Part shown: piece by piece, positions 1-64,000 of the stretch | Position numbering within the stretch: the first letter of the stretch is position 1 | Layout of the letters: each line of letters opens with the position of its first letter | Assembly: GCA_044234625.1 (NCBI GenBank) | Contig: JBIIIP010000001.1 | Span: forward strand, 52,497 to 116,496 | DNA: 64,000 bases | Direction of reading: 5' to 3' | DNA from: Pirellulales bacterium | GTDB lineage: Bacteria; Planctomycetota; Planctomycetia; Pirellulales; UBA1268 | Notes under the pieces: generated by a model | What the model saw: the letters and a program-made list of their open reading frames with translations, nothing else | Told to the model about the DNA's origin: nothing | Databases searched by the model: none | Translations under genes and position numbers: made by a program

Positions 1-151
1 GCCGGGGCGTGATGCTGATGCGATCGTTCATGACAACCGTGGCCTACAGTCCGCGTGGCAACTGCGTGATGATGGAAAAAAAGCCAAGCCCGCCGGCCGA
101 CTGACCGTATCGATTTCGCGGCCCCGATACGCTAGGTTTTAGCCCGGATGA

Positions 152-223
152 TCCCCGATAGCTCAACGGTAGAGCGGCCGGCTGTTAACCGGTAGGTTGT
201 AGGTTCGAATCCTACTCGGGGAG
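152..223 (+). tRNA. tRNA-Asn (anticodon GTT), no encoded CCA
   Basis: Acceptor stem TCCCCGA (152-158) pairs with TCGGGGA (216-222), discriminator G at 223. D-loop AGCTCAACGGTAGAGC, anticodon loop CTGTTAA, T-arm GTAGG-TTCGAAT-CCTAC. Folded by eye. Confidence 0.9.
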
Positions 224-309
224 CTTTCTCCGCATGGTGCCGCAACGGCTCACATCGAGCCGCACCCAGCATCGTCGATTCACTGGCGGGTTATGCGCAG
301 GGCGTGCAG

Positions 310-579
310 TCACCGCTGTCCGTAACGCCCCTCCAGGATTCCCGCAAACGAAAGGTCTTCGTCGAGCGTCGGCCAATGCAGACCAAATGGAGAGATTTCG
401 ATACGGCCCACATCTTCCTCGGCAGCGGATTCCAGCCGTGGGTTGCCCTTAGTGGGAAAACTCACCTCATGGCCACTGGCGAATCTGACAAAGATCATTC
501 CTCGCTCATACCATGCCTTCAGGGCACGGTCAGCCAAGGTGCTCGGCCCATTTTTGTTTGATGAGTTCGAGGTGGTCAT
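310..579 (-). CDS. DUF2442 domain protein (putative antitoxin-like partner of DUF4160)
   Basis: Translation carries the C-terminal signature PRL..A...GxGLHWPTLDEDLSFAGILEG typical of DUF2442. It overlaps the upstream DUF4160 gene by 50 nt, so the start is uncertain. Confidence 0.75.
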   Translation of the reverse strand: MTTSNSSNKNGPSTLADRALKAWYERGMIFVRFASGHEVSFPTKGNPRLESAAEEDVGRIEISPFGLHWPTLDEDLSFAGILEGRYGQR

Positions 580-766
580 GGATGAGATCCTCCGCTCGCG
601 AGAGCTCTCTTACATTGAAACCGACTGATTCACGCAGTTCTACTTTCGGGTCAACAACGAACACTGCTTCACCCCCGCCCCGGCGTACATGGACGTGGAT
701 GGGGGCATGATCATTGCTGTAGAAGAAAAACGAATAGCCCTCTTGTTCGAAAATCTTCGGCATCAT
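530..766 (-). CDS. DUF4160 domain protein
   Basis: N-terminus MMPKIF..GYSFFFYSNDHAPIHVHV matches the DUF4160 hallmark (YxNDHxPxHxH). Classic two-gene pair with DUF2442. Confidence 0.8.
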   Translation of the reverse strand: MMPKIFEQEGYSFFFYSNDHAPIHVHVRRGGGEAVFVVDPKVELRESVGFNVRELSRAEDLIHDHLELIKQKWAEHLG

Positions 767-976
767 CCAAGTGTACCTGACTGCGGTCTCGGAGCCCGGC
801 TCCGCCGTGGCATGATCGCTGGGCAGGTGCCAGGGCGGGGGTTCGTCTGCCGCGGCCCTTTGCCGAACACCGCTCGGGGGCCCCGTGCGAACTCATGCGC
901 CCTCCTGCGGATTGGAAAATGAGTCGTTTTTTGAGTCGCTTTCTCGCCGACCCCCGTTTTTTTGGGAGAATACGGC

Positions 977-1008
977 GGTTGTGACGAATCCTACTCGGGG
1001 AGCTTTCT
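977..1008 (+). repeat. Partial copy B of the tRNA-Asn 3' end (att-like)
   Basis: 985-1008 is identical (24/24) to tRNA positions 206-229 (CGAATCCTACTCGGGGAGCTTTCT). GGTTGT at 977-982 also matches tRNA 195-200. Confidence 0.85.
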
Positions 1009-1111
1009 ACTACCTGGCGGGGCCGGAAGGAGGCGTGGGTTGGTTGAATCGCGATCGGAGACGCTGCCATGAAAACCTTGACGCTCGAAGAAGCCAAGTC
1101 TGGCGTCCCGA

Positions 1112-2245
1112 CTATCCGCCTCGATCGATCACCTTGTCCTTCATTGGCGGGTGCGTCGTCATGCGAACGACATAGATGCACCAGGCGATGGCTGCGGCGT
1201 TGAGCACCGCGAACACCAGGAATACCGGCAATCCCCCGATCCGGAGCGCCGCGGCATGCGATGCGGCCGACGCGGCCAGATCGACGGCAGTCAGGCGGAT
1301 CGCTTCGCGAACGACCGCGACGGCGACGAGGCCGACGATCCAGCCACCGGTCGCCGCGACCAGCAGGGGCCACGACAGCCGGCCACGGATCGCCGAAGTG
1401 AACCAGACTGCCGCCTGCACGGCCAACGCCCCGCAGAGGATGGCCAGCCACGGACCGGCCAGTGGCCCCGCCACGGCGTCCCGGACGGCAGCCGAAAGCG
1501 TCGACCAGTAGAGCACCGCGGCGGTCACGCAACCGACCAACCCGGCACCGGCCGTCAGGGCCAGCCGTCTGACCGGCGACAGCCCCGCCACCGCGGCGGT
1601 GGGCTGCATGACGGCGTGGATTCCGACGCCGGTGAGCCTGCCCTGCCATGCAAGCTCGATCGCCAGGCTTGGAAATGCCAGGAAAAACCAGGCGGCCAGC
1701 CGCGGCAGGAGGCCGGGGGATTCGTACCGCAGGCCGCCGGATTCATACAGCCGCGGCCACGCCGCGTGGTCAAGCATGAGCAGGTGATTCTCCGTCCAGC
1801 TCAGGGCGATGAACAGGAACCCCGCGCAGACGGCGACGGCCACGAGCGGCCGCCAGACCCACTGGCGCCTGCTGATCCAGGCCGATTTCTGCAGGTAGAG
1901 CAGGTAGAAGCAGACGATCAGCACCGGCAGAATCGCCATCCAGCGATGCGAAAGCAGCAGATTGGCCGTGGCGAACTCCCGGCCGTAGAGCATCTGGACG
2001 AACAACAGCGGCGCCACTCCGGCCGTGATGGCCAGCCCCGTGGTGAATGGCAGCCAGTCGAGCAGGATCCCCTGCCACTCACAGGCCGCACAGCGGGCCT
2101 TTCCCAGCAGCCGGCCGCAGGCAAGATACGTCGCTCCGGCCAGCACGTAGTGCATGAACATCATGTGCACCACGAAGGTCGCCAGGTAGAGCACGAGATA
2201 GAAGGCGGTGGCACCGGGCAGGCCGAAGGGGAGGGCCGCGTTCAT
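1112..2245 (-). CDS. Polytopic membrane protein, partner of the upstream membrane cytochrome
   Basis: 377-aa ORF made almost entirely of hydrophobic helices. ATGA overlap (2242-2245) with the upstream gene. Size is comparable to a CydB-type subunit, but no motif was recognised. Confidence 0.65.
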   Translation of the reverse strand: MNAALPFGLPGATAFYLVLYLATFVVHMMFMHYVLAGATYLACGRLLGKARCAACEWQGILLDWLPFTTGLAITAGVAPLLFVQMLYGREFATANLLLSHRWMAILPVLIVCFYLLYLQKSAWISRRQWVWRPLVAVAVCAGFLFIALSWTENHLLMLDHAAWPRLYESGGLRYESPGLLPRLAAWFFLAFPSLAIELAWQGRLTGVGIHAVMQPTAAVAGLSPVRRLALTAGAGLVGCVTAAVLYWSTLSAAVRDAVAGPLAGPWLAILCGALAVQAAVWFTSAIRGRLSWPLLVAATGGWIVGLVAVAVVREAIRLTAVDLAASAASHAAALRIGGLPVFLVFAVLNAAAIAWCIYVVRMTTHPPMKDKVIDRGG

Positions 2246-3669
2246 CGCAGTGGCCCCGTTGCGGCAAGTCGCGCATCACCAGGGCCCGTGCCCGCCTCGT
2301 CGAGCCAGCGACCGATCTGCGCGAGCACCGCGGCATCGTGCGCCTCCTCCCAGTCCGGAGGCCTGCCGGCCCGGATCCAGCCGATCAGCTGCACGACCGC
2401 CTCGACCTCCGCGGGCGTGCCCGCGAACGGCGGCATGAAGGGCTTCGTCCGCTGGAGTTGCGCGATGTTGAGCCGCCGCTGGTCGATCGACCAGGTCGCC
2501 GCCAGCTCGCACACGGCGTTCATGCCCTCGAGCGTATGGCACACGGAGCACTGGACCCGAAACACCTTCGCGCCGAGGGCGAGCTGGGCGTTGGGATACG
2601 CCGCCGCATCCCGCAGCGGATAGGGGTCGTCGGTGGCACAGCCTCTCTGCCGGAGCTGCCCGATCCCGTCGCGGGCGATCGAGTTGGAGTAGAGATACTC
2701 GCGGATCGTGAACGGCTTCCGCACGCCTTCGCGCACGAACTCGCCCCCGGCCGTGGCGGCGAACGCCAGGGCCAGCAACAGCGTGGCGGTGGCACCGTTG
2801 ACGTACAACCGCTGGCGCAGGATGGCTACGACCGCGTACAGACCGACGAGCGTCGAACTGCCGACGGCCATCGTAAGAAACAGCGTCATCGGCACGCTTC
2901 CGCCAGTCGTCCAGCCGCGGCTGTCGGCGGGCATGGTCGCCAGATACCAGGCCCCCACCAAGGGCATCGCCAGCATGGCGACCAGCGGCCGGGCACACAC
3001 GGCCACCAGCTCGTGCCGCTCCTCACGGGTGAACCCCCCCACCGCGTTGACGAGCACGCAGGCTGCCAGCGCCGCGATCGCCGCCGCGGAGATCGTGCGA
3101 AAGATGAGCGAGGGCAGGAAACCGGGATTGAAAAACCCGGCCCACACGTCGTGCGACTCCAGCCAGCCGCCGGGGGTCAGCTGCCAAGACAGGATCCCGT
3201 TGATCCAAAAGAGGCTCATCCACGAGGCGCCTGAGTAGAGCAGGAGCAGCTGCAGCCGCGCCGGGTCGGTGAGCCGCGGCCCGTAGCGGTAGAAGAGATA
3301 CCCGGCCACGACCTCCAGGCAGAAGAACGTCCACTCGGTGGCCCACACCCAGTGGAACTCCCGCACCATCGTGGCGATCGTGCGGGGGCTGACCTGAATG
3401 CTCGTAAACCACATCGCCACGCCCGTAACGGCGCCGAGCACGAAGCTCACGAGCACGAGCACCTTGAAGTAGTCGTCGGCGAATCGGCGGGCCAGCCGGC
3501 AAGCACCCCGCATGTGGAGCCACTGCAGGTAGCAGAGCAGCATGCCCCCGCCGATGGCGAACTGGGCGAGAAAGACGTGGAAGATGCCCAGGCCGCCGAT
3601 CACGAGCCCCTTCATGAGCGGGCCGACGTCGATGACGGGAAAGTATTCCAGGGGTGGCATATCACACAT
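2242..3669 (-). CDS. Polytopic membrane protein with C-terminal c-type cytochrome domain (cytochrome bd subunit I-like N-terminus?)
   Basis: CSVCH heme-c motif near the C-terminus. Multi-helix N-terminal domain beginning ..GLGIFHVFLAQFAIGGG, reminiscent of the CydA N-terminal FH motif. The ORF extends to 3816, but the hydrophobic core starts after MCDMPP (3669/3660). Confidence 0.7.
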   Translation of the reverse strand: MCDMPPLEYFPVIDVGPLMKGLVIGGLGIFHVFLAQFAIGGGMLLCYLQWLHMRGACRLARRFADDYFKVLVLVSFVLGAVTGVAMWFTSIQVSPRTIATMVREFHWVWATEWTFFCLEVVAGYLFYRYGPRLTDPARLQLLLLYSGASWMSLFWINGILSWQLTPGGWLESHDVWAGFFNPGFLPSLIFRTISAAAIAALAACVLVNAVGGFTREERHELVAVCARPLVAMLAMPLVGAWYLATMPADSRGWTTGGSVPMTLFLTMAVGSSTLVGLYAVVAILRQRLYVNGATATLLLALAFAATAGGEFVREGVRKPFTIREYLYSNSIARDGIGQLRQRGCATDDPYPLRDAAAYPNAQLALGAKVFRVQCSVCHTLEGMNAVCELAATWSIDQRRLNIAQLQRTKPFMPPFAGTPAEVEAVVQLIGWIRAGRPPDWEEAHDAAVLAQIGRWLDEAGTGPGDARLAATGPLR

Positions 3670-3940
3670 GATAGTCGGGGAGTACCCCGGGACGACGCGG
3701 TCGTTCCCGGCCCACGGGCTGGCGATTCCCGAAAACGCATCGTCCTCGGCCCATCGGATAGGGGTTCTTCTGGATGAGTACGCGCGCTGACCAGGTTCCC
3801 GTGACGCAGGCGGCACCGAGCCCCAAGGTGCTCCCTGCCGGTTAGTGCCGTTCCCTGCGCACTCCGGGCCTACGTCGCTTTTTACTTCATTTTCGAGCCG
3901 GCTTTGCAGTATTCCCCGCGAAAACAGCGATTCGCACTGT

Positions 3941-3960
3941 TCCTACTCGGGGAGCTTCCT
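3941..3960 (+). repeat. Partial copy C of the tRNA-Asn 3' end
   Basis: 3941-3957 is identical (17/17) to tRNA 210-226. About 46 nt downstream of the core is roughly 74 percent identical, by my manual alignment, to the sequence downstream of the real tRNA (224-270). Confidence 0.8.
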
Positions 3961-4203
3961 TCGAAGGGTGGCGCACCGGCTCGCATGACGCCGCACCGAC
4001 GACATCGGGCGGCCAATCCTCCCGATGGCTTTGGCCAGGTTCCGTTTCAGGCGGAGGAAGCTGGCCCGGAAAACACCGAGAGGAGCAGGCCCGTGTTGGC
4101 GACCTGCTCCCCTCGCGTTGGAATCACGCTGGCTGGGATCGCGTCAGGCCCGCTTGCGACGGCCCCATACGACGTAGCCGCCGTAGGTGAGGACCGCGGT
4201 GGG

Positions 4204-6123
4204 TCACTCGCCCCGCGGAATCACGGGCAGGTCGAGCCGCGACGGATATTTGCCGCCGTGATGGATTGCCTGGCGGGCGACGGCCACGTTGGCTGTCGTG
4301 CCGGGAGGATCGGCCACGTTCTGGTTGCGGGCGTAGCGGTCCATGTCGCTCGACGTCACCTCGATCCGGATGCGGTGGCCTTGCTGAAAACAGTTGCTGA
4401 TCGGCCGCAGCTTGAAGGTGTACGCATAGATCGTGCCCGGCTCGATCAGCTTGCGTTGGCCGGTGCCTTCCCGATAGCTGGCCCGCATGATCCCGTTGCA
4501 GAGATACTGGGTGTGACCGTCCGGGTAGACGTCGATGAGGTTCACCACGAAGTCGGTGTCGGGCGCGGATGAGGCGGCATGGAGCGTCGCCTCGATGACC
4601 CCGGTGACCTCCACGTCCTTCTCCAGGACCTCCGACGTGTAGACGAGCACGTCGTCACGCTTCTCCACGTCGGCACGGTCCGTCATCGATGAGAGGAGGT
4701 GCCAGACCCCGACTCCTTCGACAGGCCGCACAGGATCGAGCGGATCATAGTCGTAGCGATCCGCGGGCTCTTCGCCGGAAGGTGCGGTCCAGACCAGCGT
4801 GCCGTCTCCGGCAGCGGTCCGTGCGACCCCCCGGCTGCTGAGATAGACGGGTGTCTTCACCGCTCGGGTGAGCGGCCACTCGTCCTCATACCGCCACTCG
4901 TTCGATCCCATCACGTAGAGCAGGACGCGCCCGGGCGGCTCCCAGGCCGTGCCGTCGCCTTTGAGATGCCTACCGAAAAACCGCTCCATCTCGTGGTAGT
5001 AGCGGTCGAGATGAGGCTCTGACGCCGACACGATGCCGATCTTCTCGGGTCCGCGGTAGGCGGTGTTGATGTTGTGATGCCAGGGGCCGACGACGAGCCG
5101 AAGATCCTTCGAGTGCCTGGCCTGGCGAACGTAGTTCGCCAGCATTCCCTCGTTGAGCTCGTCATACCAGCCGGCCACGACGTAGGTCGGAACCGTGATC
5201 TTCGCGAGCCGCTTCTCGATCTCCTCGGGCGGAAGCGCGCCGGGCACCTGCAACGGCTTCTCCCTGACCATCGCGTCGAAAGCCGCGCTCGGCAGCCCAG
5301 CCTCGTCGTCGATACGGTCGAGCGGGAGGTGCAGCCAGTCGATTCGCCGGGTGACGTCGGTGGCTGACGTCCCCGGCCGGCCCGCCCAGATCAGCCACCC
5401 CGCCATCGATCCGAGGTAGGGAACGCCATGTGCATTCTCAAGACCATAGTTGATGGCACTCGGCATGATCGCCACCAGGCCAGGTGGGCTCGCAATTCCG
5501 GCGGAGTATGACGTCCATCCGAGATACGAGATGCCAGTGAGACCGACCTTGCCGTTTGACCACGGCTGGCTGGCCGCCCAGGCGACGGCATCGAAGGTGT
5601 CGTCGATCTCGTTGTCGAACGGCCGAAACACGCCTTCGGAGCCGTAGCGGCCCCGCGAATCCACGGCCACGACGGCGTAGCCACGGCGGGCGAGGTTGCG
5701 GAACAGGGCCGGCATCTCGTCGAGATTCTTTTCCATGTCGTAGAGCCCGGTCTGAAGGATGACCGGATACCTGCCGCTCTGTTTCGGCCTATAGACGCTT
5801 CCACGGAGTTTCACGCCGTCGCGGATCGGAATGGCAGCCCGCTCGATCTCGATCCCCGGATGGGTGACTGGGGATTCGAACGGATGGACAAGCGTCGGCA
5901 GAACGGTCGAGCGAGACTCCTTCTCCTCGGCATCGGCAATCCGCTCCTTCTCGTCGGCGGCTGCGTTGAAGGCCGCCCGCTCCTGTGGCGACTTCGGCAC
6001 GAACACGGTGTTGGCTGGAGCAGTTGGGTCCGCGGCCCTCGCCCGCCAGCCAACGGCCAGCCCCACGGCGACCAAACCGACGACGAAAACCGAAAGACTG
6101 AACGTGCACGCTCGGCGAGTCAT
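4204..6123 (-). CDS. CocE/NonD family hydrolase (S15 X-Pro dipeptidyl-peptidase-like), signal-anchored
   Basis: DGVKLRGSVYRP..YPVILQTGLY, AVVAVDSRGRYGSEG and GKVGLTGISYLGW (GxSYxG nucleophile elbow), plus a C-terminal beta-sandwich region. N-terminal MTRRACTFSLSVFVVGLVAVGLAV. The longest ORF starts at 6159. Confidence 0.85.
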   Translation of the reverse strand: MTRRACTFSLSVFVVGLVAVGLAVGWRARAADPTAPANTVFVPKSPQERAAFNAAADEKERIADAEEKESRSTVLPTLVHPFESPVTHPGIEIERAAIPIRDGVKLRGSVYRPKQSGRYPVILQTGLYDMEKNLDEMPALFRNLARRGYAVVAVDSRGRYGSEGVFRPFDNEIDDTFDAVAWAASQPWSNGKVGLTGISYLGWTSYSAGIASPPGLVAIMPSAINYGLENAHGVPYLGSMAGWLIWAGRPGTSATDVTRRIDWLHLPLDRIDDEAGLPSAAFDAMVREKPLQVPGALPPEEIEKRLAKITVPTYVVAGWYDELNEGMLANYVRQARHSKDLRLVVGPWHHNINTAYRGPEKIGIVSASEPHLDRYYHEMERFFGRHLKGDGTAWEPPGRVLLYVMGSNEWRYEDEWPLTRAVKTPVYLSSRGVARTAAGDGTLVWTAPSGEEPADRYDYDPLDPVRPVEGVGVWHLLSSMTDRADVEKRDDVLVYTSEVLEKDVEVTGVIEATLHAASSAPDTDFVVNLIDVYPDGHTQYLCNGIMRASYREGTGQRKLIEPGTIYAYTFKLRPISNCFQQGHRIRIEVTSSDMDRYARNQNVADPPGTTANVAVARQAIHHGGKYPSRLDLPVIPRGE

Positions 6124-6282
6124 AAAGTCTGACCCATGGGCTGCGGGGGCTTTGGCCAACCGTCGCGAATCATAACCCGGTCAACGGCAGGTCCACAAAA
6201 CGTTGCCGGGGAGGACGACTCGGATTACAGTGCCGTACGTCATGCGGTTTCAAGAGCCGGGCCCGATGCGAGGAGCGTTCCG

Positions 6283-7341
6283 TTGAACCGTTTTCTGATC
6301 GCCTGCCTCACCTGTCCGATCGCGGCAGCGTCCTTGCTGGTCACCGCGACGCCGGCCGAGGCCTGTACCCGCTGCCTCAAGGTCTTCGCCGACGGCACCG
6401 TTGTGGTGGGCCGGTCGATGGACTGGGTCGAAGACCCGGGCTCGGAACTCTGGATCTATCCGCGGGGCATGAAGCGGCAGGGAAATTCCGGTCCGGGAAG
6501 CCTGGAATGGACCGCCACCTATGGATCGGTCGGGGTGAGCTTTTACGGCGTGGCGACCGCCTGCGGCATGAATGAGAAGGGGCTCGTGGCCAACCTGCTG
6601 TACCTCGCCGAGAGCGACTACGGCAAGCCGGTGGCCGGCCGCCCCAACCTCTCGATCGCCGGCTGGGCCCAATATGCGCTCGATTCCTACGCCACGGTCG
6701 CCGAGGCGGTGGCCGCTTTGGAAAAGGAACCGTTCACGATCATCGCTCCGGTGCTGCCCAACGGAGACCCCGGCGTGGGCCACTTGGCGATCTCCGATCC
6801 CTCCGGCGATTCGGCGATCTTCGAATACATCGACGGCCACCTGAAGATCCACCACGGCCGCCAATACACCGTGATGACCAACTCCCCTCCGTTCGACGAC
6901 CAACTCGCCCTAGACGCCTACTGGCGGGAGATCGGCGGCGACGTGATGCTGCCCGGCACGATCCGGGCCAGTGATCGCTTCGTGCGGACGAGCTTCTACA
7001 TCGGCGCGATCCCCGAGGAGCGGTCCGGCAGCGAGGCGATCGCGTCGGTCTTCAGCGTGATCCGCAATGCGTCGGCGCCGCTGGGCATCACGACCCCGGG
7101 CGAGCCGAACGTGGCCAGCACGATCTGGCGGACGGTGTACGACCAGAAGGAGCACATCGTGTATTTCGATTCGGCGACCAGCCCGACGGTGTTCTGGGTG
7201 CCGCTGGAGAAGGTCGACTTCACGGCGGGCGCGGGCGTGAAAAGGCTGTCACTGAAAGGGGGCGAGACCTACAGCGGCGACGCCTCAGGGTCCTTCCGCG
7301 CGGCCGAGGCCTTCGAGTTTCTCGAGGCCATACCAAGGTGA
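6283..7341 (+). CDS. Choloylglycine hydrolase / penicillin V acylase family Ntn-hydrolase (linear amide C-N hydrolase), secreted
   Basis: Signal peptide ..LLVTATPAEA followed by Cys (CTRCLKVFADGTVVVGRSMDW), the N-terminal nucleophile arrangement of this family. TTG at 6283 is preceded by AGGAG (6271-6275). The longest ORF starts at 6136. Confidence 0.8.
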   Translation: MNRFLIACLTCPIAAASLLVTATPAEACTRCLKVFADGTVVVGRSMDWVEDPGSELWIYPRGMKRQGNSGPGSLEWTATYGSVGVSFYGVATACGMNEKGLVANLLYLAESDYGKPVAGRPNLSIAGWAQYALDSYATVAEAVAALEKEPFTIIAPVLPNGDPGVGHLAISDPSGDSAIFEYIDGHLKIHHGRQYTVMTNSPPFDDQLALDAYWREIGGDVMLPGTIRASDRFVRTSFYIGAIPEERSGSEAIASVFSVIRNASAPLGITTPGEPNVASTIWRTVYDQKEHIVYFDSATSPTVFWVPLEKVDFTAGAGVKRLSLKGGETYSGDASGSFRAAEAFEFLEAIPR

Positions 7342-7430
7342 CCAACCGGCCCTGCGGGGCCTCGGTGATCGCGCTGGGCCTGCGGTGGGTTGGCACGCTG
7401 ACCGGTCAGCCCCGAGATATGCTCCGGGGC

Positions 7431-7661
7431 ATGACGGCCCCATTTCATCCGCGGATCACGATCGAGCCCGGCAAGTGCGGCGGAAAGCCCTGTATCCGTG
7501 GTATGCGCATCCGCGTGTCCGATGTACTCGAACTCCTCGCCAACGGGGCGTCCAGCGAGGAAATCCTGGCCAACTATCCCTGTCTCGAGCGGGCCGACAT
7601 CCTCGCCGCCATCGCCTACGCCGCTCAACAGACCAACCACGTCGTCGTTGAGGTCGCATAA
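7431..7661 (+). CDS. DUF433 domain protein (antitoxin-like)
   Basis: ITIEPGKCGGKPCIRGMRIRVSDVLELLANGASSEEILANYPCLERADILAAIAYA is the DUF433 consensus. The start is taken at the internal MTAPFHPR. Confidence 0.8.
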   Translation: MTAPFHPRITIEPGKCGGKPCIRGMRIRVSDVLELLANGASSEEILANYPCLERADILAAIAYAAQQTNHVVVEVA

Positions 7662-7792
7662 GGTTTCTGGTCGACCTGTGGGTGCGGCTGGGCAACTGCC
7701 GAAACGATACCCTGCTCGAGGCGTTTGCCGCTTCATTCGACACGATCGTCGCTGCCTTCGACTCGGGGCAGACGGTGGTCGATCTGATCTGA
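7658..7792 (+). pseudogene. Decayed DUF5615 (PIN-like toxin partner of DUF433) remnant
   Basis: The frame reads I-RFLVDLWV...SGQTVVDLI*, only 44 codons. RFLVD is the usual DUF5615 N-terminus. The expected ATG overlapping the DUF433 stop reads ATA (7658-7660), and most of the roughly 110-aa domain is missing. Confidence 0.5.
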
Positions 7793-8062
7793 ACGGGGAC
7801 GGCACTGCCGCCCGCGTCACGAGGCAAAGGCTCCAGCCGCAGACCGCGAGTGAAAGGAAAGCCTGGTCAATGGGAGTCCACAGTCATTACCGAGTGGAGG
7901 AGCGGCCCGTCACGCCTTGCTGGGGTTCTCCGTGGAAGATTCAGGTATGCCGGGAACTCCTGACGTAAGCGGCATTGAGACCCATGGCGCTCCCTGCTGC
8001 GTGATGCCTTTTCACGTTCGCGCGGACTTTGCGGTCTTCCCCGAGAAAACAACGATCCGGAA

Positions 8063-8080
8063 CGATCCTACTCGGGAAGC
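8063..8080 (+). repeat. Partial copy D of the tRNA-Asn 3' end (degenerate)
   Basis: ATCCTACTCGGG (8065-8076) is identical to tRNA 209-220, followed by one G-to-A change. Its upstream arm TTCCCCGAGAAAACAACGATCCGG resembles the arm of copy C (TTCCCCGCGAAAACAGCGATTCGC). Confidence 0.7.
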
Positions 8081-8106
8081 TACGCCACACTGGCTCAGAG
8101 TGGCAG

Positions 8107-8574
8107 TCAGACGCAGCAGGCGACCTCGTCAGCCATGCGGATGCCGGGCAGCACGTCCGACAGCGGATTGCCGCCACGAATGACAGACTGGCCGCACGCC
8201 CACACTTTCACACCGTTGGCAATCAGTTTTTCGACCAGTTCGCGGTTCGGATTGGAGCCGCCGGCTGGGGACTTCTCATGGGCTTCGTCCTTCAGCGCCG
8301 CCGCGGTCGCGTTGAAATGAAGAATCACGGCAATCTGAGGCCGTGGGCCCGACAGGCCCTCGAGGGCATGGAGGTTGACCATGCGGGCTGCACTTTGAAG
8401 CCCGCGATTCGGCTTGCCGGCCGGTGCCGCCGCCGTTGTATCGAAGTAGATCTTTCCGCCACTTTGGATCCGCTCACCGGCGCCCGGCTCCGCCGCGGGA
8501 GACGAAGACGTGACGAGCGAGGCACAGACAACAGCGAGGAGTACGAATGGGAGGCGGCGATGCAGAGGACACAT
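8107..8574 (-). CDS. DsrE/DsrF-like family protein with signal peptide (periplasmic)
   Basis: MCPLHRRLPFVLLAVVCASLV signal, then IAVILHFNA.. and ..VKVWACGQS, resembling the DsrE-like fold with a conserved Cys. Only the last 155 codons of the 541-aa ORF are credible. Confidence 0.65.
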   Translation of the reverse strand: MCPLHRRLPFVLLAVVCASLVTSSSPAAEPGAGERIQSGGKIYFDTTAAAPAGKPNRGLQSAARMVNLHALEGLSGPRPQIAVILHFNATAAALKDEAHEKSPAGGSNPNRELVEKLIANGVKVWACGQSVIRGGNPLSDVLPGIRMADEVACCV

Positions 8575-8603
8575 CAGTGATCTCTCCCGGGGATACGAGG
8601 CGA

Positions 8604-9476
8604 TCAGAAGCGAAGGAACGTTTTGCAGATGATGAAGGCCGCGACGATGACGATCGCCACGGCGAACACGCGGGCGAGCGTCGGGCCGCCGATCCGGCGG
8701 CCGATCCACGAGCCAACGAACAGGGCGGGGACACCGCCTCCAACGAAGTTGCCGGCGATGTCGAGCGGAATGCTGCGACCGGCAGCCACTTGGGCGGCCA
8801 CTGCCGCGGCACCCACGAGCGTCATCACGAAGAGCGACGTGCCGACCGCGCGAAACACGTCCATCGTGGCGAAGGCGACGAGTGCCGGCACGATGAGGAA
8901 CCCGCCCCCGACGCCGAACAGGCCCGAGAGTAGGCCGACCACGAGTCCCACGAGCGTGAGGAGCACGAAGCAGCGCGTGGTCATCCGCAGCCGCCCCTCC
9001 GCGTCGCGACTGCACGTCGGGCCGACGCCCGCGGCAAACACGCCGGCCGCAGCCCGCTCGGTCCGATCCGCCGCCTTGCGCCACATCCTGGCGGCGATCA
9101 GCAGCATGAGGCCAGCGAACGCGGCCATGAGCGTCTGCGGCGGCACCTGCCCGCCGAGCCAGCTGCCGGCCGGAGCGGTCAGCATCCCCGCCGCCGCGAA
9201 GAGCAGCCCCGTGCGGACTTCGACCTGTCCATACCACCACCGCTCGACTGCACCAACGAGCGCCGTCGCCGCCACCGTGACGAGCGAGATGCTCACGGCC
9301 GTCTGCGGGTCGACGCCGATCCAGTAAACGAGCAGCGGCACGGCGAAGATCGCGCCGCCGCCGCCGGTGAGGCCGAGCGACAGGCCGACGATGCCGCCAG
9401 CCGCCACCGACGCCGCCCACGCAGGGGGAGTCGTGGCCGCGACGGCGTCGATGCTCGCCAGTACGGGTGCGATCAT
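8604..9476 (-). CDS. TauE/SafE family sulfite/anion exporter
   Basis: Eight-helix membrane protein with GLTGGGGAIFAVPLL and a repeated GGGFLIVPAL motif. ATGA overlap with the upstream PDO gene (9473-9476). Confidence 0.85.
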   Translation of the reverse strand: MIAPVLASIDAVAATTPPAWAASVAAGGIVGLSLGLTGGGGAIFAVPLLVYWIGVDPQTAVSISLVTVAATALVGAVERWWYGQVEVRTGLLFAAAGMLTAPAGSWLGGQVPPQTLMAAFAGLMLLIAARMWRKAADRTERAAAGVFAAGVGPTCSRDAEGRLRMTTRCFVLLTLVGLVVGLLSGLFGVGGGFLIVPALVAFATMDVFRAVGTSLFVMTLVGAAAVAAQVAAGRSIPLDIAGNFVGGGVPALFVGSWIGRRIGGPTLARVFAVAIVIVAAFIICKTFLRF

Positions 9477-10876
9477 GCGGGGAGCTTTGCCGCGAGCCAG
9501 GCCTTGTAGCCGCCGACGATATCGTGCACGTCATGGCGGCCCAGCTTCTGGAGCAGGCTCGCGGCGATCGCAGAGCGGTAGCCTCCTTCACAGTGCACCG
9601 CCACGGGCCGGCCGGCCGGAATCTCCCCGATCCGTTCGTCGAGATGCGCGAGCGGGATGTTGAGGCTGCCCTCGATATGCCCCCCCGCGTGCTCCGCCTC
9701 GCTCCGGACATCGACCACGGTCGGCGCCGCACCGGCGTCGGGCCGCTTCCCGCCGAGCCATTCGGCGAGGGCCGGCGCGGTGATCCGCTCCGTACGCTCC
9801 ACCAGATCGTCGCGGGTAGCGAGGGCGTTCATGCCGCCGGCGAGGTAGCCCGCCACGTTGTCGAAGCCGATCCGGCCGAGCCGCATCACAGCTTCTTCCT
9901 CGCCGCCTTCTTCCGCGATCACGACGATCGGCTTGTCGTGGGCAAGCATCGATCCGGCCCAGGTCGCATACTTGCCGTTCAAGGCGATGTTGAGGGTTCC
10001 CTTCAGGTGCCCGCCTTCGAAGTCGATGCCGTCGCGGACGTCGAGCAGCTGGCCGCCCGACTTCGCGAGCGAGAGCACCTCGTCGAGCGACAGAGGCTTG
10101 AGCGTTTTCTCCATCGCCGCATCGAGCGACGCCCGCTCCTTGCGGTTCAGGATCGCGTCGTGCACGAAGTAGTCCGGCGCCTCCGGCTGGTCGGCCGTGA
10201 CGATCGTCTTGAACGCCTCGCGGCTCATCGGCTGGAGGGCATAGTTGAACTTCTTCTGCTCGCCGATCGTGGAGACCGTCTCCTTCGACAGGCTCTTCCC
10301 GCACATGCTGCCCGCCCCGTGGGCCGGATAGACGAGCGTGGCGTCGGGCAGCTTCACGAGCTTGTTCGTGATGCTGTCGTAGAGCATGTCGGCGAGCTCG
10401 TCGGCCGTCATGCCGATGCTCGCCAGGAGATCGGGCCGGCCCACATCGCCAATGAAGAGCGTGTCACCGGTGAGCACGGCCAAGGGCTCGGTGCGGCTCT
10501 TCGCCAGGTCGTAGACGAGGATCGAAAGGCCCTCCGGCGTATGGCCCGGCGTCTCCAAGATCTCGAGCTTGACGTCACCGAACTCGACAATGTCGCCGTC
10601 CTTCATCTTCACGCAGGCGAACTCCGCCTCCGCCCGCTGGCCGAGATGGATCGTCGCCCCAGCCTTGTCACGCAACTCGATGTGGCCGGCGATGAAGTCG
10701 GCGTGGAAGTGCGTGAGGAAGACGTGCTTGATCGTGTATCCGCCCGCCTTGGCGTCGTCCAGGTATTGATCGATGTCGCGCTGCGGATCGACGACCACGG
10801 CCGTCTTCGTCTTCTCGTCGGTGATCAGGTACGACGCGTGCGACAGGCACGCGAGGTAATACTGCTGGATCTTCAT
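9473..10876 (-). CDS. Persulfide dioxygenase (MBL fold) fused to two rhodanese domains (CstB-like)
   Basis: MKIQQYYLACLSHASYLI, then HFHADF metal motif and a HAGH-type region. This is followed by a Cys-less rhodanese-like domain and an active one (VHCEGGYRS). Confidence 0.9.
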   Translation of the reverse strand: MKIQQYYLACLSHASYLITDEKTKTAVVVDPQRDIDQYLDDAKAGGYTIKHVFLTHFHADFIAGHIELRDKAGATIHLGQRAEAEFACVKMKDGDIVEFGDVKLEILETPGHTPEGLSILVYDLAKSRTEPLAVLTGDTLFIGDVGRPDLLASIGMTADELADMLYDSITNKLVKLPDATLVYPAHGAGSMCGKSLSKETVSTIGEQKKFNYALQPMSREAFKTIVTADQPEAPDYFVHDAILNRKERASLDAAMEKTLKPLSLDEVLSLAKSGGQLLDVRDGIDFEGGHLKGTLNIALNGKYATWAGSMLAHDKPIVVIAEEGGEEEAVMRLGRIGFDNVAGYLAGGMNALATRDDLVERTERITAPALAEWLGGKRPDAGAAPTVVDVRSEAEHAGGHIEGSLNIPLAHLDERIGEIPAGRPVAVHCEGGYRSAIAASLLQKLGRHDVHDIVGGYKAWLAAKLPA

Positions 10877-10919
10877 GGCGATGTCTCCGGTGATGATGGG
10901 GGAACGGGTAGCAGGCACG

Positions 10920-11879
10920 TCACTTGCCGACGACGGCAGGAAAGCCGGCCTTCACGAGCTGCGGATAGCCGGGCTTGATCGCCCGGACGTCATACCCGAG
11001 TGGCTTGAGCATCGCGGCGGCCTCAGCGCAGCGGCCGCCGGCGAGGCAGTAGCAGTAGATGACCTTGTCCTTCGGCAGGATCTTGGCGAGTTCCTGCGGG
11101 GGCGCGCCGCGCTCAAGCGTGCTCAACGGAAGCAGGCGGGCCCCGGCCAGATGCCCCTGCTGCCACTCGTCGTGCTCGCGCACGTCGATGATCACGGCCT
11201 TCTGCTCGCGCACAGCCTGCTTTACGACGTCGAGCGAGTCCTTCGTGTGCTCGGCGACCGCCGTGCCGGAAGCCGCTCCGAGCGCGAGCCCCAGCAGGAT
11301 GGCGCGGGAGCAGGTCGTGGCCGTACGACACGCCCCACCCGACGCCTGGTTCCACGGCATCCGGGCGATCAGCATCGCCATGCCGCAGGTGTCGGTGATC
11401 CCGGCGAACACGAGGCCGCAGCCCACGAAGCCGGCTAGTCCGGCACCGATCGCCTGCCAGTTCACCGGCGCTTCGGACCCGAAGCCGGCCAGTGTCGCCC
11501 CGATGGCGACGAGCGCGCCGGCGGCGATCCGCACCTGCCGTTCGAGCGACATCACCTTGCGGCCCCGGATGACCGGCACGCCAGCGGCCTCACAGGCTGC
11601 CGTGCCCCCTTCGACGCTGACCACGTCCTTGATGCCCGCGGCAAGCAGCTTTTCGCAGGCCTTCTGACTGCGGGTGCCCGACTTGCAGACGAAGTACACG
11701 GGCCCACTGCCTGCGAGCGACGTCACCGCCTGCGCATCGAGCCGGTCGAGCGGGATGTTGTGGGCGAAATCGACATGTACCTCGCCAAACTCGGCGGGCG
11801 TTCGGACGTCGATGAGGGTCAACTTGTCGCCCTTGCGGCGAAGATCGACGAGCGTCGTCGGGGAAATCGTGGCAACCAT
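10920..11879 (-). CDS. Rhodanese - DUF2892 (YgaP-like membrane domain) - signal-peptide-like segment - second rhodanese, one continuous frame
   Basis: First active-site loop CKSGTRS. DUF2892-like ERQVRIAAGALV...GITDTCGMAMLIARMPW. Then RAILLGLALGAASGTAVA-EH and a second rhodanese with CLAGGR. GAGGA lies upstream of ATG 11879. The longest ORF reaches 12134. Confidence 0.75.
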   Translation of the reverse strand: MVATISPTTLVDLRRKGDKLTLIDVRTPAEFGEVHVDFAHNIPLDRLDAQAVTSLAGSGPVYFVCKSGTRSQKACEKLLAAGIKDVVSVEGGTAACEAAGVPVIRGRKVMSLERQVRIAAGALVAIGATLAGFGSEAPVNWQAIGAGLAGFVGCGLVFAGITDTCGMAMLIARMPWNQASGGACRTATTCSRAILLGLALGAASGTAVAEHTKDSLDVVKQAVREQKAVIIDVREHDEWQQGHLAGARLLPLSTLERGAPPQELAKILPKDKVIYCYCLAGGRCAEAAAMLKPLGYDVRAIKPGYPQLVKAGFPAVVGK

Positions 11880-12018
11880 GAAAGCATCCTCTGGAGTGGG
11901 TTTACGAACCGTCATATGGCCGGACAGTACTGTCGGTGTATCGGGACTACTCGATACGTTGTGTACGCTGCTGAATGGGATGGTAGGAGGAACTTCCTCA
12001 GCCGGAAACCCCGGCTCG

Positions 12019-12351
12019 TTACGACTTTGGGCCGCCGAACCGAACCTCGATGCAGGACATGATGCTGGCCAGGTGGGGCTCGGCGATCGTGTAGTAGACA
12101 CACCGCCCCTCCTTCTCCACGTCGAGAAAGCCACACCGCTGCATCAGCCGCAGGTGCTCGGAGGCCATGTGGCTCGGGATCTCACAGGCCTCGGCCAGTT
12201 CGCCCACCGTGTAGCGGCCGCCGAGCAGCATCTGCACGATGCGGAGCCGGTGGGGATGGGCGAGGGTCTTGAGGCATTCGGCCGCCTGCCCCAGGCTCTC
12301 GAGGCTCGTGAGCTTCGGCAGACGGGCGGGTTTGCGCTTTGTGTCGACCAT
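12019..12351 (-). CDS. ArsR/SmtB family transcriptional regulator (BigR/SqrR-like candidate persulfide sensor)
   Basis: ECLKTLAHPHRLRIVQMLLGGRYTVGELAEACEIPSHMASEHLRLMQRCGFL is a winged-HTH ArsR signature. Cys residues sit near the N-terminal helix (C25) and the C-terminus (C99) of the 110-aa form. It is the first gene of the sulfur operon. Confidence 0.85.
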   Translation of the reverse strand: MVDTKRKPARLPKLTSLESLGQAAECLKTLAHPHRLRIVQMLLGGRYTVGELAEACEIPSHMASEHLRLMQRCGFLDVEKEGRCVYYTIAEPHLASIMSCIEVRFGGPKS

Positions 12352-12420
12352 GAGCACGGCTCTGACGGTGGCGGGGAGAAGCCCGAACTCGCGTCGGAAC
12401 TCCCGACGCCTAAAAATAAT

Positions 12421-12436
12421 ATCGGAATATTCCGAT
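12421..12436. promoter_or_regulatory. Perfect 16-bp palindrome ATCGGAATATTCCGAT, candidate ArsR-family operator
   Basis: Read directly: a self-complementary 16-mer in an AT-rich patch 70 nt upstream of the arsR-like start on the minus strand. Confidence 0.5.
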
Positions 12437-12702
12437 GTGTCAATGAGTTTTTCCGGCGGAGCCAAGTTGTGTTTCTAGGGACAGACCGACGAACGGTCAA
12501 CGCAACTCCACCTTGCGCCGTCGGTTCAAGGCGGCCGCCGCCTTCTCCAAGGTGCCGATCGTCACCGATGAATTGTTCCGGTCAAGCAGCCGATCCAACT
12601 GCGACACCCTGCGGCTTCGTGCGGACTTCCCCACCCTGGCGAGTGAGTCGCTTTATGAGTCGCCTTTTCGCGGAATCCGCGTGTTTCCCGCACGCAACAG
12701 CA

Positions 12703-12729
12703 GTTGTGACGAATCCTGCTTGGGGAGCT
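12703..12729 (+). repeat. Partial copy E of the tRNA-Asn 3' end (most diverged)
   Basis: GTTGTGACGAATCCTGCTTGGGGAGCT matches copy B (979-1005) at 25/27. The flanks 12644-12746 align with 920-1024 (TGAGTCG.TTT.TGAGTCGC ... CT.CTGGCGGGG). Confidence 0.7.
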
Positions 12730-12848
12730 CGGCTTCTTCTGGCGGGGAGCTGCACCGCGTGCAACAGAATCGCTCTCCTACCGAGGCTTGTAGATTGCAA
12801 ACTCTTCGTCGGCTCCCACCTCCAGCAGGAGGAGCCGCTGAAAAACGT

Positions 12849-13527
12849 TCATGGCGGCGGCGTTGTCGTTGGCTGCCTCGACCAAGACGTCACGAATCTC
12901 GGCATCGGTCGAGTCTCGCAACTGCAGCCCATCGATGGCTCCGGCGACCCCGAAAACGTGATCTCGAACCGGCCGTGGCTCTGCTGCTGCGCGACACGCC
13001 CCTGCGTACCGACCAACTCGATCCGGCCATCGACGTGCTCGACAAGGGCGGTGCAGTGCTCCACCCAGTCGCCGCAGTCGTAGTAGTCGATGCCCTCCAC
13101 ACGCCGGATGGCCGGCACGTGGATATGGCAGCAGACCACACCCGCGCAGCCATGCTCGCGGGTGTAGCGGGCCACGAACCGCTCGAAGTCGTTAGTGAGG
13201 TTCACGGCCGACTTCACCTTGCCCTTGAGCATCGCGCTCAGCGACCAGTAGGGGTAGCCGAGCGACCGCCGCAGGGCGTTGGTCCAGGCGTTGGCGTGGA
13301 GGGCGAGCGTGTAGGCGCGGTCACCGAGCCGGTAGACCCAACGGGCATGCCGGGTGACCTGGCCGAACTGGTCGCCGTGGATCACGAGTAGCCGGCGGCC
13401 GTCGAGGGGCACGTGGACGAACCGGGCGGTCGGGCTCGAAGCCGCCGAGAAACTCGAAAAGCTCGGCGGCGCGTGAGAAGCCGCAGCCCAGGTGGACGTC
13501 GGAGATGAACAGCGAGCGAACTCTCAT
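12849..13527 (-). pseudogene. LpxH-like (COG2908-type) UDP-2,3-diacylglucosamine diphosphatase / metallophosphoesterase with internal deletion and frame change
   Basis: N-terminal MRVRSLFISDVHLGCGF..ELFEFL (from 13527) is in one frame. DGRRLLVIHGDQF ... YWSLS..LKGKVKSAV ... VVCCHIHVP ... GDWVEHCTALVE is in another, joined near 13420-13445. The segment that normally carries the GD..D and GNHD motifs is absent. Confidence 0.65.
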
Positions 13528-13749
13528 CGACCAGGCCTCCGTGCGGAACGTCGGCGGCAGAAAGATGACGTTATGGGCTCCATCGCGACGCCGGAGCGCC
13601 GGATCCGATGAGTTTTTTGTGAGCGGGGGGCGCTCAGGCAGTCGCCGCTGGATCACCGGCAGCACGTCGCCCGCCCTGCGGGCGATCCCCCTCCGCGGAT
13701 CGTGCCCGCGGGGTGCGGCAACGCAGGTCTTCGCACGCACCCCGCAAGT

Positions 13750-14859
13750 ATGCTTGAGAGCATGGCCATCGCCGCCCTGTCTCGCCGCCGCCTTTTCGCC
13801 ACGGGTGTCCTTGCCGGAGCCGCGCCGGTTTTCCGACCGCTGTTCGCGGCCGACGCGCCAGCCCGCCGCGGGATAAGGCTCGGTTTCGACAACTTCGCCA
13901 TCCGGGCCCTCGGCTGGAACGCACGGCAACTCGTCGACCATGCCGTGACGCTCGCCTGCGACTCGGTCTTCATCACCGACTTCTCGGCTTTCGAGGGACG
14001 CCTCGACGACGCGTCGCTCACGGAGATCCGCCACCATGCCGCCGACCATGGCGTTGATATCGTGCTCGGCTCGTGGAGCGTCTGCCCCACGTCGACCACG
14101 TTCAAGCGCGACCACGGGACGGCGGAGGAGCATCTGGCGCTCGGCATCCGGATGGCCCGGACCCTCGGCTCGAGGGCCTTCCGCGTGATCCTCGGCAATG
14201 CGGCCGACCGGAAGACGCCAGGCGGCATCGACGCGCGGATCGCCGACATGGTGAAGGTGTTGCGGGCGGTGCGCTCGCGGGCCGCCGACGCAGGGGTGCG
14301 GATCGCGGTGGAAAACCATGCCGGCGACATGCAGTCGCGGGAGCTTCTCAAACTCGTCGAGGATGCGGGACCCGGGATCGTCGGCGTAAACTTCGACTCA
14401 GGCAACGCCTGCTGGGCCATCGAAGACCCGCTCGACGCCCTGCGGCGGCTCGCGCCGCACGTCGTCACCACGAGCCTCCGCGACTCGATGCTTTGGGAGA
14501 CGGACGGCGGCGTAGCCGTGCAGTGGACGGCGATGGGAGAGGGCTGCACCGACCTGCCGGCTTTCTTCACCCATTTTGCCGCCCACTGCCCGGACGTGAC
14601 GGTGCACATCGAGACAATCTCCGGGTTCTCGAGGACCTTCCCGATCGGCGATCGCGAATTCTGGCGCGACTATCCGGAGGCGCGGGCCGCCGACCTGGCG
14701 GCATTTCTGACGCTGGCGAAGCGGGGCCGGCCGCTGGAGCCGTTTCGGCCCGATCCGACCCGGCCGCGCGCGGAGAGCGAACGCATGTATCAACTGGGAG
14801 AGCTTGCCCGGAGCATCGACTTCTGCCGCACGAGGCTCGGCCTTGGACTCCGCGGGTGA
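13750..14859 (+). CDS. Sugar phosphate isomerase/epimerase (xylose isomerase-like TIM barrel) with Tat-type signal
   Basis: SRRRLFATGVLAGAA twin-arginine leader. IAVENHAGD and VGVNFDSGN are motifs typical of AP-endonuclease-2/xylose-isomerase-like barrels. Confidence 0.8.
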   Translation: MLESMAIAALSRRRLFATGVLAGAAPVFRPLFAADAPARRGIRLGFDNFAIRALGWNARQLVDHAVTLACDSVFITDFSAFEGRLDDASLTEIRHHAADHGVDIVLGSWSVCPTSTTFKRDHGTAEEHLALGIRMARTLGSRAFRVILGNAADRKTPGGIDARIADMVKVLRAVRSRAADAGVRIAVENHAGDMQSRELLKLVEDAGPGIVGVNFDSGNACWAIEDPLDALRRLAPHVVTTSLRDSMLWETDGGVAVQWTAMGEGCTDLPAFFTHFAAHCPDVTVHIETISGFSRTFPIGDREFWRDYPEARAADLAAFLTLAKRGRPLEPFRPDPTRPRAESERMYQLGELARSIDFCRTRLGLGLRG

Positions 14860-15015
14860 GCGAGCGTCGGTCGGCTCCTCTCCACCTGAAACGCGGCGGG
14901 CTGGTTCCGGAGGGGATCCGGTCGGCTACCATGACCGCTCCAGAAGCGAGCAGAACCACGACGGCAGCACACCGTTCGTCGCGCCCGCGCCTTTCGGTCT
15001 CCGAAACTCGATCCC

Positions 15016-16263
15016 ATGACCACGACCGATTGGACGCTGCTTTCGCTCCACCTGGCGACGATGCTTTTCGTCGCGGTTGTCATGGGGCAGGCGGCGCGGT
15101 GGATCGGCATCCCGGCGGTCGTCGGCGAGATCGCGGGGGGGCTCGTGCTCGGGCCGACGATCCTCGGTCGCCTGGCCCCCGACATCCACGCCTGGCTCTT
15201 CCCACCGACGGGCCCGATCACGTCCGCCCGCACGGCGATCGCCCGCGTGGGCATGCTGTTCTTCATCGTGACGATCGGCCTGGGCGTCAGCATGTCAGAA
15301 TTCCGCCGGATCGGCCGCCGGGCGCTCTCCATGGGAATGATTGGCACGCTCGTGCCCCTCGTGCTGGGGTTCGTGATGTGCTACGTCTTTCCAGACGTGA
15401 TCGGCGTGACGCGGAAGGATCTCTTCGCGACGGCTCTGTTCATGGGGTCGATCCTCTCGCTGTCGGCCAATCCGGTGATCGCCCGCATCCTCATGGACAT
15501 GGGACTCTTCCGGAGCGAGATCGGCCGGACGATCATGTCGGCGACATTGGTCGATGATCTGGTGGGCTGGGGGCTGTTCGCGGTGATCCTGGCGGAGTTC
15601 GCGCCGCAGGCCACCGCCCAGGGAGAGGGCGCGGCGATCCTCGGCCTCGTCGTCCTCTTCGTGGGCGGCATCCTCCTTGCCGGCAGGTTTCTCCTGCCGC
15701 CGCTCATGGCGTGGCTGCACCGCACCTTGCCACAGCCCTCATCGCTCATCTCGTGCATCGCGCTCGTGACGCTTCTCGGAGCCGCCGGCTCGGAGCACCT
15801 CGGCCTCCATTCTTTTCTCGGGGCGTTCGTCGTCGGCATCGCCCTGGCCGACGTCTACCGCGACCTTCCCCGGCCATTCGAAGTGCTCGGTGAATTCTCC
15901 TATGCGGTCTTCACGCCGGTGTTCTTCGTCTCGATGGCGATCGGGTCCGACTTCATCGAGGGTTTCGACCCATGGCTCGTGGTCCTCGTCACGACGGTCG
16001 CATTCGTGGGGAAGATCTGCGGGGTCTTCATCGGGGGGCGGCTCGCTGGGATGGACAGCCGGCAGTCGCTCGCCGTGGGGTGCGGCCTGAACGCCCGGGG
16101 AATCCTCGGCATCGTCATGGCCGCGGCGGCCCATGACGCCCAGTTGATCGATCTCCGCCTCTTCGTGGCCTGTGTGCTCATGTGCGTCATCACGACGATG
16201 GCTGCCGGACCGGCGCTGAGCCTGATCCTCGGGAAGCGCGAGCAACCGGCGGTCGAGGCGTAA
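15016..16263 (+). CDS. Cation:proton antiporter (CPA2 / Na+/H+ exchanger family)
   Basis: N-terminus GQAARWIGIPAVVGEIAGGLVLGPTILG and about 12 helices are characteristic of the Kef/NapA-type family. Confidence 0.85.
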   Translation: MTTTDWTLLSLHLATMLFVAVVMGQAARWIGIPAVVGEIAGGLVLGPTILGRLAPDIHAWLFPPTGPITSARTAIARVGMLFFIVTIGLGVSMSEFRRIGRRALSMGMIGTLVPLVLGFVMCYVFPDVIGVTRKDLFATALFMGSILSLSANPVIARILMDMGLFRSEIGRTIMSATLVDDLVGWGLFAVILAEFAPQATAQGEGAAILGLVVLFVGGILLAGRFLLPPLMAWLHRTLPQPSSLISCIALVTLLGAAGSEHLGLHSFLGAFVVGIALADVYRDLPRPFEVLGEFSYAVFTPVFFVSMAIGSDFIEGFDPWLVVLVTTVAFVGKICGVFIGGRLAGMDSRQSLAVGCGLNARGILGIVMAAAAHDAQLIDLRLFVACVLMCVITTMAAGPALSLILGKREQPAVEA

Positions 16264-16324
16264 GGCGGCGCGACGCCATCCCCGTCGCGGCCCGCGACCA
16301 CGGCCGGTGCGGTACACTCCTGCC

Positions 16325-16717
16325 ATGATGAAACTCTGGGTGTTTGCCGGCGCGGTGCTCGGCGGGTTGGCGGTCGCGGCCGGCTCGTTCGGCGCCCATG
16401 GCCTCAAGGACCTCCTCGCGGCGAACGGGCAGGCGGCCAACTGGGAGACGGGCGTCCGCTACGCGATCTTCCACGCGATCGCGCTCGTCGCTGTCGGCCT
16501 CTTCGCCGGCCAGCCGCAGACGGATGCATCGCGGCCGTGGCTTCTGGCCGCGGGCATCTGCTTCCTTCTCGGCACGCTCATCTTCAGCGGCTTCCTCGGG
16601 GCGCTCGCTCTTTCGGGAATGCGGATCCTCGGAGCGATCGTGCCGATCGGCGGCGTGCTCCTGCTGGCCGGCTGGGCCGCGCTGGCCGTCGCCGCGCTCC
16701 GCGTCGGAGCCCGCTGA
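16325..16717 (+). CDS. DUF423 (YgdD/TMEM256-like) small membrane protein
   Basis: GAVLGGLAVAAGSFGAHGL ... RYAIFHA is the DUF423 signature. Four helices. Confidence 0.8.
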   Translation: MMKLWVFAGAVLGGLAVAAGSFGAHGLKDLLAANGQAANWETGVRYAIFHAIALVAVGLFAGQPQTDASRPWLLAAGICFLLGTLIFSGFLGALALSGMRILGAIVPIGGVLLLAGWAALAVAALRVGAR

Positions 16718-16746
16718 CGGCCGGGCGCTCTCCCTGACCGGCCGGC

Positions 16747-18114
16747 TTACACCTCGGCCAGCGGAGAGGCGGCGTCGCCGAAGGTATCCAAGGTGACGCC
16801 CATCTTCGCCATCATCGAGAGATAGAGCCGGCACATCTGCCGGTTCTCTTCACCCGAATAGTCGAGCACGCGGCCGGTGTGGATCTGCCCACCCGCCCCG
16901 CCCACGAGCGTCACCGGCAGGGCATCGTTCTTGTGGCTGCCTGTCATCATGCTCGAGCAGAAGAGGAGCATCGAGTTGTCGAGCGCCGAGCGGCCCCCCT
17001 CGTCGATCGCGGCAAGCCTCCGGGCCACGTAGGCCACCTGCTCGGTGAAGAACTGGTTGACCTTCAGCCAGTCCGCCGTGTCGGCATGCGACAGGAGGTG
17101 GTGGATCATGTAGTCGATCCCCTGGGCCGGATTCTCCGACCGGGCGAGATTCGGGAACCGCAGTGCCGAGTGGTCGTTGTTGAGCTTGAGCGTGGTGATC
17201 CGCGTGGTGTCGGTCTGGAAGCCGAGCACGAGGATGTCGCACATCAGCCGCATGTGCTCGGCGATGTCCTGCGGCACGCCGTCGGTCGGCCGCGGCCGGT
17301 CAGGCCCGGCGAGCGTCGGCTTCCAGCCCTGCAGCTCGCCGCGCTTGCCGGCATCCTCGATCCGCTTCTCCACGTCGCGCACGCTGTCGAGGTATTCGTC
17401 GAGCTTCCTCCGGTCAACGCCCCCGATCCGCCGCCGCAGGTCGCCGGCATCCTCGATCACGGCATCGAGCACGCTCTCGTCTCCCTTTTCGGTCCCCTCC
17501 TTGAAGAGCCGGTCGAAGGCGAGCGCGGGGTAGAGCTCCAGCGGCGTCGGCGTGGTGGGCGAGCTCCACGAGATATGGGAACTGTAGAGCATCGAGTAGT
17601 TCTTGTGCACTGACGGGTTCGATCGCTCGCACCCGAGCACGAGGCTCGGCACCTTCGTGCCGCGGCCGTAGGTCTGGGCGAGCACCTGGTCGAAGCTCGT
17701 GCCCGAGCGGATTTCACCGCCGGAGGCGAGCGGCGCGCCCGAGAGCAGGTTGCCGGTCTGCGAGGAGTGGATGTTGCCCTTGGTGGCCTCCACGTTCCAC
17801 AGGCCGCGGATGAAGAGCATCTTTTCGCGGAAGTCGGCGAGCGGCGCGAGCACCTGCCCGAGCTTCATGTCGGCCCCTTCCCCCTCCGCCCACCATTCCT
17901 TGGAATGGAAGCCGTTGCCCGCGAAGAACACTGCCAGCCGCACCGGCGGCTCGGCCGTTGTGGACGCGACACCACTTGCCCGAGCCGCGAGCGACTCCAT
18001 CCAGGGCAGGGCCATCGACACCCCGAGCCCGCGGAGCATCGTCCGCCGCGTCATCCCGCCATGTGCCGTCGTTTCTTGGCGCATCACGAACTCCTTCATC
18101 CTCGATGTGTTCAT
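16747..18114 (-). CDS. DUF1552 domain protein (Tat-like signal)
   Basis: TRRTMLRGLGVSMALPWMESL then VFFAGNGF...W, and the C-terminal LLFCSSMMTGSHKNDALPVTLVGGAGG, typical of DUF1552. The ATG at 18114 overlaps the stop of the upstream gene (ATGA). Confidence 0.85.
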   Translation of the reverse strand: MNTSRMKEFVMRQETTAHGGMTRRTMLRGLGVSMALPWMESLAARASGVASTTAEPPVRLAVFFAGNGFHSKEWWAEGEGADMKLGQVLAPLADFREKMLFIRGLWNVEATKGNIHSSQTGNLLSGAPLASGGEIRSGTSFDQVLAQTYGRGTKVPSLVLGCERSNPSVHKNYSMLYSSHISWSSPTTPTPLELYPALAFDRLFKEGTEKGDESVLDAVIEDAGDLRRRIGGVDRRKLDEYLDSVRDVEKRIEDAGKRGELQGWKPTLAGPDRPRPTDGVPQDIAEHMRLMCDILVLGFQTDTTRITTLKLNNDHSALRFPNLARSENPAQGIDYMIHHLLSHADTADWLKVNQFFTEQVAYVARRLAAIDEGGRSALDNSMLLFCSSMMTGSHKNDALPVTLVGGAGGQIHTGRVLDYSGEENRQMCRLYLSMMAKMGVTLDTFGDAASPLAEV

Positions 18115-21100
18115 TCTTGCTCGGTGCCGGCCTCGAGACCACGGATCTGCCGGAATTGCGGGCTCTGGACGATCGCCTCGACTGCCAGGGTCGCACGGTG
18201 GCCATTGGCCGCGAGGGTCGCCTGGATCTCGTCGAGCAGCGGCTCGTCGGCGAGCTGCACGCTGCGGCCGAGGGCGAAGCCGAGCAGCTTGCGGAGAAAC
18301 TGCCGCTCGAAGGCATCGGCGCGGGCAGAGGCGAGATACGCCCGCAGGTCGGCGGCGCCCCCCACCTGCGTGCCGTCGGGCAGCGCGGTGGCCGCGTCGA
18401 TCGGCTTGCCGGCGGAGTCCTTGTCGCGGCGACGGCCGATCGCATCGTATTCCTCGAGGGCGAAGCCGTAGCCGTCGAACCGCTTGTGGCAGCCGGCGCA
18501 GGCGGCGTTGCTCGAGTGCAGCGCGGTCAGCTCGCGCTCCGAGAGCCCCTCCGGCGGCGACTCGGCCAATGGCGGCACGTTCTTCGGCGGCTTCGGCAGC
18601 TTTTCGCCGAGCAGCATCTCGGTGAAGAAAGTGCCCCGCAGGATCGGGCTCGTGCGCGACGCCCCGGACTGCTTGGAAAGCGTGGCGGCGAGCGTGAGGA
18701 TCCCGCCTCGGCCATGCTCGCGCACCCCCTCCACCAGCCGCCACTCGGGGCCGGTCACGTCTGGAATGCCATAGTGCTTCGCCAGCGGCTCGTTGAGGAA
18801 CGTGTGGTCGGCATCGATGAGCGAGCGGATCGAGCGGTCGTTCTGGAAGAGGTCGGCAAGCAGACGCACCGCCTCCTCGTGCATCGCCCCACGGAGGTCG
18901 GCGAATTCCGGAAACACTTCCGGGCTCTTCTCGTCGTGCGTGTCGAAGCCATAGACATGGAGCCAGTGGGTGCCGAACTCCACCGCCAGCCGCCGGGCCC
19001 GCGGGTCGCGGAGCATCCGCCGGGTCTCGGCGAGGAGCACCTCCGTCTCCTGGAGCCGCTCGGCCGCCGAGGCGAGCGGCTCGTCGGGCAGCGACGACCA
19101 GAGGAAGTAGCTCAGCCGCGTGGCCAGCTCGCGGCCGGTGACGGACTGCGGCTCCCGGCCCGGCCCCGGGGTTTCGAGCTTGTAGAGGAAGGCCGGCGCC
19201 ACGAGCACGCGCGCGAGTAGCAGCCGCACGGCGGCGTCGTGCTCGAGGCCGTCGCTGCGGAGTTCCCGGTAGAGGGCCCGCAGGCCGTCGGCCTCCGCCG
19301 CGGCCAGCGGCCGCCGCCACGCCCGGGCGGCCAATTGCACGACGGCCTCCACCTGCGCGGGCTCGACGGCGACCAGCCGCGTGGCAAAGGCCTCGGCCCG
19401 TGCCGCGATCACCGGCTCGAGCCCCGCGAACGGATTGCCCTGCTTGTTCTGGCCGTCATCCTGTGTCGCAAACTGCACGAGCTGCTCGATGGCATCCTGC
19501 AGGAGGAAGGGCTCCTGGGCCACGAACCGTAGTTCGTCCCACAGGCGGTCGAGTTGGGCCGCATCGGCGTCGTCGAGAAGCAGCTTCCGCAGCCGGTCGT
19601 CCTCGCGGTAGAAAACGTTGAGCGTGATCACCTCGTCGGCCGGCACGATCCGGGCGTAGCAGACCGCCGGCGGGAAGAGCTCGCGGAATTCATCGAACGC
19701 CGCAGTGAACCGGCTCCAGGCGGAACCTGCCTCCGCGGCGATCACCGGCGCGGAGGCGGAAAGCACCCCTGGTTCGGCGGCATCGTCTTCAAGCACGTGG
19801 GCCTGCACGGCGGCATCCGCATGCGACGCCGGATGGACCGTGGCCGCGACCACGAACTCCCGGCCGGCCGCCAGCTCCGCCGGAATTTCCACCTTGACGC
19901 TCGCGGGCGCCCGCACACAGAGGTCGGCCGCAGCCACCGCTCCGGCGGCCACGGGATGGCGGCCAAAGGCGGCGGGATCGATGCCGTGCGACACGTCGGC
20001 GGCGGCCTGCGGAAGAGCGGCCGCAGCCTTGGCCGCGATGAGCCGCGAGAGCACCGGGCCCGACACCGCGAGCAGCTCGTCCACAAGCTTTCTGTCTGGT
20101 GACTTTTCAGGGAGGTCGGCCGTCCCTCCCCGCACGAGCCGTTCGATCTCGTCCACGAGCGGGCCGCGGTCGGCCGACGTCGCCGCCTGCCACCGCGCGA
20201 GGAGCGACCCGGCGGGAATTTCCCAACCGCTCCCCCCGCCGGTCGGCTCGCTGCCCAATTCCCAGACGGCCTCGTTGCCGAAGGCGTCGGCGTGGGGATT
20301 GGCGGCGAGGATGCCCTGCCCTGGTTCCGAAGAAGCAAGGTCGGCGAGCCGCCATTCCTGATCCCCGGAGCGGACGACGAGTTCGATCGCCATGGAGTCG
20401 CAGTTATGACCGGTGCGGGGGTCGATGACGAGGCAGAGTCGGTCGTCCCGCCGAAGCACGACCTCCTCGACAGGGCCGATCTTTTTCACCTCGTGGCCCC
20501 CCGACGCGATCTTTTCGCGGGTCGTTCCGCGGACGACCTCGAGGCTCCAGTCCACCGCGTCGCCACATCCGACAAGCGACTCGCTGATGCTCCCCTTCAC
20601 CGACACGGCCTGCGCCCGCAGGCTCTTCCAGGCGATCACCAACCGTCGTTCACCGGGATGGACCACGACGCCACGGGCCGGAATCTCGGCCGGAAATTTC
20701 AGTGGCACGTCGGCGGTGTTGGCAAACACGCTCAAGTCCTTCTCGCCCGTCCAGCCGGCGATGCTCTCGAATCCCCCGACCCGCTCGGCCGTGTTCGTCA
20801 GCAGGAAACCCGCCGGCGGCTCGGGAGCCGTCGGGCCGAGCAGCCCGCTCCACACCTCGAGCGCGTCGCGGTCGACGGCATGCTTCTCGGCGAGTGTGGC
20901 CAGCGATGGTGCCGCGGCGCCGGCAGCCCGCGCGGCCTCGGCCTCGTCGAGCGCCGCAAGGCAGCCACGCAGCGAGGTGATCAAAGCAGTTTTGGCCGTC
21001 GGCATCACCGCCGCCTGCGCCCGCACATCGCGAAGATGCAGATCGGGTGCGGCTGCCGCCACGAGCCGCGGGTTTTCCCAGACGACGAAATCCGCATCCG

Positions 21101-22358
21101 CTCCGTCGCCCGCGTCGGTCGCTGTGAGGCGGATGGTGGCCGTCTCGCCACCCTCAGGCACCGCGAGCTTCACGCGAAATTCCTGGCGGGGCACGAGCGG
21201 ATTCACCGCCTCCATCCAGGCGGCGGGCCCATCCTTGCGGCCCAACTCGCGGGTGATCGTCCCGACGGGATTGAATTTCCAAAGCGCTTTCTGCCAGGGC
21301 GCGATCTGCCCGGCGACGATCGCCTTGCCGGCCGCGTTGTCCGCGGGGCTCGCCGCCTGCCAGGCCTGCCGCACGCGGTCCACGAGAACTGAATCGGAAG
21401 GGTCGGATGCCGACACCGTCCGCCACACCGTCGCGAGATACTTCTCGCTCAGATCATGCTCGCGGGCCACCGCGGCCACCTCGCCGCGGGCGAGTGCGTC
21501 GCGCTCGGAGAACGTGGCAGCGAGATACCGGTCCACGGGCAGTGCCCCGTCGCGGCCCACGTCCATCTTGATGCCTTGCTCGGTCTTCTGGATTCCATCC
21601 TCGAAGGGCGCCGTGAAGCGACGGTAAAACGCCTTGAGTCGCGAGAGCTGCTCGTCGGTCCAATCACCCCGGCTCGTGCTGGCGGAGAATCTCAGCCCGT
21701 CGGGCAACAGCACGGCGTGGGCCGCGATCCCCTTCGCCGCGTCGAGGTATTTCGTGACCAGCGCCGGCGACATGACGAGCGCCGCCCCGGTGTTGCTGAA
21801 GCCCTCGCCCGCCGCGCCGTCGGTGGGAAACTCGCGGGCTGGATCGAGCGAAGCGATGCCGGTCAGGTCACGGATCGTGTAGGTGTATTCGGCGTTGTCG
21901 AGCCGGCGGAGCACGACGGCCCCGGGATCGCCTGCATGGGCCGCCGCCTCCGCGCGGAGGAAACTGCGGAGCCAGCCTTCGATCGCCGCCCGCTCGGCAT
22001 CGGTCGGCTGGGCCGCTTCGATCGGGGGCATCTGCCTGTCGAGCACGACCTCCCGCACCCGCTGCCATGTGGCGAGGCTGCGGCGCAGATCATCGAGCGA
22101 CGCAGCGGCGGCGAGATTCACGTCTCCCTCGACCGCATCCCCCGCATGGCACTCGTGGCAGTAGCGGGCCAACAGCGGCTGCACGTCGCGGGCGAGTGAT
22201 TCCTGGAGCGCGGCGGCCGGAACGGTGGCCTCGCGGGCGGCGGCCGACAGGCACATGACCGACGCGGCGCCGAGGACGGCGGCAGAGAGGCCGCGGCGCG
22301 AGCGCCCGGCCAGCGACGCAAGCGGCATCCGACACGTGAAGGCCAGTGAGGGCTTCAT
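18111..22358 (-). CDS. DUF1592/DUF1595/DUF1587/DUF1588/DUF1585-type planctomycete cytochrome-c-like multidomain protein
   Basis: N-terminal signal plus LLARYCHECHAGD. C-terminal HSSNAACAGCHKRFDGYGFALEEYD, LRDPRARRLAVEFGTHWL, and LADEPLLDEI. Canonical partner of DUF1552. About 1415 aa. Confidence 0.85.
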   Translation of the reverse strand: MKPSLAFTCRMPLASLAGRSRRGLSAAVLGAASVMCLSAAAREATVPAAALQESLARDVQPLLARYCHECHAGDAVEGDVNLAAAASLDDLRRSLATWQRVREVVLDRQMPPIEAAQPTDAERAAIEGWLRSFLRAEAAAHAGDPGAVVLRRLDNAEYTYTIRDLTGIASLDPAREFPTDGAAGEGFSNTGAALVMSPALVTKYLDAAKGIAAHAVLLPDGLRFSASTSRGDWTDEQLSRLKAFYRRFTAPFEDGIQKTEQGIKMDVGRDGALPVDRYLAATFSERDALARGEVAAVAREHDLSEKYLATVWRTVSASDPSDSVLVDRVRQAWQAASPADNAAGKAIVAGQIAPWQKALWKFNPVGTITRELGRKDGPAAWMEAVNPLVPRQEFRVKLAVPEGGETATIRLTATDAGDGADADFVVWENPRLVAAAAPDLHLRDVRAQAAVMPTAKTALITSLRGCLAALDEAEAARAAGAAAPSLATLAEKHAVDRDALEVWSGLLGPTAPEPPAGFLLTNTAERVGGFESIAGWTGEKDLSVFANTADVPLKFPAEIPARGVVVHPGERRLVIAWKSLRAQAVSVKGSISESLVGCGDAVDWSLEVVRGTTREKIASGGHEVKKIGPVEEVVLRRDDRLCLVIDPRTGHNCDSMAIELVVRSGDQEWRLADLASSEPGQGILAANPHADAFGNEAVWELGSEPTGGGSGWEIPAGSLLARWQAATSADRGPLVDEIERLVRGGTADLPEKSPDRKLVDELLAVSGPVLSRLIAAKAAAALPQAAADVSHGIDPAAFGRHPVAAGAVAAADLCVRAPASVKVEIPAELAAGREFVVAATVHPASHADAAVQAHVLEDDAAEPGVLSASAPVIAAEAGSAWSRFTAAFDEFRELFPPAVCYARIVPADEVITLNVFYREDDRLRKLLLDDADAAQLDRLWDELRFVAQEPFLLQDAIEQLVQFATQDDGQNKQGNPFAGLEPVIAARAEAFATRLVAVEPAQVEAVVQLAARAWRRPLAAAEADGLRALYRELRSDGLEHDAAVRLLLARVLVAPAFLYKLETPGPGREPQSVTGRELATRLSYFLWSSLPDEPLASAAERLQETEVLLAETRRMLRDPRARRLAVEFGTHWLHVYGFDTHDEKSPEVFPEFADLRGAMHEEAVRLLADLFQNDRSIRSLIDADHTFLNEPLAKHYGIPDVTGPEWRLVEGVREHGRGGILTLAATLSKQSGASRTSPILRGTFFTEMLLGEKLPKPPKNVPPLAESPPEGLSERELTALHSSNAACAGCHKRFDGYGFALEEYDAIGRRRDKDSAGKPIDAATALPDGTQVGGAADLRAYLASARADAFERQFLRKLLGFALGRSVQLADEPLLDEIQATLAANGHRATLAVEAIVQSPQFRQIRGLEAGTEQE

Positions 22359-22626
22359 GGGGAGGGCGGTGTCCGGTTGGGGAGGCGGGGGTCGAACATG
22401 GCACGAACCGGTTCGTGGGAGGCAGGGCTCCACGAAAACGCGGGAACCCCCCTATGCGGATGCCAGCCCGAACGCACCATCCACCCGCAGGGCGACGGTT
22501 CGACGCCGAACTGCCTGTCGACAGAACGCGAGTTTACTTCTCAGCGAATGACCGCGTCAAATCACATTCGGCCGTACGATAAGGCCAGTTTCGCGAGGCC
22601 GCGGCCCTGTTGGCGGGCGCCGCGGA

Positions 22627-23547
22627 TCACCACGTGCCGACGGCGACTGCCGTCCGCGAACCATGGCTCGGCGGCGGCTCGCTCGGCGTCACATCCACAT
22701 TCACGGAGAGCGTCTGGCCGCCGGACGCCAGGATCACGCCATCCAGCGGCGACACGTCGGCGTAGTCGCGGCCGCGGCCGATCACGATGTGCTCGTCGCC
22801 CGCCAGAAGGGCGTTGGTGGGGTCGAAGTCGAGCCAGCCGCACGCCGCGCCGCACCATAACGCGACCCAGGCATGCGAGGCATCGGCGCCGACGAGCCGC
22901 GGCTTGCCCGGCGGCGGGAGTGTGCGGATGTAGCCCGACACGTAGGCCGCCGGGAGGCCCAGGCCGCGCAGCGCCGCGATCGTGGCATGCGCAAAATCCT
23001 GGCAGACGCCGCTGCGGGAATCGAACGCTTCCGCCAGGGGCGTCGACACGCCCGTCGCCTTCGGGTCGTACTTGAAATCATTCCGCACCCGCTGCATCAG
23101 CTCGCAGGCGGCATCGACGATCGGCCGACCGGCCGCGAAGCTCGCTGCGGCGTACTCCGTCGCGGGGGCGTGGAGCGGCACCAGCCGGCTGGGGTAGAGG
23201 AAGTGGGCCGGCGCCCGCGGCCCGAGCGCTGGCGACGCGAACGCCTCCTGTCGCACCTCCTCCCAGGCTGGCCCGCGGCCGGGTGGCGGCCGGTTCTCGA
23301 CCTCCACCCGCGACGCCGCCGTGATGCGCAGTTCGCGGTGCGGCGCCGCGATCGTGGCCGTGGCGACGCGGGTGCCGAAAAAATCGGTCCGCTCGACGAG
23401 CGACGCCGGCCGGGGCGTCACGTCGATGCCAAAGCCCAAGAGCCGCTGCCCCTCGCCGGCGGCAGGCGCCAGCCTCAGCGTGCAGCGGGCCGCGGCCACC
23501 GTGGCGTCGTAGCGGTAGGTCGTGACGTGCCGGATCTCGTAGATCAT
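22627..23547 (-). CDS. Transglutaminase-like family protein (COG1305-type)
   Basis: [15 protein letters not shown]-terminal domain. Catalytic-core GVCQDFAHATIAALRGLGLPAAYVSGY ... SHAWVALW ... DFDPTN (Cys-His-Asp). ATGA overlap with the upstream gene. Confidence 0.85.
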   Translation of the reverse strand: MIYEIRHVTTYRYDATVAAARCTLRLAPAAGEGQRLLGFGIDVTPRPASLVERTDFFGTRVATATIAAPHRELRITAASRVEVENRPPPGRGPAWEEVRQEAFASPALGPRAPAHFLYPSRLVPLHAPATEYAAASFAAGRPIVDAACELMQRVRNDFKYDPKATGVSTPLAEAFDSRSGVCQDFAHATIAALRGLGLPAAYVSGYIRTLPPPGKPRLVGADASHAWVALWCGAACGWLDFDPTNALLAGDEHIVIGRGRDYADVSPLDGVILASGGQTLSVNVDVTPSEPPPSHGSRTAVAVGTW

Positions 23548-26072
23548 GCGAGCTCCATCTCCGCCGCCGGGCGCACCGCGCCCGGCCCCTGGAGGAAGTA
23601 GCGAGCCGCGATGGCGTCGGCCAGCGCCATGAGCCGCCGCTCCACCGCCGCCACCTTCTGCGCATCGATGTGCTCGGCATCCTCGACGGCCAGGTCGGAG
23701 GCGAGCTTGAGGGCGATCCGCCGCGGCATCTCCATGATGCCGTCCTCCTGCAGCACGGGAAGCGCGGCGAAATGCTCGTTGATCCGCTCCGTCTGGAAGG
23801 CGACCGAGCGGGGGTTGAACGAGTCGAGCAGCACCATGTCGCGCACCGGCACGAGCGCCGCGCCGACGAGGTAGCGGGAGCGGTAGGTGATCTGCGAGTC
23901 GATCAGGTCGAGCAGCACGTCGAGTGTGTCGGCCGTCGCGTCGCGCTCGGCGAACGTGCGGGCGAAGCGGCAGGTGTTGATCCCCCGCTCCACGCGCCGG
24001 CCGAGGTCGAGGAACCGCCAGCCGGCGACGCGGTTGGTGTTCTCCTGGAACAGCCCCGACAGGGCCGCGGTGACCCGCAGGGCCTCGTCGGCCTGGTCGA
24101 AGACCTCCACTTCGGAAAGGCTCCTGCCGGACTCCTTCAGCAAGCGTATCTCCAGGGCGCTTAGCAGGTGCCAGGTGTCGAGGGAGAGCCGCTCGCGGAT
24201 CACCCCGGCGGCCCGCCGCGCCGCGGCCGTGATGGATGCTGCCGACCCGCTCTGGCCACCGTCGTGAACGGCCGTCGCGGCGAGTTCTGCCGTGGTCGCG
24301 TCCGCCATCTCGGCCGGCGCGGCGCCCCAGGCGACGAGCAGCCGCGCGAGCCGCAGGATCGACTGCCGACCGCCGCCGGTGGTGTCGGGGTCGATGACCC
24401 GGGCGCAGAGACTGCGGACGATGCGCAGGGTGGCTTCGGCGCGCTCCAGGTAGCGGCCCAGCCAGAAGAGGTTGTCGGCCGCGCGACTGGGCAGGTTGCC
24501 GAGCAGGCGGCGGATCCTCACGGAATCGCCCGTGGGCAGGAGCGTGGACATCTCGACAGGCTCGTCGGCGAGCACCCACACGTCGGCCGACTGCACGCCC
24601 GCCCCCATGGAAACGGCCCGGGCGTCGCTGCGATCCGAAATCCGGCAGAAGCCGCCGGGCATGATCTCCCAGCCCTGGGCCGTCGCCGCGGCATACACGC
24701 GCAGCACGAAGGGACGCGGCGCGAGCCGGCCCTCATCCCACACCGGCGTGGTGGACAGCCGCACGATCTCCTGCCCAACGTAGTCCACGCCACGGCGGTC
24801 GAGATCGGCCGCAATCGCCGCCTTGTCCGTAACGTCGAGCTCGCCGCCGATCAGCGTGGACCGGCCCGGCATGCCCGGGAGCGCATCGGAGAAGGCAGAC
24901 GCCACGACCAACTCGTCGAGCCTCTCGAGCACCTGCGCGCGTTCGCCTTCCTGACCGCACCACCAGGTCGCGATGTTCGGCAGCCGCAGATCCTCCCCGA
25001 GCAGCCGGCGGGCCAGCGCCGGCATGAAGCCGAGCAGGGCCCGCGACTCCACGAGCCCGCTGCCCGGCATGTTCGCCATGGTCAACGCGCCATCGCGGAT
25101 CGCCTGGAAGAGCCCCGGCACGCCGAGCCGGGAGGCGGCATTGGCCTCGAGCGGATCGCACCAGTCGGCATCGACGCGCCGCCAGATGACGTCGGCCCGC
25201 TTCAGGCCCGCGATCGTGCGCACGTGGACCATGCCGTCGTGCACGGTGAGATCGTCCCCCTCGACGAGCAGGATGCCGAGATAGCGGGCGAGATAGGCCT
25301 GCTCGAAGTAGGTTTCGCTGAAGGGGCCGGGGGTGAGCAGACAGATGCGGGGATCGGGCCGCGGCGTTGCGCCGGCGAGCCCGCGGCGGAACTCGCGGAA
25401 AAAGGGGGCCAGCCGCGCCACGTTCATGTCGCTGTAAATGTTGGGGAAGGCCCGGGAGAGAACGAGGCGGTTCTCGAGCGCATAGCCGGCGCCCGACGGG
25501 GCCTGGGCGCGGTCGCCGAGCACCCACCAGCGGCCGTCCGGGCCCCGGCCGATATCGCAGGCGTAGAGCCTGAGCCACCGGCCACCCGGCGGCGCCACCC
25601 CCTGCATGGGCCGCAGGTAATCGGGGCTGCCCGTGACCACCGCGGCCGGCAGCGCCCCCTCGCCCACGAGCGCGTTCGGGCCGTAGACGTCGGCCAAGAT
25701 GCGGTCCATCAATTCGGCACGCTGCGCGACCCCCGCGGCGATTTCGCGCCAGTCGCGCTCGGGAATGAGCAGCGGCACGTGCGCCAGCGGCCACGACCTC
25801 TCGTTGGTCTCGCCGTACACGCGGTAGGAGATGCCGAGATCGCGGATGTGGCGGTCGGCGACCGCGAACCGCCGCCCGATCTGGTCGTCGTCGATCCGCG
25901 ACAGGGCCGAGAGGAAGTTCTGCCAATGGGGCCGCGGCGCCCCGGACCCGTCGATGAATTCATCGGGAATGCCGGGCAGGGCCGCATAGCCCGCCGTCCA
26001 ACTCTCCACGCGGCGGGACAGGCCGCCCGGACGTCGCTCACGGCTCCGCGCCGCGCCGCCTTCGCTACCCAA
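23544..26072 (-). CDS. Circularly permuted type-2 ATP-grasp fused to alpha-E domain (COG2308+COG2307-type)
   Basis: [24 protein letters not shown], and [16 protein letters not shown], then C-terminal [13 protein letters not shown] and ITYRSRY alpha-E motifs. TTG start overlaps the DUF2126 gene end; an alternative GTG lies about 60 nt downstream. Confidence 0.85.
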
Positions 26073-29000
26073 CGGTCCTCCTCAGATCGAGCGTCAACGG
26101 AAACTCCGCCGACAGGGATTCCCGTCGCACGTCGATCGGGCCGGGAGTATGACCGTGATCCTGAAAACGGGCCAACCTTCGCGCCTCCGCCTCGAAGGCG
26201 TTCACGGGGAAGGTGTCATAATTGCGGCCACCGGGGTGGGCCACGTGGTAGACGAACCCGCCCAGCGACCGGCCATTCCAGGCATCGACGAGGTCGAACG
26301 TCAAAGGCGCGTGCACCGGCATCACGGGGTGGAGCCCCGACGGCGGCTGCCAGGCCTTGAACCGCACGCCCGCCACCGCCTCGTGGTCGCGGCCCGTCGG
26401 CGTCATCGGCAGGGGCCGCCCGTTGCAGGTGACGACGTGCCGACCGGCCACGAACCCGCGCGCCACGAGCTCGACCCGCTCGACCGACGAATCGACATAG
26501 CGCACCGTCCCGCCGATCGCCCCTTCCTCGCCGAGCACGTGCCACGGCTCGAGGGCCTGCCGCAACGAGAGCCCCACGCCCGCCCGGTTCACGGCACCAT
26601 GGACGGGGAAACGGAATTCCCGCTGCGCCTCGAACCACTCCGGCTCGAACTCGTATCCCGCGCCGCGCAGGTCGGCAAGCACGCCCAGAAAGTCCTCCCA
26701 CACGAAGTGCGGCAGCATGAAGCGGTCGTGGAGGGCGGTGCCCCAGCGGACGAACGAGCCGCGCTGCGGCTCCCTCCAGAACCAGGCCACCAGCCCGCGG
26801 AGGAGAAGCTGCTGCGCCAGCGACATCCGCGCGTCGGGCGGCATCTCGAAGGAGCGGAACTCGACGAGGCCGAGCCGGCCCGTGGGGCTGTCGGGCGCGT
26901 AGAGCTTGTCGATGCAGATCTCAGCCCGATGCGTGTTGCCCGTGACATCGACGAGCAGGTTGCGAAACAGGCGGTCGACGAGCCACGGCGGCGGCGCCCC
27001 GGCGCCTGGCGCCGGCACCTGTGCCAGCGCGATCTCCAGTTCGTAGAGCCCGTCGTGCCGCCCCTCGTCGATCCGCGGGGCCTGGCTCGTCGGGCCGATG
27101 AAGAGGCCGGAGAAGAGGAAGGAGAGCGACGGGTGCCGCTGCCAGTAGAGGACGAGGCTCTGGAGGAGGTCGGGCCGGCGCAGGAACGGGGAGTCGAGCG
27201 GCGTCGGTCCGCCGAGCACCACGTGGTTGCCGCCGCCGGTGCCGGTGTGGCGGCCGTCGGTGAGGTATTTGTCGGTGCCGAGCCGGGCCTGGCGGGCTTC
27301 CTCATAGAGGGCGACCGTGTCGTGGACCGCCGCGGCCCAGGAAGCGACCGGCTCGACATTGACCTCGATGACACCCGGGTCGGGCGTGACCTTGATCACG
27401 CCGAGCCGCGGATCGAAGGGCGGAGGATAGCCCTCGACGTGCACGGGAACTCCACTGGCCCGTGCCGCCTCCTCCACCGCGGCGAGGAGCTCAAGGTAGT
27501 CGTCCAGCGCGCGGACCGGCGGCATGAACACGTGGAGCACGCCGTCGCGCGGCTCGATCGCCAGCGCCGTCCGCACCGCGCCCTCCACCGCCACCTGCGG
27601 CACGATCTCCTGCCGCTGCGGCCCTTCGCCGGTGCGGGAATGAATCCGCGGCAGGTCCGCCGGCTCGGGCAGCGGGCCGCGCGGCTCCGTGGGATCCTGC
27701 ATCAAGACATGGGGGTATGCCGCCGGCGGCACCCAGGGAAGCGACGAGAGCGGCAGCCGGTAGCCCACGGGCGAATCGCCGGGCACGAGCATCATCCGGC
27801 CGCGCCGCAGCCGCCATCGCTCCGACCGCCACCGCGGCGCCCCCGATGCGGCGGCATTCCAGCGCTGCACGGGGAGCACGTAGCCCGTCGGCTTGGCCAG
27901 GCCGCGCTCGAAGACCCGCACCATCCGCGCCCGTTCCTCAGCATCGTCGAGCTTGGGGTCGGAAGGGTCGACGTTCACCGGCAGCGAGGATTCCTTCACC
28001 ATCCAATGGGCCGGATCCTCGTAAGCGGGCAGCGCGCACGCTTCGTCCACCCCGAGGGCGCGGGCGATCTCGTGCACGAGCCGCTCGGCCGCGCCGATCG
28101 CCTCACCGGCATCGCTGAAGCGGCGCGTGCCGCTCTCGTCGGCGATGAGGGCGGCGTCGCGCCACATCGGCTTGCCATCCTTCCGCCAGTAGAGCGCGAA
28201 GGCCCAGCGCGGAAGGCTCTCACCCGGATACCACTTCCCCTGGCCGTAATGAAGGAAGCCGCCCGGCGCGAACCGCGCCCGCAGCCGGCGGATGAGCGCG
28301 TCGGCCCGCGAGCGCTTCGTCGGGCCGACGGCCGCGGTGTTCCATTCGGCCGACTCGAAATCGTCGATCGACACGAAGGTCGGCTCGCCCCCCATCGTCA
28401 GCCGCACGTCGTGGGCGACGAGGTCACGGTCGACGGCGTCCCCCAGCGCCACCAGCCGCGACCAGGCCGCGGCGGAGAAGGGCTGCGTCACCCGCGGCCG
28501 CTCCTCGATCCGCTCGACCCGCATGTGGAAGTCAAACTCGCATCCCGCCGGCTCCACCATGCCGCTCACCGGCGCGGCGGAGCGGTAGTGCGGGGTGGCG
28601 GCCAGCGGCAGGTGGCCCTCGCCGCACAACAGGCCCGACGTGGCATCCAGCCCGATCCAGCCCGCGCCGGGAACGTAGATCTCCGCCCAGGCATGGAGGT
28701 CGGTGAAATCGTGATCGGTACCCCGCGGCCCATCCACGGGATCGACGTCGGCCTTCAACTGGATGAGATAGCCCGACACGAACCGCGCGGCGAGGCCCAG
28801 CCGCCGCGCCAGGTGCACGAGGAGCCAGGCCGAGTCGCGGCAGGAGCCGGCGCCGCTGGCGAGGGTCTCCTCCGGCGGCTGCACGCCGGGCTCCATCCGG
28901 ATCACGTAGCGGATGTCACGGTGAATCCGCGCGTTGAGCGCCACGAGCACGTCGACCGTGCGGCCACGCTCCCGCCCGAGTTCGGCGAGCAGGGCCTCGA

Positions 29001-29379
29001 ACCGCTCCCCGTGCGGCTCGGTGACGAGACAGGAGGCCAGTTCGTGCCGCTCCTCAGGCGTATAGGCAAACGGGAAAGCCTCGGCATGCGTCTCGATGAA
29101 GAAGTCGAACGGGTTCACGACGGCCATCTCGGCCGTCAGGTCCACCTCGATGCGAAACTGCGGCGTCGGCTGCGGGAACACGTGCCGCGACATCCAGTTG
29201 CCGTGCGGATCCTGCTGCCAGTTCACGAAGTGGTCGGCGGGAGTGACCGTGAGCGAATACGACAGGATCTTCGTCCGGCAATGCGGCGCGGGACGGAGGC
29301 GGATCACCTGCGGACCGAGCGCGACGGGCCGATCGTAGGTGTAGGACGTGACGTGATGCAGCGCGACGCGGATCGGCAA
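26065..29379 (-). CDS. Large transglutaminase-N + transglutaminase core + DUF2126 protein (COG4196-type)
   Basis: [51 protein letters not shown], and a long DUF2126 C-terminal region. The probable TTG start at 29379 gives MPIRVAL. The longest ORF reaches 29469. Confidence 0.85.
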
Positions 29380-29655
29380 CGGCGGAAACTCTCGGCAACG
29401 GGAGAAGCTCGAAATCGCACCCGCTTCCACCGGGCCGCCGAGGGCGACTGGGAAAGCCGGTTCCGCCATGGGGCTGTCGCGCTCGCAGCCGGAGCGACCG
29501 CCTCGGTCGAATAGCCTATCGCCGCCTTCCCGCCCCGCACAACGACCGGGCAGACATCGACATTCAAGCTCCGTCCTTTCCCGGGGGATGACGCGGGCCT
29601 ACACTGCTCGGGATCGGTTTTCGGAATTCGTTCTTCGCGATGGGAGGCACGGCAG

Positions 29656-30087
29656 ATGGACATTCTTGGTGAGATTCTCAAGCAGGTGCTCGAGGGGGCC
29701 ACCCAGCAGACGCAAACGCAACAGCGGCCGGCGCCCCGCCCCGCCCCGCAGCCGCAACGCGGCCCGTCGGACATGCCCTCCACCGACGACCTTGCCGAAA
29801 TCTTCAAGCAGATCTTCGGGGGCGGCAGCGCCCAGAAGTTGCCCGACGTCGTCAAGCAGTTCGAAGAGAAGGGGATGCGTGACGAAGTCGACTCGTGGGT
29901 CCGCACCGGACCGAACAAGCCGATCGACCGCCGCCGGATCGAGGACGTGTTTGGCCAGCGGGAGCTCGACGACCTCGCCCGCCAGCGGAATATCGACCGC
30001 GAGCGGCTGGCGGAAGTGCTCAGCCGCTACATCCCGAAGATCATCGACGAACTGACGCCGCAGGGCCAGCTGCAAGGCCGACGGTAA
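29656..30087 (+). CDS. YidB (DUF937) family protein
   Basis: Low-complexity Q/P linker, then VDSWVRTGPNKPI and LSRYIPKIIDELTPQG, matching the DUF937 C-terminal consensus. Confidence 0.7.
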   Translation: MDILGEILKQVLEGATQQTQTQQRPAPRPAPQPQRGPSDMPSTDDLAEIFKQIFGGGSAQKLPDVVKQFEEKGMRDEVDSWVRTGPNKPIDRRRIEDVFGQRELDDLARQRNIDRERLAEVLSRYIPKIIDELTPQGQLQGRR

Positions 30088-30122
30088 GCTTCCAAACCGA
30101 CGCGCGTGCGGGATCCCTGACG

Positions 30123-31181
30123 ATGCGAAGGTCTCTGGCCGCGATCGTGACCATGCTGTTCGTGGCCGCATCCGAGAGCGGCCGCGGGGATGATCCGCGT
30201 CCCCCTGCCGACGCGCCGTTCGAGGTCGGCGGCCAGCCGGAGCCGCGGTTGTCGCGGCGGGCCCAGCGGCGGGCCAATCGCCGCCGGCCACCGGCCATCG
30301 CTCCGGCGGCCACGCCGCCGATCGGGGTGACGTCGACACTCGGCTCGCCATTCGAATCGCTGGGGGCCGAGGCCCACGAGCCATTCATCGTCCACCGTGA
30401 CCAGTCGTATGCCGATGCCGGCGACGATCGGCAACGTTTCGATCTCTATCTTCCCAAGGGGTGTGGCGGCGGGCTGCCGCTGGTGGTGTGGGTCGAAGGC
30501 AAGACCTGGCAGTCGATCGCTCGGCCCGCCTGCCCCGTCATCTGGCTCGTCGACTCCGGCTACGCGGTGGCCAGTATCCGGTATCGACCCAGCAGCACCG
30601 ACCCCTTCCCCGCACAACTCGACGACTGTCTCGCCGCCATCGATTGCATCCAGCGCGATGCCGATCTCTGGGGCATCGACCGCGACCGGATCTGCGTGGC
30701 AGGCAGGGCCGCGGGCGGCCATCTGGCCGCCCTGTCGGGCCTGTGGGACGAGTCGTCGCCGGAGCGGCCGCTCCCGCCCGTCGCCGCCGTGTGCGTCATC
30801 GATGCCCCGACCCACCTCACATCGCTCGGCCCCGAACACGACCGGCCCGCCTCGCCGGCCAGCCAACTGGTGGGGGGGCCCCTGCCGGAGTTTCGCGAGG
30901 CCGCGCAACAGGCCAGCCCCCTCACGCACGTGTCTTCCGACGATCCGCCCGTCCTGGTCATCCATGCCCGCGCGGGAGCGGCGGTGCCTTTCGAACAAAG
31001 CCGGAAATTCACCACCGCCCTCCGGGCAGCCGGCGTGCCCTGCACACTCGTTCCCGTGGACGCCGGAGGCGCCGAGGCGAGCATCGACCGTGACAGCACC
31101 GGCGGCGCCGCATTCGCCGCTTTTCTTGCCGAGACGATCGGCCGTGGCGCACGCCCCTCCCCGGAAGCGGCCACGCGATGA
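30123..31181 (+). CDS. Alpha/beta-hydrolase fold protein (esterase/lipase-like), nucleophile motif degenerate
   Basis: Signal peptide, LPLVVWVEG (usual HGG-type position), and AVASIRYR. The nucleophile elbow reads VAGRAAGGHLA (Ala where GxSxG Ser is expected). Confidence 0.75.
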   Translation: MRRSLAAIVTMLFVAASESGRGDDPRPPADAPFEVGGQPEPRLSRRAQRRANRRRPPAIAPAATPPIGVTSTLGSPFESLGAEAHEPFIVHRDQSYADAGDDRQRFDLYLPKGCGGGLPLVVWVEGKTWQSIARPACPVIWLVDSGYAVASIRYRPSSTDPFPAQLDDCLAAIDCIQRDADLWGIDRDRICVAGRAAGGHLAALSGLWDESSPERPLPPVAAVCVIDAPTHLTSLGPEHDRPASPASQLVGGPLPEFREAAQQASPLTHVSSDDPPVLVIHARAGAAVPFEQSRKFTTALRAAGVPCTLVPVDAGGAEASIDRDSTGGAAFAAFLAETIGRGARPSPEAATR

Positions 31182-32014
31182 ACCGCATGCGGCGGCTGTC
31201 GCGGCGGTCGTGGCTGACGATCACGGCCGGGATCGTGCCCGTGGCCGGAGCCGTGGACGGGTGCTACCTCACGCCGCGGCAGTTGCTCACATCCACGCTC
31301 ACGTTCGGCACGCCGGCCGCGGACCGGATCCGCGTGCTGCAGGTCAGCGACGTGCACCTCCGCGGCATCGGCGCGCTGGAAACGCGGCTTCTCGAGGCGG
31401 TGCATGCGGCCAGCGCCGACCTGATCGTGTTCACCGGCGACATGATCGACCGTGAGAAAAGCCTGTGGCCCCTGGAGATGCTGCTCCGGGAATTCCCGCG
31501 CGGGCCGCAGATGTTCGCCATCCCCGGCAACTGGGAATACTGGAGCGGCGTGCGGTTCGAGGCCCTCGGCCGCACCTACGACCGGCATGACGTGCAGTTC
31601 CTCGTCAACCGTTCGGTGGAGGCCGAGGTGCGCGGCACGCGGATCCGCGTCACCGGCCTCGACGACGTGCGGGCGAGCCAGGCCGATCCGCAGGCGGCGC
31701 TGGCCGACGCCACGCCGCTGCCCCGCCACCTCGTGCTCGCGCATTGCCCCGTGACCCGCGACCTCGTGCCCCTCCCCGATCCGCATCCCGCATCGTTGAT
31801 GCTCTCCGGCCACACGCACGGCGGGCAGATCGCGCCACTCGGGTTCCCGCTCGTGAGGCCCGCCGCGAGCGGCCGCTACGTGGCCGGCTGGTACCGCGAC
31901 GCGGGGCTGCCGCCGCTCTACGTGTCGCGTGGCATTGGCACATCGATGATCCCCATGCGCATCGGCTCCACCCCGGAGCTGGTGCAGATCGATTGGGCCG
32001 GCGACGGTCGTTGA
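31178..32014 (+). CDS. Metallophosphoesterase (YkuE/YaeI-like)
   Basis: Tat-like RRSWLTITAG. IRVLQVSDVHL, VFTGDMID, IPGNWEY and LSGHTHGGQI are metallophosphoesterase motifs. ATGA overlap with the upstream gene. Confidence 0.8.
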   Translation: MNRMRRLSRRSWLTITAGIVPVAGAVDGCYLTPRQLLTSTLTFGTPAADRIRVLQVSDVHLRGIGALETRLLEAVHAASADLIVFTGDMIDREKSLWPLEMLLREFPRGPQMFAIPGNWEYWSGVRFEALGRTYDRHDVQFLVNRSVEAEVRGTRIRVTGLDDVRASQADPQAALADATPLPRHLVLAHCPVTRDLVPLPDPHPASLMLSGHTHGGQIAPLGFPLVRPAASGRYVAGWYRDAGLPPLYVSRGIGTSMIPMRIGSTPELVQIDWAGDGR

Positions 32015-32166
32015 ATCCGCATCGCCGCTACAGCCCGCATACCGCGCACTTTTTTCCCGGCTTGTGCAGCCACGCGCGGGGCGGGTCGATACCTCTGGTC
32101 GGGCATCACTGCCTTCTTCTTGCTCTATCTTCGCCATCCCGCGTCACGGAGCCATAAGCCGTCGCC

Positions 32167-33036
32167 ATGCCAAGCAGCCGCCGCAAGCCTTCAGTCTCCG
32201 CCGTGCAGAACCCGCTGGAGACCTACCTCCGCGACATCAACGAGACGTCGCTCCTCACCGCCGACGAGGAGAAGCGTCTGGCCGAGGCGATCGGGCGTGG
32301 GGATGCGGCCGCCCGCGACCACATGGTGCGGGCCAACCTGCGGCTGGTGGTGAACATCGCCCGCGGCTACGCCAACCGCGGCCTGCAACTGCCCGACCTC
32401 ATCGAGGAGGGGAATCTCGGCCTGCTCCGCGCCGTCGAGGGCTTCGACCCCAAGGTGGGCACGCGGTTCAGCACCTACGCCAGCTACTGGATCAAGCAGT
32501 CGATCAAGCGGGCGCTGATCAACAACGGCAAGACGATCCGCATCCCCGCCTACATGGTCGAGCTGCTTTCCAAGTGGCGGCGGGCCACGGCCCGTCTCTC
32601 CGAGGCCCTCGGCCGCACGCCCACGCCGGAGGAGATCGCCCGCATGCTTGGGCTGGCCCGGAAGAAGCTGCCCATCATCAAGAAGGCGATCCACGTCCAC
32701 ACCGCCACACCACAGACGGAGCACCCGGACGGCTGGTCGCTGGGAGAGATCATCCGCGATGAAAACGCGAAGTGCCCGGCCGAGGTGCTGCTCGACCACG
32801 ACACGCTCCGCCACGTGCTCCACCGCGTGAGCGAACTGGAGCCGCGGGCCGCCACGATCATCAAGCTGCGGTTCGGCCTCGAGGGGGGCGATCCGATGAC
32901 GCTCAAGGAGATCGGCGGCGTGCTCGGCATCACCCGAGAGCGGGTGCGGCAGATCGAGTCGGAGACGCTCGCCAGCCTGGCCAGCGAGATTGACGGCGTG
33001 CCGCGGGCCCAAATCCGTTTGCGGCACGGGGCGTGA
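32167..33036 (+). CDS. Sigma-70 family RNA polymerase sigma factor (group 2/3-like, no region 1.1)
   Basis: Region 2 NLRLVVNIARGY..GL.LPDLIEEGNLGLLRAVEGFD...FSTYASYWIKQSIKRAL. Region 3 IRIPAYMVE. Region 4 TLKEIGGVLGITRERVRQIE. Confidence 0.9.
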   Translation: MPSSRRKPSVSAVQNPLETYLRDINETSLLTADEEKRLAEAIGRGDAAARDHMVRANLRLVVNIARGYANRGLQLPDLIEEGNLGLLRAVEGFDPKVGTRFSTYASYWIKQSIKRALINNGKTIRIPAYMVELLSKWRRATARLSEALGRTPTPEEIARMLGLARKKLPIIKKAIHVHTATPQTEHPDGWSLGEIIRDENAKCPAEVLLDHDTLRHVLHRVSELEPRAATIIKLRFGLEGGDPMTLKEIGGVLGITRERVRQIESETLASLASEIDGVPRAQIRLRHGA

Positions 33037-33054
33037 GACGGCTACGCTCTCCAC

Positions 33055-33567
33055 GTGAATCTCGCCGACCACATCCGTCCGATCCCCGACTTCCCCAAGC
33101 CGGGCATCCTGTTCCGCGACATCACGCCGCTGCTGGCCCACCCCCAGGCCTTGGCGGAGGCGGTGCGGCGGATGGCCGCGCCCTGGCAGGGGGAGGGCAT
33201 CACGGCGGTGGCGGCGGTCGAGGCCCGCGGCTTCCTCTTCGCCACGCCGCTGGCACTGGCCCTCGGCGTGGGTGTGGTGCCGGTGCGGAAACCGGGCAAA
33301 CTGCCGGCGGAGACGATCGCCCATGAATACGACCTGGAATACGGCAGCGACCGCCTGGAGATGCACCGCGACATCCTCGCTCCCGGGGCGCGGGTGCTCG
33401 TCGTGGATGACGTGCTCGCCACCGGCGGCACGGCGGCCGCCTGCATGAAACTCGTCGAGGCGGCCGGCGGCGTCGTGGCGGGGGCGGCGTTTCTCGTCGA
33501 ACTGGAGCCGCTCGGCGGCCGCGAACGGCTCGCCCCGCACCGCGTGGAGCGGGTGCTCACGTACTAG
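33055..33567 (+). CDS. apt: Adenine phosphoribosyltransferase
   Basis: IPDFPKPGILFRDITPLL, VEARGFLF, YDLEYGSD and VLVVDDVLATGGTA (PRPP motif). GTG start. Confidence 0.9.
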   Translation: MNLADHIRPIPDFPKPGILFRDITPLLAHPQALAEAVRRMAAPWQGEGITAVAAVEARGFLFATPLALALGVGVVPVRKPGKLPAETIAHEYDLEYGSDRLEMHRDILAPGARVLVVDDVLATGGTAAACMKLVEAAGGVVAGAAFLVELEPLGGRERLAPHRVERVLTY

Positions 33568-33573
33568 GTCTAC

Positions 33574-33868
33574 GGAAACCGCGGCATCCATGCCCGCGGT
33601 TTCCTTGCCCGCCATCCGGCGGGAAGAAACCCGGCCCTCCAGGCCTGGCGCTCCTGCCAACGCACGCATCCATGCCCGCGGTTTCCTTGCCCGCCATCCG
33701 GCGGGAAGAAACCCGGCCCTCCAGGCCTGGCACGTTGAAAACGTGGCGACGGAAATCCGGGCCTGCCGCATTGAAAACGTGGCGACAGACCTCCGGTCTG
33801 TCGAGTTCTTGGCCACAGACCAGAAGTCTATGCCACGGTGGGAGAGAGCCGGTGCGGCACCCGGTTCA
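33574..33868. repeat. Composite intergenic array of REP-like palindromic elements
   Basis: Hairpin GGAAACCGCGG-N9-CCGCGGTTTCC (33574-33604). Perfect 66-bp direct duplication (33584-33649 = 33666-33731). TTGAAAACGTGGCGAC occurs twice. Palindrome GACAGACC-TCC-GGTCTGTC (33785-33803). Tail CCACGGTGGGAGAGAGCCGGTGCGG. Confidence 0.8.
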
Positions 33869-33896
33869 CCGTAGTAATAGGAGTAATAATAGTCCC

Positions 33897-35015
33897 ATGC
33901 AATCGACACGAATCGTTGTGGCAATGTCGGGCGGCGTCGATTCCAGCGTGGCTGCAGCCCTGCTCGTCGAGGCCGGCCATGATTGCGTGGGCGTGTTCAT
34001 GCGGCACGCGCAGCCGGCCTTGCCCCCGCCACAGGGCGCCGCGGGCCTTCCTGTGCTGCCGCTCGCCAAGGCCGGTCACCAGGGATGCTGCAGCGCCACC
34101 GACGCCCTCGACGCCCGCCGCGTGGCCGACCGGCTCGGCATCCCGCTCTTCGCCCTCGACCTCACCGACGACTTCGAACGGATCATCGATTCGTTCGTGA
34201 CCGACTACGGCCACGGCCGCACGCCCAATCCCTGCGTCCGCTGCAACACGTGGCTCAAGTTCGGACGGCTCTTCGATTACGCCGACGCGATCGGCGCCAG
34301 CCACGTCGCCACCGGCCACTACGCGCGGCTGGCCAGTGAACCCGACGGCACGCCCTGCCTGCGCCGCGGCCACGATGCCGACCGCGACCAGTCATACGTG
34401 CTTTTCGACGTCCGCCGCGAACGCCTGGCGCGGATGCTCCTGCCCGTCGGCGACCTCACCAAGCACGCCGTCCGCGAGCGGGCTGCGGCCCTCGGCCTGG
34501 CCACGGCCGACAAGCCCGACAGCCAGGAGATCTGCTTCGTCGCGCCCGGCGAGCACGCGCGGCTCGTGGCAACGCGGCTGGGAGGCTCACGGGCCGGCGA
34601 CATCGTCACGCTCGACGGCCGCGTGCTCGGCAGGCACGAGGGGATCGAACGGTTCACGGTGGGCCAGCGGCAGGGCCTCGGCGTGGCGGTGGGCACGCCG
34701 CTCTACGTGGTGCGGATCGACCCGGAAACGTGCCGCGTCGTCGTGGGACGCCGCGAGGACGTGCCCGAGCAACGGCTTGTCGCCGCCGAGGCCCACTGGC
34801 TCGGCCCGCCGCCGCGGGAGCCCTTTCGCTGCACCGTCCAGTGCCGGGCCCAGCGGAAGGCCGCACCGGCCCTCGTCACGCCTCTGCCCGACGGCCGCTT
34901 CGCCGCCGAATTCACCGGCGGCCCGGAACATTCCCCGGGGGCGATTTCCCCGGGCCAGCCGGCCGTTTGCTACTCCGCCGACCGGCTCCTGGGAGGCGGT
35001 TGGATCGTCGCCTGA
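33897..35015 (+). CDS. mnmA: tRNA 2-thiouridine(34) synthase MnmA
   Basis: VVAMSGGVDSSVAA PP-loop and NPCVRCN..KF motifs. AGGAG upstream of the ATG. The upstream part of the 447-aa ORF lies in the repeat array. Confidence 0.9.
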   Translation: MQSTRIVVAMSGGVDSSVAAALLVEAGHDCVGVFMRHAQPALPPPQGAAGLPVLPLAKAGHQGCCSATDALDARRVADRLGIPLFALDLTDDFERIIDSFVTDYGHGRTPNPCVRCNTWLKFGRLFDYADAIGASHVATGHYARLASEPDGTPCLRRGHDADRDQSYVLFDVRRERLARMLLPVGDLTKHAVRERAAALGLATADKPDSQEICFVAPGEHARLVATRLGGSRAGDIVTLDGRVLGRHEGIERFTVGQRQGLGVAVGTPLYVVRIDPETCRVVVGRREDVPEQRLVAAEAHWLGPPPREPFRCTVQCRAQRKAAPALVTPLPDGRFAAEFTGGPEHSPGAISPGQPAVCYSADRLLGGGWIVA

Positions 35016-35063
35016 TCGCGAACTAGGCTTGCTCATGCTCCGCACTACTTCGAGGGAAACCCC

Positions 35064-36017
35064 GTGAACGCGATTCCCACCATTCCGCTGCCCGCGATGC
35101 TGGCGCTCATCGCCGTCCTGGCGCTGGTCGCCCTCACGATGCTGCTGTTGGTCTTCAACTACGGCCAGTTGTGGTTCCAGGCCTACTGGTCGAAGGCCCC
35201 CGTCTCGTTCATGGAACTGCTCGGCATGAGCCTGCGCAAGGTCAATGCGCGCACGATCGTGCAGGCGAGGATCATGGCCACGCAGGCCGGCCTGGGCCGC
35301 GACATCTCCTGTCAGCGGCTGGAAGCCCATTACCTCGCCGGGGGTGACGTGCCGCGGGTGATCCGGGCGCTGATCGCTGCTCACCGCGCCGACCTCGACC
35401 TCGACTTCGACCGGGCGTGTGCGATCGACCTCGCCGGCCGTGACGTGCTCGATGCGGTGCAGACCAGCGTGAACCCGAAGGTGATCGACTGCCCCGACAA
35501 CGCGAGCGGAAAATCGACGCTCTCGGCCGTGGCCAAGAATGGCGTCGAGCTGAAGATCCGGGCCCGGGTGACGGTGCGCACCAACCTCCAGCAGCTGATC
35601 GGCGGGGCCACCGAGGAAACGATCATCGCCCGCGTGGGTGAGGGCATCATCACGTCGATCGGCTCCTCGCAGAGCCATTTCGAAGTCATGGAGCACCCCG
35701 ACACGATCTCCAAGGCGGTGCTCCAGCGCGGGCTCGACGCCCAGACGGCCTTCCAGATCGTCTCCATCGACATCGCCGACATCGAGGTGGGCGAGAACAT
35801 CGGCGCCCGCCTCCAGGCCGATCAGGCAGAGGCCGACACCCGCGTGGCCCGGGCCAAGGCCGAGGAACGCCGCAGCGTGGCCATCGCCCGCGAGCAGGAG
35901 ATGAAGGCCGCCACGGCCGACAACCGGGCCCGCCTGATCCAGGCCGAGGCCATGGTGCCCAAAAGCATCGGCGACGCGTTCCGCGCCGGACGGGTGAACG
36001 TCAACGGCCGGAGCTAG
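35064..36017 (+). CDS. floA: Flotillin-like protein FloA (UPF0365/YqfA family)
   Basis: [48 protein letters not shown], and [10 protein letters not shown]-terminal TM helix. GTG start. Confidence 0.85.
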
Positions 36018-36083
36018 AGCGCGTCCGAGAGAACCGTCGCAACGCGACAGTGAACCAGAGACGGTGGGCCACCGCATGGGCAC

Positions 36084-36129
36084 GGACAGACCAGAGGTCT
36101 GTCCCCACGGTGGGAGAGAGCCGGTGCGG
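36084..36129. repeat. REP-like element copy
   Basis: GGACAGACC-AGA-GGTCTGTCC followed by CCACGGTGGGAGAGAGCCGGTGCGG. Same module as 33821-33858 and 37621-37666. Confidence 0.75.
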
Positions 36130-36310
36130 GCCATCCCAACTGCCTTTCCTCCCGCAGATTCCGCACATTCCACACAATCCGGGGAATTCGGCCAAACTTT
36201 GCGGCCCATCCCCGCCGATACAACTCGTGTGGGATGGCGCGTGTCATGATGACGGCCGAGACGCTTCGGCACGCCACCCCGCAATGAGACTCGAGGCAAG
36301 GGAGTTGCCC

Positions 36311-36559
36311 ATGGCTCTGCGAAAACTGCGTGTGTATACCGGTCCTGAAGCCGACAAGTCGGCGGCGTCGCTCGTGGCGGCCGCGGCTGATGAAAATCGC
36401 GTGCGCGTGTCACTCGGTGAGATTCTCCCGCTGCTGACCGATGCCGCGGCGAGCAACCGCACGTGGCTGTCTGATTTCGCGGATGACGAGGTCACGATCA
36501 CGGCAGACCTCTACGACGTGCTCCAGGCCTACCGGCATTTCCGCCGCCCGGGCGCCTGA
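36311..36559 (+). CDS. Hypothetical small protein (82 aa)
   Basis: ORF with GGGAG 8 nt upstream of the ATG. No recognisable domain. Coding status is inferred only from position and composition. Confidence 0.4.
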   Translation: MALRKLRVYTGPEADKSAASLVAAAADENRVRVSLGEILPLLTDAAASNRTWLSDFADDEVTITADLYDVLQAYRHFRRPGA

Positions 36560-36819
36560 ACAAGCTGAACAAGCTAATCAATTTGATCATGGGGACGATC
36601 CGCCGCCGCCCATGCTGGGTGTAGTCGGCCTTTTTTGTGGGGCCACCGCCGCCTCCGGCGCGTGAAGCCACCCCTCTTGCGGGTGATCGTTGCCTGCGCC
36701 ATACTCTCGTCCTTCCCGCCCCCAAGGCTGCGTGGTGACGGCAAGGCACCGCGCGCGTGAAAGCCACTGGGACCCACCCGCTTGCCGAAGCCGATCGCGA
36801 CTGTACGGCCGGCGACACC

Positions 36820-37443
36820 ATGCCAACACCTATGAACGGCTCCATCAATCTGACGGACCTCGGCCGCCGCGTGCGTGCAGCCCGGCTGGCCCGGCGGCTG
36901 ACGCTCGAGGAAGTGGTCTCTCGCACCGATTTCACGGTCAGCTGGCTTTCCAAACTGGAAAACGGCCAGTTGACGCCCTCGCTCGAGGGTCTCGTGAAGC
37001 TCTCTGACGTGCTCGAGTGCGGCGTCGACGAACTGGTCGAGGGACTGTCGATCCCGCCCCGGCATGTCGTCGTCAAGCGCGGCCACGGCCGCATGGAGCA
37101 GGCCCGGGCCGGCAAGTCGGCAACCGGGGTGGAGCATCTGGCCGACCAGTGGCGAGGCCGGGCCATGCAGCCGACGATCCTCTACCTCAACGGGGCGGAC
37201 CGCCGCGGGGCGGCTGAAAGCCACGATGGCCAGCGGTTCTTCTACGTCCTCGAGGGCGAGGTGCGGGTTGACTACGGCGACGAACCGATCCTGCTCTCCG
37301 GGGGAGACAGCATCTTCATCGACGCCACCATCCCGCACCGCGTGACCGCGGTCGAAAAGTCGAAGGCCCGCGTGCTCAGCGTGTCCTGCGAACCTCACGC
37401 CACCCATGACAACGCCCGCGCGCGTCGCAAACCGCCGCGCTAG
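36820..37443 (+). CDS. XRE-family HTH transcriptional regulator with C-terminal cupin domain
   Basis: LGRRVRAARLARRLTLEEVVSRTDFTVSWLSKLENGQ HTH, then FFYVLEGEVRVDYGDE..LSGGDSIFIDATIPHR cupin motifs. Confidence 0.8.
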   Translation: MPTPMNGSINLTDLGRRVRAARLARRLTLEEVVSRTDFTVSWLSKLENGQLTPSLEGLVKLSDVLECGVDELVEGLSIPPRHVVVKRGHGRMEQARAGKSATGVEHLADQWRGRAMQPTILYLNGADRRGAAESHDGQRFFYVLEGEVRVDYGDEPILLSGGDSIFIDATIPHRVTAVEKSKARVLSVSCEPHATHDNARARRKPPR

Positions 37444-37577
37444 CTGTCCGTGGAAAAAGCCATCCATGGCCTTTTTCCACTTGGTCGACCGCAAAAAACG
37501 CCGAGGGTTTTCTGGGTCGACGGCTATCGCATCCTGCTCAGGCAGACTTGTTCCACAGTCTGCTAGGCAACCGATGA

Positions 37578-37666
37578 GCATGGACAGACCGGAGGTCTGT
37601 CGCCACGTTGGGGAAGAGCATGGACAGACCAGAGGTCTGTCGCCACTGTGGGAGAGAGCCGGTGCG
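37578..37666. repeat. Two tandem REP-like units (40-bp period), core in inverted orientation relative to 33779-33805
   Basis: GCATGGACAGACC(G/A)GAGGTCTGTCGCCAC at 37578 and 37618. The second unit is followed by TGTGGGAGAGAGCCGGTGCG. Confidence 0.8.
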
Positions 37667-37688
37667 TTGCCACGAGCCGGATGGATGG

Positions 37689-38237
37689 CTAGCCGTCGAC
37701 CGGGGCGGCGGGCGTCGGCAGGATCAACTGCCAAAACTCCAGGTCGAGCCACCGTCCGAACTTGAAGCCCGCCTCGCGGACCGTCCCGCAGCAGCGAAAG
37801 CCGAGCGAGCTGTGCAGGGCGATGCTCGCCACGTTCGTGGCGTCGATGCCCGCGATCAGCATGTGCAGGTCGTGCCGCCGGCCCTCGGCCACGATCGCCT
37901 CGAGCAGTTGCCGGCCGATACCGTGGCCGCGAAACCGCTCGTCGACATACACGGAATGCTCCGCCGAATACTTGTAGGCCGGCCGGGGCCGGAACGGCCC
38001 CCAGGTGACGAAGCCGGCCAGCACGCCCGGCTCCCACTCAATCCCCAGCACCGGCACGTTGTCACGCTGCCGCACGGCGAACCACTCGCGCATCGTCTCC
38101 TCGCTCCGCGGGGCGTATTCATAGAGCGCCGTCGAGTGGAGGATCGCATCGTTGTAGATCGCGCGGATCGCCGGCAGATGCGCGGAGGTGCAGGCGATGA
38201 CGGGTCGGCGCGGAGGGGCGGGCTTCTTGCGTGACAT
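37689..38237 (-). CDS. GNAT family N-acetyltransferase (phosphinothricin acetyltransferase-like)
   Basis: AIRAIYNDAILHSTALYEY, AEHSVYVDERFRGHGIGRQLL, and NVASIALHSSLGF..GTVREAGFKFGRWLD. Confidence 0.85.
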   Translation of the reverse strand: MSRKKPAPPRRPVIACTSAHLPAIRAIYNDAILHSTALYEYAPRSEETMREWFAVRQRDNVPVLGIEWEPGVLAGFVTWGPFRPRPAYKYSAEHSVYVDERFRGHGIGRQLLEAIVAEGRRHDLHMLIAGIDATNVASIALHSSLGFRCCGTVREAGFKFGRWLDLEFWQLILPTPAAPVDG

Positions 38238-38249
38238 GGGCGGAGAAGT

Positions 38250-40001
38250 CTAGCCCACGCCGCCCGCCCGCGCCGCCGGCGGCGTCAGCCACGACACCAC
38301 CACCAGCACGACGAACCCCAGGGGAATCGTCACCAGGCCCGGCTGGCTGAAGGGCATGGGGGCCAGGTCGCGGGGCAGGCCGTAGACCTTCTCGAAGGTG
38401 TCGGCCGAGAGGAGAATCCAGCCCAGGGAGGCCGCCATGCCGGCCGTCACCGCCGCCACGATCCCCTGCTTGGTCGTTCGCCGCCAAAACAGCAGCATCA
38501 CCAGGGCCGGAAGGTTGGCGCTGGCGGCGATGTTGAAGGCCCAGCCCACGAGGAAGCTCACGTTGAAGCTCTTGAAGAGGATGCCCAGCGCCATGGCGAT
38601 CACCCCCAGGCCCACCGCCGCGATCTTCCCGCAGCGGACCTTTTCATGGTCGGTCATCCGCACCCCGCAGACGTTTTCCACGAGGTCGTGGGCCACCGCC
38701 CCGCTGCCGGCCATGATCAGGCCGCTCACGGTGCCGAGCACCGTCGTGAAGGCGATCGCCGAGATCACGGCGAAGAGCGTCGTGCTGAACGACTTCGCCA
38801 GGAGCGGCGCGGCCATGTTGGTGTCGGTGGGGTCGAGGGCGCCGCTGGTCATGGCCCCGAGCCCAAGAAAGAGCGTGAGCACGTAGAACACGCCAATCGC
38901 CGCGATCCCCACGACGGTACTCTTCCGGGCGGCCGCGCCGTCCTTGACGGTGTAGTAACGGATGAGGATGTGGGGGAGCGAGGCCGTGCCGCAAAAGAGC
39001 GCCAGCATCAGGCTCGCGAAATCGAGCCGGTCGGCGAGGCGGCCGCTGGAAAGGCCCTTGAAGAACCCGCCCGGCTTGAGCAGCTCGGCCCCGCGGCGCT
39101 CGACGGGCGAATAGGTCGTGTGCGTGCCGGCCTCGTCGACGTGCTTCTTCGCCGTCCAGGTGACGACCGTCGAATCCTCGAGCGCGGCAAGGTAGGCCAG
39201 CGGACCCAGCGGCCCGGTGGCGGTTTTGCCGGCGAATCGCTCCGGCAGCCGGGCGATCGTGCCCACCGGCCGCAGGTCGTGCTCGCGGTCCTGCGGTTCG
39301 CCGTCGACGAGCACCACGCCATCCGGGCGGACCGTGCGCACCTGGGCCACGAGGTTTTCCGCTCCCGGCCGGCCCGCATCGACGACCAAACCACGGTCGA
39401 GGATCAGCGCCGTGAGGATGCCGCAGAAGAAGACGAGCAGCGACCCCTTGATGAACTGCACCCACGTCGTCGACACCATGCCCGCCGTCACCACGATCAC
39501 CGTCACCGCCACGCCCACGAGGATCACGCCGACCGCGTGCGGCAAGCCGAGCAGTGGCGTGATCAGCGACCCGGCACCGACCATCTGCGGGATCAGGTAG
39601 AAGATGCTCACCACGAGCGTGGAGACCGCGACGGCCAGCTTGATGCCACGGCTGTTGAACCGGGCGTCGAGGGCGTCGGCGAACGTGAACCGGCCAAGGG
39701 CCTTGATCGGCTCGGCGATCACGAACAGGGCCACGACCCAGCCCGCCAGGAAGCCGATCGAGTAGAGAAAGCCGTCGTATCCGGAGAAGGCGATCATCCC
39801 GCAGATGCCGAGAAACGACGCCGCCGACAGGTAATCGCCCGCGAAGGCGATGCCATTGACGAACCAGTGCACCTGGCCATGGGCGGCGTAATACGCCTGG
39901 GCGGACTGCTTCCGGCGGCCCAGCCACAGCGACAGGCCGATCACGCCGGCGACGAAGGCGGCGAAAATGGCCACGGCCAGCGGGGAGGTTTCGTGGAGCA
40001 T
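38250..40001 (-). CDS. actP: Cation/acetate symporter ActP (SSS family)
   Basis: GRRKQSAQAYYAAHGQVHWFVNGIAFAGDYLSAASFLG and the SSS architecture. Preceded by a DUF485 gene, as in yjcH-actP. Confidence 0.85.
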   Translation of the reverse strand: MLHETSPLAVAIFAAFVAGVIGLSLWLGRRKQSAQAYYAAHGQVHWFVNGIAFAGDYLSAASFLGICGMIAFSGYDGFLYSIGFLAGWVVALFVIAEPIKALGRFTFADALDARFNSRGIKLAVAVSTLVVSIFYLIPQMVGAGSLITPLLGLPHAVGVILVGVAVTVIVVTAGMVSTTWVQFIKGSLLVFFCGILTALILDRGLVVDAGRPGAENLVAQVRTVRPDGVVLVDGEPQDREHDLRPVGTIARLPERFAGKTATGPLGPLAYLAALEDSTVVTWTAKKHVDEAGTHTTYSPVERRGAELLKPGGFFKGLSSGRLADRLDFASLMLALFCGTASLPHILIRYYTVKDGAAARKSTVVGIAAIGVFYVLTLFLGLGAMTSGALDPTDTNMAAPLLAKSFSTTLFAVISAIAFTTVLGTVSGLIMAGSGAVAHDLVENVCGVRMTDHEKVRCGKIAAVGLGVIAMALGILFKSFNVSFLVGWAFNIAASANLPALVMLLFWRRTTKQGIVAAVTAGMAASLGWILLSADTFEKVYGLPRDLAPMPFSQPGLVTIPLGFVVLVVVSWLTPPAARAGGVG

Positions 40002-40016
40002 CGGCAGGCCTCGAGG

Positions 40017-40244
40017 TCAGCGGCGGGCGCGGGCGACCATATAGACGACCGACAGGACGAACGCGGCCGCGATCAGGCCGATGCCGGAGGCGATCGCCAG
40101 ATTCACGCCGCCGAACAGCCGCCATGACAGCAGATCGGGCCGCCCCAGGACGAGCGCCATGAAGCCGCCGTAGAGGAGCACGTAGCCCCAGAAGAAAACG
40201 AGGCCCAGACGGCTCGAGCCCGGATCGGGCGGCTGGGCCGTCAT
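40017..40244 (-). CDS. DUF485 (YjcH-like) small membrane protein
   Basis: 75 aa with two helices, directly upstream of actP. Its ATG overlaps the sulfatase stop (ATGA). Confidence 0.75.
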   Translation of the reverse strand: MTAQPPDPGSSRLGLVFFWGYVLLYGGFMALVLGRPDLLSWRLFGGVNLAIASGIGLIAAAFVLSVVYMVARARR

Positions 40245-41677
40245 GGCGGCCCCCCACCGCCGGTCTTCGTCTCGGGCGGCGCGGTCGGAAACAGCATCCG
40301 CGGGCTCTCCACCACGCCCCCCGGCCGGCGACCGCGCGGGCCTGCGCCGGCGAGTTCGGCGGCCATGGCATGGAGGCGTTCCGACAGCCGCGCGACCACG
40401 TCGGCATGCGCGGCGGCCACGTCGGTCGTCTCGCCGATGTCGGCTTCGAGGTCGTAGAGCCGCGGCTGCCGGGCCGCGGCCGGGTGCGCGGCGGCCTTCG
40501 CATCCGCCACGGGCAGCTGCGGGGCGATGAACAGTTTCCAGCGGCCCTCGCGCACGGCCTCCAGCCCGTCGCGCGAGAAGAAATAATGCGCCTCCCGCGG
40601 CGACTTGGTCGCCGTGCCCAGGAGCAAGCCGGCGATGTCGCGTCCGTCGATGACGGGCTCCGCGGGCACGCTCCCGCCGGCCAGGCCGACGAGCGTGGGA
40701 AGGATGTCGATCGTGCCCGTCATGGCATCACACACCGTGCCGGCCGCGACGTGGCCCGGCCACCAGGCGATCGTCGGCACCCGCACGCCCCCCTCCCAGT
40801 TGCTCGTCTTGCTGCCGCGGAGCGGGCCGGCGCTGGTCGCCCCGCCGATGACGCTCACCCAGGGGCCATTGTCGCTGGTGAAGATCACGAGCGTGTTCTC
40901 CGCGAGTCCGAGCCGGCGCAGCGTGCCCAGCACCTCCCCCACGCTCCAGTCGACTTCCTCGACCCAGTCGCCGAACGGACCGTTGTCGCTCCGGCCCCGA
41001 AACTTTTCCCCGGGCGCCAGCGGCGCGTGCACCGCCGTGTGCGGCATGTAGAGGAAGAAGGGCCCGTCCTTCGCCTCCTCGATGAACCGCACCGCCTCTG
41101 CCGTCGTCGTCTCCACGAGCGTGGTCTGCCGCGCGTCGGTGAGCAGCTCGGTGACGCGGTCGTCTCGCAGGAGCGGCACGACCTTTTCTCCGGTCTCGGC
41201 CGACACTCGCTGCATGTCGTTGGAATACGGCAGGCCGAAGGAGCTGTCGAAGCCCTGGCGGGTCGGCAGAAACTCCGGCTGGTCGCCCAGATGCCACTTG
41301 CCGATGCAGGCCGTCGCGTAGCCGAGGGCCGAAAGCCGCTCGGCGATCGTGATCTCCGCGGGATTGAGGCCGTTGCGGGACGCCGGGGCGTAGACCCACG
41401 GCACGCCCACCCGCAGCCCGTAGCAGCCGGTGAGCAGCTGGGCCCGCGACACGGAGCACACGGGCGCCGCGTAGAAGTTCGTGAGCTTCATGCCTTCGGC
41501 CGCCATCCCGTCGAGGTGCGGCGTCTTCTGCTTCGTGGCCCCAAAGGGCCCGATGTCGCCGTAGCCCAGGTCGTCGATGAAGATGACGACGAAGTTCGGC
41601 GCTCCCGCCGACGCCACCCGCACGGCGGGAGCGATCAGGCCGCAGGCGAGGGCCAGGGCGAGCAGGCGAAGGTTCAT
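40241..41677 (-). CDS. Arylsulfatase (formylglycine-dependent family), secreted
   Basis: Signal peptide, NFVVIFIDDLGYGDIG, PVCSVSRAQLLTG, GKWHLG, and FTSDNGP. The long N-terminal ORF extension to 42295 is judged spurious. Confidence 0.9.
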   Translation of the reverse strand: MNLRLLALALACGLIAPAVRVASAGAPNFVVIFIDDLGYGDIGPFGATKQKTPHLDGMAAEGMKLTNFYAAPVCSVSRAQLLTGCYGLRVGVPWVYAPASRNGLNPAEITIAERLSALGYATACIGKWHLGDQPEFLPTRQGFDSSFGLPYSNDMQRVSAETGEKVVPLLRDDRVTELLTDARQTTLVETTTAEAVRFIEEAKDGPFFLYMPHTAVHAPLAPGEKFRGRSDNGPFGDWVEEVDWSVGEVLGTLRRLGLAENTLVIFTSDNGPWVSVIGGATSAGPLRGSKTSNWEGGVRVPTIAWWPGHVAAGTVCDAMTGTIDILPTLVGLAGGSVPAEPVIDGRDIAGLLLGTATKSPREAHYFFSRDGLEAVREGRWKLFIAPQLPVADAKAAAHPAAARQPRLYDLEADIGETTDVAAAHADVVARLSERLHAMAAELAGAGPRGRRPGGVVESPRMLFPTAPPETKTGGGGPP

Positions 41678-41727
41678 GGTCCGGAGCTTTCGAGAACGGG
41701 GATTGATGACGGTGGACGAATCGTCGG

Positions 41728-42777
41728 CTACCGGCCGACTTCGGCGATCACTCTCGCGTAGGCGGCGGGCCGGTCGGCGGCTGCGAGGCCGCGGATCGCC
41801 AGCAACTGCGGCCGCAGACCGAGGGGCCACCGGGGATCCTGCACGATCTTGGCGTCGGCCCGTGCGAGCAGGTCGTCGGCATTCGCGCCGGTAGCCGCCG
41901 ACGCGGCCGCGATCACGCTGCGGAGATACTCGGCCGCCTGCACCTCGGGATTGGGCGTGGCCGGCGCCTCGCACCGACCCGTCGCCCAGGCGATGCCTTC
42001 GAGGAGATGCTTCTGAAACATCGGCTCCTTCCAAGTGGCGTCGTTGTGGCCGAAGTTTGTATAGAAGAGCCGCCCCTTTCCATAGTCGCGCACCCACGAC
42101 ACGGGCACGTGCCATGGCTCCTTCGGCGTGCTCGCCGGCATGTCGAGGCTGACGAGAACGCGGAGGTTTTCCGGCTTGTAGCGAAGGTCGTATTGGTAGA
42201 CCTCGTCCCGCCACCGGAACCGCGGCGCGAACATCGCCGTCAGCCGGTGGCCCGGCTCGTGGACCACGAACGCATGCTCGCCCCCCGCATTCCACGGATG
42301 GCCGGCGAAGATTCCCCCGACGAAGTCACAGTACAGATCCGAGCTCTGGAACGTGTCGGTGGCGGCGTGCACGCCCACGAAGGCCTTGCCCGACTTGACC
42401 CAGCCGAGAAACGCCTGAAGGTCGGGAAGCGGCAAACTTCCGGTCGTATTCAAAAACATGACGCCGTCGAAACTGGCGAGCGATTCGGCCGAGAATGCCG
42501 ACGCAAACCGCTCTTCCAGGATCTTCTGCCGGGATGCGTCGTCTTCCGAAGGCCGCTCCGCGGACGGCATCCGCAGGAAGTCGACGTGAAACACGCCGCT
42601 CGAGCGGCCGAGCTCCTCGAGGATGGGCTCGGACATGGTGATCGAATCATGGCGGAAGCCCATCGTGACCGTGACGACGAGCAGCCGGGCCGGCCGCTGC
42701 GGCTCGGCCGCACGCGCCGATGCCGCGATCGCGAAAACGGCGACGGCGAGCAGGGGGAGCCGGTGAACGGGCTTCAT
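41728..42777 (-). CDS. ThuA-like domain protein (secreted)
   Basis: Signal peptide, LLVVTVTMGFRHDSI, FVGVHAATDTF, HPWN, and VSWVRDYGKGRLFYTNFGH. Confidence 0.8.
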   Translation of the reverse strand: MKPVHRLPLLAVAVFAIAASARAAEPQRPARLLVVTVTMGFRHDSITMSEPILEELGRSSGVFHVDFLRMPSAERPSEDDASRQKILEERFASAFSAESLASFDGVMFLNTTGSLPLPDLQAFLGWVKSGKAFVGVHAATDTFQSSDLYCDFVGGIFAGHPWNAGGEHAFVVHEPGHRLTAMFAPRFRWRDEVYQYDLRYKPENLRVLVSLDMPASTPKEPWHVPVSWVRDYGKGRLFYTNFGHNDATWKEPMFQKHLLEGIAWATGRCEAPATPNPEVQAAEYLRSVIAAASAATGANADDLLARADAKIVQDPRWPLGLRPQLLAIRGLAAADRPAAYARVIAEVGR

Positions 42778-43014
42778 GGGCGTCTCTGAAGGGCGCGGGC
42801 AACCAGATCGATTTCGGTACTGTACCGTCTCGGCCGGGAGCCTTCCGCCCCCCGCCGTCACCGGGAAAAAACGGCTGGTCCCCGCGTCCATCGGCCGGCC
42901 GAGAGCGGCAGCCGATTTGCCTTGCCACGGCCTGCCTCCGATAGTTTGCCACGGACGCCGCAGCACGGGCTGCGGACACGGCAGCGGATCGCCTGACCCT
43001 CCCAGGAGCGTGTC

Positions 43015-44274
43015 ATGGCGAGCGCGTCGCTCGAGCATTCCATCATCGTGGCCCCGGTGGCCCACGAAACCGTGCGGCCCTTGCTCGCGCCGCACGAGCC
43101 CCCCTGCCTGTCGCTCTATCAGCCCACGCACCGCAACGTCCCCGACAACACCGTCGATCAGCCGACGTTTCGCCACCTCGTGGAGTCGCTGGAGATGGCG
43201 CTCTCCCTGACGCACGGCCGCGAGGCCATCGAGCGACACCTGCATCCCTTCCACCTGCTCGCCGACGATCGCCACTTCTGGCAGCACACCGGCGCCGGCC
43301 TGGCGATGCTCGCCTCCGCGGGGCAGGCCCGTGTGTTTCACCTGCCCCGGCCGGTCAAGCCGCTGGCCAGCGTCGCCAAGCGGTTTCACACGCTGCCGCT
43401 GGTGCGGATCGCCGCGGCCAGCGACCGCTTTCACGTGCTCGCCCTCACCAGCCGGGAGGCCCACCTCTACGAAGGCCTGCAGTCCGGGCCGGGCGACACA
43501 CCGCAACGGCTGGTGCCCGTGCCCCTCGCCGGCGGCGACGAGCCGGGGGCCCATGGCGAGATCGTGCGCGAGTCGATCGTCGACGCGGAAACGTTCCAGC
43601 CCCACCGCGTGCAGCGCGGCATGGGGCCGAGTGGCCTGGGATACGGCAGCATCGTGCACGGCGGCACGGGCTCGAAGCAGGACGACATCGACGCCGACAC
43701 CGAGATCTTCTGCCGCGCGGTCGATGAAACCGTGCACGAGCGGGTGTCGAAGCATGCCGATCTGCCGCTCGTGCTCGTCGCCCTGCCCCGGCTGGCGGCG
43801 GTGTTCCGCGGCCTGTCGAAGAACCGGATGCTGCTCGAAGAGTTCGTGCCGCACGATCCCAAACTGCTTTCGCCCGACGACATGGCGGCGCTCGTGGCCC
43901 CGATCTTCTCCGCGGCCCGGCAGCGGCGGATCGACCGCGCCATCCGCACGTTCACCCACGCCCGCGACCGCGATCTGGCCGCAGGCGATCTGGCCGACAT
44001 CGGCCGGGCCGCCGTGGCCGGCCGCGTGGCCACGCTGCTCATCGAAGCCGATCGCTTCGAGACGGGACGCTTCGACCGGGCGACCGGAGCCATCGCCACC
44101 GACGGCGAGCCGCCGCGGGATCAGTCGCGCGGCGGCGACATTCCCGCCGTGCAGGCCGAGGACTTGTTTGGTGCCCTGGCCGAGACGGTGCTCCTTCACG
44201 GCGGCGGCATCCTCTCGCTCGAACGCAACGCCATGCCCACGGAAACCGGCGTGGCGGCGATCTACCGGTACTGA
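43015..44274 (+). CDS. baeRF3-like protein (bacterial eRF1-fold family), function unknown
   Basis: The pattern CLSLYQPTHR, FWQHTGAGLAML, FHLPRPV, RFHTLPL, FHVLALTS..AHLYEG, AAVAGRVATLLIEAD, and C-terminal GVAAIYRY matches my recollection of the baeRF family-3 consensus. Confidence 0.6.
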   Translation: MASASLEHSIIVAPVAHETVRPLLAPHEPPCLSLYQPTHRNVPDNTVDQPTFRHLVESLEMALSLTHGREAIERHLHPFHLLADDRHFWQHTGAGLAMLASAGQARVFHLPRPVKPLASVAKRFHTLPLVRIAAASDRFHVLALTSREAHLYEGLQSGPGDTPQRLVPVPLAGGDEPGAHGEIVRESIVDAETFQPHRVQRGMGPSGLGYGSIVHGGTGSKQDDIDADTEIFCRAVDETVHERVSKHADLPLVLVALPRLAAVFRGLSKNRMLLEEFVPHDPKLLSPDDMAALVAPIFSAARQRRIDRAIRTFTHARDRDLAAGDLADIGRAAVAGRVATLLIEADRFETGRFDRATGAIATDGEPPRDQSRGGDIPAVQAEDLFGALAETVLLHGGGILSLERNAMPTETGVAAIYRY

Positions 44275-44280
44275 CTACAA

Positions 44281-44460
44281 GGAAACCGCGGCATCCATGC
44301 CCGCTGTTTCCTTGGCGGGCTCCGCCCGCTGGTGCCAACACGGCCCTCCAGGCCTGGTGCGGGCAAAGGAGGATGAGGAAGTGGTGACAGGCCTCCGCGC
44401 CCCAACTCACGTGGCGACGGACCTCCGGTCTGTCGAGAAAATGCACCCGGCCCTCCAGGC
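44281..44460. repeat. REP-like element cluster
   Basis: GGAAACCGCGGCATCCATGCCCGCTGTTTCC (44281-44311). CGGCCCTCCAGGCCTGG (44341-44357). GTGGCGACGGACCTCCGGTCTGTCGAG (44411-44437). CCCGGCCCTCCAGGC (44446-44460). Confidence 0.8.
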
Positions 44461-44463
44461 TGC

Positions 44464-46017
44464 TCACGCCACCACGAGCGTGGCCAGCCAGTACAAGGCC
44501 GCCGACAGCACGATCACCGCCGGAAGCGTGAGCACCCATGCCAAGGCAATCTCCCGACACGTGCTCGCCTGAATGCCCGACCGATTGGCCCACATCGTGC
44601 CGGCCACCCCGCTGGAAAGCACGTGCGTCGTGCTCACCGGCAGCCCGCAGCCGTCGGCCAGGCCGATCGTGCCGGCAGCCACCAGTTCCGCCACACCCCC
44701 TTGGGCGTAGGAAAGATGCGTCTTGCCGATCTTCTCACCCACCGTGACCACGATCCGCTTCCAGCCCACCATCGTCCCCAGACCGAGACACAAGGCCACC
44801 CCCATCACCACCCACTCCGGCACATACTCCACCGGCCGGGCAAGATCACCGGCGATGCCCGCCAACACCCGGCGACGATCTTCCGTCAGCTGGTGGCCAA
44901 ACTCCCGCAGCAGCGTCCGCACGGAAATGCCCAGTTCGACCAACTGCGTGCGCAGGGTCCAGCGGCCCGCGGCATCGAGGTCAGAAAACCCCTGCCGGCC
45001 ACCGAGCGTCTCGATCACACCCCTGGCCAACGGCAGCGGATCGAGCGTGGCCAGCACTGGGTCGTCGGTCCCAAAAGCGTCGTAGACATCGTTGACGAGC
45101 CCGTACTCCAGCGTTTCCGCGGCGGCCACGCCACTGCCGCGGGCCAGCCGTTCCACCCGCGTCGTGGCAATGTGCTGGTCCCTGAGGGCCGCCATCATCG
45201 CCGCCATGTCCGGCGCCGTCAGTTCGGCCTCCAGTTTCTTCGCGGCCGCGACGGCCGCGGCCACCGCCTGCGGAGAGGATCGCATGTCGAGCGCGTAAGA
45301 CGCCGGCACGATGCCGATGAGCACGAGCATGATCAGGCCCATGCCCTTCTGGCCGTCGTTGGAGCCATGGGCGAAGCTCACGCCGGTGCAGGTGCCGATC
45401 AACAAGAGCCGGATCCACCACGGTGGCGGCGCTTCGCCTGCCGGGGGTTCGTAGAGCGCGGGCGAACGCAGCAGCCGGCGACAGACCAGGAGGAGGCCGG
45501 CAGCCAACCCGAAGCCGATGACCGGCGACAAGAGCAGTGCCAGCATCACTTCCGTCACCTTGTGCCAGTTCAGCCCCTGGAAAAATGAGCCGTGCTCGAG
45601 CCATGCATTCATCATTCCCACGCCCATGATCGAGCCGATGAGGGCGTGCGAGCTGCTCGCCGGCAGCCCCCGATACCAGGTGGCGAAATTCCAGACGATC
45701 GCCGCCACGAGCAGCGCGAGCACCATGGCCAGCCCGCGGCCGGTCTTGATGTTCACGAGCAGATCCACCGGCAGCAGATGCACGATGCTGAAGGCCACGC
45801 CGATGCCGCCGGCATGGACCCCGATGAAGTTCCACAGGCCCGACCAGACCACCGCAGGCGTGGGGGCGAGCGCCTTGGTGTAAATCACGGTGGCGACAGC
45901 GTTGGCCGTGTCGTGAAAACCGTTGACGCACTCGAAGCCGAACGCGATGGCCAGCGCGACGATCAACAGCACCGTCTGGCCGGTGCCGAGGGTCGCGGCT
46001 GCTTCGAGGAAGTCCAT
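44464..46017 (-). CDS. Inorganic phosphate transporter, PiT family
   Basis: GFHDTANAVAT near the N-terminus and GSNDGQKGMG in the second half. A large cytoplasmic insertion lies between the two halves. Confidence 0.85.
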   Translation of the reverse strand: MDFLEAAATLGTGQTVLLIVALAIAFGFECVNGFHDTANAVATVIYTKALAPTPAVVWSGLWNFIGVHAGGIGVAFSIVHLLPVDLLVNIKTGRGLAMVLALLVAAIVWNFATWYRGLPASSSHALIGSIMGVGMMNAWLEHGSFFQGLNWHKVTEVMLALLLSPVIGFGLAAGLLLVCRRLLRSPALYEPPAGEAPPPWWIRLLLIGTCTGVSFAHGSNDGQKGMGLIMLVLIGIVPASYALDMRSSPQAVAAAVAAAKKLEAELTAPDMAAMMAALRDQHIATTRVERLARGSGVAAAETLEYGLVNDVYDAFGTDDPVLATLDPLPLARGVIETLGGRQGFSDLDAAGRWTLRTQLVELGISVRTLLREFGHQLTEDRRRVLAGIAGDLARPVEYVPEWVVMGVALCLGLGTMVGWKRIVVTVGEKIGKTHLSYAQGGVAELVAAGTIGLADGCGLPVSTTHVLSSGVAGTMWANRSGIQASTCREIALAWVLTLPAVIVLSAALYWLATLVVA

Positions 46018-46182
46018 CGTCAGCGCCTCCCCGGCGGACGCACATGCGTGTTCGCCGCAGACTAGGGCCGCACCCCGAGGCACTCAAGCCGCGCGGCCAT
46101 GCTGAACGAAAATCTCACACAGGCCGCTGAACCCGCGGCGCCGTGGTCAGCCGGCATCCCGTGGGCCACAATCGCTCCTGCC

Positions 46183-47334
46183 ATGGCCAGCCCCGCTGCC
46201 GACAATCCGTTTGCCTCCTGCCCCGATCGCCGCGGTACCGGCTCCGAAAAGTGGGACCGCTGGGCCGGCCGCGACGTGCTCCCCCTCTGGGTCGCCGACA
46301 TGGATTTCCGGGCGCCCGACGTCGTGCTCGACGCGCTGCACAGCCGCGTCGGTGACGGCGTCTTCGGCTACACGAACCCGCCGCCGGGGTTCGCCCCGGC
46401 CCTCGCCGACCATCTCCTGAAGCGGCATGGCTGGACGATCGACCCGGAGACCGTGGTGGCCACCCCCGGCGTCGTCACCGGCCTGGCGATCACGGCGCGC
46501 CTGCTCACGCAGCCCGACGACGAGATCCTCACGTTCACGCCCGTCTATCCGCCGTTTCTCACGCTGCCGGCCTTGGCCGGCCGCCGCTGCACGCGTGTGC
46601 CGCTGACGCAGTCCACCGCCACATGGCAGATCGATTGGGATGCGCTCGCGGCGGCGATCTCGCCGCGGACGAAGCTCTTCTGGCTCTGCCATCCCCACAA
46701 CCCCACCGGCACCGTCTTCAGCCCGCCCGACCTGCTCGCCCTCGCCGATCTCTGCGAACGGCATGGCATCACGATCATCAGCGACGAGATCTGGGCCGAC
46801 CTCGTGCTCGATGCCGAGGCGCGACACGTGCCGTTCGCAAGCCTCGACCACCCCGCGGCCCGCCGCGCGATCACGCTCGTGGCGCCCTCGAAAACCTGGA
46901 ATCTCGCCGGCCTGGGCTGTGCGGCGGCGATCGTGCCCGAGCCGGCCCACCGGCGGCAGTGGCGGGCGGCGGGCGGCGGACTCGTGCCCATGATCACGCC
47001 GCTGGGATACGCGGCCGCCGAAGCCGCCTGGCGGCACGGTGACCCATGGCGCCGCGAACTCATCGGCTTGCTGCGGCGGCATCACGCGCTGGCGGCAGCT
47101 GCGGTGGCGCGGATTCCGGGCCTCGCGATGGTGCCGGCCCAGGCCACGTATCTGGCCTGGATCGACTGCCGCGGCACGGCTGCCGCCGATCCACAAGCCG
47201 CCTGCGAGGCGGCGGGGCTGGGGCCATCCGATGGCCGCGATTTCGGCGCGCCGGGTTTCATCCGGCTCAACCTGGCCTGCCCGACCGACCGCCTCGAAGA
47301 GGCCCTGCGCCGACTGGCGCGGGCCTTTGCCTGA
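46183..47334 (+). CDS. PatB/MalY-type C-S lyase (class I/II aminotransferase fold)
   Basis: DRRGTGSEKWD, LPLWVADMDF, GVFGYT, and SPSKTWNLAGL (PLP-Lys context reads APSKTWNLAG). Confidence 0.85.
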   Translation: MASPAADNPFASCPDRRGTGSEKWDRWAGRDVLPLWVADMDFRAPDVVLDALHSRVGDGVFGYTNPPPGFAPALADHLLKRHGWTIDPETVVATPGVVTGLAITARLLTQPDDEILTFTPVYPPFLTLPALAGRRCTRVPLTQSTATWQIDWDALAAAISPRTKLFWLCHPHNPTGTVFSPPDLLALADLCERHGITIISDEIWADLVLDAEARHVPFASLDHPAARRAITLVAPSKTWNLAGLGCAAAIVPEPAHRRQWRAAGGGLVPMITPLGYAAAEAAWRHGDPWRRELIGLLRRHHALAAAAVARIPGLAMVPAQATYLAWIDCRGTAAADPQAACEAAGLGPSDGRDFGAPGFIRLNLACPTDRLEEALRRLARAFA

Positions 47335-47472
47335 CCCGCGCGGCAAACCCTGCCGCCTGGGCAGGCTGCGGGCCCGATGGAACCGCTGCGTCATGGAAGC
47401 CGTCGGCTCATCTGCAGCGGGCGTTCTGGCCGATCCCCTTTTCACACCGAACACATTTCTAAGGGGAATGCC

Positions 47473-47775
47473 ATGGCCAAGAGCAAGTCGAGGAAGAAGT
47501 CGAGCCGCACCACCTACACCCAGCAGATCGCCGGGTTGGCCACGATGGGCATGCCGGCGCCGGTGCAGAAGGTGGCGACCTCGAAGTGGGGCTCGAAACT
47601 GCTGCTGCTGCTCGTGCCGATTCTCATCGCCACCGGCGTGATCACCGTCTCCTTCAACGGCGGCCTGCCCAGCATCTCCTTCAACAAGGATCGGGCGGCG
47701 GCCGTCGGCCAGCAGGTGACGGACCAGGCGATCAAGGCGGCCGAGGCCATCCGCCAGCAGGATATGCGGCGCTAA
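47473..47775 (+). CDS. Hypothetical single-pass membrane protein (100 aa)
   Basis: Lys/Ser-rich N-terminus and one TM helix (LLLLLVPILIATGVITV). AAGGGG upstream of the ATG. Confidence 0.45.
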   Translation: MAKSKSRKKSSRTTYTQQIAGLATMGMPAPVQKVATSKWGSKLLLLLVPILIATGVITVSFNGGLPSISFNKDRAAAVGQQVTDQAIKAAEAIRQQDMRR

Positions 47776-47789
47776 CGTAGGCTGGTGGC

Positions 47790-49073
47790 ATGCGCCACGC
47801 CCCCATCGATCTGGGCCTGTTCATCGACCACCGCCGGCGGCTGACCGCGCTTCTCCCCAGGCGGTCCCTGACCATCGTGCACGCCGCCGACGTGCTGCCC
47901 ACGACGGGCGACGGCACGGCGCGGCTGTATCCCGCCAGCGATCTCTTCTGGCTCACGGGCATCGAGCAGGAGGAGAGCGTGCTCGTGCTCGCGCCGGACG
48001 CGATCGAGCCCGCCTCCCGGGAGATGCTCTTCATCCGCCAGCCCAACGAGCATCTGGCGACCTGGGAGGGGGAAAAGCTCTCCAAGGAACGGGCCACCGC
48101 CGTCTCCGGCATCGCCACGATCCGCTGGCTCTCCGACCTGCCGGCCGCGGTCCACGGCCTCATGGTCGACAGCGACCTGGTGTTTCTCAACGCGAACGAG
48201 CACGAACGGGCCGCCACGGAGATCGAGCCACGCGACCTGCGGCTGGCCCGGCGGCTGATGCACACCTACCCGCTGCACCGCTATGACCGGCTCGCGCCGC
48301 TCATGCGGCGGCTGCGGAGCGTGAAGAGCCCGGCCGAGGTGGCCCTCATCCAGCAGGCCATCGCCATCACGGCCGCCGGGCTGCGACGGCTGGTCGCCAG
48401 CCTGAAGCCCGGCGTGAGGGAGTATGAACTGGAGGCGGAGCTGGTCGCCGAGTTCACCCGGCAGCGGGCGAAGATGGCCTACGAGCCGATCATCGCCTCC
48501 GGAAAAAACGCTTGCGTGCTCCACTACGTGGAGAACGACAAGGAGTGTCGCGCGGGCGACCTTGTGCTCGTCGACGCTGGCGCCTGCTATGCCAACTACA
48601 ACGCCGACCTCACCCGCACCTATCCGGTCGGGGGAAAATTCTCGCCACGGCAGCGGGCAGTCTATGACGCCGTGCTCCGCGTGCTCAAAAGCTCGATCGC
48701 CCGGGCGAAGCCGGCTGTCACGCCGCGGGAATGGAAGCGGGCGGCCCAGGTGGAGATGACGGGCGAACTCGTGGCCCTCGGCCTGCTTTCGAAAGAGGAA
48801 GCCGCCAAGGACACGCCCGAAGAGCCGGCCTGCCGGAAATACTTCATGCACGGCCTGGGGCATGCGCTGGGCCTGGGCGTGCACGATCTCGCCCCGCCAA
48901 ACGGCCCCTTCGAGCCGGGCTGGGTGCTGACCGTCGAGCCGGGGATCTACATTCCCGCCGAGGGAATCGGCGTTCGTCTCGAGAACGACATCCTGATCAC
49001 GGCGGACGGCGCCGTGGACCTCTGCGCCGACGTGCCCATCGAGCCCGACGAGATCGAATCGCTTTTCCGATAG
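47790..49073 (+). CDS. Xaa-Pro aminopeptidase (M24B)
   Basis: Aminopeptidase-P N-domain followed by the pita-bread motifs VLVDAGACYANYNADLTRT, HGLGHALGLGVHD, and VEPGIY..GIGVRLEND. Confidence 0.85.
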   Translation: MRHAPIDLGLFIDHRRRLTALLPRRSLTIVHAADVLPTTGDGTARLYPASDLFWLTGIEQEESVLVLAPDAIEPASREMLFIRQPNEHLATWEGEKLSKERATAVSGIATIRWLSDLPAAVHGLMVDSDLVFLNANEHERAATEIEPRDLRLARRLMHTYPLHRYDRLAPLMRRLRSVKSPAEVALIQQAIAITAAGLRRLVASLKPGVREYELEAELVAEFTRQRAKMAYEPIIASGKNACVLHYVENDKECRAGDLVLVDAGACYANYNADLTRTYPVGGKFSPRQRAVYDAVLRVLKSSIARAKPAVTPREWKRAAQVEMTGELVALGLLSKEEAAKDTPEEPACRKYFMHGLGHALGLGVHDLAPPNGPFEPGWVLTVEPGIYIPAEGIGVRLENDILITADGAVDLCADVPIEPDEIESLFR

Positions 49074-49229
49074 ATCGCATCCGCGAATACCGCCGCAACG
49101 ACCCGGTAAACCAGGGACGGAGGCGAAGGGGTCGGCGAAAGCTCGAGGAGCTTTGGGCTATCCTGCCCACGCGACGCGACTTTTGCCGCCCCGTAGCCGG
49201 TGCTCCACCAAAGTCGAATGCGCTCGAGA

Positions 49230-49260
49230 GGTCCGTCCCCACTTTGGGAGAGAGGCGGGG
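49230..49260. repeat. Solitary degenerate half-copy of the REP-like tail
   Basis: GGTCCGTCCCCACTTTGGGAGAGAGGCGGGG versus GGTCTGTCCCCACGGTGGGAGAGAGCCGGTG (36097-36127): about 26/31 by eye. Confidence 0.35.
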
Positions 49261-49314
49261 GCTCCGCTTCTCCCCTATACTGTCGGCTTTCCTCCCGGCC
49301 TGTGGAGCCACGCG

Positions 49315-49806
49315 ATGCGACTCGTTGCCGCCGTCACCGTTTGCTGCCTAGCCCTTCTCACCCCGGAGATCACCGTGGCCAATCAAGCCTCCGACACCGT
49401 CGCCCAGGAAGTGCCCCACCCGAAGCTGCCCTCCGGCGCCGGGAAGATCGATGCTGATGCCCCGAAGGCGTTCGCCAAAACGGCTTCCGGCCTGCAATAC
49501 CGGGTGCTCCGCAAGGGCACCGGCACCGCTCCCAAGGCGGCCAACACCGTGAAGGTGCATTACCACGGCTGGCTCGACGATGGCGGCGTCTTCGACAGCT
49601 CCTACAAGCGCGGCGAGTCGATCGAGTTTCCGCTCAATGGCGTGATCCCCGGCTGGACCGAAGGCATGCAGCTCGTCGGCAAGGGCGGCATGATCGAGTT
49701 GCTCATCCCCAGCAACCTCGGCTACGGTGCCCGCGGCACTCCCGGCGGCCCGATCCCCCCCAATGCCACGCTCCACTTCCTGGTCGAACTGCTGGAGGTA
49801 AAGTAG
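49315..49806 (+). CDS. FKBP-type peptidyl-prolyl cis-trans isomerase, secreted
   Basis: Signal peptide, then GLQYRVLRKGTG, VKVHYHGWLDDGGVFDSSY, VIPGWTEG and LHFLVELLEV. Confidence 0.9.
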   Translation: MRLVAAVTVCCLALLTPEITVANQASDTVAQEVPHPKLPSGAGKIDADAPKAFAKTASGLQYRVLRKGTGTAPKAANTVKVHYHGWLDDGGVFDSSYKRGESIEFPLNGVIPGWTEGMQLVGKGGMIELLIPSNLGYGARGTPGGPIPPNATLHFLVELLEVK

Positions 49807-49912
49807 CCCCCCATCCTCACCAATTTCTCACGGGAACCTCACGACCGTCTCACGCGATCCTGCCACGATCACGCTCGATAGATCTCCTGTCCTCCAACAG
49901 ACCGGGGTTTCC

Positions 49913-50161
49913 ATGCCGAGCACACCGGATCGAGAGGCCACCCAGCCGGCCAAAGAGTCCGGCCAGAAGCCTGTCGCCAAGGCGAAGGCCGCCCTGTCCA
50001 CGCAACTGGCGGAGCAGTTGGGTATGAAGCGATGGCTGCGGGTCACGGCCCGCAAATCGCTGGCATCGGCGAAGTCGGCCGGGCAATCCGGCAATGCCGC
50101 CGCCGACGCGGCGGCTCAGGCCTTGGCCGAATTACTGAAGGATGCAAAAAAACTGGCTTGA
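49913..50161 (+). CDS. Hypothetical small basic Ala/Lys-rich protein
   Basis: The only sizeable ORF in this gap. No motif recognised. Weak support. Confidence 0.3.
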   Translation: MPSTPDREATQPAKESGQKPVAKAKAALSTQLAEQLGMKRWLRVTARKSLASAKSAGQSGNAAADAAAQALAELLKDAKKLA

Positions 50162-50332
50162 CGGTAGAATGCACCCTGGGCGGCTAGGGGGCTTCGGAAT
50201 TTTTTTGGCTCACGTTTTTCTCACTTTCATTTCATATCCCTCTCATCGTTCGCCCGTACAACTCGTGGCGTGAAAGCCGAAGGGAGTCTTCGGCACGGCA
50301 CGGGATGGTTTTTCTCAACGAAGGAATTTTTT

Positions 50333-51625
50333 ATGCGTCATTCCCTCCAAGGATCGCGCAGGGCCTTCACGCTCGTGGAGTTGCTCGTCGTGATCTCGAT
50401 CATCGGGCTCCTCGTAGCCCTGTTGTTGCCGGCGCTGTCGTCGGCTCGTCAGTCGGCGATCGCTGCCGGGGCGAACCTGAACCTCAACGGCTTCGGCCGT
50501 GGTTTCATGATCACCGCCGACCAGGACACTGCCGATCGTGGTCGGCTCTGCACCGGTGCCTTCGACCACCTCCGTGACGGCGACGTTCGCCGGATCGGCT
50601 GGGTCGCCGACATCATCAGGTTGAAGGTCGCCAACCCCAACAAGGCCAACGACCCTTCGAATCCCTCGAAGTTGAATGAGAAGGTTGCCGACTATGTGGG
50701 CGCGGTGAACACGTCCGGCAAGGCGGCGCGGCTCTCGTGGTCGGGCACTGGTACCGGCGCGACGATCAGCAACGTGCACTTCGGTGGAGCAAACGGCCCG
50801 AAGGATGCCCTGACGGCCACCGGCACCACCGTTGCGTGGCGCCGTGAAAACCTTTGGGACCCAGGCTTCAACTCCAACTTCGCCACGTCATGGTATTTCG
50901 TCCGCGGCGACCAGCGGCCTCTGCTCACGGACGCGTCAAAGTATAGTGCCGATCCTGACCCTGCTGACCCGAACAAGTGCCCCCGCGACGGCGAGGGTCC
51001 GCTCAGCGAGGGCAAATTGATGCAGTGCCAGGCCGCCCGTGATGTGGTTCCGTTGATGGCGAATGCCCGCAACGGTGACGGTGCCGATGCCGCCATCGAC
51101 GGGGTGAGTGGGCCCTCTTCCGCGACGATCAATGGCTTCTTCGGCTTCGATCAATCGGGCGAGACGCCGATCGCGAAGCCCGGGGACTTCTGTGTCGAGT
51201 CGTTCTGCGACGGCAAGCAGTGCACCAATTCGCCTGATGCCGCCGTCGGCACGACCCTCGGCATCACCTGGAATGCCATCACTTCCGCGACGGACAACTC
51301 CGGTGCCTTTGCCGGCTGTGTCCACGAATTCAACGACTTCTATCCGGTCGTTGGAGCACGGAAGACCGGCGATGGTCTGTGGGCCGGCGGCTCCTGCCAA
51401 ATCCTCTTTGCCGACGGCCACGTCGGCAAGATCCGGGACGAGGGCGGGTACAACGGCGCTGCCGACAGCTGGATCGGCCCCAACAAGGTGAACGCGGCCT
51501 CCACGGTGTCGTCGGCGATGTACGAGCTGACGGCCTCCGGCTACCGCGAGATCCAGGGCAAGGTCTGGGTCAAGGACCTCGGCTCGGCTGATGCCGCCGG
51601 CGCAGGCGGCACGGGCAACGAGTGA
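50333..51625 (+). CDS. Prepilin-type N-terminal cleavage/methylation domain protein (DUF1559-like pseudopilin family)
   Basis: RAFTLVELLVVISIIGLLVALLLPALSSAR N-terminus and the C-terminal LFADGHVG typical of the planctomycete DUF1559 family. Confidence 0.8.
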   Translation: MRHSLQGSRRAFTLVELLVVISIIGLLVALLLPALSSARQSAIAAGANLNLNGFGRGFMITADQDTADRGRLCTGAFDHLRDGDVRRIGWVADIIRLKVANPNKANDPSNPSKLNEKVADYVGAVNTSGKAARLSWSGTGTGATISNVHFGGANGPKDALTATGTTVAWRRENLWDPGFNSNFATSWYFVRGDQRPLLTDASKYSADPDPADPNKCPRDGEGPLSEGKLMQCQAARDVVPLMANARNGDGADAAIDGVSGPSSATINGFFGFDQSGETPIAKPGDFCVESFCDGKQCTNSPDAAVGTTLGITWNAITSATDNSGAFAGCVHEFNDFYPVVGARKTGDGLWAGGSCQILFADGHVGKIRDEGGYNGAADSWIGPNKVNAASTVSSAMYELTASGYREIQGKVWVKDLGSADAAGAGGTGNE

Positions 51626-51669
51626 TCGGCTTTGATCACTGGCCTTTGCATCGGTGTGAACTGTCGTGA

Positions 51670-51704
51670 GCTGCGGCCGCCTTCGGGCGGCCGCAGCCTT
51701 TTCT
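51670..51704 (+). terminator. Rho-independent terminator after the pseudopilin-like gene
   Basis: GCTGCGGCCGCC-TTCG-GGCGGCCGCAGC is a perfect 12-bp stem with a tetraloop, followed by CTTTTCT. Confidence 0.7.
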
Positions 51705-51758
51705 GGTGTTGCACAGAGACGGTGCTATGATCGGTTTGCTGTCGCGAGGAGTCGAAGC

Positions 51759-53792
51759 ATGTCTGTGATTGCCGCAGATTCGGTTTCGGTTGAACATCTC
51801 GATCAGCCTGCTGCCGAGCCGGCCGCGATAATCCCTCCGGCGACGGTGAAACTCGAGCTTGGGCTACGGCTGCAGATCATGGCCACGCTCGTGGGCGGCA
51901 CGCTGCTGTTGTGCGCGTTGCTTGCCGGCTGGCTCTGGAACCAGCCGCTCTTCCCGGCGATTCCCGCGGTGATTTCCGTCATCCTCCTGGCGACGCCGCT
52001 GGTGGTGGCCGCCGCTCGCGATCTCATCGCCGGCAAAGCAGGAATGAACGCCCTGGTGGCACTGGCCGTGATCGGGGCCGTATCGAGCGGAAAGTACCAG
52101 GAGGCTGCGGCGGTCGCCTTCTTCATGATCGTTTCGTCACTCATCGAAAAACGGACAGCGGCGGGGGCAGAGGCAAGCATCGAATCCCTGATCAGGCTCG
52201 CGCCGACGAAGGCCAGCCGCCTGGTGGAGACGCCCCACGAGGGCACCCGCGAGGAACTCGTCGAGGCCACCGCGCTGCGGCCCGGCGACACGGTCCGCGT
52301 CCGGCCTGGCGACACGATCCCGGCAGACGGCGTCGTCTCCCGCGGGGCGAGCACCGTGAATCAGGCAAGCGTCACTGGGGAATCGGTTCCGGCCGAAAAA
52401 ACAGCCGGCGACGAGGTTTTCGGCAGCACGATCAACCTCACCGGCGTGCTCGATATCCGCGTCACCAAGGCGGGGGCCGACACGCTGCTCGGCCGGGTGA
52501 AGGAACTCATCCTGCAGGCCGAACGCACCAAGACGCCGATCATGCGGCTCGTCGATCAATATGCCGCGTGGTACACGCCCACGATCCTGATGCTCGTGGG
52601 GGTGGTTCTGTTTTTTGCCTTGAAGAACACGCCCGAATCGGCCTTCGATCGGGCCATCGCCATGCTCGTCGTGGCCTGCCCCAGCGCCCTGATCCTCGCC
52701 ACACCCACGGCGATGGTGGCGGCGCTGTCGGCGGCCGCGCGGCTCGGCGTGTTGATCAAGAGCGTCGCCACGCTGGAGGCCGCCCGCAACCTGACCGCCA
52801 TCGTGTTCGACAAAACAGGCACCGTGACGACAGGCGTGCTCTCCGTCACGAAGCTGGCTCCGGCCGAGGGAACGGACGCAGGAGACCTGTTGAGATGGGC
52901 GGCATCTGCCGAACAGGACAGCCGCCACCCGGTTGCCAGGGCCGTCACCGACATGGCGCGGCGGGCCCGCGTGCCGCTCGAGACGGCGGACCGTTTTGAG
53001 GAGGTGCCCGGCCGGGGCGTGATGGCGACGTTCGCTGACGGAGCCACCGTGCTCGTCGGCCGTGCCTCCTGGCTTACCGAGACCGTGCTCCCCGGCGAAG
53101 GCTTCGACGCGGATGCCCTGGAGGCGGTGCAGGTGTCGTCGGAAGCCGAGGGATTGTCGGTGCTCCACGTCGTCCGCGACGGCCGCTCCGTCGGCTGGAT
53201 CGGCCTCGAGGACAACGCCCGCCCTGAAGCGGCGGGCGCCGTTGACCGCCTCAAGACGATGGGCATCTCCCGGCTGGTACTGCTCACCGGCGATCGCAAG
53301 AGCGTGGCCAAGCGGGTGGCCGGCCAGATGCATTTCGATGACTTCAAGGCCGAGGTGCTGCCGCACGAGAAACTCGAGATGGTGGACGAACTCAAGGCCA
53401 CCGGGCACCACGTCGCCGTCATCGGCGATGGCGTGAACGACGCGCCGGCCCTCGCGGCGGGTGACGTCTCGATCGCCATGGGGGCCGCCGGCAGCGACGT
53501 GGCCATCCACTCGGCAAGCATTGCCCTGCTCAACAGCAACCTCGACCGCATCCCCTTCCTCGTCGAACTCTCACGGCGCACGATCGCCGTGATCCGCCAA
53601 AATATGCTCATCGGCGGGTTGTTCATCGTCGGCTTCATGTCGCTGGCCGGGGCCGGCTACGTGTCACCCGTCATGGCGGCGCTCCTCCATGTGGTGAGCG
53701 GCCTGGCCGTGGTGTTCAACTCGGCAAGGCTGGTGCGGTGTGGCGAGGATCTCGAGCAGGCCGAGGCGGGCCTCGCTCGGCCGCAGCCTTGA
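51759..53792 (+). CDS. Heavy-metal-translocating P1B-type ATPase without N-terminal metal-binding domain
   Basis: TGES, transmembrane CPS (VVACPSALILATP), DKTGTVT, SRHPVA (HP motif) and GDGVNDAPAL. GAGGAG upstream of the ATG at 51759. Confidence 0.9.
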   Translation: MSVIAADSVSVEHLDQPAAEPAAIIPPATVKLELGLRLQIMATLVGGTLLLCALLAGWLWNQPLFPAIPAVISVILLATPLVVAAARDLIAGKAGMNALVALAVIGAVSSGKYQEAAAVAFFMIVSSLIEKRTAAGAEASIESLIRLAPTKASRLVETPHEGTREELVEATALRPGDTVRVRPGDTIPADGVVSRGASTVNQASVTGESVPAEKTAGDEVFGSTINLTGVLDIRVTKAGADTLLGRVKELILQAERTKTPIMRLVDQYAAWYTPTILMLVGVVLFFALKNTPESAFDRAIAMLVVACPSALILATPTAMVAALSAAARLGVLIKSVATLEAARNLTAIVFDKTGTVTTGVLSVTKLAPAEGTDAGDLLRWAASAEQDSRHPVARAVTDMARRARVPLETADRFEEVPGRGVMATFADGATVLVGRASWLTETVLPGEGFDADALEAVQVSSEAEGLSVLHVVRDGRSVGWIGLEDNARPEAAGAVDRLKTMGISRLVLLTGDRKSVAKRVAGQMHFDDFKAEVLPHEKLEMVDELKATGHHVAVIGDGVNDAPALAAGDVSIAMGAAGSDVAIHSASIALLNSNLDRIPFLVELSRRTIAVIRQNMLIGGLFIVGFMSLAGAGYVSPVMAALLHVVSGLAVVFNSARLVRCGEDLEQAEAGLARPQP

Positions 53793-53799
53793 TGGCGGC

Positions 53800-54765
53800 T
53801 CAGCCGACGTCGCGGGTCTGGAAGAGGATCACGGCCAGGCTCATGACCGCCCCGACAAGGCAGGCCGCATAGAGAGTCACGGCGCCGAGATAGCCGAGCG
53901 TGATCACGCTCCCCTGAGTGAGGGCATCGGCCGGCCAGAAAAACTGCAGGTTGGGCACGACTGCCGCGAGCGGCCGCAGCCAGGCCTGGCCCGCGACCAC
54001 CAGCGACAGGAAATATTCACCGACCAGCCCCACGAGGAACACGCCGATGCAGACCAGGAGCGTGGCCACCTGGCCGAGCCGCGTCGAGGCGGCGATGGCA
54101 ATCGCCGTGAGCACGAGAACGGCCTCGAACACGAGCACGATGCCGATCATGAGCTGCGGGTCGAAATCCACAGCCGGACTCTGCAACCGCCAGCTACGGC
54201 TGACGCACGACACGATTCCCCAAGCTGCCGTCGCCAGCGCCGCGCCGGAGACCGTGAACGTGGACGGAAAAGGCCAGCGGTACAGGTAATTCGTCAGCCC
54301 TGCGATCAGGAACGTGATCAGAGCCGCGAGCAGCCCGAAGGTCACCACCGGCGGATCGAATATGTCCTCGGCCCGCACACTCGACTGCACGCGGTGGCGA
54401 ACCGTGAGCAGGAACACCAGCGACAAGAGCCAGTAGGCGATCGCGATCGCGGCCGCGACGCCGATGAACTTTCCCAACACCACCTGCATCCGCGCCACCG
54501 GCTTGCTGACCACCGTGAGCACGGTCTTGTTTTCGATCTCACGGGCGAGCACGCTGGTGGCAGAGAAGGCAGCCATGAGCAGGCCCGCGAGAAACAGGGT
54601 GCTCAGCCCCAGATCGATGAGCAGCTTGTTGTCGTCCTCGAGCGTGTAGCCGGCGACATTCACGTTGAGCAACAGGGCCAGCAAGGCCCCGCAGATGAGC
54701 ACGGCGTGGACCGGCTGACGGATCGATTCCAGGAAGGCATTTCGAGCGATGGTGAAAAGGGGCAT
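53800..54765 (-). CDS. ABC-2 type transporter permease
   Basis: MPLFTIARNAFLESIRQPV start and EIENKTVLTVVSKPVARMQVVLGKFIG motif, with multiple TM helices. Transcribed divergently from the SPFH/ABC operon. Confidence 0.7.
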   Translation of the reverse strand: MPLFTIARNAFLESIRQPVHAVLICGALLALLLNVNVAGYTLEDDNKLLIDLGLSTLFLAGLLMAAFSATSVLAREIENKTVLTVVSKPVARMQVVLGKFIGVAAAIAIAYWLLSLVFLLTVRHRVQSSVRAEDIFDPPVVTFGLLAALITFLIAGLTNYLYRWPFPSTFTVSGAALATAAWGIVSCVSRSWRLQSPAVDFDPQLMIGIVLVFEAVLVLTAIAIAASTRLGQVATLLVCIGVFLVGLVGEYFLSLVVAGQAWLRPLAAVVPNLQFFWPADALTQGSVITLGYLGAVTLYAACLVGAVMSLAVILFQTRDVG

Positions 54766-54931
54766 GGCAGACTTCCGAAGCGTGGCCTCGTTGTACGCCA
54801 TGAAGCATGAAAAAACGATGAGCGTGCAGCCATTTGCTAGATTCCCGTGAGCAGCCATGGAACGGCGTGGGGCGGCAGCCTAGACTCGTGAATGTGGGTT
54901 GTTCACGCCGGTTTTTTCCTCCATTCTCGTC

Positions 54932-56986
54932 ATGAACCCGGACAGAACTGACACGAGGCGAAGGGCTGCGGAAAACGACTCGCTCGTTTTTCGCCGGGCC
55001 CAAACCGCCGCCTTCTCCGGGCTTGCCGTCCAGGTTTTGCTGGCCGGTGCGATGGGGCTTGTGGCCCTCTGGGGCGACAGCCAGGCACTCTATGCCGCCG
55101 GCTGGCACATGCTGGGTGGTCTTCCGATCTGGATCGTGCTGGTTCTCATCTACCAGCATCACGAAAGCGAGCGCGTGCAGCGGCTGGCGGCCGAAAAACT
55201 CACCGATACGAGCAAGAAGGCCGCCATCTTCGGGTCGTTGAGCGACGACCTCGACGCCGCCCGGGAACGATTGGACCGTCTCTATCGTTACGGACTCCCG
55301 ATCGTGAGCGCCACCGTGGCGGTGTATCTGCTGGCTGCCGGGGCCGCCCTGCTTTACGTCCGTATCAAGGCCTTTGCCGATGTGGATTCGACCGCCACGA
55401 ATCTTGCCACGGCATGCGACCCGGTAGGCCTGATGTTCGTCACGGCGGGTATTGCCTTCACCGCCTTTGTGACGGCCCGCTGGATCAGCGGGTATGCGCG
55501 CCAACGCGCATGGCAGTTACTACGCGGCGGTGCCAGCTACCTGATGAGCTGCTTCGTCGTGGCGTTGTTGCTTTTCGCCGGGGCGGCGATCGTTGCTGCC
55601 GGCGGTGATGCGCGGGTCTTCGGCTGGCTCGCCACAGCGATCCCGGCCGTGATGATTCTCGTTGGCCTTGAGATCCTGCTTACGTCGTTGCTCGAGTCCT
55701 ATCGCCCGCGGATTCCGGGTGAAATACCCCGTCCCGCCTTCGACAGCCGGGTGCTCGGGCTGCTCACGGCCCCGGAGTCGCTCGGGCGGGTGGTCGCTGA
55801 AACGATCAGCTACCAGTTCGGTGTGGAAGTGTCCCGGAGCTGGCTGTATCAGCTCCTCGGTCGCGCCGTCACGCCACTGACGCTGCTCGGGGCCGGCGTC
55901 CTCCTCGCCCTCAGCTGCTTCGTCTTGGTGGGGCCTGATGAACGCGGCCTCGTGCTGCGCTTCGGTGGCATCTTCGGCGATCCCCTCCCCCCCGGCCTCC
56001 ACCTGAAATGGCCGTGGCCCCTGGAAACGGCCGAATTGCATCCCGTCGGCCAAGTCCAAGAGGTGCTCGTTTCCAGCGACCTTACCGGGCGATCGCCCGA
56101 TTCCCCTGCCATCCTGTGGACGAGCGACAGCGACAGTGATGAGGCAATCGGCCAAGAGGATTTCGTGACGGCCCCAACCGCCGCCAGTGAAGGCACGGGC
56201 GTGGCCTTGGTTGCTGCCGACGTCATCGTTCAGTACGCGGTCGGGGACATCAGCGACTATGCGAGCGGCGGGTCAGATCCCCGGCTCCTGCTCAAACTGG
56301 TTTCCCAGCGGGAAGTTTCCCAGTATTTCGCCGCCCATGACATCGACACCCTGCTCGCCAACCCGCGCAGCCAAGCCGGTCTGCAGATGAGACAGGCGAT
56401 TCAGTCGCGGCTCGACGCCATGGGACTGGGCCTACGGATTGTCGGGGTGTCCATTACGGCACTGCATCCACCCATCGGCCGTGTGTCCCGGGCCTTTCAC
56501 TACCAGATCGGTGCGGTTCAGCAGCGCGAGACGAGCATCCAACAGGCGCGCAAACAGGCTGTTGTGGAATTGGCAAAGGTGGCCGGCTCGGTCGATTTGA
56601 GCCAGCGGATCGATGCAGCCATCCGACGGCTCGACGCCCAGCGCACGGCTGGACAGGCGCGAGAGGCCGCCGCCACGGAGACGGAGATCGACCAGCTGCT
56701 CGCCAGCGCGCGAGGCGAGGCGGCTGAACTGGTGCATCAGGCCCGTGCTTATCGCTGGCAACGGGCCGTGGGTGAAACGGCCAGTGGTGAACGTTTCTCC
56801 GGCGAACTGCTCGCCTATGAGGCTGCACCGCTGTACTACCGCACCCGTCGCTTTCTCGACGTCTTGGCGGAAGGACTTACCGGCCGCCGAAAATTCGTCA
56901 TCACGGAAGACGCCGGCGACGCACCGGTGTTTCGCATGGATTTCAGCGACCCCACTTCGGCGATCGATACGCTACTCGCCGAATGA
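54932..56986 (+). CDS. Polytopic membrane domain fused to SPFH/band-7 (HflK-like) domain
   Basis: About 330 aa containing roughly 7-8 hydrophobic helices. Then DERGLVLRFGGIFGDPLPPGLHLKWPWPLE, VIVQYAV, GLRIVGVSITALHPP, and a long coiled-coil-like Ala/Arg/Gln-rich tail. Confidence 0.75.
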   Translation: MNPDRTDTRRRAAENDSLVFRRAQTAAFSGLAVQVLLAGAMGLVALWGDSQALYAAGWHMLGGLPIWIVLVLIYQHHESERVQRLAAEKLTDTSKKAAIFGSLSDDLDAARERLDRLYRYGLPIVSATVAVYLLAAGAALLYVRIKAFADVDSTATNLATACDPVGLMFVTAGIAFTAFVTARWISGYARQRAWQLLRGGASYLMSCFVVALLLFAGAAIVAAGGDARVFGWLATAIPAVMILVGLEILLTSLLESYRPRIPGEIPRPAFDSRVLGLLTAPESLGRVVAETISYQFGVEVSRSWLYQLLGRAVTPLTLLGAGVLLALSCFVLVGPDERGLVLRFGGIFGDPLPPGLHLKWPWPLETAELHPVGQVQEVLVSSDLTGRSPDSPAILWTSDSDSDEAIGQEDFVTAPTAASEGTGVALVAADVIVQYAVGDISDYASGGSDPRLLLKLVSQREVSQYFAAHDIDTLLANPRSQAGLQMRQAIQSRLDAMGLGLRIVGVSITALHPPIGRVSRAFHYQIGAVQQRETSIQQARKQAVVELAKVAGSVDLSQRIDAAIRRLDAQRTAGQAREAAATETEIDQLLASARGEAAELVHQARAYRWQRAVGETASGERFSGELLAYEAAPLYYRTRRFLDVLAEGLTGRRKFVITEDAGDAPVFRMDFSDPTSAIDTLLAE

Positions 56987-57026
56987 CACACGCCGTCTTC
57001 GCGGCGGCCCCCCAGAGACCCAAACC

Positions 57027-57953
57027 ATGAAAAATTCATTCATCGTCCTGATGGGAGTGGTCCTCGTCGGACTGCTTCTCTCCCACATGTTTTTCTACCA
57101 GGTCCGTTATGACCAGGTGGCCGTGCGGACGACTTTCGACAAGGCGGACGAGTCGAGTGTGCAGGAAACCCCCGGCCTGAAGTGGCGGTGGCCGTGGCCG
57201 ATCAACAAGGTGGCCCTCTACTCGAAGCGGTTGCAGGTGCTCGAGGACAAGATCGAGGAGTTGCAAACGGCCGACGGCAAGAGCGTGATCGTACGGACGT
57301 ATCTGACGTGGCGGATCGCCGACCCGCTCGCGTTCTACGTCACGCTCAAGGATCCTGCCGAGGCGGCCCGGCAGCTGTCATCGCGGCTGCGCGAGATCCG
57401 CAGCCTCATCAGCAGTTACCGTTTTGACGAGTTGGTCAACACCGACAAAGCGAAGATCAAGCTGGCGGCCATCGAGGAGGAGGCGGCCCGGTCGCTCGAC
57501 GCAGCGCTTTCGCAGGCGGACTACGGCATCCGCGTGGAAAGCGTCGGCATCCATAAGATCATCTTGCCCGAGGCGACGACGGAGAAAGTATTCGAAACGA
57601 TGATCGCCTCCCGGGAGCGGCTCGCCGAAAACGCCCTCCAGGAAGGACAGGCGCAGGCTTCCGCCATCCGCAGCGAAGCCGCCAGCGCCCGCGAGCGCAT
57701 CCTTGCCTTCGCCGAACGCCGGGCTCAAGCCATCCGCTCACAGGGCGATCGGGAAGCGGCCGTGCAGTACGGAGCGTTCGCCAAGAACGAAGAATTCGCG
57801 ATCTTCCTCCGCAAGATCGACGCCCTGCGAAAAATGCTCGATCACAACACGACATTCGTCCTCTCGGCCGATAGCCTCGGAATCTTGGATTGGTTCACCA
57901 AGGACCCGGCGGCGGCCCGGCAGCCGCGCAAGCCCGCCGCCGCGACGCCCTGA
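57027..57953 (+). CDS. SPFH/band-7 protein (HflC-like)
   Basis: N-terminal TM helix. QVAVRTTF...PGLKWRWPWPINKV, VIVRTYLTWRIADPLAFY, GIRVESVGIHKIILPE, and a helical tail. Confidence 0.8.
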   Translation: MKNSFIVLMGVVLVGLLLSHMFFYQVRYDQVAVRTTFDKADESSVQETPGLKWRWPWPINKVALYSKRLQVLEDKIEELQTADGKSVIVRTYLTWRIADPLAFYVTLKDPAEAARQLSSRLREIRSLISSYRFDELVNTDKAKIKLAAIEEEAARSLDAALSQADYGIRVESVGIHKIILPEATTEKVFETMIASRERLAENALQEGQAQASAIRSEAASARERILAFAERRAQAIRSQGDREAAVQYGAFAKNEEFAIFLRKIDALRKMLDHNTTFVLSADSLGILDWFTKDPAAARQPRKPAAATP

Positions 57954-57969
57954 TCCGACGGACCCAATC

Positions 57970-59232
57970 ATGCAACCATCCGATCGACAGCCGCCCGATT
58001 CAGCGTTAGCCCTTGACCCGGCCCAGCAGTCCCTCGCCGAGGCTTTGAGGGTGGGGTTTGGGATCCTCAAGCTGGCGATGGTCGCGCTCCTGGTCGCTTA
58101 CGCGGCCAGCGGCATCTTCTCCGTGGGCTCCAACGAGGTCGCCCTCCGCTTGCGATTCGGCGACTACGTGGGTGGCCCCGGGAATCGCGTCCTCGAACGG
58201 GGAACGTATTTCGCGGCGCCGTTTCCGTTCGAACAGGTCGTCAAGGTCGACACGCGACCAGCCACGCTCGTGCTGGACGACGAGTTCTGGTTCGAAACGA
58301 GCAAGGAGGAAAGTGGCCTTTCCAGAACCCAACTCCAAGGCCGCAAGGGTCTACCCCTCCATCCACTCCGGGATGGCTCCCTGATCACGGGAGATTCCAA
58401 CATCGCCCATGCCAAGTGGACGCTCACCTGGCGGGTCATCGACCCCGTTGCGTTTCTCACCAATGTCGGCACGAAACCCTTGGCAACCGACATCGTCCGG
58501 CTCGTCGCCCAGCAGGGCATCGTCCAGGCCGTGGCCCAATTGGGGGCGGAGGACTTTCTCCGCGGCATCGTGAACCGTGATCTTGCCGTCGGGATCATGC
58601 AACAGCGGCTCGACGAAATGCGGACGGGTCTGGTCGTCGATCAGTTGACGCTCGACAAAGTATCCGCGCCGATGGCGGTCGCCCGCAGTTTCGATGCCGT
58701 GACGAGTGCCGAAAGCGATCGTGCCGGCAGGATCGTTGCCGCGGAACAAGAGCGGGCCAGGATTCTTGGGGAAACGGCCGGGGAGGCCACCCCGAAACTT
58801 CTCGTGATCCTGTCGCAATACGAACAGGCAACGGAACGAGGCGATGCCGCGGCCGCAAGCGCGATCTGGGAGACGCTCGACGCTGCGTTCTCCAATCTGG
58901 GCGTCGGCGACACGCCGATCGGTGGTGAAGTGGCCCGGATTGTCAACTCGGCGAAAACCTACCGCACGCAGGTGGTGGAGCGCGTGGCGACGGAGGCCCA
59001 GGCCTTCCAGCAACTCCTCCCGCAATACGAGCGAAATCCGCGGCTGGTGATGGCAAAACTGTGGGAGGATGCCCGGGAAACCATCCTCACCGGCGATGTG
59101 GAAACCTTCTACACCGTGCCCGGCCAACTCGAATTGCAGCTCAACCGCGATCCTGAACTTCAGAAGGAACGTCAGCGAGAACAGCTGAAGGCCCGGAAGA
59201 AGTCCCAGCGGGAAGCCAATTCCAACCGATGA
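57970..59232 (+). CDS. SPFH/band-7 protein (HflK-like)
   Basis: TM helix, NEVALRLRFGDYVG..RGTYFAAPFPFEQV, AKWTLTWRVIDPVAFL, GLVVDQLTLDKVSAP, and a long helical tail. Its stop overlaps the ABC ATPase start. Confidence 0.8.
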   Translation: MQPSDRQPPDSALALDPAQQSLAEALRVGFGILKLAMVALLVAYAASGIFSVGSNEVALRLRFGDYVGGPGNRVLERGTYFAAPFPFEQVVKVDTRPATLVLDDEFWFETSKEESGLSRTQLQGRKGLPLHPLRDGSLITGDSNIAHAKWTLTWRVIDPVAFLTNVGTKPLATDIVRLVAQQGIVQAVAQLGAEDFLRGIVNRDLAVGIMQQRLDEMRTGLVVDQLTLDKVSAPMAVARSFDAVTSAESDRAGRIVAAEQERARILGETAGEATPKLLVILSQYEQATERGDAAAASAIWETLDAAFSNLGVGDTPIGGEVARIVNSAKTYRTQVVERVATEAQAFQQLLPQYERNPRLVMAKLWEDARETILTGDVETFYTVPGQLELQLNRDPELQKERQREQLKARKKSQREANSNR

Positions 59233-60293
59233 AACAACCCTTTCAAGGACGACCAGACGTGGCGACCGAGGACCACCGGGAGGAAGCGGTCATCGACATC
59301 GCATGTGCCGGCGTGACCAAGGTCTTCCGCGACTTCTGGATGCGTCCGCGGGTGCATGCGGTCACGGACCTTGATCTGGAGGTTCACCGCGGCCAGATCT
59401 ATGGCCTCCTCGGCCCCAACGGTTCCGGCAAAAGCACAACTATCAAGATGCTCCTCGGGCTGTTGCAGCCTTCGAGCGGCCGCATCGCCGTGCTGGGTAA
59501 ACGCCCGAAAGACGTCGATGTCAAGCAACACATTGGCTATCTCCCCGAGGAATCCTACCTCTATCGCTTCCTGACGGGCCGCGAAACGCTCGAGTACTAC
59601 GGGCGGCTCTTTCGCCTCGAGCGCAAGGCCCGGCAGGAGAGAATCGACATGCTGCTCGACATGGTCGGGCTGGATGCCGTTCAGGACCGCCCGGTAGGCG
59701 AGTATTCCAAGGGCATGCAACGACGGATCGGCCTGGCGCAGAGTTTGATCAACGATCCTCAGCTGCTGATTCTTGACGAGCCCACGAGCGGCATGGACCC
59801 GGTGGGCGCGCGACAGATCAAGGACCTCATCGCGATGTTGGCGAAGCGGGGCAAGACCGTCTTGCTGTGCTCGCATCTGCTTGCCGACGTCGAGGATCTC
59901 TGCGACCGCGTGGCGATCATGTACGGCGGCCAGGTTCGCGCGGAGGGGACATGTGGCCAACTGCTCGAGGAGGAGCATGCGACACTCCTGGAGACCAGTG
60001 AAATGCCGGAGACGGTGCTCGCGGAGGTGCGGGCTGTCCTCGAGCGACACGCCTTGGTGATGAAGCATGTGCAGCGGCCGCGACGCAAGTTGGAAACACT
60101 CTTCATGGAGATCGTCGAACAGGCCAGGGCGGAAGGTATGCAGACGTCCGGGGCAAGGAGCGGCGGGGCGATGGCCGAGTTTCTCACCACCGAGGAGCGG
60201 TCTACCGTTGACGACGCCGGAGTGGACGAGCGGCTCCTTGACCGTCTCGTCCATGAACGGCAGCCCGCGACACCTGCAGCGCAGGAGCGGTGA
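59229..60293 (+). CDS. ABC transporter ATP-binding protein (ABC-2/DrrA-like) with C-terminal extension
   Basis: Walker A GPNGSGKST, Q-loop, signature YSKGMQRRIGLA, Walker B LLILDEPTSGMD, and H-loop CSHLL. Confidence 0.9.
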   Translation: MKQPFQGRPDVATEDHREEAVIDIACAGVTKVFRDFWMRPRVHAVTDLDLEVHRGQIYGLLGPNGSGKSTTIKMLLGLLQPSSGRIAVLGKRPKDVDVKQHIGYLPEESYLYRFLTGRETLEYYGRLFRLERKARQERIDMLLDMVGLDAVQDRPVGEYSKGMQRRIGLAQSLINDPQLLILDEPTSGMDPVGARQIKDLIAMLAKRGKTVLLCSHLLADVEDLCDRVAIMYGGQVRAEGTCGQLLEEEHATLLETSEMPETVLAEVRAVLERHALVMKHVQRPRRKLETLFMEIVEQARAEGMQTSGARSGGAMAEFLTTEERSTVDDAGVDERLLDRLVHERQPATPAAQER

Positions 60294-60296
60294 CTC

Positions 60297-62030
60297 ATGG
60301 CCATTCGCTCCGACCCCTCGGCCGATCTGCCCGCCGACGAGCCAGCTGCACCGTTTGCTCGGCCGTTCCTCGATCCGGAAAATCTGCGGCCCAACTTGCT
60401 GCGCAGGCTGAAGCCCACGGTGTTCCTCGTGGCGGCTGCAATCGCCGCCGCGGCATGGTGGCTCGGCTACCCGGCTCCGGCCATCGCCATCGGTGGCGCC
60501 ATGGCGTTGGCGATCGGTTTCACCATCGGCCTGTCGGCCTTGCGAATGCTCCTCTCCGCGAGCCATCCGATTGTTGCCGTCGCGCGGGCGATCGTCGAGG
60601 AATCCGTCGGCTCGCGACTTTCGATTCTGCTGTTGACTTTGGTTCTCGTGTCGCTCCCCGTGTTGCCGCTCGTGCTCGATCCTACGGAACGGCTCGCCTA
60701 CCGGACACAGTTTTTCCTCGACTGGTCGCTTGCGGGTGTCAGCACACTGCTCAGCGTGCTCACCATCGCCTTGTGCTGCTCGAGCATCTGCGGAGACATC
60801 GATCGCCGCCACATTCACATGACCCTGTCGAAGCCGGTGCGTCGCTGGGGCTATCTGTTCGGCAAATGGCTGGGGGTGATCCTCCTCGACGCCATGCTTG
60901 TGGCCCTCGCCGGGACGGGAGTCTTCATCTTCGCGATGGCCATCAGCGCATCGCCGGCGGTGGACGATGCCGACCGCCGTGCCGTCAACGAGCAGGTGCT
61001 GACGGCCCGCATCGCGGCCAGGCCGGTGCACCCGCGGCGCGAGGAGTTCGAGAAGTCCGTCGCGGTCGCCATCGACGCCATACGTAAGGATGATCCCGCC
61101 CTGTTCGACAAGGATCCCGACAGGGCAAGGAAACGGATCCTTTCGCAATACGTGCACGCCTGGCACATGGTCACGGCCGACGTCGTCTCCAGCTACGTCT
61201 TCGAGCATCTCGACCGGGATCGGATCGGAGCCCCGGTCATCCAGTTGCGTCTGGAGCCGTTTTCCAACAACTCTGCCACCAGTGAAAGCGAAGTGCGGTT
61301 CGCGCTCTGGTTGAACGAGCGCCCCTATCCCGTCCGCGATGGAATCCATGAAGACTACGAACTGCCCGCCAATCGCATCCACACCATCGAGCTGCCGACA
61401 TCCGCGATTGCCGAGAACGGCACGCTGCGGCTCACGATCGCCAATCGCAATCGGGTGATGCCGGGGGACGACGTGCCGACCGTGATTTCCTTCAATCCCG
61501 GAGAGGGCTTGGAGGTGCTCTACCGGGCCGGCACGTTTGCCACAAACTTCATCAGGGGCATCCTCATCATGTGGGCGAAGTTGGCCATGCTCGCCGCCAT
61601 TTCGGTCGCCGCGGCATCCTGGCTCGGCCTGCCCGTGGCCATGCTCACCGCCTTGATGGTTTTCGCGACCGCCGTTGGAAGTGCCTTTGTGGCCGATGCC
61701 ATCGACATCTACACCGGCATCGACCTCGCGGAGCCGACGCTCTCGTCGATGCTGCAATTGCGGGGAGGGCTGCTGCTCGAACGGATCTTCAAGCTCGAGT
61801 GGTGGGAAGCGGCCAAGACGATGGGAGCCTACCTTGCCGACCTGTTCCTCCTGCTGGTGCCATCTTTCGGCGACTATGACTCGGTCACGCAGCTTGCCAC
61901 CGGGCGACTCATCCCACTTCGCGAGTTGGCCACCGCCCTCGTCGAACTGGGTCTCTTCTATCCGGCGGTGTCTCTCGCCATCGGCTGGCTGCTGCTGGAA
62001 AACCGGGATCTCGTGAGCTCGCCGTCATGA
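60297..62030 (+). CDS. Large ABC-2-like permease with about 200-aa extracytoplasmic insertion
   Basis: IHMTLSKPVRRWGYLFGKWLGV motif, shared in type with the 53800-54765 permease. Hydrophobic helices flank a soluble segment (about residues 230-440). AGGAG upstream of the ATG. Confidence 0.65.
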   Translation: MAIRSDPSADLPADEPAAPFARPFLDPENLRPNLLRRLKPTVFLVAAAIAAAAWWLGYPAPAIAIGGAMALAIGFTIGLSALRMLLSASHPIVAVARAIVEESVGSRLSILLLTLVLVSLPVLPLVLDPTERLAYRTQFFLDWSLAGVSTLLSVLTIALCCSSICGDIDRRHIHMTLSKPVRRWGYLFGKWLGVILLDAMLVALAGTGVFIFAMAISASPAVDDADRRAVNEQVLTARIAARPVHPRREEFEKSVAVAIDAIRKDDPALFDKDPDRARKRILSQYVHAWHMVTADVVSSYVFEHLDRDRIGAPVIQLRLEPFSNNSATSESEVRFALWLNERPYPVRDGIHEDYELPANRIHTIELPTSAIAENGTLRLTIANRNRVMPGDDVPTVISFNPGEGLEVLYRAGTFATNFIRGILIMWAKLAMLAAISVAAASWLGLPVAMLTALMVFATAVGSAFVADAIDIYTGIDLAEPTLSSMLQLRGGLLLERIFKLEWWEAAKTMGAYLADLFLLLVPSFGDYDSVTQLATGRLIPLRELATALVELGLFYPAVSLAIGWLLLENRDLVSSPS

Positions 62031-63925
62031 CTGACCGGGCCACGATGACGATCGCTTCCCTCTGTCTGGCGGGATGCCTCGCCGGATCGTCCGGCATCGC
62101 CGGATACGTGCAGCAGTACCGACGCGATTTACGGCTCGTGGTCACGACCGAAGGCACTGAGGGCATGCCGGCTCACGTCGCCGTGGTGACGGCGGCACTG
62201 GGCACGTTTCGCGGGCTTGCCGTCGATCTCCTGTGGGCGCGGGCCGAGCACCTGCAGACAGAAGGGGAATTCTTCGAGGCCCAGACGTTGAGCCAGTGGA
62301 TCACGACGCTCCAGCCTCGCTTTCAAAAGGTCTGGGCATTCCAGGCCTGGAACCTTGCCTACAACATCGCGGCAGCCACGCAGGTGCCGGCTGAGCGGTG
62401 GGCGTGGGTGAGCCGTGGCATCGACTTGTTACGAAGCCGCGGAATCCCGCTCAATCCACAGGCAGCCAATCTGTATTTCGAGTTGTCGTGGATCTTCCAA
62501 AACAAGATCGGCCGCGTCGGCGACAAGCAGCATTGGTATTACAAGGCGCGTCTGGCCCGTGAGATGCAGGAATTTCTAGGCGACCTCACCAGTGGCCGCA
62601 CCACCGACGAGGCCATCGACCGCTTCCGCACCATCGCCGACGCCCCCGCGACGTTGGAGGAACTCCGGGAAAAAGTGCCTGCGGTGAAGACTGCACTCGG
62701 CCTACTGGCCGATCATGGGGCAGCGCCGGACGAACAAACGCTTCGCATGCTTGGCCGCGTGCTCATGGTCTCCAGTTCCCTGGATGCCAAGTTGCTCGGC
62801 GCCGACTCGACACCACCCGGAACGAACACGGGGTTGTTGGCCGCCTTGCAATCTGATCGCCAGGCTGCGGCCCTGTTTTTCGACCATGTGGTTCCGTTTC
62901 TGCAGAAGCGAATCCTCGAAGACCGCTACCGCATGAAGCCGGCCGCCATGCTTGCCTTGATGGAAAAATATGGGCCGCTCGATTGGCGGCATCCGCACGC
63001 GCATGGCATCTTTTGGTCGGAGAAAGGGGTGGAGGTTGCCCGCACGGCCTTCCGCCGGGAGAGCATCAACGAGTTGATGCTCGTGCGCACACGGCTCTTG
63101 ATGCTCATGGAACTGATGCGTTCGGGCCGCGTCGATCTGGATGCCGTCACCAACCGGATCGACCTTCTTCCCGACCCGCGTTTCGCGCGGGAGTACGAGC
63201 AGGCGATCCAGGAGGCCTTCGACCTCGTGGCATCCGATACGGGGATTTCAGCCGCCGACTTCGGAAATGCCGAGGAAAAGGACCTGTACGACACGTACGA
63301 AAAGTTCCTGAACGTCGCGACGATGCTCACCTTTCTGTACGGTGACGAGGCGGAGGCCGTGCGGTATTTCAACATGCTGCGGGAATTCGTCACGAAACGA
63401 GGCTATGGAGACGAGCCGGTCTACTCCGATACGCTGCAGAACTTCGTCGCCATGCGGTTTTCCGGCGCCGTGAAGGTGAACCTCTCCGACTTGCGACAGT
63501 TTCTCGACGCCATGATCCGGCGGTCGTTCGTCGAAGGCCTGGCGAAAGGAGACTTGCGGGTCTTCAACCGGTATCTGGGCATAGCCTTCACGGTTTATGA
63601 CAAACGGTTCTCCGTCACCGACCCCAACGCCCGCTTCATCCTCGAGGACGCTAAACTCGCAGACTTCCCCACGCTCGTCGGCAACTCCTTCGAGTCCGTG
63701 ATGAAGGACACGGGCATGCCCATCTTGACCCGGGCGCGGATGTGGGCCTGGGCTCCCGACAAGATCAAGCGGGCCGTTCACGCTTCCGTGGCCGAAGTGC
63801 TTCAAACCCAGGCTCAGGCTGCCGGACTCGATCCAGCGCGGGCCTTCCCGCCGCCTGCCGCGGAACGGGAGTCGCCCGAGGCGGGAACGACTTCGGATGA
63901 AGACAGCGTACCACCAGCGAAGTGA
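62027..63925 (+). CDS. Hypothetical 632-aa helical protein, N-terminal lipobox-like LAGC / TM segment
   Basis: ATGA overlap with the permease gene. Trp/Phe-rich N-terminal block (WARAEHLQTEGEFFEAQTLSQWITTLQPRFQKVWAFQAWNLAYN). I recognise no family. Confidence 0.6.
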   Translation: MTDRATMTIASLCLAGCLAGSSGIAGYVQQYRRDLRLVVTTEGTEGMPAHVAVVTAALGTFRGLAVDLLWARAEHLQTEGEFFEAQTLSQWITTLQPRFQKVWAFQAWNLAYNIAAATQVPAERWAWVSRGIDLLRSRGIPLNPQAANLYFELSWIFQNKIGRVGDKQHWYYKARLAREMQEFLGDLTSGRTTDEAIDRFRTIADAPATLEELREKVPAVKTALGLLADHGAAPDEQTLRMLGRVLMVSSSLDAKLLGADSTPPGTNTGLLAALQSDRQAAALFFDHVVPFLQKRILEDRYRMKPAAMLALMEKYGPLDWRHPHAHGIFWSEKGVEVARTAFRRESINELMLVRTRLLMLMELMRSGRVDLDAVTNRIDLLPDPRFAREYEQAIQEAFDLVASDTGISAADFGNAEEKDLYDTYEKFLNVATMLTFLYGDEAEAVRYFNMLREFVTKRGYGDEPVYSDTLQNFVAMRFSGAVKVNLSDLRQFLDAMIRRSFVEGLAKGDLRVFNRYLGIAFTVYDKRFSVTDPNARFILEDAKLADFPTLVGNSFESVMKDTGMPILTRARMWAWAPDKIKRAVHASVAEVLQTQAQAAGLDPARAFPPPAAERESPEAGTTSDEDSVPPAK

Positions 63926-64000
63926 TCCGAATTCGATGCACCACGCCGAGCGGACCGGTCCGGAGAACGCGCCACACTGGTTGACGGCGGCTCTCGTGGG

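Follow-up and report, generated by a model that had tools for sequence, protein, structure and literature searches.

Background

Several membrane-anchored proteins are known to work beside ABC transporters and other machines of the cell membrane. In the gliding-associated ABC-2 transporter of Bacteroidota, GldA and GldF are accompanied by GldG, a membrane-anchored auxiliary component with a large periplasmic domain that is encoded directly after the permease. The maturation of N2O reductase (Nos) involves an ABC-2 transporter that drives a periplasmic partner and has a small partner gene behind its permease gene; NosD folds as a beta-helix, and NosL is a small lipoprotein. LptC of the LptB2FGC complex is a single-span protein. 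With its N-terminal helix and the domain nearest the membrane it sits on an ABC transporter built from two unlike permease halves, and it receives the extruded cargo. CcmI/CycH and YfgM carry an N-terminal anchor and a periplasmic TPR-like domain, and act as chaperone or adaptor beside a membrane translocation machine. LapB/YciM of E. coli is a membrane-anchored cytoplasmic TPR protein working with FtsH.

The cell envelope of Planctomycetota is unusual and its genetic basis is mostly unknown. A 64,000-nucleotide stretch of DNA from a Pirellulales bacterium (the window) was analysed here, in which the gene of a 632-aa protein (the target) follows that of an ABC-2 permease. No description of this gene cluster was found in the literature on SPFH proteins with ABC transporters in Planctomycetes.

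The gene block and the permease-target pair

The genes of the block are listed below.

51759 to 53792, forward strand: P1B-type heavy-metal P-type ATPase, its CPS motif read in the translation of the open reading frame
53800 to 54858, reverse strand: small ABC-2 permease, 352 aa, divergently transcribed (ABC2_membrane_2 match)
54899 to 56986, forward strand: SPFH1, Band_7 protein of 695 aa, about 7 membrane helices in its N-terminal domain (family models, helix prediction)
57027 to 57953, forward strand: SPFH2, Band_7 protein, HflC-like, one N-terminal membrane helix; ATG at 57027 taken as the corrected start
57970 to 59232, forward strand: SPFH3, Band_7 protein, HflK-like, one N-terminal membrane helix; ATG at 57970 taken as the corrected start
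59229 to 60293, forward strand: ABC ATPase, 354 aa, DrrA/GldA/NodI-like; 4-nt overlap of its start with the SPFH3 stop, 3 nt between its end and the permease start
60297 to 62030, forward strand: large ABC-2 permease, 577 aa, ABC2_membrane_2 (Pfam), the invariant upstream partner of the target by locus comparison
62027 to 62030, forward strand: ATGA overlap of target start and permease stop ('TCATGA'), the same -4 overlap being present in 16 of 73 related loci
62027 to 63925 including the stop codon, forward strand: target gene, 632-aa membrane-anchored TPR/HAT-like solenoid protein (open reading frame, homologs, AlphaFold2 model)

The pairing of the target with the large permease was invariant. 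The permease lay directly upstream of the target in every related locus with upstream DNA (84/84), and the junctions were tight, with 17 overlaps and 29 gaps of 0-20 nt among 73 loci (46/73 together). The pair is kept in Phycisphaeraceae, Poriferisphaera and Sedimentisphaerales, and even for the most divergent member of the target family (535 aa) the upstream gene still matched the permease (E=6e-23). These results bear out the sequence-only reading, which had assigned the target to the transporter and had suggested a check of neighbourhoods; the homologs do adjoin an ABC permease elsewhere. The mirror-tree comparison of eight proteins over 26 loci did not single out the permease as the co-evolving partner of the target (r=0.851, vs 0.845 for SPFH2 and 0.843 for the P-type ATPase; partial r at most 0.25). 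The large permease has two extra N-terminal membrane helices and a Cys-free loop of 194 aa (residues 223-416), predicted to be periplasmic, which is flanked by a Lys/Arg-rich cytoplasmic loop and by membrane helix 4; this loop domain had no Pfam match. The small permease is a distant paralog of the large one and is the probable second membrane half of the transporter.

The junctions between SPFH3, the ABC ATPase, the large permease and the target measured -4, +3 and -4 nt. The SPFH trio, the ABC ATPase and the P1B-type ATPase were frequent neighbours of the pair, each absent in some loci; the P1B-type ATPase adjoined the block in 37 of the 43 loci where this was visible and lay inside the operon in one Sedimentisphaerales metagenome-assembled genome (MAG). 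Second copies in 5 MAGs hold the permease-target pair without SPFH genes; the pair stood without SPFH at 4 loci and even without an adjacent ATPase at 3 loci, and second copies as well as Poriferisphaera were without the adjacent P-type ATPase. Of the earlier description of the block as an SPFH/ABC operon, the linkage to the permease stood, and the link to SPFH looks looser. The genes downstream of the target differed between lineages, so the target is the last conserved gene of the block, in line with the first reading. The N-terminal domain of SPFH1 matched no known family, Pfam included. Among the genes called in six related loci there was no FtsH or other protease gene, and nos genes were found neither there nor in the operon. 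The scan for promoters and terminators gave counts no higher than those of shuffled sequence. An anti-phage defence system was rejected: PADLOC models gave just generic P-loop matches for the ATPase, and target, permeases and SPFH proteins matched none of them.

The target family

The 632-aa reading frame was confirmed, with an ATG start codon overlapping the permease stop; its GC3 of 77% and its thousands of homologs indicate that it did not arise by chance. Close homologs numbered at least 424, and the profile search gave 2,658 clusters (50% identity) at E<=1e-3 and 873 at E<=1e-30. All named homologs seen were labelled 'hypothetical protein' and came from Planctomycetota (Planctomycetia, Phycisphaerae), and the cluster look-ups returned solely unnamed metagenomic singletons. 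The target matched no Pfam (E<=0.1), NCBIfam or PDB sequence family, its sole NCBIfam match being noise from a lipid A acyltransferase model (13.6 bits vs a cut-off of 398). No Pfam or NCBIfam model of the known ABC-transporter accessory families (GldG auxiliary component, NosD, LptC, MCE/MlaD) matched it, and Pfam searches with the target and 70 homologs returned no families except TPR models. The earlier failure to place the target in a family is upheld by these Pfam, NCBIfam and PDB sequence searches. The label 'orphan' was wrong for a protein with so many homolog clusters, and this was the sole error among the features observed at that stage. The target had also been put forward as a handle for defining the system, and a search of species-representative genomes with just two of its peptide motifs led to 220 confirmed loci. 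The target is a conserved, unnamed protein of Planctomycetota with a membrane-anchored helical-repeat (TPR-like) domain that probably faces the periplasm.

Fold of the target

The final AlphaFold2 run used a diverse alignment of 96 sequences and gave a model with pLDDT 91.5 and pTM 0.87, in which a helix at residues 4-34 is followed by about 28 helices, that is, one N-terminal membrane helix and an all-helical solenoid of ~590 aa. It superseded a first run with close homologs only in the alignment, which had a pLDDT of 75 and modelled the conserved block badly. The all-helical fold predicted by eye agrees with the model, which has about 30 helices and a single beta-hairpin.

63128 to 63169, forward strand: beta-hairpin, residues 368-381, the sole beta element of the target (AlphaFold2)

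The Foldseek search suggested by the sequence-only reading was run against the PDB with both models; it revealed just TPR/HAT solenoids, with no specific relative, no confident known family and no enzyme fold. The best matches were the OGT TPR domain, the SART3 HAT domain and Tom71 (1w3b, 5ctq, 3lca), with probabilities of 0.89-0.94, and were weak (E>=4.5e-3, TM<=0.23). In the sequence comparisons TPR_14 matched 26 of 70 family members (best E=7e-6), at about residues 69-108, and TPR_2 matched 7 of 70; three database homologs carry a precomputed PF13428 match, and the window protein itself matched no TPR model at E<=0.1. PDB sequence searches with the single sequence, the full-length profile and the conserved-block profile gave weak TPR matches and nothing else, the best for the conserved block being the TPR protein TTC21B (E=0.019). 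The fold class shown by the model is a TPR/HAT-like alpha-solenoid, and the resemblance is weak.

Conserved motifs

The conserved and variable parts of the solenoid were located as follows.

62201 to 62581, forward strand: most conserved block of the family, residues 59-185, Trp/Asn-rich, membrane-proximal and TPR-like (family alignments, TPR_14, TTC21B match)
62927 to 63028, forward strand: second conserved motif, residues 301-334 (Y-x-M..M..G-P-L-D319-W-R-H-P-x-x-H-x-x-Y/F-W..G; family alignments)
63845 to 63856, forward strand: conserved C-terminal F-P-x-P motif, residues 607-610 (family alignments)
63857 to 63922, forward strand: variable acidic, Pro-rich tail, residues 611-632 (low-confidence model)

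The conserved residues of the block are W70, W103, W108, N109, N113, E123, R124, W125 and W127, and further R136, N143, P144, K160, D166, Y172, K173 and G185. The Trp/Phe-rich block noticed at first sight at residues 70-170 contains 8 Trp and 6 Phe, and no other part of the family is as well conserved, even at 26-53% identity. In 142 sequences of this identity range D319, N113, W103, W127 and N143 were 100% conserved, and D319, N113 and W127 remained invariant in a wider set of 70 sequences. Many of the 'invariant' block residues match the generic TPR consensus and may be structural rather than part of an interface. In the second motif D319 never varies; the second copies without SPFH genes have Ala in place of R321, and M303, M312, H322 and H326 are replaced in divergent members. 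The F-P-x-P motif is present in members from Planctomycetia and Phycisphaerales and missing in the shorter Sedimentisphaerales-type members. The acidic, Pro-rich C-terminus was also read correctly, residues 600-632 holding 7 Pro, 7 Asp/Glu and 3 Lys/Arg, with the tail modelled at low confidence.

The conservation of D319, N113, W103, W127 and N143 exceeds the usual need of a scaffold, and it could point to an enzyme that modifies or cleaves what is exported, perhaps a glycan or lipid, at a new catalytic or binding site formed by D319, R321, H326 and a Trp/Asn-rich groove. Very weak matches came from two single homologs, to GH15 (E 0.15) and to a glucodextranase C-terminal domain (E 0.024). These matches were isolated and not recurrent, however, and the absence of an enzyme fold among the Foldseek results, the variation at R321, H322 and H326 and the overlap of part of the conserved set with the TPR consensus make an enzyme unlikely.

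Membrane anchor and orientation

Three segments near the N-terminus were considered.

62045 to 62110, forward strand: N-terminal membrane anchor, hydrophobic core residues 7-28, within the modelled helix 4-34 (family mean Kyte-Doolittle 2.2)
62066 to 62077, forward strand: lipobox-like LAGC, residues 14-17, within the anchor and not conserved
62168 to 62260, forward strand: second hydrophobic segment, residues 48-78 (P-x-H-V-A..T-A-A-L-G-T-F-R-G-L-A-V-D..L-W-x-R; AlphaFold2, family alignment)

The further hydrophobic stretch that had been noticed after LAGC is present at residues 48-70 (Kyte-Doolittle 1.3-1.7). A second membrane span was ruled out here, as the confident model breaks at the invariant Gly59 and a near-invariant Arg lies inside the stretch; the segment is modelled as helix-break-helix and may form the start of the solenoid or lie at the membrane surface.

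The orientation of the target was judged from two properties, the charges flanking the anchor (positive-inside rule) and the strong depletion of Cys, which suggest that the N-terminus is inside and the solenoid in the periplasm. The N-flank carries +1.75 vs 0.0 for the C-flank, and the N-side was the more positive in 248 of 322 members, the two sides being tied by sequence count in the window protein alone. Cys makes up 0.11% of the solenoid domain across the family and is lacking in 179 of 322 members, including the window protein. Cys is likewise missing from the SPFH domains and the permease loop of the window, vs 1.13% in the cytoplasmic ATPase.

The same evidence weighs on a cytoplasmic adaptor of the LapB/YciM type, whose TPR solenoid would bring clients to the ATPase or to a protease under SPFH control. 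Such an adaptor would fit the N-terminal anchor, the TPR-like repeats and the HflK/HflC-like genes of the operon. It is improbable given the flanking charges, a solenoid as poor in Cys as the predicted periplasmic domains of its neighbours, the lack of protease genes among those called in the six loci and the second copies without SPFH genes.

It is very unlikely that the transporter is NosFY-like and that the solenoid passes on metal from the neighbouring P1B-type ATPase as a periplasmic metal-handling partner. Both permeases match ABC2_membrane_2, the Pfam family to which NosY also belongs, the P1B-type ATPase commonly adjoins the block and residues 301-330 are rich in Met, His and Trp in close homologs. 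A Met/His/Trp metal site in this motif was nevertheless ruled out as a family feature by the replacement of M303, M312, H322 and H326; the solenoid has no Cys, the adjacent P-type ATPase is missing in second copies and Poriferisphaera, and no NosD- or NosL-like protein was found.

The lipoprotein reading, in which the mature protein left by signal peptidase II would be soluble in the periplasm but for a lipid anchor at Cys17, is highly improbable: MTIASLCLAGC is present, and L14-A15-G16-C17, preceded by a short N-region of positive charge, fits the pattern [LVI][ASTVI][GAS]C, but the pattern occurs in just 24 of 187 members (85 of 187 have no Cys before helix 2), so that the N-terminus is a membrane anchor rather than a lipoprotein signal, and the continuous modelled helix 4-34 (pLDDT 89-97) runs about 11 hydrophobic residues beyond Cys17.

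Proposed role

We consider it fairly probable that the target is a periplasmic solenoid with one N-terminal anchor, serving as a dedicated accessory subunit of the adjacent ABC-2 transporter. The transporter would be heterodimeric, pairing the 577-aa permease with the divergently encoded one of 352 aa, and would have the ATPase as its third component. The target would be an inner-membrane protein with its N-terminus inside and a TPR/HAT-like solenoid of ~590 residues in the periplasm. By analogy, the near-invariant Trp/Asn-rich block 59-185, which comes directly after the anchor, may dock on the permease from the periplasmic side, perhaps at the 194-aa loop domain. The distal part of the solenoid, which is more variable (~190-610) and contains the D-W-R-H motif, could be a platform that receives, holds or hands on the extruded cargo, or it could couple the ATP-driven movements of the permease to a periplasmic partner. 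In most genomes the transporter would work beside three HflK/HflC-like SPFH proteins with predicted periplasmic SPFH domains; second copies of the module without them suggest that they are accessory.

A wider reading takes the whole block (three SPFH proteins, heterodimeric ABC-2 transporter with TPR-like subunit, often a P1B-type ATPase) as one Planctomycetota-specific envelope machine, in which a periplasmic SPFH cage would enclose or gate transporters and not the FtsH protease, and the solenoid would link the transporter to the cage or to outer envelope layers; as a whole this is rather unlikely. The tight linkage with three SPFH proteins does suggest that an SPFH assembly may here serve a transporter and not a protease, which can be tested. 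The target family is phylum-wide, strongly conserved and nameless in family databases, and it marks a transporter module otherwise hard to tell from generic ABC-2 systems. Should the accessory subunit serve an ordinary exporter, its family would still be newly defined by clear signature motifs, as a candidate Pfam entry. The complex could be purified from cultured carriers whose genomes are complete (Poriferisphaera sp. WC338, strain ZRK34).

Comparison with known systems

SPFH2 resembles HflC and SPFH3 resembles HflK in size, single N-terminal membrane helix and best NCBIfam models, with scores under the equivalog cut-offs (127.2 vs 134.4; 86-94 vs 159.4). The locus differs from HflK/HflC-FtsH in its third SPFH protein with about 7 membrane helices and in the absence of FtsH from the genes called in the six loci. 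With CcmI/CycH and YfgM the target shares the order of N-terminal anchor and predicted periplasmic TPR-like domain; no sequence similarity to them was detected, they are much smaller than the target, and they work with the Ccm or Sec machinery and not with an ABC-2 transporter. The likeness to NosD/NosL-NosFY lies in the permease family, in a partner gene behind that of the permease and in the metal-pumping P1B-type ATPase that often adjoins the block, whereas the target is a 632-aa alpha-solenoid in which the candidate metal ligands are not conserved.

The proposed role recalls that of LptC, a single-span accessory subunit on a two-permease ABC transporter. The periplasmic domain of LptC is a beta-jellyroll and that of the target an alpha-solenoid; the ATPase is not an LptB equivalog (149.8 bits vs a cut-off of 240), and the permeases are of ABC-2 type. 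In the comparison with GldG/GldA/GldF, the target has no GldG-family match and is a single-anchor, all-alpha solenoid. On the GldA model the ATPase reaches 193.6 bits, and GldF is weakly matched by both permeases, all scores being far below the cut-offs. Like GldG, the target is encoded directly after an ABC-2 permease, is anchored in the membrane and has a large predicted periplasmic domain.

Gene and operon organisation

The 632-aa protein is encoded by an ORF at 62027-63925 on the forward strand. The start codon ATG and the stop codon TGA of the preceding gene overlap as TCATGA, in accordance with the start/stop overlap with the permease claimed in the sequence-only reading. The GC3 of the ORF, 77%, is typical for coding DNA in a window of 67% GC. 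The upstream genes also agreed with that description and encode three Band_7/SPFH proteins, an ABC ATPase of the DrrA/GldA/NodI kind and a 577-aa ABC2_membrane_2 protein, the large permease. Within the operon, the final four genes follow closely on one another, at junctions of -4, +3 and -4 nt. Further upstream lie another ABC-2 permease gene, which is transcribed divergently, and the gene of a heavy-metal P1B-type ATPase. Individual features of the window were as follows.

152-224, +, tRNA-Asn (GTT), the only RNA-family match within the window
51759-53792, +, P1B-type heavy-metal ATPase (also at 4391-6319 of the related locus L086)
54899-55930, +, N-terminal domain of SPFH1, one of the three Band_7 proteins (695 aa), with about seven membrane helices
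60297-62030, +, residues 223-416 of the encoded large permease, a Cys-free loop domain of 194 aa between membrane helices 3 and 4

Neither the SPFH1 N-terminal domain nor the permease loop domain matched Pfam. HflK-like proteins normally have a single membrane helix, and the about seven helices of SPFH1 are unusual. The large permease carries two additional N-terminal membrane helices, which a BLAST alignment suggests the shorter permease of the Sedimentisphaerales type (457 aa) lacks. The P1B-type ATPase passed the generic heavy-metal model TIGR01525 (539.8 bits) and the Cd-family model and failed the Cu model; its membrane motif, read from the ORF translation, is CPS, not CPC or SPC.

A 12-nt perfect palindrome, CGGACCGGTCCG, is located at 63951-63962, 26 nt past the stop codon of the 632-aa protein. 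No T-run follows the palindrome and the terminator scan reported no terminator there; the window ends 75 nt beyond the stop. The cluster was not a known defence system, and no paper describing it was found in the literature.

Family and genomic context

The protein was compared with Pfam, NCBIfam and PDB sequences and gave no family or sequence match, so the earlier statement that it could not be placed in a family holds. Its description as an orphan was wrong. More than 424 close homologs (57-94% identity) were found, all of them annotated as 'hypothetical protein' of Planctomycetota MAGs, and an exhaustive profile search gave 2,658 clusters (50% identity) at E<=1e-3, 873 of them at E<=1e-30. 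The named members belong to Planctomycetia/Pirellulales, Phycisphaeraceae, Phycisphaerales and Sedimentisphaerales, and include the cultured, completely sequenced Poriferisphaera sp. WC338, whose locus is in CP194516.1, and strain ZRK34. The family is probably confined to Planctomycetota. A few homologs come from MAGs labelled with other phyla; these labels disagree with others given to identical or related sequences and look like the result of mislabelling, contaminated bins or binning errors. The titles of several MAG records with this Planctomycetia-type cluster (related loci L007, L010, L023, L026, L028, L068 and others) read 'Candidatus Kuenenia' or 'Chitinophagaceae', and a single homolog carries both Pyrinomonadaceae and Phycisphaerales labels.

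The context of 86 related loci was surveyed. The large permease stood directly upstream on the same strand in 84/84 loci with upstream DNA, supporting the proposal that the protein belongs with the transporter. The distance from permease stop to target start (73 loci) was an overlap in 17 (the same -4 in 16), 0-20 nt in 29 and 21-120 nt in 25. Complete arrangements, in which SPFH trio, ABC ATPase and permease all accompany the target, were present in 59 loci and were also found in Phycisphaeraceae and Poriferisphaera. In five MAGs the module occurs a second time, on a separate contig and with the SPFH genes missing. Four SPFH-less loci (L052, L055, L059, L070) showed the small permease on the reverse strand followed by ATPase, permease and target, while three loci (L036, L051, L085) had permease and target only and included the most divergent family member. 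The permease-target pair is the invariant core of the system; SPFH and the P-type ATPase often accompany it but are dispensable.

The P1B-type ATPase adjoins the block in most lineages, and one Sedimentisphaerales MAG has it within the operon itself, with the SPFH genes on one side and the ABC genes on the other, which suggests a functional link to the SPFH/ABC block. Among the 59 full-arrangement loci a P-type ATPase was within reach in 37 and clearly missing in 6. A role of the protein as a metal-handling partner of this ATPase is less likely. The mirror-tree test gave no discrimination among partner proteins.

Downstream neighbours varied by lineage (a multi-span methyltransferase-like protein, aldose epimerase, TsaD, UvrD-like helicase). 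The protein is therefore the last conserved gene, as expected from the earlier view that it terminates the operon. In many Pirellulales-like relatives, among them locus L081 (11990-15090) and about 25 related loci (e.g. L001 from 12030), the target is followed by the gene of a 757-aa multi-span protein whose C-terminal domain is methyltransferase-like (weak Methyltransf_24 match). This gene is sometimes preceded by that of a 276-aa protein, the C-terminus of which, read by eye, looks like a PEP-CTERM sorting signal.

Predicted fold and conservation

AlphaFold2 gave a mediocre pLDDT of 75 on the close-homolog alignment, and a pLDDT of 91.5 with pTM 0.87 on an alignment of 96 sequences (26-72% identity). 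In the model a long N-terminal helix (residues 4-34) is connected by a short linker to about 28 helices; the only beta-hairpin is at 368-381, and the C-terminal tail has low confidence. Foldseek comparison of both models with PDB returned nothing at E<=1e-3; the best matches were all TPR/HAT superhelices (OGT TPR domain, SART3 HAT domain, Tom71; probability 0.89-0.94, TM<=0.23). Among 70 family members, too, TPR was the only Pfam signal to recur (TPR_14 in 26, best E=7e-6; TPR_2 in 7), and the best PDB match of the conserved-block profile was the TPR protein TTC21B (E=0.019), aligned through the typical TPR positions 'l-N-P ... L-y-x-e-L ... Y-Y-K-x-x-L-A'. On these three lines, the protein is predicted to be a divergent TPR/HAT-like solenoid having no specific known relative. 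That such a protein is instead a new enzyme is less likely.

Conservation was analysed in 142 sequences, 26-53% identical to the target, and peaked at residues 59-185 (G59, R62, W70, W103, W108, N109, N113, E123, R124, W125, W127, R136, N143, P144, K160, D166, Y172, K173, G185). The Trp/Phe-rich, conserved-looking block noted earlier (8 Trp and 6 Phe within residues 70-170) matches this most conserved part of the family. The block is partly generic TPR consensus, but its Trp/Asn cluster exceeds that consensus. A second motif, G-P-L-D-W-R-H-P-x-x-H-x-x-Y-W, surrounds the invariant D319; Arg321 of its D-W-R-H, otherwise near-invariant, is Ala in the SPFH-less L055 and L059 copies, the two aligned. 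A C-terminal F-P-x-P occurs just before the variable tail, and residues 600-632 are rich in Pro and acidic residues, as had been described.

Membrane anchor and predicted topology

The N-terminal features of the earlier reading were found in place: MTIASLCLAGC, at residues 7-17, includes the lipobox-like LAGC, and a second hydrophobic stretch occupies residues 48-70. The motif would make the protein a lipoprotein; this is less likely, as the lipobox pattern is not a family trait (24/187 members, with 85/187 having no Cys ahead of helix 2) and the modelled hydrophobic helix of the window protein runs well beyond Cys17. All members of the family, by contrast, have a strongly hydrophobic helix at the N-terminus (mean Kyte-Doolittle 2.2). 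The second segment was modelled as a helix-break-helix at the invariant Gly59 and bears a near-invariant Arg, which makes a membrane span unlikely.

The net charge across 322 members was +1.75 on the N-terminal flank and 0.0 in the 15 residues after the helix, the N-flank being the more positive side in 248. By the positive-inside rule the family would adopt an N-in/C-out orientation; the flank charges of the window protein alone, counted manually, are tied. The Cys content of the ~583-aa domain was 0.11% overall, with zero Cys in 179 of the 322 members. In the window, no Cys occurs in the SPFH domains or the 194-aa permease loop, compared with 1.13% in the cytoplasmic ATPase. Together with the predicted permease topology, this Cys depletion suggests that all large soluble domains of the cluster lie on the periplasmic side. 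A cytoplasmic LapB-like adaptor is accordingly less likely.

Proposed role

The best-supported role is that of a dedicated membrane-anchored periplasmic subunit of the adjacent ABC-2 transporter. The near-invariant membrane-proximal block would be seated on the permease at its periplasmic face, and the distal solenoid may offer a platform for cargo or partners. It is rather improbable that the cluster forms a transporter machine that is caged by SPFH proteins and peculiar to the envelope of Planctomycetota. The TPR-like family is new and phylum-wide, and probably serves as an accessory to an ABC-2 transporter. The two-part arrangement is proposed by analogy with accessory proteins of other transporters, namely LptC on LptB2FG, NosD on NosFY and GldG with GldAF. 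These families are neither sequence nor fold relatives of the protein, which is proposed to work like LptC, NosD and GldG and not to be a member of their families.
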